Positions 1 to 32,800 of a stretch of 32,800 nucleotides of DNA are shown one piece after another. The notes beneath the pieces are model-generated. The model was given only the letters and a program-made list of their open reading frames with translations. It ran no database searches and had not been told where the DNA came from. The stretch lies in contig JBGSUI010000080.1 in the NCBI GenBank assembly GCA_041736175.1, forward strand, positions 1-32,800, given 5' to 3'. The stretch is from Oligoflexales bacterium (GTDB lineage: Bacteria > Bdellovibrionota_B > Oligoflexia > Oligoflexales > CAIYRB01). Made by a program: the position numbers and the translations under genes. Position 1 is the stretch's first letter. Each line of letters opens with the position of its first letter.

Positions 1-387
1 AAGGTCGGCATTCGCTGCGGTGATTTTACCCAAGACCATGGCAAGTTGCGAGACGTGGGTTTGTCCCGTTTTGAATAACTCCACGAATGCGGGAAAATGG
101 GCGAGGACTTTGGCTGCCTGGAGTCTCTTCCAGTAGACGTCGGGCGAAAGTCCCAGTGCTTCGATATATTGATCACGGGTGAGCCCGAGATTTCCGGCTG
201 CATTTTGTCGGTCAAGCTGATAGAGTACCCTCATTGAATCAAGCACCATATCGTGCTCCTTTTGATGGAGCAGGACAGCTTTATGAAACTGCCGGCGCAG
301 GAGCACGCGGATGTCAGAGGTAGATTCGGACGCGTCACAATTTTTTGGGAGCGCAAGAATTTTTGAGAGGGCTTCACTTGATATCAT
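1..387 (-). CDS. 5' part of a DUF222-like/HNH endonuclease-associated protein (runs off the window edge)
   Basis: Manual translation gives an open frame from ATG 387 to base 1: MISSEALSK...YIEALGLSPDVYWKRLQAAKVLAHFPAFVELFKTGQTHVSQL. This resembles the LG.S...Y.R..AA+....P......G pattern of DUF222/HNH proteins. The HNH domain itself is not in the window. Confidence 0.55.
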   Translation of the reverse strand, partial: MISSEALSKILALPKNCDASESTSDIRVLLRRQFHKAVLLHQKEHDMVLDSMRVLYQLDRQNAAGNLGLTRDQYIEALGLSPDVYWKRLQAAKVLAHFPAFVELFKTGQTHVSQLAMVLGKITAANADL

Positions 388-820
388 CGTTGTTTTTCTC
401 GCTCATTAAGGACGCTTTGGGGCGTCGAGACCTTGTAGAAAAAAGTTATAACACGGGTTGTAAAAGTCGATTTCAGTCGGAGTCTGCGGTCTTTTTTTAA
501 AACGCCTCTCGAAGCGGCAAATTTGTTTATGGGTCGGTTTGACTCGATCTGATAGGGAAAAATCAGCAAATTGGTTGCAGAGGCTATTATAGGAACCGTT
601 TTGTAAGCCCCAAAACCCGTCAAGCTTTTTCTGAAAAATAGAATGTTTTTAGAACCAGTTCGTCCTGGGGCGAACGACGCCAGAAGCATGCAGTCCAAGA
701 TTCGGTGACTCCAGAGGTGGAGCCCAGTGCGAAAAATCCAGGTCGGCAATTCCAAGGACCGTTCGCAGAGAGGGTTGGGCCCGGGACGAATCAGTTGGCC
801 AACCGTGGGGTCGAAGCCAG

Positions 821-868
821 CTTAAGGAGGCGATCGAGAGGCATCGCGGGAGTCAAGGCTCGGTCTCC
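821..868. repeat. 48-bp direct repeat, copy 1 (duplicate of the DUF1501 gene 3' end)
   Basis: cttaaggaggcgatcgagaggcatcgcgggagtcaaggctcggtctcc matches 2421-2468 with one mismatch (830 g vs 2430 a). Confidence 0.95.
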
Positions 869-919
869 TATTCGTGTGCAGCGAACCTAGGCCTAGGGCT
901 ACTGCGGCATCCGCGCTTG

Positions 920-2077
920 TCATTTTCGGCTCGCTCCCAATCCCCAACTTTGACTTCCATGTATATCGACCCAAGTTGATAAAGATCCAATCTGGATGGG
1001 ACTACTCCTATAAATAGTATCACCGACACCCAGACTTCCAACATCACCCCAACCAAAGGACCAAATGGTACCATCTGTGCGACGGGCCAACGAGTTCCAA
1101 TGTGCTGACACAATCTGTGCCCATGAACTAAGGTTTCCCACCTGGACTGGACTGCTGCGATTGGTTGTACTGCCAATGCCTAGCTGACCGCCATTATTGT
1201 GGCCCCAAGCCCAAAGGGTTCCGTCTGTGCGGATAGCATGTCCACGTTGGTACCCGACTGCTACTGATTGCCAACTACTTAATGTGCCTATTTGAGTCGG
1301 GCTGCTTCTAGAGTTGGTATTCCCGACTCCAAGGGCACCACTCGAACCTCGCCCGATAGCCCATAGTGTCCCATCAGCACGAAGTGCCAAAGTATTCCAC
1401 ATCACTGAGGCTATCTGAGACCATTGACTAAGTGAGCCGACTTGCACGGGACTGCTTCGCGAAATGGTATCGCCAAGTCCACAGGCTCCATTTAGGTTTT
1501 GACCGAAAGCCCATAATGTACCGTCTGTCCTAATGCCAAAAACTTGCACAATACCTGCAGAAAATGTCGCCCAATTTGACAGGGAGCCAATTTGCACCGG
1601 GCTGCTTCGATCAATGGTGTTGCCTACTCCTAATTGCCCTTTGTTGTTTTGACCCACCGTCCATGCAGTTCCGTCAGAACGCAAAAAATTAGATTGAGTG
1701 TAACCACAAGATACCTTGCTCCAGGAACTGAGGCTACCGACTTGGACAGGACTGCTCTTCATGATCACCGACCCGATGCCCAACTGACCGTTGGTGTTGT
1801 TTCCCGTAGCCCACAGGGTGCCATCTGGCTTTATCCCCATGGTACAATAATTTCCTACAGAAACGGACACCCAATCAGTAGAGTTCGCGAGCACTGGACT
1901 GCTTCGATCTATAAAATCGCCGAGACCTAAAGTGCCATACCAATTACGCCCCCAACGCCAGTAGCTTGCGACACGAGTTCTTTTCAAAAGCATCTGCATA
2001 TTACCAAAAGCGCTGAGTTCCTGTTCGTGTGCAGCGAGCCCAAGACCCAGAGCTAGTTTAGTCCCAGAGCTAAACAA
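920..2077 (-). CDS. RCC1-repeat seven-bladed beta-propeller protein; probable true start GTG 2228 is out of frame
   Basis: Seven repeats of the type DGTLW.WG.N..GQLG.G....RSSPVQ[VI]G.LS.W. Just upstream in the same frame is PRRDLF, a Tat-like motif. Confidence 0.9.
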   Translation of the reverse strand: MFSSGTKLALGLGLAAHEQELSAFGNMQMLLKRTRVASYWRWGRNWYGTLGLGDFIDRSSPVLANSTDWVSVSVGNYCTMGIKPDGTLWATGNNTNGQLGIGSVIMKSSPVQVGSLSSWSKVSCGYTQSNFLRSDGTAWTVGQNNKGQLGVGNTIDRSSPVQIGSLSNWATFSAGIVQVFGIRTDGTLWAFGQNLNGACGLGDTISRSSPVQVGSLSQWSQIASVMWNTLALRADGTLWAIGRGSSGALGVGNTNSRSSPTQIGTLSSWQSVAVGYQRGHAIRTDGTLWAWGHNNGGQLGIGSTTNRSSPVQVGNLSSWAQIVSAHWNSLARRTDGTIWSFGWGDVGSLGVGDTIYRSSPIQIGSLSTWVDIHGSQSWGLGASRK

Positions 2078-2085
2078 GTCACGGC

Positions 2086-2125
2086 GTGGGATGGGAGGGG
2101 ATGGGATGGGAGGGGCTGGGATGGT
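2086..2125. repeat. Pentamer tract (NNGGG)x7, G-quadruplex-like on the + strand
   Basis: gtggg atggg agggg atggg atggg agggg ctggg atggt. Confidence 0.85.
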
Positions 2126-2414
2126 CGTCAGCGATGTGGCCCGAAGTATTTGGAACAGTTTTTGTGTCAGAGTTTACTTTGGCATCTAGAGTCGGGTCCT
2201 GTGGCCTTTGTTTGATCTCGTCTGACACGTATAACCTCCCATGGTATGAGTGAACTTAGTCAAATTTTTTAGATTTATAAACAAAAATAAAAATATGGTT
2301 AGATACAGCTTAAGTTTTCCATAAATAGCATAGAAAATCAAAAGTTGTTTGTCCATGACAAGGTGGAATACGATAAAAAAAGTCGTAAATTTTAATGGTT
2401 CTTAATACATCGAC

Positions 2415-3875
2415 TTATGTCTTAAGGAGACGATCGAGAGGCATCGCGGGAGTCAAGGCTCGGTCTCCAGCAAGGGGGCGATAGGAAGCCTTATCGGTGA
2501 CCCCAAAAGCTTTCACAAGGGTGTTGACCACATGTTCCATGGTTAGGTACTGCTGGCGTTGAAAGACTTCGGGAAGCGTCTCAATGACTTTTAAAGACTT
2601 GTGATCAAAGGGACGCCCCATTTTTTTGATCATCTCTGGATCCAAGCTGCGGTGGGCTTTGGACACGCTACTGTAGCTCACGGGTTGGCCCTTAGCCGCT
2701 GGTGTGAGCTGGGCGAGATCGGTCTGACCTACAATCAAATTGCCTTGGAATCCCTTGCCTCCTAGGAGGACTGTGTTGCTGAGAGGATTATGGTCCGTGC
2801 CACTTTCTGCAAGCTTAGAGCCAATCTGCCGGGTGGTCCTAGTAAACTCGGATGTCAGCATGATCGATGTCACGTCCATCAAAGACTGTTTGGTCCCACG
2901 AAAGGGAGTCTCAATCAAAAACTCAAAAATCTCGGCGAGCGCTTTCATCAGCGGGGTATAGGCCGCAGCGGATTGCTGGGCAATACCTACCGAGTGGGCA
3001 TCGATTTCGACGTTTATGCCAGTCGCCTTTGGCAAATCAATCAATACAGTCCTTGAGAGCCCATTTGCAAAGACCTGATGTGCAGCGTCCATATACTCAG
3101 GAATCCCTTTAAACGACCCAAATTTCAAGCTTTGCAGGCGCTTTTCAAGCTGTGGAGAAGCTTGCAACCCTCGTACCATTTCTTTGGAACCGATGGACAA
3201 CAGCCCTCCTCCTCCTCCTGCCTCCGCAAGAGCCTGGGCGCGCTCAGTTGCAAAACGATGGATCAGACTTTTTTCGATCGATTCCCCAACTTTTGATTCA
3301 TTGCTGGTTTTTGACCCACCAAGACTCTTCAGGGATTCGAGGGAAAAACCTAGGGATCTAGCCCCATTGGTTGGTCTGTCCGCAAAGGGTAGATTGCCAA
3401 GGCCAAGGGCATCGACCGAAGCCCTACCATCAGCATTGAGAAAAGGAGCAAACCAGTCCCCGCCAAAAGCGTTTCCGGTCAACATAAAATTGATATTTTG
3501 CTCATGGCCATCAAAATTATCGGCCATAACGACTCCATTAAGAATCGAAAAGTAGGGCCGGTATTTTTCAAGGTCCGACACCAGTCGGCTCACTAGGGTC
3601 GAGTTACCACGAGAATCTCGCCATTGAGTAGGTTCCACGGGATTTTTGTCGAGGTGGTTCGTTTGGAGTCCTGCAGCCGTATGGCTTAAGGGCCGTGCAT
3701 CAAAGAGATAGGTCGTGTCCACTCCCCCTGGTATGACCAAGAGCAGCAAAAAATGAGGGTCTTGCTGTCCCTGTGCCATTAGCCTCGGAGCACTGTTAAG
3801 GACACTCATTCCCGTGAATCCCGAAGTGAGCCTTTGAATCCATTGCCGCCGGTTAAGGGGGTTTGTAAAAATCAT
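2415..3875 (-). CDS. DUF1501 family protein with Tat-like signal
   Basis: N-terminal NRRQWI; motifs GGVDTTYLFD, DAH, TSEFTRT, GTDH, VLLGG. Confidence 0.85.
   Translation of the reverse strand: MIFTNPLNRRQWIQRLTSGFTGMSVLNSAPRLMAQGQQDPHFLLLLVIPGGVDTTYLFDARPLSHTAAGLQTNHLDKNPVEPTQWRDSRGNSTLVSRLVSDLEKYRPYFSILNGVVMADNFDGHEQNINFMLTGNAFGGDWFAPFLNADGRASVDALGLGNLPFADRPTNGARSLGFSLESLKSLGGSKTSNESKVGESIEKSLIHRFATERAQALAEAGGGGGLLSIGSKEMVRGLQASPQLEKRLQSLKFGSFKGIPEYMDAAHQVFANGLSRTVLIDLPKATGINVEIDAHSVGIAQQSAAAYTPLMKALAEIFEFLIETPFRGTKQSLMDVTSIMLTSEFTRTTRQIGSKLAESGTDHNPLSNTVLLGGKGFQGNLIVGQTDLAQLTPAAKGQPVSYSSVSKAHRSLDPEMIKKMGRPFDHKSLKVIETLPEVFQRQQYLTMEHVVNTLVKAFGVTDKASYRPLAGDRALTPAMPLDRLLKT
2421..2468. repeat. 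48-bp direct repeat, copy 2 (inside the DUF1501 3' end)
   Basis: Matches 821-868, 1600 bp away. Confidence 0.95.
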
Positions 3876-3892
3876 CGTTTTTTCTCCACTGT

Positions 3893-4603
3893 TTAGTTTT
3901 CAAGCAAAAAATATGGACTCATCCAAGCACCAGCGATGGCGGCTCCGAGCCTTTCCCGTGGCGTCTTATAGGCTGCCAAAAAGGCTGGGCTCTCTATCCA
4001 CCGTGACCATGCTGTGAATTCGGTTTCTGGAGCATCCTCTTCCAGGAGGATTTGCCACAAGTTTTTAGGATCGACTCCAAACGGATTAGATCGGTCAGGG
4101 GCCTGCTGTTCCTTGGCACAGGAGGCCAAGGACTGTTTGACATAAGAGCTTAACGGAAACGGTTGCCCTACTTCACTGTTCAGGATGTCCTCCGCACTCC
4201 GTTTTGTCAGGGGCGACCCACAGGTGTCGCTGGCTAAGGCTTGACCCAAATGGGTGAAAACCTTTTCCCACAAATACATGTTGATGCTATTGGGGGCACC
4301 ATTGGCAAAGGTGTTTTTAATCCCGTTACCATTAAAACTTCCGAGAATAGGAGCTAAGGATGCATAGGGCTCATTTTTTCTGGCATACAAAAAAAGATTA
4401 AAATCAGCACCTGTGGCACCCAGTCTCTGGCCGATCATTGCCTGAATCACCGCGGGTCCTCGCAGTTGGCCAAGATTGTTGCCACGGACTTGGATGGCTG
4501 AAAGCTCAGAGTGATCCGAGTTTTGCTTGCAGGCAACTAGACTAAGAGTTGCTAACAACAGGGACTTTGATATAAGACGACCGAAAAATTTTTGAGAAAT
4601 CAT
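3893..4603 (-). CDS. Lipoprotein of the DUF1501 cluster
   Basis: Lipobox LVAC; C-terminal MSPYFLLE; 4-bp overlap with the upstream gene. Confidence 0.75.
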   Translation of the reverse strand: MISQKFFGRLISKSLLLATLSLVACKQNSDHSELSAIQVRGNNLGQLRGPAVIQAMIGQRLGATGADFNLFLYARKNEPYASLAPILGSFNGNGIKNTFANGAPNSINMYLWEKVFTHLGQALASDTCGSPLTKRSAEDILNSEVGQPFPLSSYVKQSLASCAKEQQAPDRSNPFGVDPKNLWQILLEEDAPETEFTAWSRWIESPAFLAAYKTPRERLGAAIAGAWMSPYFLLEN

Positions 4604-6639
4604 GGACCAACCTTTTTAGCTTTATTGGTGTTTGCGATTTGGCCTTCAAACCATTTTTTAAGAATCAGCCGATCGGGATCGGGCATAGAGCTATTGAGTG
4701 GCATGATGGGGCCCTCGTCGCTGGGACCTAGTCGATCTAAAATCCTTTCATAGCTTAGATTCCGTGATATTTGTTTACCCCCCTCATCGAGGTGCGAAAA
4801 GCCACGTTCCGAGGTCCAACTGGATAGATTAAGCCCCCCCTGATCACCACTCGAACCGTGGCATTTCGTGCAGTATTGGTCCAGGGTCGAGGCTACCTGG
4901 CAATCCAAGGATGACGGTCCACTTTTAGAGGACCGGTCGTAGCAGGTCCCTTCTACAGGATTTTGTTGACTAAAGGTCCGACTCATCAAAAGATTTTTGA
5001 TGACCTGCTGCACCGCCTTGCCACTTGTGACGGCAGGTGCCCTTTGGATGATTTGCGCCTGCTCTTCGATCCATTGTCGGTCGAGGGTGCTGCCTTTGCC
5101 CAGAAAATATTCTGCAAGGCGTTGGGTGGTGCAGGTATAAGTGCGGCGATCCGAAGCTAGCAATTTTCCAAAATCTTCGAGTCCGTTGCCATAGGTGTTG
5201 CTTGTTAGGTTTGTTGCCGACCGGACCATTCCGATATTGAGGCCTTGATTGGGGCCTTTTTTGGCGGGAAAATCCCAGGATGCCCAATACTTTTTAAGCT
5301 CGTCACCTTGGATCACTTTAGCGTCGTCAAAGATAAAAGATTGGGGTTGGGTGCCAAAGTTAAATCCGATCACTCCATAAGACCTAAAAAATCCAGCCAT
5401 GGGATCGAGTTTGTAGTGACAAGCAGCACAGGAGGCATCAGTGCCATGTCGGGTGTCACCAGGATTGGCAGCGACTTCTAGTTTGACCGGAGTTAAGTCA
5501 TCACAAAAAAACGTTTTAAAGACGTAAGCTGCCCTTTTACGATTGAAGTTGGTAGAAGAATTCGGATGACTTTGCCAAAAAGTCTGGGAAAATATATTTG
5601 ATGTGGGGTTGATTTCAAGGTTTGCTGGGATTTTAACCACCCCTGAGTCCATCATGGGGGCCTTGGATGTCAGGATTTGCTCCATAAAACCAAAGGCACT
5701 CTTAATCACCAAACTCCCTTTGTCTAAATAGGCGATGATCTCTCTGACCTGTTTTGTGGAGACTTTTGGTTTGCCAAAGCAAAGTGCCGTAATTTGGTCA
5801 AAATTGACAAGATCTCTGATGCCACCTAAAACATCCTCTTCCTCTGGGCTATCTAGCGCCACAAACTCGCCGCAAAATCCGCTGATCACCTCGGATTTTT
5901 GTTGGGGGCCCTTAAGATGGGCGGCGAGCAAATCACGGGCAAGGTTAGATTTTTTAGCAATAACAGACGCCATTCGTTGTTCCAATTGGGGCAGGCTTTT
6001 TGGTTTTGGGGATTGGTCCTGAGAACCGCTCCGCATGCTTCCAGGTTCGGGCAGTAGAAGAATACGGTATAGCAGCTGGTAAAATTGGGAGAGCGATAGA
6101 TAACGGGGTTGGTCAAACTGATACATCACTTGCAATGAGCTACCCTGAGCGACAGCCAAGGCTCCGTTCAAGGCAGCTGGATGGCCTTGGATGGAGTCGG
6201 TTGGTCTGAGGATGGTCGTGGCGCTCTTTAGATAAGGGGAGCAGTTGGAGTCCGATTGGCAGTTGTCGGATTTGTAGATGACTTTGGTAACGGGGTTATA
6301 GGCAATGTTGTTTATAAATGCGGGAACTAAACTATCGTCTTGTTTCATGCCGTAGTAATAGGCGTAAAAATCGACCATTGTGTGGGTAAAAATCGGCTCC
6401 TTCATCAGTATATCGATGACTTCGCTTTTAGGTTTCTGGACCATCTGCCTTAGGGGATCGTCTTGGTTAAGCCCCTTTCCCAGTCTGAGAGCCCGGGCTG
6501 CACGGTCGATCCATTTGAGGTCCGCCAGGACCTCACCGGAGTCGCTGGTTTCGAGCTGCGAAGATTGGCTGATTTTACAGCTGGAAGAATAAAGAGCTAG
6601 GACAACCAGGAATGCTTTTAAAACTGATTTTAAGGTCAT
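4600..6639 (-). CDS. Heme c-binding lipoprotein (DUF1588/DUF1585-like plus planctomycete-type cytochrome c)
   Basis: Two CxxCH motifs (RHG...CAACH, CTKCH); GLNL and MP motifs; lipobox-like SSSC; co-transcribed with DUF1501. Confidence 0.8.
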   Translation of the reverse strand: MTLKSVLKAFLVVLALYSSSCKISQSSQLETSDSGEVLADLKWIDRAARALRLGKGLNQDDPLRQMVQKPKSEVIDILMKEPIFTHTMVDFYAYYYGMKQDDSLVPAFINNIAYNPVTKVIYKSDNCQSDSNCSPYLKSATTILRPTDSIQGHPAALNGALAVAQGSSLQVMYQFDQPRYLSLSQFYQLLYRILLLPEPGSMRSGSQDQSPKPKSLPQLEQRMASVIAKKSNLARDLLAAHLKGPQQKSEVISGFCGEFVALDSPEEEDVLGGIRDLVNFDQITALCFGKPKVSTKQVREIIAYLDKGSLVIKSAFGFMEQILTSKAPMMDSGVVKIPANLEINPTSNIFSQTFWQSHPNSSTNFNRKRAAYVFKTFFCDDLTPVKLEVAANPGDTRHGTDASCAACHYKLDPMAGFFRSYGVIGFNFGTQPQSFIFDDAKVIQGDELKKYWASWDFPAKKGPNQGLNIGMVRSATNLTSNTYGNGLEDFGKLLASDRRTYTCTTQRLAEYFLGKGSTLDRQWIEEQAQIIQRAPAVTSGKAVQQVIKNLLMSRTFSQQNPVEGTCYDRSSKSGPSSLDCQVASTLDQYCTKCHGSSGDQGGLNLSSWTSERGFSHLDEGGKQISRNLSYERILDRLGPSDEGPIMPLNSSMPDPDRLILKKWFEGQIANTNKAKKVGP

Positions 6640-6767
6640 AGTTCACCGCCTATCCATCACGCGTTCAAATGATGAAAGACCAACTGCACAAACAAGGCCA
6701 CATTTAAATGGCGAAGATTCTTGCCAGTTAAATAAGGCTCAGTGTTTAGTCTATAAACAAGTAATGA

Positions 6768-7340
6768 TTACTGGTCAGCTCGGTGGACGGTGAAATTAGG
6801 ATCGGTCACCCAAGTCTGCAAAATATAACGATCCGCCCTGGTTGCTAACACCTCATGGGGATGGGTATAGCCCACTGGAAAAACCACGCAGCGGCCTTTT
6901 TGTGGCTTGAGCGTAAGATTTTGAAGGGGAAAAAAAATTTCGCCTCCCTCAGCCACATCGTTAAGGTAAAAAATCAACGTCGCGATCCTTAAAAAATTAT
7001 GGGGTTCTTCTGCTGTTTGGCCATCCACATGGAGGATACAGCCGTCTCCCGGTGCATACTTCGAAACCACATAACCGTCGTCGCCCCACTCGTGATAGGT
7101 CCCATGGGCTAAGGAATCAGGCCGAGCAAAATATTGGCCTATAGCCTGATTGACCTGTTGGCAGATTTCGAGGTTGAGAGAATTCCACTCTCGATAGAGA
7201 GATGTATGGATATAGCGTCTCGTGCTGTAGTGGGGCTGGGGGTCTGGTTTGACACGGGTGTCCCCATTAAATCGCTCGATAATTTTATCGCATAGGGGCC
7301 CTGGTAAAAAGCCGTCGTAGATCTTGATATGCTGGGTCAT
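6768..7340 (-). CDS. 2OG-Fe(II) oxygenase (prolyl 4-hydroxylase-like)
   Basis: HVD, YLNDV.EGGE..F, HPHEV and RY motifs. Confidence 0.9.
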   Translation of the reverse strand: MTQHIKIYDGFLPGPLCDKIIERFNGDTRVKPDPQPHYSTRRYIHTSLYREWNSLNLEICQQVNQAIGQYFARPDSLAHGTYHEWGDDGYVVSKYAPGDGCILHVDGQTAEEPHNFLRIATLIFYLNDVAEGGEIFFPLQNLTLKPQKGRCVVFPVGYTHPHEVLATRADRYILQTWVTDPNFTVHRADQ

Positions 7341-7533
7341 GGTTTTCTCGTTGGGATAAGGTCTGTCGTGTCCACCTAACTGGTCATACTAGACCTAACT
7401 CCAGATACCAACCCATAGCTAAAATTAGCTAAAGTTTTTAGAGAATCCTGCCGATAGTACCCCTGAGAACATCGTTGCCGTTCCTGAAGCTGAGTGTTGT
7501 CTACTTCCCGCACCTTATTACTTGGAGTGTTCC

Positions 7534-8160
7534 ATGGCCTTTCGATTGCATTTTATGGCAGGATTTTTGGGTCTTGTCGGCTGTACAAACCTGACATCAA
7601 ATCCCTTTGTATCAAGACCAATGCCAAGCCCTACATTAGGCCACGAGGGCCCCCTTGTTATAGGAAAGCACCATGATTTCATAGGGTTCAGTTCGGTTTT
7701 AACCCCTAGAAAAAACTACGATCTCATGGCCGAAATGGCCGCCTTTAGGGCCTGCAAGAAATCCCGCGAATGTTTGATTACCAACGATCGAGCGCTCCAA
7801 TTAAAGGTGATGATAGGTACCAAAGCTCCCCAGTTTTTTATTTGGGTTATCCGTCCCTCAGGCCAGCTCATTATCGGCTCGGGACCAGATGAAAAGATCA
7901 GCCACGGAGTTTTAGCATCGGTTGACCTCACCGACACCGATCTTGCCGTCGAGCCGATGGGCAATATCTATGCGGGGGGTGAAGGTTATTACGAGCCTGC
8001 CACCAACACCCTTTATCTAAACAATAAGTCAGGACACTACCGTCCAGAGTACATTCGGATCGCCAACCCGGTGGTCTTAGATCTCTTTCAATCAGTGTTG
8101 CAAAATCGGGTCATAATCAAAACCATCGATCAAACCAAACCTAGAATTGAAGTCTATTGA
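7534..8160 (+). CDS. Lipoprotein with an H...AGGE...N.SGHY.P domain
   Basis: GGAG SD before ATG 7534; lipobox LVGC; motifs ISHGVL, YAGGE, NNKSGHYRP. Confidence 0.7.
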   Translation: MAFRLHFMAGFLGLVGCTNLTSNPFVSRPMPSPTLGHEGPLVIGKHHDFIGFSSVLTPRKNYDLMAEMAAFRACKKSRECLITNDRALQLKVMIGTKAPQFFIWVIRPSGQLIIGSGPDEKISHGVLASVDLTDTDLAVEPMGNIYAGGEGYYEPATNTLYLNNKSGHYRPEYIRIANPVVLDLFQSVLQNRVIIKTIDQTKPRIEVY

Positions 8161-8171
8161 TTTGGTTTTAT

Positions 8172-8927
8172 TTAGAACCAAAATCCAAACGTGACCGCCG
8201 TAAGCCCATAGACTTGGGGTGTGGTGATCACGCGGCGGATGACTCCGTCGATCCATGGACTCTGCCGGGTGTTAGAATGGCTGGTGAGCCAGGATTTTTT
8301 AAGACCGATAAAGGTCCAGTCCAGGGATACCGTGTCGGCAAGAAACCAGGTGGAGACCATGTTCCATCCAAGGGTCACACCGTTTGCTTCGTAGCCTCCT
8401 GAGAGCGCATCGTTGGCTGGGTCTTCGGGCTCAACCCCAAAGGGAGAAATATTTCCAGACCATTGTGTTAACGATAAACTCGGCTCCATACTTAAATGTT
8501 CAAACTTTTTAAAAAAAATCCGCCCAAAAACACCAACGCTCTGGAATGCCAGGTTCATATCGTAGGTTTTTTTGTCGTAGATCCCATTTCGTAATTGACG
8601 GCCCAGGCCGGCATCAAGGCCGACAAATCCCTGAAAACCCACGGGAATCCCCACGGCAACAGTCAAGGTTCTCCAGGGACGCACCTCCCCAAGACCCACC
8701 ATAAAGCTTTTGGGGTGGGCAAGGCGAAGTTCCCCGACGCTCAAACCTAGCTCAGCCTCCTGATCCTCGCCGTCGTCAACGACTTGTGGCGATCCGGTTC
8801 CAGGGTCGCAAACGTCCTGGAGAGCAGACGCGCTTGCCTCGGCATGATCAGCCCAGGACACTAAGCATCCCATCCCGATAAGGCAAACAGCATGGAGTTT
8901 TTGCTTGATTCTAAGTCCAAAGGACAT
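8172..8927 (-). CDS. Putative outer-membrane beta-barrel protein
   Basis: Signal peptide, amphipathic strands, C-terminal TFGFWF. Confidence 0.7.
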   Translation of the reverse strand: MSFGLRIKQKLHAVCLIGMGCLVSWADHAEASASALQDVCDPGTGSPQVVDDGEDQEAELGLSVGELRLAHPKSFMVGLGEVRPWRTLTVAVGIPVGFQGFVGLDAGLGRQLRNGIYDKKTYDMNLAFQSVGVFGRIFFKKFEHLSMEPSLSLTQWSGNISPFGVEPEDPANDALSGGYEANGVTLGWNMVSTWFLADTVSLDWTFIGLKKSWLTSHSNTRQSPWIDGVIRRVITTPQVYGLTAVTFGFWF

Positions 8928-8933
8928 CGCCGT

Positions 8934-9935
8934 TTAAGTTCCACCCACTTGTTTTTTGGTATCGACTTGGCTAATCAGACTCACCAGTGCATGGTAAGAA
9001 TCCTTATGGAGGTTTTTTAGCAGCTTATGCCGGATAAGGTCTAGTGCTTCAAAGGCCGTGCGGCTAGGTTGGTAAGGGCGATTAGTCGTTAACGCATCAA
9101 AGGTATCGGCAAAAGAGACGATCTTGACCTCCTCTAAAATTTCTTTTTCTGTCAGGTGATGGGGATAGCCGCTGCCATCAAACCGTTCGTGGTGGGAGAG
9201 GATGATCTGGCGGGAGACATGATTAAGGCTGGTATCATGGACCAAGTCTTCCCCCATAGCTGGATGTTTTTTCATCTGCTCCCATTCAACCGGGCTTAAC
9301 ATGCCAGGCTTATTGAGAATCATCAGGTCAATTCGACTTTTACCAATATCATGGAGCAAGGCTCCCGTCGCCATCTCCACGAGCTGGGCTTTGTGATTTT
9401 GGGAAAGCTCAATGGCAATCGCCAAAGCGTAGGCGGCCACCCGGGCACTATGGTAGTAAGTATAGTCATCATGGCGCGCTAATTTTCCAAGGACAGCAAC
9501 ACAATGGGGATCTTCTTCGATCGTCGCCACCAATTTGTTGGCTAAATCCTTAAATTTTTCTAAAGCCGCCAAGGTCAACGGATAGTCATAGAGAGTTTTT
9601 GTGAGGAATGCAGCTGCATCGGTGATCCGGACAACCTTAACCTGGGGAGTTCCGCTTATTTCTATGGAGGGTACATTCTGAATTTCAAGATAGACTAGGG
9701 CCTTGCTCTGATCTGCTGTAGAATGAAATAAACGGTCTTTACCCGCAGCCTTAAGTCGATTGAGTTCCTCTCCTGTCCAGTGATAGGGAGCGTTTGCGTA
9801 GAGGACGAGTTGTTCCCCGAGTTCCACATAGAGGTCAAAATCAGTCACACTATTTTCGACAATCTTGTCAACAGGAAACAAAATCATCTGAGATTTATCA
9901 GGTTGGGGCGTCTTTGCTTCGTGGTTTGGGTTCAT
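8934..9935 (-). CDS. HD-GYP c-di-GMP phosphodiesterase (start may be 9887)
   Basis: YTYYHS, LLHDIGK, HHERFDGSGYP, DALTTNRPY. Confidence 0.93.
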   Translation of the reverse strand: MNPNHEAKTPQPDKSQMILFPVDKIVENSVTDFDLYVELGEQLVLYANAPYHWTGEELNRLKAAGKDRLFHSTADQSKALVYLEIQNVPSIEISGTPQVKVVRITDAAAFLTKTLYDYPLTLAALEKFKDLANKLVATIEEDPHCVAVLGKLARHDDYTYYHSARVAAYALAIAIELSQNHKAQLVEMATGALLHDIGKSRIDLMILNKPGMLSPVEWEQMKKHPAMGEDLVHDTSLNHVSRQIILSHHERFDGSGYPHHLTEKEILEEVKIVSFADTFDALTTNRPYQPSRTAFEALDLIRHKLLKNLHKDSYHALVSLISQVDTKKQVGGT

Positions 9936-10448
9936 CTCTTTAGGGTAGCTGTATTATCTGCCATTTGTCCAGTATTTGCCGAAGTTCATGGGATCGAACT
10001 GGGGGTAGGACTGGGAGCCCTCGAAGAGGGTGACGACCGGATGAGGGGTGCCCTGGTGGCCCAGGTGGGTTGGCAAAATGAATATGCTTCGCGGCTATTC
10101 TATGCAAGCCGTCACATGGGGCCGGTGTCAGAACGGACCATCATCCTATCGGCCATCAAACACTGGTCCGTTTTTAAAAATAAGTTTTTAAGGGCAGATG
10201 TAGGACCCGTGATCATGAACGAGCGGATCGAAATTGGATTTTCACAGCCCGCTGATCAAGACTACGACCGTTCCGAAAACAACTTTAATATCGGTGGAGT
10301 CGTCGGTCTAAACTTAGGGATTCCCACCGGCAAACTCCTCTTTGAGACTTCGTGGAATTCACATATTTTCCCCGCGGGGATTGCTGGCATTTTTCTGGCT
10401 TCAGGACGTAAACAAACCCTCTCGGTGACCGTAGGAATGCGACTTTGA
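9903..10448 (+). CDS. Putative outer-membrane beta-barrel protein (start uncertain)
   Basis: Signal-peptide-like N-terminus from TTG 9903; alternating strands; C-terminal VTVGMRL; overlaps the next gene by 4 bp. Confidence 0.6.
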   Translation: MGRLCFVVWVHLFRVAVLSAICPVFAEVHGIELGVGLGALEEGDDRMRGALVAQVGWQNEYASRLFYASRHMGPVSERTIILSAIKHWSVFKNKFLRADVGPVIMNERIEIGFSQPADQDYDRSENNFNIGGVVGLNLGIPTGKLLFETSWNSHIFPAGIAGIFLASGRKQTLSVTVGMRL

Positions 10449-10909
10449 GGATCATCAACACGATGGTGCAGATAAGACTTTGGACCTCCATCATGACGAT
10501 CGCTGCCTTAGGGGCAGGGACTGTTTACGGCAAGAGCCTTACGGTCCATGTGGGGCCGCCATCGGTGGGAGCAGGTGGATCCAACCCACTTTCCCTGCCC
10601 CCTCTTAATCCGGTTGAATACGAAGTGGTTTACCTCACGGATGCTGGGCGCGAATGGTCCATTGGACTAGTGCCAGGAATCCTCTACGGTGGGCGTTTCC
10701 AGCAAGGAATTTTCTATGTGGGCGTCGGCGGTGGACTTGTGATCAGTGCAAATGGCGGAGGACCTGGAATCTACTCTAGCTTTGGGTTAGATGCGGGAGA
10801 CAGAATCAAGTTTAATATCGAAATCAAACAGGCCTTAGGGATCGACCTAGGGTCAACGGGGATTGTAAGCCCCTATGCCCTAAGAATCGGTGCCACCTTT
10901 CCCTTGTGA
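10445..10909 (+). CDS. Small putative beta-barrel/secreted protein
   Basis: Signal peptide; Gly/aromatic strands; C-terminal IGATFPL. Confidence 0.65.
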   Translation: MRIINTMVQIRLWTSIMTIAALGAGTVYGKSLTVHVGPPSVGAGGSNPLSLPPLNPVEYEVVYLTDAGREWSIGLVPGILYGGRFQQGIFYVGVGGGLVISANGGGPGIYSSFGLDAGDRIKFNIEIKQALGIDLGSTGIVSPYALRIGATFPL

Positions 10910-10961
10910 CAGGCCACAATCCCAAACCTGTTGCGAATAGATTGACATATAGGAGATTAAG

Positions 10962-11759
10962 ATGCTTAAAAAAATCAAATTTTTTACTGTATATTACTTC
11001 GGTATCGTTTTCTTGAGCCTCTTTCCTACCCGCCAAGGCCAAGCATATGTGCTGCTTTCTTCGAAAAAAGCGACTCTCCCTGTAAACCCGACCAACGCCA
11101 CTATCACCTTCGACTGGGATGGAAAATCCCCGACCATCAAAGACAAGGAAAAATTTTCGGACGGGATCTATGCCAATCTCGATGATACAGCATTTATGGA
11201 GCAGCTGCTGACCATTGCTCTCAACACCTGGAGTGCCGTGCCGGCCGCCTATATCAAGCTGGCTTTTCGTCGTAGTGAGCAACCGATCGACCTTGATCAA
11301 GAGGACCGAAAATTTGCAATAGTCACTGATAAATCTGACAACCTCAGCACGGCAGCATTTGCCAAACCCTTTGTGGATCCCGACGACCCCTCAAATATTG
11401 TCGACTGTGATATCAGCATCGCAGACACGGAGACCACCGCCCAAAGCCTCGCCTACACGATAATCCATGAAGTTGGCCACTGCCTTGGCTTGGGCCATTC
11501 CCACACCAATTACAATGCCATTATGGGTTATTCCCGCACACAAACCGGTTATTTAAAGTTAGGTGCCGATGATATGGCTGGACTGATCTTTCTCTATCCG
11601 GACCCATCCTACGTCACCGGCGAGCCTAAAGATATCGTGTGTGGGACCATCGCCCATCGCCCTCACACCCCTTGGCAGAGCCTTTTCCTGCTGATACTAG
11701 GGGTAGGACCTCTTACCGCAGCGGTGGTTTTGGGCAGGCGCGGCACAAGGAGGACCTAA
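10962..11759 (+). CDS. Matrixin (M10) zinc metalloprotease with C-terminal membrane anchor
   Basis: HEVGHCLGLGH, Met-turn AIM, signal peptide, C-terminal CGTI + hydrophobic helix + Arg-rich tail. Confidence 0.9.
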   Translation: MLKKIKFFTVYYFGIVFLSLFPTRQGQAYVLLSSKKATLPVNPTNATITFDWDGKSPTIKDKEKFSDGIYANLDDTAFMEQLLTIALNTWSAVPAAYIKLAFRRSEQPIDLDQEDRKFAIVTDKSDNLSTAAFAKPFVDPDDPSNIVDCDISIADTETTAQSLAYTIIHEVGHCLGLGHSHTNYNAIMGYSRTQTGYLKLGADDMAGLIFLYPDPSYVTGEPKDIVCGTIAHRPHTPWQSLFLLILGVGPLTAAVVLGRRGTRRT

Positions 11760-12144
11760 GCCAACCCGCCGCTCTCCCTAGATAAGCCGCTGCCTCAGAC
11801 TCAAAGCCTAATTGGCGCGCAAGCCACCCAAGCTCCCTTAGGCTTGGATGAATCTTGAGGAGATCTCCCCATGCCTCGGCCCCAGTCCTAACTTGGATGC
11901 CCTTGATCAACACCAACTGCTCGGGGTGACTTCCCTGGCAAAGGGGAGAAAAGCCCATAGGGGATTGAGGGTCTGCACAGTAGGATTGCCAGGACCTAAA
12001 GATCAAAACTTCGCCTGTACGGTCTCTGGACCAATGGGCCAAGCTAACACAGAGGGGGCACTCTGCATCAAAGAGCACAAGAGCGCGGACTGACGAGGGT
12101 AAGGGGGGTAATGGCAGAACAGGGTCCATGGCATTGAACTCCAA
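11713..12144 (-). CDS. DCC1-like thiol-disulfide oxidoreductase (DUF393)
   Basis: VLFDAECPLC motif and TGAEAW. Confidence 0.75.
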   Translation of the reverse strand: MEFNAMDPVLPLPPLPSSVRALVLFDAECPLCVSLAHWSRDRTGEVLIFRSWQSYCADPQSPMGFSPLCQGSHPEQLVLIKGIQVRTGAEAWGDLLKIHPSLRELGWLARQLGFESEAAAYLGRAAGWLRSSLCRACPKPPLR

Positions 12145-12242
12145 AAGGGCTTAGGTAGGTATTATAGGATGACCGCCCAAAAAAGTCCCTGGAGTACCGC
12201 TTGATTTTTTTGATGAGATAGGTTTAACTTCTTCCGTTCCTA

Positions 12243-12332
12243 GCCCGCGTGGTGAAATCGGTAGACACACAGGATTTAAAATCCTGTGCTTCCGTAAGGG
12301 GCGTGCCGGTTCGATTCCGGCCGCGGGCACCA
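12243..12332 (+). tRNA. tRNA-Leu (anticodon TAA)
   Basis: Acceptor stem GCCCGCG/CGCGGGC with ACCA end; anticodon arm CAGGA-TTTAAAA-TCCTG; long variable arm; GGTTCGATTCC T-arm. Confidence 0.97.
12317..12332 (+). repeat. attL core (3' end of the tRNA)
   Basis: ccggccgcgggcacca, 15/16 identical to 30806-30821. Confidence 0.88.
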
Positions 12333-12333
12333 G

Positions 12334-12420
12334 TTTCTAACCTGGAGAAGTGATTTTTCTCAGTGATTATAAATAGTTATTTATCAAGAGAAAAGTCTGC
12401 AGGTTAGAAAGTTAAACCTG
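12334..12420. promoter_or_regulatory. Repeated CAGGTT(AG) motifs, putative integrase binding sites
   Basis: tttctaacctg 12334-12344 is the reverse complement of caggttagaaa 12400-12410; aacctg at 12415-12420; ccaggttag at 30794-30802. Confidence 0.6.
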
Positions 12421-12466
12421 ATCTCCGTCGATTCCGATATACATGGAGCCCTTGGAGGGGTATCTT

Positions 12467-13729
12467 ATGTATATACAGAAAAGGATTGGGAGAAACAGGA
12501 AAATTTATTTTTCTTTCAGCTACGACGACGAAGCTGGAAAGCGTATCAGGCTTAAAAAAGATCAGCATCCTTATTTCACTGATTTAAAAGATGCAGAGGC
12601 ATGGGCCAACTCCCAGGAAGGGATAAGGGCTTCCAAAAAAGCCGCGGCCGCGAAGAAACTGGAATGGAAGAAGGCTCACTACAATTTTGAGGATCTTCTT
12701 AAAAAGTACGAGCCTTGGCAACAAGAAAAGGCCCCCAATTCATACAAGGAAAATCTTTCCTATTTACGGCTCTACGTCTTCCCCTTCTTTCTCACGGAAA
12801 AACACTCTTCGAACATTAACGATTGGGGGTTGCATTACCAGGAGTTTCTGACCTTCCTCAAAACCACCACCACTCACGGCAAAAAGAAAAAGCATTTGGC
12901 TTACGCCACCCAAAACAACATCATCCGCTCCCTCAACACATTTTTGGCATGCTTAAAACAACACAGCCTTGTGGATCCCACCTTGGTCGTTAAGTGCCCC
13001 AGATATCCCAATGACAAGCTCAACAGCAGGGATTTCTCATTCGTGATAAACAAAAATGAAAGAGACACCGTTTTCAATTCCCTCAAATTTGTTGACATCG
13101 AGATAGCCGAGTTTTTTTGGCTCTTATGGCACACAGGTTTGCGATTTAACGAAGGCAGAGCGATCAACCTTGAATCCCTCCATATAGGGATGGTAAAGGA
13201 GGGTCCTCTATCAGAAGAGATGGAAAACGTCAATTTTGGGGAGTATTTTGGGTATCTTTATATAGACAGGCAGCTTCCAAAAGCGGACATAAGAAACGAG
13301 GACAACGCCGTTGAATTCAAGCCACTTAAAGGAAAAAAGAAGATAGACCCAAAGTATGCCAAGGTTGTTCCAATCAAGGACAAACAGTTATGGAACATTT
13401 TGGCCCGCAGGTACAATGCCGGCAAGGCATCAATGACCAGAGGGGTATTTGGCAAGCTAAAATCATCCTATCTTTTATTTGACGTCCCAAGCCTTGCCTC
13501 CATCACTTTAAAGGATGTTTATAAAAAACTTGGATTAGTTTACAAAGGATTTCACTCCTGCAGACACTCCTTCGCCACCTATATCGTAGGCGAATATAGA
13601 AGCAATTTCTTGGCCCGCACCATCACCGGCCATAAAAGCAGCGCTGTTTTCGATAAGTATTTGCATATTTACGAAGAGATCGCTCGAATGGCTAAAGCCG
13701 AGGACCAAGAGATCGAGGAGATAGCTTAG
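12467..13729 (+). CDS. int: Tyrosine recombinase/integrase
   Basis: HTGLRFNE, FHSCRHSFAT, TGH...DKYLH catalytic motifs; GGAGG SD before ATG 12467. Confidence 0.95.
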   Translation: MYIQKRIGRNRKIYFSFSYDDEAGKRIRLKKDQHPYFTDLKDAEAWANSQEGIRASKKAAAAKKLEWKKAHYNFEDLLKKYEPWQQEKAPNSYKENLSYLRLYVFPFFLTEKHSSNINDWGLHYQEFLTFLKTTTTHGKKKKHLAYATQNNIIRSLNTFLACLKQHSLVDPTLVVKCPRYPNDKLNSRDFSFVINKNERDTVFNSLKFVDIEIAEFFWLLWHTGLRFNEGRAINLESLHIGMVKEGPLSEEMENVNFGEYFGYLYIDRQLPKADIRNEDNAVEFKPLKGKKKIDPKYAKVVPIKDKQLWNILARRYNAGKASMTRGVFGKLKSSYLLFDVPSLASITLKDVYKKLGLVYKGFHSCRHSFATYIVGEYRSNFLARTITGHKSSAVFDKYLHIYEEIARMAKAEDQEIEEIA

Positions 13730-13861
13730 GTTAACTGAAGGGCGGGTCTTTACACCCACCCTAGTTCCGACTACCGTCCAAGTTGTGGGACTTCTTTGAA
13801 GTTTACTAGAAGTTGACCCATCTGATCGACAGGTATCTGCCCCCCATAAGTGGACTGCCGA

Positions 13862-14860
13862 TCACTTTGGACAAGACGCCTTCCCTATGTGCTTGTCTAT
13901 AACGTTACCAAACAGCGAGGGATCGACTAATGAGTTTACGCCCACGTTGATGCATTCCCACGATAGTGAAATCGACGTGTATGATTTGTCATCGTGAGTC
14001 TCATTGATCAATGTATATGAGCAGGTTCCTCCGCAACCGTAGAGGGTGTCTAAATTGTTGGATACCCTGGCGGATTGCAGATCGTTAACCAGGAGACTTC
14101 GATAACCTGGCGCACCGCATGAACCTGCAGTTTCCACGGAGGTGAATTTACCGTTTGACCATGAAGTCACACCAGGAACATAATAATCCATTTTGACAAT
14201 TCTTCCCTCACCAAGCATCTCCGACTTGTAAAACTGATTAACCTCTCCTTTGACAAGATCACACTCGGTGAGAAGAAGCGTTAGATTGTCGTTTTCGTTT
14301 GCGTCTTCGATGGAGCTATCGGCCGAGGGGTTTAAATTAATCCTATTTTTGCCATCCACCAATTTACCTAGGACGTCATGATCGAGCTTTTTGGGACCGA
14401 CGTCCTTTTCAAACAAGGATGTAAATACGATACCTTTCGAAGACGTTCGAGTTAGTGTAAGCACATCGTCCTTGATCGAGGCTTTTTCGAACAAATCCAA
14501 CTCAGTTGAAGAACCTGCCGTGCAGAAAACACGGCCTTTGCGTTCGACTTTTTCACCGGAAAATGATGACTCCTTGGAGATCAATACCCCCTTTGACGTC
14601 GTCCAACAAGGGCCAAAATCAAGCTTCGGAATCGCTAAATATGCCAGGTGGTAAACGAAAGTATCGTCGGTTTTGAACTCAACGAAGGCGTCGCCTTTGA
14701 TTGGTATCCTCACCCCATTCACGGCCAAGGTTTTCAGCCTCCAGACGACGTCCTTAAACTTTTCTGATATCGCCGACTCCATCGGCGTGTTCCCTCCACC
14801 CCCGCCATCCCCGCATCCGTTAGCCCAAAAAATTAACGCCAAAATCATCGATATTCTCAT
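13862..14860 (-). CDS. Cys-containing lipoprotein, possible lipocalin-like N-terminal domain
   Basis: Lipobox ANGC followed by a Gly run; VWRLKT pattern. Confidence 0.7.
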   Translation of the reverse strand: MRISMILALIFWANGCGDGGGGGNTPMESAISEKFKDVVWRLKTLAVNGVRIPIKGDAFVEFKTDDTFVYHLAYLAIPKLDFGPCWTTSKGVLISKESSFSGEKVERKGRVFCTAGSSTELDLFEKASIKDDVLTLTRTSSKGIVFTSLFEKDVGPKKLDHDVLGKLVDGKNRINLNPSADSSIEDANENDNLTLLLTECDLVKGEVNQFYKSEMLGEGRIVKMDYYVPGVTSWSNGKFTSVETAGSCGAPGYRSLLVNDLQSARVSNNLDTLYGCGGTCSYTLINETHDDKSYTSISLSWECINVGVNSLVDPSLFGNVIDKHIGKASCPK

Positions 14861-14918
14861 TTAGACCCCACTACATAAAATCCGTTAAATCGAGGTCAGT
14901 GGCGACTAGCGGGACCTA

Positions 14919-15956
14919 TCAATTGACGGGCAACACCCATCGAAGAAATGGGTTGGACTTGATTTTTAATCGCCCACTGCCCATGGAATCCGTTCCGCCG
15001 ACGAGCTTGGTCTCGCCCACGAAAGTCCCCGATCGATCGACCGATCCGTTGGAAAGACTCCATACCGGACTCGTGTCCTTGCCCACATAATTGACCTCGC
15101 CCGTCCAGTTGTTTAAGGTGAGCAGGTATTTTCCCGAAGAATAATATTTCGAGGTCACGTCAGCCCGCGTCGATTTCAAATTTTTTGATACGAATTTTTC
15201 GTAGGTGATAGTCTTATCTTTCAGGATAACGGTCCCTCCCGCGTCGGTCACCGAGACTGCTGTTGTCTTCGACAAATCAATGCAGCCGTCGTCAGTGCCC
15301 ACGTCATTCTCATAAACACCCTTGCATGGTCCTCCGTCCTCGGAGGAAGTTGTCCAAGATGTGGTCAAATGATACGACGCCTTATCCGCGGTGTTCGTGA
15401 ATTTTACCTCAGTCTTCAGTTTGGATATCCAATAAGCATTTTCGCTTGCCGGACAGAGAGTGTTAGTCTCCGCTACGAGCACTTGAAATATTTTGCCGTT
15501 GGCCGCGGTCAGATCGCCTTTGTCGCAGCTAAACGTCGTGGAATATTCGTATTTTAAAAGTGAATAGGTCGTCGAAGCATCGCTGCATGACTGGGGGTTC
15601 AGGGATCCCGACTTGACAAATTTCACGTAGTTTTTTCCGGCCTCTCCTACAATTTTGTTTAACTCAGTCGTTAGACAATAATCCTCCTTATCGGGTCCAG
15701 TGCTGGGGGCGTTATTGTAAATTGTAGTCAGTCCATTCACCTCAGCGACGAGGCCATCGACCGCTATGGGGGACACGTCGGTCGAACCGGACAGTTCTTC
15801 CTTTTGGATTTTGGAGTCCTTGAAAATCGCATCGACCTCATCTTTTTGGATCGTCTCATCGTCGTCCTTTTTACCGCACGAAACCGACACCGTCGCCAAA
15901 CCCAACATGGCCAGATATAGGCCGTTTAAAAAAAGCATCTCGTCCTCCTTTGACAA
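14919..15956 (-). CDS. Lipoprotein, Ser/Thr-rich beta protein (start possibly 15938)
   Basis: Lipobox SVSC-GKKDDDE; 345-aa ORF. Confidence 0.75.
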   Translation of the reverse strand: MSKEDEMLFLNGLYLAMLGLATVSVSCGKKDDDETIQKDEVDAIFKDSKIQKEELSGSTDVSPIAVDGLVAEVNGLTTIYNNAPSTGPDKEDYCLTTELNKIVGEAGKNYVKFVKSGSLNPQSCSDASTTYSLLKYEYSTTFSCDKGDLTAANGKIFQVLVAETNTLCPASENAYWISKLKTEVKFTNTADKASYHLTTSWTTSSEDGGPCKGVYENDVGTDDGCIDLSKTTAVSVTDAGGTVILKDKTITYEKFVSKNLKSTRADVTSKYYSSGKYLLTLNNWTGEVNYVGKDTSPVWSLSNGSVDRSGTFVGETKLVGGTDSMGSGRLKIKSNPFLRWVLPVN

Positions 15957-16166
15957 ATTTTAACTAAACTCAAAGCCGCCCCCGACGACCTTCGAAAGTC
16001 GGTCTTCGTGCTTAGGGAACAAGTTCGGAAAAAAAAAAGACCTCTTTAGTGACTTTTTGGTATCCACCTGATTTTTTATCCAAAATCAAACTCCCACACC
16101 CTGAGCTTCGTCCCGACCGAACAGGACCCGTGGGGGCCGCCGAGAAATCGCCGCTCTTGGGAGTAA

Positions 16167-16517
16167 GTCAACCCTGGCAAGCCATACGGTCGGACATCTT
16201 ATCGAGACCTCGTGACCTCGACCGCCCAAGTCGAAGGGGTGTCAAAGGCCTCCGATGTAACCGACGTCGAGAGGACCATGGGCATTTTGGCCACGGACGG
16301 CCCCGGCGAGATCAATGATATGAAGGCCTTTACCGAGAGTAAGTCGGAGGGCGATTTCTGGGACCAGACCACCGACGACGACGAGTTCGAGATGTACCGG
16401 AAGAGGGGGTTCTCGGCCTCCGACTTCAAGGAATATGACATCGTCAACCCGGTGCAGGCCAGGGCTGCCATGCTTTACTTGGTCAGGGCCAGCCCGTCGC
16501 TCATCTCCGTAGCCTAG
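16167..16517 (+). pseudogene. Probable 3' remnant or small acidic protein of unknown family
   Basis: Frame is open from 16167 with protein-like composition but has no convincing SD/start. Confidence 0.35.
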
Positions 16518-16611
16518 GGGGCCATCGAGGGGGCGAGCGAAAGGGCCGCGGCGGCGACCAGGGCCGAACAATTGGCGACTGCCCAGGCAGCCGCGTTGGG
16601 AGGACGATTAT

Positions 16612-17163
16612 TCAACTTAGGTCGTCTTCACTGCAGTGGCAGGACCCAACCCAAATTCCGTTGGCTACCCAGGGGAATACCTTCTGGTCGGGGAGCTTTC
16701 GGCATGTCTCCGTGAAGTTGGGGTAGAACTTGGGGTTCTTACAGAGGGGGTGGCTGGTCTCCCCGCCTAGGCCTTTGCATGTGGCCGTGGCCTTGCCCGT
16801 GTAGGACTCGTCAATTGACTCCTCGCTCCCAAGACTCACTGGCAGCTTGAATGTGAACTCGAACCCGAAGGCCTGTTTTGGCACTGAGACCACCTTGGCT
16901 GTCGCCAGGCGGTCCACTGGACCGTCCGCACCGGCCAGGGTCACCTGTGCTTTGACCACGCAGTCCAGGCTGTTAGTGTAGGTGTTGGGGATGCTGAAGA
17001 ACAGTTGGTTGGCACCGCTCCCGTCCTTGCCAACGTAGACGTCCGCCTTGAGGACCACGGAGGTCCATTGGCTGAGGTCGTTTTCTGCCTTGGCCGCGTT
17101 GGTCATCAACCCAGCTAGCATGGCCAGACCAAAAAACTTCGATTTCATTTGCTTTAAGAACAT
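16612..17163 (-). CDS. Secreted beta-sandwich-like protein with a C-terminal Cys-rich CxC module
   Basis: GGAG SD and ATG 17163 overlapping the MACPF gene end; signal peptide ending AKA; ends NGIWVGSCHC. Confidence 0.8.
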   Translation of the reverse strand: MFLKQMKSKFFGLAMLAGLMTNAAKAENDLSQWTSVVLKADVYVGKDGSGANQLFFSIPNTYTNSLDCVVKAQVTLAGADGPVDRLATAKVVSVPKQAFGFEFTFKLPVSLGSEESIDESYTGKATATCKGLGGETSHPLCKNPKFYPNFTETCRKLPDQKVFPWVANGIWVGSCHCSEDDLS

Positions 17164-18452
17164 ACTTTCTCCCTTGTTGTTTTGTAGGCTAGGCACCCGC
17201 CGGCTCCATCTTCCATGGCGCATGTGACTTTGGCTTCCAGGCGGCAACAGTTGTTATCGTCAACGAACCAGCTATATCCCGCGGGACAGATGCTGGCATT
17301 AGTGGTGCCGGATCTTTCCCATCTTCTTGCCGGAAGGTTGACCTGCGGGAACGCGGACTCCGGCAGCTTGCAATTACCCCAGATGTCCTGGAAGCAGGCC
17401 ACCGCGGCGTCGTTCTGGAGGTTTAGGTAGGACGTCATGGCCACCTCACCAGCCCCTAGGTCCGCGGCCGAGTATGGCTGGAAGTTGCTTGAGTTCTTGC
17501 GGACGTACCTGATTGTGGCGAGGGCCTCCCTGGCGTCGTCCCGGTTCTTGGCCAGGTCGCTGATAACGAATTGCTGCCGCTCCAACAATGCTGGGTTTAG
17601 GCTAAGGTCGATCGGCTCCACTCCGGAGTAGTCCTTGGTGATTAGTTCCAATGTCACCGGGCTACCCGAGGCGGAGGAGGCGAGGTCCGTGAATTTTCTG
17701 CCATAGTCTTGCAGGTCGGACACCTCTGGAAGTGCTCCGTTACCGCCAAGGCGAAGCATTTTCACCTGGACTTTGGCCGACATGGAGAATTTGGCCATCT
17801 CGCTGCTCACTTCCGAGGAGGCCTTCCACCCGGCACCGCTGGCCTTGATGGCCGCACTGAATTTTTTCTCCTCCTCTGAGGAAGAAAACTCGTACTCGAA
17901 CAGGGCGTAGAACTCGCCACCCGTTCTTCTACCGTGAACGAATTCATTACCACACTGGTCAAAGAACGCCTTTTGATTGCCCTGTTTTAGAAGTGAGGCC
18001 GCGTTGTTTTTGAATGTGAAGGACGACGCCAAGGCCATTTGGTTGGACACCCTGGCGTGAACCAGTACGTAGCGGGATGCCGAGTTTTTGTTCACGCTGG
18101 ATACGAAGCTGAATCTTCCGCTTCCGCCGCCGAAAAGACCGCCTTTGATGCTGGCCGAGGCACTGACATTGAGGTTCTCCCTAAGGGATTTTTCCGAAGT
18201 AATTTCCAGTAGGCGATATTCCGCGTTGGAGCCCGTGATTTGACCGCTCTGGGTCTGGAGGAGCCCAAGCTCAACGCAGTGACCTTTGACGGTATTGTTT
18301 ACCGAGTTATAACCCTGGCCCAAAAGGAGGGCCACATTGGGGTCTTCTCCAGGTGTGTTTTGGACCGAAGAACTTCCGCTGGGCTTGACCGGTCCGCAGG
18401 ACAACATCAGTCCCATGGCTAGGAAAAACGGTTTGGTGTTTGGGAACTTCAT
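17154..18452 (-). CDS. MACPF/CDC-like pore-forming-fold lipoprotein
   Basis: Lipobox MLSC; LGQGYN; FFDQCGNEFVHGRRTGG matches the MACPF YGTH-x6-GG signature; two Ser/Ala/Gly-rich TMH-like segments (SASASIKGG, SAAIKASG); coiled coil and Cys-rich tail. Confidence 0.75.
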   Translation of the reverse strand: MKFPNTKPFFLAMGLMLSCGPVKPSGSSSVQNTPGEDPNVALLLGQGYNSVNNTVKGHCVELGLLQTQSGQITGSNAEYRLLEITSEKSLRENLNVSASASIKGGLFGGGSGRFSFVSSVNKNSASRYVLVHARVSNQMALASSFTFKNNAASLLKQGNQKAFFDQCGNEFVHGRRTGGEFYALFEYEFSSSEEEKKFSAAIKASGAGWKASSEVSSEMAKFSMSAKVQVKMLRLGGNGALPEVSDLQDYGRKFTDLASSASGSPVTLELITKDYSGVEPIDLSLNPALLERQQFVISDLAKNRDDAREALATIRYVRKNSSNFQPYSAADLGAGEVAMTSYLNLQNDAAVACFQDIWGNCKLPESAFPQVNLPARRWERSGTTNASICPAGYSWFVDDNNCCRLEAKVTCAMEDGAGGCLAYKTTREKVCS

Positions 18453-19297
18453 TAGTTTGCCTTCTCTTTATCTGTTTGGTTTCTAGCCAAGAATTTGATG
18501 ATGTCGTTTCTCCAAATTATTCTTGAAGCCGTGTTGTTAAGCTGTTCCTGCCAGCCGGAGTCCCCGGTGAGTACCCCGTTGGCCACGACGATGTGATTGG
18601 CGGCGTTGTCGCTGGCAACGTTGAAGTTCATCATTCGGCCCTCGTACTTGGTCCGCGACACTTCCATAACGGCGTCCGGCTCCATATTGTCGCCTAGGAA
18701 CAAGTCGCCCACCACGACGTGCTCGGCGGGCTTAAGGGCCACTAGCTTGCCGGACAGATCACCAATCACCATCGGGTGTGCCTTTGAGACGGTGATGGAT
18801 TTTCCCGACTGCATTTTGAAAACCCAAGATTTTTCGGTCTCTGGTCCGTAGGTCAGCGAGTTGATGCCACGGTCTGTGAACCCGCCTTCCAGGCCATCAA
18901 GGGTCGAAAGTTGCACTTCGCTGATCCGATCCTTTTGGCCCAAAAGTCTAGTCCCCGACGTCATTCCTCCCGAACTGGCGAACTCAGTGGCCTCCGCAAA
19001 GCACCCGCACCGACATTTCTGCATAGGTCTAGCATTGGAATCCAGTAGGGCGTACCAGTGACCGGTCGGGGTAAAACCAACGCATCCACCCACATTTGAA
19101 CACCCGTCTGTGCCTGGTGCACAATACATCCGAAAGAATTCAGCGGTGACGCACCTAGTGCCTTCGTGTTCCGGCAGCTTGCACAAAGATTCATCCCAAT
19201 CACCGGGCGTACAAGTGACACCCAGGGCAAATCCAGCGGTCAACCATAATCCTGCGGCGACGAACGCCAACCTCAACACATTAAGCATTTTCTTCAT
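18452..19297 (-). CDS. Secreted Cys-rich peptide fused to a Hint autoprocessing domain
   Basis: Signal peptide; G98|C99-FAEAT block A; VSKAHP block B; AEHVVVGDLF; HIVVANGVLTGD end lacks His-Asn. Confidence 0.88.
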   Translation of the reverse strand: MKKMLNVLRLAFVAAGLWLTAGFALGVTCTPGDWDESLCKLPEHEGTRCVTAEFFRMYCAPGTDGCSNVGGCVGFTPTGHWYALLDSNARPMQKCRCGCFAEATEFASSGGMTSGTRLLGQKDRISEVQLSTLDGLEGGFTDRGINSLTYGPETEKSWVFKMQSGKSITVSKAHPMVIGDLSGKLVALKPAEHVVVGDLFLGDNMEPDAVMEVSRTKYEGRMMNFNVASDNAANHIVVANGVLTGDSGWQEQLNNTASRIIWRNDIIKFLARNQTDKEKAN

Positions 19298-19319
19298 TCT
19301 ATCTCCTTAAATGTTTTCA

Positions 19320-32800: not shown

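Follow-up and report, generated by a model that had tools for sequence, protein, structure and literature searches.

A predicted exported precursor joining a cysteine-rich peptide to a Hint domain with a Gly-Asp ending in an Oligoflexales bacterium

Among the described bacterial proteins that come closest to the one reported here are those of a 'novel Hint-like' group, which according to the sections of Bürglin 2008 devoted to it was first noticed by Dassa & Pietrokovski 2005 and includes Stigmatella STIAU_1829, Myxococcus MXAN_6253, Photorhabdus plu1731 and proteins from Reinekea, Serratia and Yersinia (PMC2362128). In these sections the members carry their Hint (Hedgehog/intein) domain at the C-terminus of a secreted protein, with an [S/G]-C junction and an HP(V) block B, and the sequences printed in Additional file 16 all (6/6) end in ...aGG(I/F)LVGDxxxQ plus a short tail. 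Going by one citing sentence (PMC9185962), Dori-Bachash et al. 2009 probably dealt with this group under the name 'C-type BIL'. A Hint class with such an ending was thus noticed between 2005 and 2009, and the architecture is less novel than an earlier note on the present DNA had implied. Our literature search returned no paper on the Hint subfamily described below and no experimental work on it, and "Hint domain" was never paired there with Oligoflexia, Silvanigrella, Pigmentibacter, Fluviispira or Bdellovibrionota; a comparative genomics study of Bdellovibrionota (PMC11656739) makes no mention of Hint, intein or MACPF. What we consider new here is the eight-Cys passenger along with the conserved operon holding a MACPF-like lipoprotein.

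The window, i.e. the whole stretch of DNA analysed, comprises 32,800 nt of contig JBGSUI010000080.1 from an Oligoflexales bacterium (GCA_041736175.1), and all features given below lie on its reverse strand (-). The Hint-peptide gene is an ORF of 281 aa at 18452-19297, with an AAGGAG ribosome-binding site 5 nt upstream of its ATG and a TAA stop overlapping the ATG of the downstream gene, which codes for a lipoprotein-like protein of 432 aa. The product begins like a signal peptide and continues with a passenger of 72 aa that contains eight Cys, a CRCG|CF junction, a Hint domain (residues 99-246) and a short helical tail (247-281); this architecture had been claimed in the earlier note, and both the ORF reading and the structure model match it. 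Residues 1-26, MKKMLNVLRLAFVAAGLWLTAGFALG (19220..19297), have the n/h/c shape of a putative Sec-type signal peptide with predicted cleavage at ALG|VT. Residues 2-23 were modelled as a helix by AlphaFold2, and the N-termini of relatives show the same shape followed by x-T-C. Judged by its sequence, the Hint protein would be an exported precursor in which a disulfide-rich peptide is joined to an intein/Hedgehog-type domain that has no splicing residues. It should be noted that the AlphaFold2 model used here is based on an alignment of 101 sequences, an earlier model from 7 sequences being too poor (pLDDT 53.5), and that residue conservation was counted in an hmmalign alignment of 156 family proteins chosen without regard to motif.

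The junction reads C95-R-C97-G98|C99-F100 (18998..19015), with Gly98-Cys99 as the scissile bond and C99 (codon 19003-19001) as Cys1 of the Hint domain. A Hint start at this codon had been proposed before and is confirmed, as C99 aligns with intein residue 1. In the family Cys(-4) is found in 147/147 proteins, Cys(-2) in 115/147, Gly(-1) in 135/147, Cys1 in 146/147 and Phe(+2) in 130/146. The Hint fold of residues 99-246 (18560..19003) was assigned from the model, which has a pLDDT of 90-98 over residues 100-250, and from structure comparison. Foldseek with the query model found inteins at E 2e-9, and the VIA comparison to inteins and BILs aligned 132-144 residues at Z 19-20 and rmsd 1.6-2.0, with the model 99..246 spanning full inteins (Mtu RecA 1..440, PI-PfuI 1..454 and Ssp DnaE 1..159). 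The 33 best rows of an unbiased PDB fold search were all Hint folds. As modelled, the query is a member of the Hint superfamily, with a horseshoe fold, Cys as first residue and a T/S-x-x-H block B.

No Pfam or NCBIfam model matched the query itself. The Intein_splicing model matches four of seven close homologues (best E 2.6e-6), and a profile of the 7 homologues reaches the inteins Mja KlbA (1.7e-5) and Pab PolC (1e-3). In relatives the TIGR01445 model (intein_Nterm) begins with its position 1 at the third Cys of the CxCGC motif, and 6 of the 16 tested score above its cut-off. Block B, S171-K-A-H174-P175 (18773..18787), lines up with the KlbA intein's THDHP; T/S171 is present in 149/149 proteins, and the block B His (SKAH), which the earlier note reported as retained, is the invariant H174 (149/149). 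The block F region, N224-F-N-V ... H235 (18593..18628), has N224 in 143/152 and H235 in 132/152. Many inteins have Asp at the N224 position.

At its C-terminus the Hint domain reads A239-N-G-V-L-T-G245-D246. That it ends in ANGVLTGD instead of His-Asn had been stated before and holds, D246 lying at the terminal-Asn position of inteins in the structural alignment. The C-terminal His-Asn of canonical inteins is absent from the query, and with G245-D246 in its place canonical splicing is therefore out. These residues belong to the family signature G245-D246-S-G-W249-Q250 (18548..18565), in which G245 and Q250 are each found in 152/152 proteins and W249 in 114/152; position 246 is Asp in 137/152, Ser in 9, Glu in 3 and Thr in 2. 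At the +1 position after it, where the query has Ser247, 73 of 146 relatives have Leu, 27 have Asn and 11 have Ser or Thr; homologues with 39-48% identity to the query have Gln or Leu there. As the GyrB intein of the same genome (G000:C234) ends in ...CCHN|T, the GD ending is a trait of the family and no oddity of the genome.

Behind the ending, the tail (residues 247-281, 18455..18559) was modelled over 247-280 as a single helix with pLDDT 70-78. Its conserved core 247-263 (W249, Q250, L253, R259, R263) is retained in all relatives irrespective of the N-terminal domain; beyond 263 it is variable and missing in many of them. The Hint domain is always C-terminal in the 146 relatives, with tails of 17-49 aa (median 22 aa, exactly 18 aa in 51; 35 aa in the query), and so few residues leave no C-terminal cargo. 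The tails are polar, with a mean hydrophobicity of -0.16 and a hydrophobic run of 7 in 1/146, and the suggestion that the tail is the equivalent of the Hedgehog sterol region is not borne out.

The family comprises 333 cluster representatives at E<=1e-3, hence the ORF and its motifs are not due to chance. Matches occur in 91 of 131 genomes of the host phylum, often in multiple copies and up to 13 in one genome, and a relative was found in a Bdellovibrionales MAG (P0086, E 6.4e-11). NCBI names the relatives "Hint domain-containing protein". A word-index search with alignment A2, which is weak evidence, found no fused forms of greater length; Hint matches were nevertheless seen inside ORFs of 600-900 aa.

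The passenger, V27-G98 (72 aa, 19004..19219, delimited by alignments), has its Cys at 29, 39, 49, 59, 66, 72, 95 and 97. Cys 49, 59, 95 and 97 are the most conserved, R48-C49 is conserved as well, and Cys99 is the sole Cys of the protein outside these eight. The passenger was modelled with pLDDT 63-80. Its Cys count is even in 118/132 relatives and the Hint domain plus tail holds no further Cys in 129/132, as would be expected if Cys1 stays free in a compartment that is oxidising; from the Cys counts we infer that the passenger Cys pair into four disulfides. Transthioesterification through the CRC motif, which the earlier note had considered, is not borne out, as these Cys are by the same counts probably in disulfides, and native chemical ligation is unlikely to close the peptide head to tail, since the predicted mature N-terminus is V-T-C and does not start with Cys. 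The passenger has no Pfam match, a search of the ESM Atlas with residues 26-98 gave no usable match, and a passenger-only profile found no PDB sequence relatives at E<=10. A Kunitz/BPTI domain was tried and rejected, 1knt being reached at E 0.73 when the single sequence was used and 0.5 with the 7-homologue profile, and with 0 PDB matches at E<=10 by the passenger-only profile. Paralogs without Hint adjoin the Hint gene at two loci (L037:7616-7915 and L041:7589-7912), and their C-termini are exactly ...KCQC or ...KCRC, i.e. junction position -2. The passenger therefore appears as an autonomous unit with its natural C-terminus at the junction.

On balance we consider it slightly more likely than not that the precursor cleaves itself at Gly98|Cys99 after export, freeing a four-disulfide peptide. 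The signal peptide would be removed, the 72-aa passenger would fold with four disulfides and leave Cys99 as a free thiol, and an N-to-S acyl shift at Gly98-Cys99, helped by S171 and H174, would give a thioester. The thioester would then be attacked directly, with water as the likeliest nucleophile. Splicing would not pass the thioester on, because Gly-Asp replaces His-Asn and no +1 nucleophile is conserved. The products would be a free peptide ending in ...C-R-C-G and a discarded Hint plus tail fragment starting at Cys99. In such a scheme G245, D246, W249, Q250 and the first 17 tail residues would be part of the catalytic module and not cargo, and given the modelled place of D246 next to the thioester we infer that it may serve as general base for the incoming nucleophile. 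Autocleavage is supported by the fold, in which C99 takes the place of Cys1 and D246 that of the terminal Asn, along with the conserved catalytic set, and the Hint-less paralogs ending in ...CxC support a release by cleavage. The released peptide would probably act with other secreted operon products, including the MACPF-like lipoprotein.

A conserved tail and the invariance of G245 and Q250 seem to go beyond the needs of simple hydrolysis, which leaves room for a specific acceptor. An unlikely possibility is a Hedgehog-like transfer, in which a specific acceptor attacks the Gly98 thioester, for example the head group of a lipid, an amine of the cell wall or a residue in one of the operon partners, positioned by D246, W249, Q250 and the tail helix, so that the peptide leaves with a C-terminal adduct or anchor. 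The G|CF junction, as in Hedgehog, speaks for such a transfer, and so do the signature G245-D246-x-x-W-Q250, which is conserved on a par with Cys1 and His174 and lies where the fold has its active site, and a tail core common to all relatives whatever their N-terminal domain. The layout also mirrors the nematode groundhog and ground-like proteins, whose cargo occurs with and without Hog in the accounts given in parts of PMC2362128 and PMC1636047. However, the tail is short and polar, unlike a sterol-recognition region, the Hint-less paralogs show the cargo existing without a Hint-made adduct, and the conserved neighbours have no Pfam match to a lipid- or acyl-handling family, a HEAT/Vitellogenin_N-like protein of another synteny group being a partial exception. 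Somewhat more doubtful still is a full bacterial counterpart of Hedgehog maturation, where the Hint domain with its 17-residue G-D-x-x-W-Q...R tail is a single-turnover acyl-transferase onto an acceptor other than water. Candidates for this acceptor would be a lipid of the envelope, the peptidoglycan or a protein from the operon such as the MACPF-like lipoprotein; D246 might activate it as base, and Cys(-4) might be a redox gate. If true, the peptide would be anchored or armed outside the cytoplasm.

D246 could instead cut the C-terminal side. We regard it as improbable that D246 cyclises and cuts off the 35-aa tail, which is then released or joined to the passenger as in BIL-type ligation, with the freed tail amine attacking the thioester in one variant. 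Asp or Gln can replace the terminal Asn of inteins. D246 sits at that very position, and the +1 residue of the query is Ser. According to a review (PMC7765530), A-type BILs can cleave or ligate even when +1 holds no nucleophile, and the C-end cleavage of B-type BILs is atypical. Against this, an invariant Gly stands in for the penultimate His that aids cyclisation, 14/152 proteins have Ser, Thr or Glu at position 246, only 11/146 have Ser or Thr at +1, the 39-48% identical homologues having Gln or Leu there, and a tail of 18 aa ends the protein in 51/146 relatives. The invariant Cys(-4) could also pair with Cys1, and a disulfide from Cys(-4) or Cys(-2) to Cys1 that keeps the precursor whole until reduction, e.g. 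in a target cell, is an equally improbable arrangement. Natural redox-trap inteins exist, an engineered intein with such a 'redox trap' between an N-extein Cys and Cys1 (3nzm) was among the fold matches, and the two Cys are present in 147/147 and 115/147 proteins; but the even passenger Cys count (118/132) fits full internal pairing with Cys1 free, and Cys 49, 59, 95 and 97 resemble a pair of staples inside the passenger. That the Hint domain is dead, a mere folding or binding module in a protein that stays whole, would agree with the replaced His-Asn and block-F Asp. It is very improbable all the same, with Cys1, T/S-x-x-H and G|C kept in nearly all 147-149 proteins across very different N-terminal domains, a pattern that indicates selection on catalysis.

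Synteny was compared across 20 fetched loci of Hint-gene relatives. The first operon gene (20442..21224) codes for 260 aa with an N-terminal hydrophobic segment and no Pfam match; its stop overlaps the start of the next gene, and homologues of the protein are encoded upstream of the Hint gene in 11/20 loci. The next gene (20101..20445) codes for a secreted protein of 114 aa with a diverged passenger-like domain without Hint (...GQWFVL...GRCQC-P...), which hhalign aligns with passenger profile A4 over 52 columns (probability 66%, E 5.7e-5) and BLASTP matches at E 9e-4. An upstream lipoprotein-like gene of ~256 aa follows (19320..20090, probable GTG start at 20090), with weak homologues in 2/20 loci. 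Downstream of the Hint gene lies the gene for the 432-aa lipoprotein-like protein (17154..18452), which has an LSC lipobox, a MACPF-like region and a Cys-rich C-terminal domain; in 8/20 loci a homologue with 45-53% identity is located directly 3' of the Hint gene. Its MACPF feature score in the ESM Atlas is 0.90 and 13 of 30 matches share a MACPF-carrying family set, PF01823 is found in 2/9 family members at E 0.018 and precomputed in 1/55 relatives, and a 41-sequence profile reaches Aeg-L (PDB 9uj0) at E 0.0039 over ~150 residues. A complex prediction for its residues 20-432 with Hint protein residues 27-281 scored 0.00, which carries no weight either way. Last comes a secreted operon partner of ~183 aa (16612..17163, probable start M29 of the listed ORF) with a Cys-rich C-terminus and no Pfam match, homologues of which accompany the 432-aa homologue in the same 8/20 loci.

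Two further relationships were tried and rejected: the ~183-aa protein shows no relation to the passenger by sequence comparison, and between the 432-aa protein and a neighbour of 476 aa from the second synteny group no relationship was detectable (hhalign probability 0.2%). A HEAT/Vitellogenin_N-like protein is encoded in a different synteny group. Scanning 16300-21600 for promoters and terminators yielded no signal exceeding that of shuffled sequence.

The conserved combination of a MACPF-like lipoprotein with several small Cys-rich secreted proteins in one operon points to an as yet undescribed secreted system of Oligoflexia-type bacteria for attack on membranes or for interaction between cells. 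The Hint-peptide module is common in the host phylum and almost unstudied. If the cleavage holds, it would be a natural Hint domain that forms a peptide thioester outside the cytoplasm, under oxidising conditions and beside a four-disulfide domain, with a possible use in periplasmic or secreted expressed-protein ligation. Cargo occurring with and without Hint is also the gene logic of eukaryotic Hog proteins, and bears on the origin of Hog-type maturation.

Canonical inteins share the Hint fold, Cys or Ser at position 1 and the block B TxxH with the query, but they reside inside conserved cytoplasmic proteins and end in His-Asn followed by Cys, Ser or Thr, whereas the query domain ends in G-D, its +1 position is not conserved and no real C-extein follows. 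Hedgehog and Hog proteins have the same order of signal peptide, secreted cargo, G|CF, Hint domain and short C-terminal region, and G98-C99-F100 matches the Gly-Cys-Phe tripeptide of the Hedgehog cleavage site. The Hedgehog-like layout put forward in the earlier note stands, but the Hint domain is structurally no closer to Hedgehog than to inteins or BILs, the structures 1at0 and 6tyy giving Z 18.5-18.6 versus 19-20 for inteins and BILs. The tail of the query is much shorter than the Hog SRR/ARR, and polar, and Hog PF01079 did not match the query, with one of seven homologues at E 0.12 and three of 16 distant relatives at 19-20 bits against a cut-off of 29.7. Nematode hh-related cargo domains also exist without Hint, like the query paralogs, in the relevant parts of PMC2362128 and PMC1636047.

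The A-type BIL/Pretoxin-HINT domains (PF07591) have the same fold as the query, the Clostridium thermocellum BIL 2lwy aligning over 133 residues at Z 18.9 and rmsd 1.7, and they too sit in secreted bacterial proteins that process themselves without canonical splicing, which for the query is predicted. They keep His-Asn, cut on the C-terminal side and often free a toxin domain, whereas the query family has Gly-Asp and a tail of 17-49 aa. PF07591 did not match the query; three of seven homologues matched below threshold at E values of at least 0.0094, and the distant relative P0154 reached 28.1 bits against a cut-off of 27.7. The B-type BIL model Hint_2 (PF13403) did not match the query either, and gave 13.7-16.3 bits in 3/16 relatives against a cut-off of 28.4. 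The C-type BIL with its PPS-1 domain is, as said, probably equivalent to the 'novel Hint-like' group. The proteins of that group differ from the query in the sections of Bürglin 2008 on them (PMC2362128), having N-terminal regions of 400-500 aa without the CxCG|C motif and the eight-Cys passenger. Compared by eye with the sequences printed there, the query and 137-152 of 152 relatives share the GDxxxQ ending with this group.

The Hint protein is the 281-aa product of an ORF at 18452-19297 on the minus strand, with an AAGGAG ribosome-binding site 5' of its ATG and a TAA stop that shares bases with the ATG of the next gene. Judged by sequence, the N-terminus (residues 1-26) resembles a Sec signal peptide. 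The passenger (residues 27-98) has eight Cys and meets the Hint (Hedgehog/intein fold, residues 99-246) at the junction C95-R-C97-G98|C99-F100; no further Cys follows C99, and residues 247-281 form a tail. This order of signal peptide, eight-Cys passenger, Hint and tail, proposed in the earlier note, is borne out, and re-reading the ORF gave the same codon for C99, 19003-19001.

The query had no match among the Pfam and NCBIfam models, hence the evidence for the Hint comes from relatives and structure. Intein_splicing was matched in four of seven close homologues (best E 2.6e-6), and a profile of these seven matched two inteins, KlbA at 1.7e-5, where SKAHP pairs with THDHP, and Pab PolC at 1e-3. 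TIGR01445 (intein N-terminal region) was above its cut-off in 6/16 more distant relatives, and the third junction Cys corresponds to position 1 of that model in the distant relatives whose best stretch begins there. An AlphaFold2 model built from 7 sequences was poor (pLDDT 53.5); that from 101 sequences reached 84.5 overall and 90-98 across residues 100-250. Foldseek matched it to inteins at E 2e-9, Tetrahymena BIL2, a C. thermocellum BIL (bacterial intein-like domain) and Hedgehog. VIA structural alignments gave Z 19-20 and rmsd 1.6-2.0 Å over 132-144 residues, and the first 33 rows of an unbiased search over 48,161 chains were Hint folds only. Hedgehog, at Z 18.5-18.6, was not closer than inteins or BILs. 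As model residues 99..246 span inteins from first to last residue (RecA 1..440, PI-PfuI 1..454, DnaE 1..159), we assign C99 as Cys1 and D246 as the position of the terminal Asn. In the model G245 stands in place of the penultimate His of inteins; with G245-D246 where His-Asn would be, the loss of canonical splicing suggested earlier holds.

A word-index search returned 7 clusters only; searching exhaustively gave 333 representatives at E<=1e-3, 84 at <=1e-10 and 27 at <=1e-30, most of them 250-300 aa long. Within the window's own phylum, matches at E<=1e-10 occurred in 91/131 genomes and 40/55 genera, with up to 13 in one genome. A close relative came from an Oligoflexales MAG and a distant one from a Bdellovibrionales MAG. 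Conservation was counted on 156 sequences aligned to an HMM of the 7 close homologues, with no motif-based selection, each count being taken over the sequences covering that column. At the junction we found Cys at -4 (C95) in 147/147, Cys at -2 (C97) in 115/147, Gly at -1 (G98) in 135/147, Cys at C99 in 146/147 and Phe at F100 in 130/146. Within the Hint, position 171 was Thr or Ser and 174 His in 149/149, 224 was Asn in 143/152, 235 His in 132/152, 245 Gly in 152/152 and 246 Asp in 137/152, followed in the tail by Trp249 (114/152) and Gln250 (152/152). The more distant members have widely varied N-terminal domains, and the module constant across the family is Cys(-4)...G|C-F, Hint, G-D-x-x-W-Q and a short tail. 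The window's genome holds a second member, of the distant type (G000:C16:5-481), cut by the contig start and ending ...GYLSGSSSQQ...NRHLFR; next come genes for an unknown 254-aa protein and a lipoprotein. The 391-aa relative P0019 continues after its tail with a Pro/Gln-rich linker and a second passenger domain ending ...CRCGGL at the record end, and could represent the unit repeated in tandem and cut by a contig end. A 169-aa gene at L043:65-574 (minus strand), with a passenger, a CRCG|CF junction and a Hint that stops after only about 40 residues, looks like a decayed copy; a full-length copy lies alongside.

Counting Cys from residue 21 in the 132 relatives where both motifs could be placed, the N-terminal domain had an even number in 118, and some odd counts included a Cys within the signal peptide. 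Cys1 was the sole Cys of Hint and tail in 129/132. The four passenger Cys conserved best are 49, 59, 95 and 97, with Arg preceding C49. From these counts we infer a passenger that is fully disulfide-bonded, in which C95 and C97 would pin the last strand, with Cys1 as the single free thiol. Such pairing makes takeover of the thioester by the CRC motif, raised in the earlier note, less likely.

In some relatives Hint-less passenger genes adjoin the Hint gene. Two genomes of one genus have 99- and 107-aa genes directly upstream of it (L037:7616-7915 and L041:7589-7912), whose mature part is a clear passenger paralog with a stop right after ...KCQC or ...KCRC, i.e. at junction position -2. A 98-aa gene at L047:7653-7949 is a Hint-less relative of another passenger type, and the window's 114-aa gene at 20101-20445 (minus strand) codes for a protein that resembles a diverged passenger (hhalign probability 66%, E 5.7e-5) and carries a C-terminal extension rich in Gly and Trp. 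Since the paralogs end at the junction, the passenger is an independent secreted unit with its natural end there.

The stretch after G-D is 17-49 aa long (median 22), and exactly 18 aa in 51/146 relatives. Over these 146 the first 17 tail residues have a mean hydrophobicity of -0.16, and hydrophobic runs reach at most 7, a length seen in a single protein. Directly after Asp stands Leu in 73 of them, Asn in 27 and Ser or Thr in 11. In the query only 247-263 is conserved (W249, Q250, L253, R259, R263); beyond 263 gaps fill 39-95% of rows in the 101-sequence alignment, which was selected for both motifs, so that its invariants are description only. Short, polar and partly conserved, the tail thus belongs to this type of Hint as a conserved extension and resembles neither a hydrophobic sterol-recognition region nor a cargo domain. 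The notion of a tail equivalent to that of Hedgehog finds no support here.

The Hint gene is the fourth in a run of six minus-strand genes, where stop and start codons overlap in several cases, and all six products have hydrophobic N-termini. It is preceded by genes for a 260-aa protein (20442-21224), the 114-aa protein and a lipoprotein-like protein of about 256 aa (19320-20090), and followed by a lipoprotein-like 432-aa protein (17154-18452), translationally coupled to it, and a protein of about 183 aa (16612-17163). In 20 related loci, fetched from the best places of the phylum genome search, the Hint gene had a homologue of the 432-aa protein as its neighbour in 8, and in 6 of these the homologue came directly after it. 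Identity was 45-53%, and the 432-aa protein is better conserved than the Hint protein. A 183-aa homologue occurred in the same 8, and a 260-aa homologue lay upstream in 11. The Oligoflexales MAG has consecutive locus tags for the Hint and 432-aa homologues. The 432-aa protein had no Pfam match, and its 55 related clusters are all unnamed or 'hypothetical'. Several weak signals provide a lead that it may be MACPF-like: a score of 0.90 to MACPF clusters in the ESM Atlas, PF01823 in 2/9 family members (E 0.018) and precomputed in 1/55 relatives, and a match of its 41-sequence profile to PDB 9uj0 'Aeg-L' (E 0.0039, about 150 residues including a G-x-x-F...GG stretch). Aeg-S and Aeg-L are described in a review as Alternaria proteins perforating epithelia (PMC13341504). 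The Cys-rich C-terminal domain of the 432-aa protein clusters with small lipoproteins of 91-106 aa in the same operons (L036:5058-5360, L038:2296-2571, L037:8892-9185, L041:8866-9186), hence both large operon proteins have stand-alone small Cys-rich relatives.

Seven of the 20 loci (L044, L045, L047-L050, L053), including Pigmentibacter/Fluviispira, share another conserved neighbourhood of unknown genes, with the Hint gene, proteins of about 250 and 470 aa and further unknowns; the remaining loci are mixed. The run extends into further unknown genes in two of these seven, L045 and L048, and in three other loci, L034, L042 and L052, and in all five but L034 terminates in a HEAT/Vitellogenin_N-like protein, the only Pfam match among the neighbours scanned there; coordinates given with this neighbourhood are L052:1077-2996 and L042:14967-15872. 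Elsewhere in the window mobile-element-type genes encode a sub-threshold integrase-like protein (12443-13729, plus strand), a Rep_1-like replication protein (25745-27220, minus), an FtsK/SpoIIIE-like ATPase (27436-28869, minus) and an AAA_21 (AbiEii-type) ATPase (31064-32161, plus).

The fold, the positions and conservation of C99, S171, H174, G245 and D246, and the C-terminal placing of the Hint are established, and so is the fact that neither His-Asn nor a conserved +1 nucleophile is present. We lean towards autocleavage at G98-C99 as somewhat probable: after export the passenger would fold oxidatively, an N-to-S acyl shift would follow at G98-C99, and the thioester would be resolved without splicing, most simply by water, setting free a 72-aa four-disulfide peptide. 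The product would be the Hint-less paralog form plus one Gly.

Simple hydrolysis does not explain why G245 and Q250 are invariant and why the tail is conserved. We infer that D246, beside the thioester, acts as a general base, with W249 and Q250 shaping the site of the incoming nucleophile. This also leaves an opening for a Hedgehog-like passing of the thioester to a specific acceptor. The polarity of the tail, the fact that no lipid-handling partner turned up and the existence of Hint-less paralogs weigh against such transfer, which we regard as unlikely; the transfer proposed in the earlier note is unsupported. Cleavage on the C-side or BIL-type ligation through Asp246 seems distinctly improbable, and we give similarly little weight to a redox gate operating through the invariant Cys(-4), which could coexist with any of the readings above. 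That the Hint is dead, for all its conserved residues, we find hardly credible.

The Hint class itself is already known, as shown by the Bürglin signature and the generic NCBI name 'Hint domain-containing protein' of the Pigmentibacter and Fluviispira relatives. Bürglin 2008 (PMC2362128) reports bacterial proteins with a C-terminal Hint-like domain and an earlier sighting of the group by Dassa & Pietrokovski; by eye, all six sequences printed in Additional file 16 end ...GG(I/F)LVGDxxxQ plus a short tail, the signature of the query family. A citing sentence (PMC9185962) attributes a 'putative predator-specific domain 1' to the C-type BILs of Dori-Bachash 2009. Our literature search found no paper describing the eight-Cys passenger subfamily, the invariant Cys(-4)/CxCG|CF junction, family-wide G-D-x-x-W-Q statistics, Hint-less passenger paralogs or an operon with a MACPF-like lipoprotein. 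The same genome also has a genuine intein in GyrB (G000:C234:66415-69606; Intein_splicing 63.5 bits), which starts with Ser and ends ...CCHN|T, unlike the secreted Hint with its G-D end. Dori-Bachash 2009 reportedly described a new type of BIL from Bdellovibrio and myxobacteria and tested its autoprocessing, and those data may bear directly on the mechanism.
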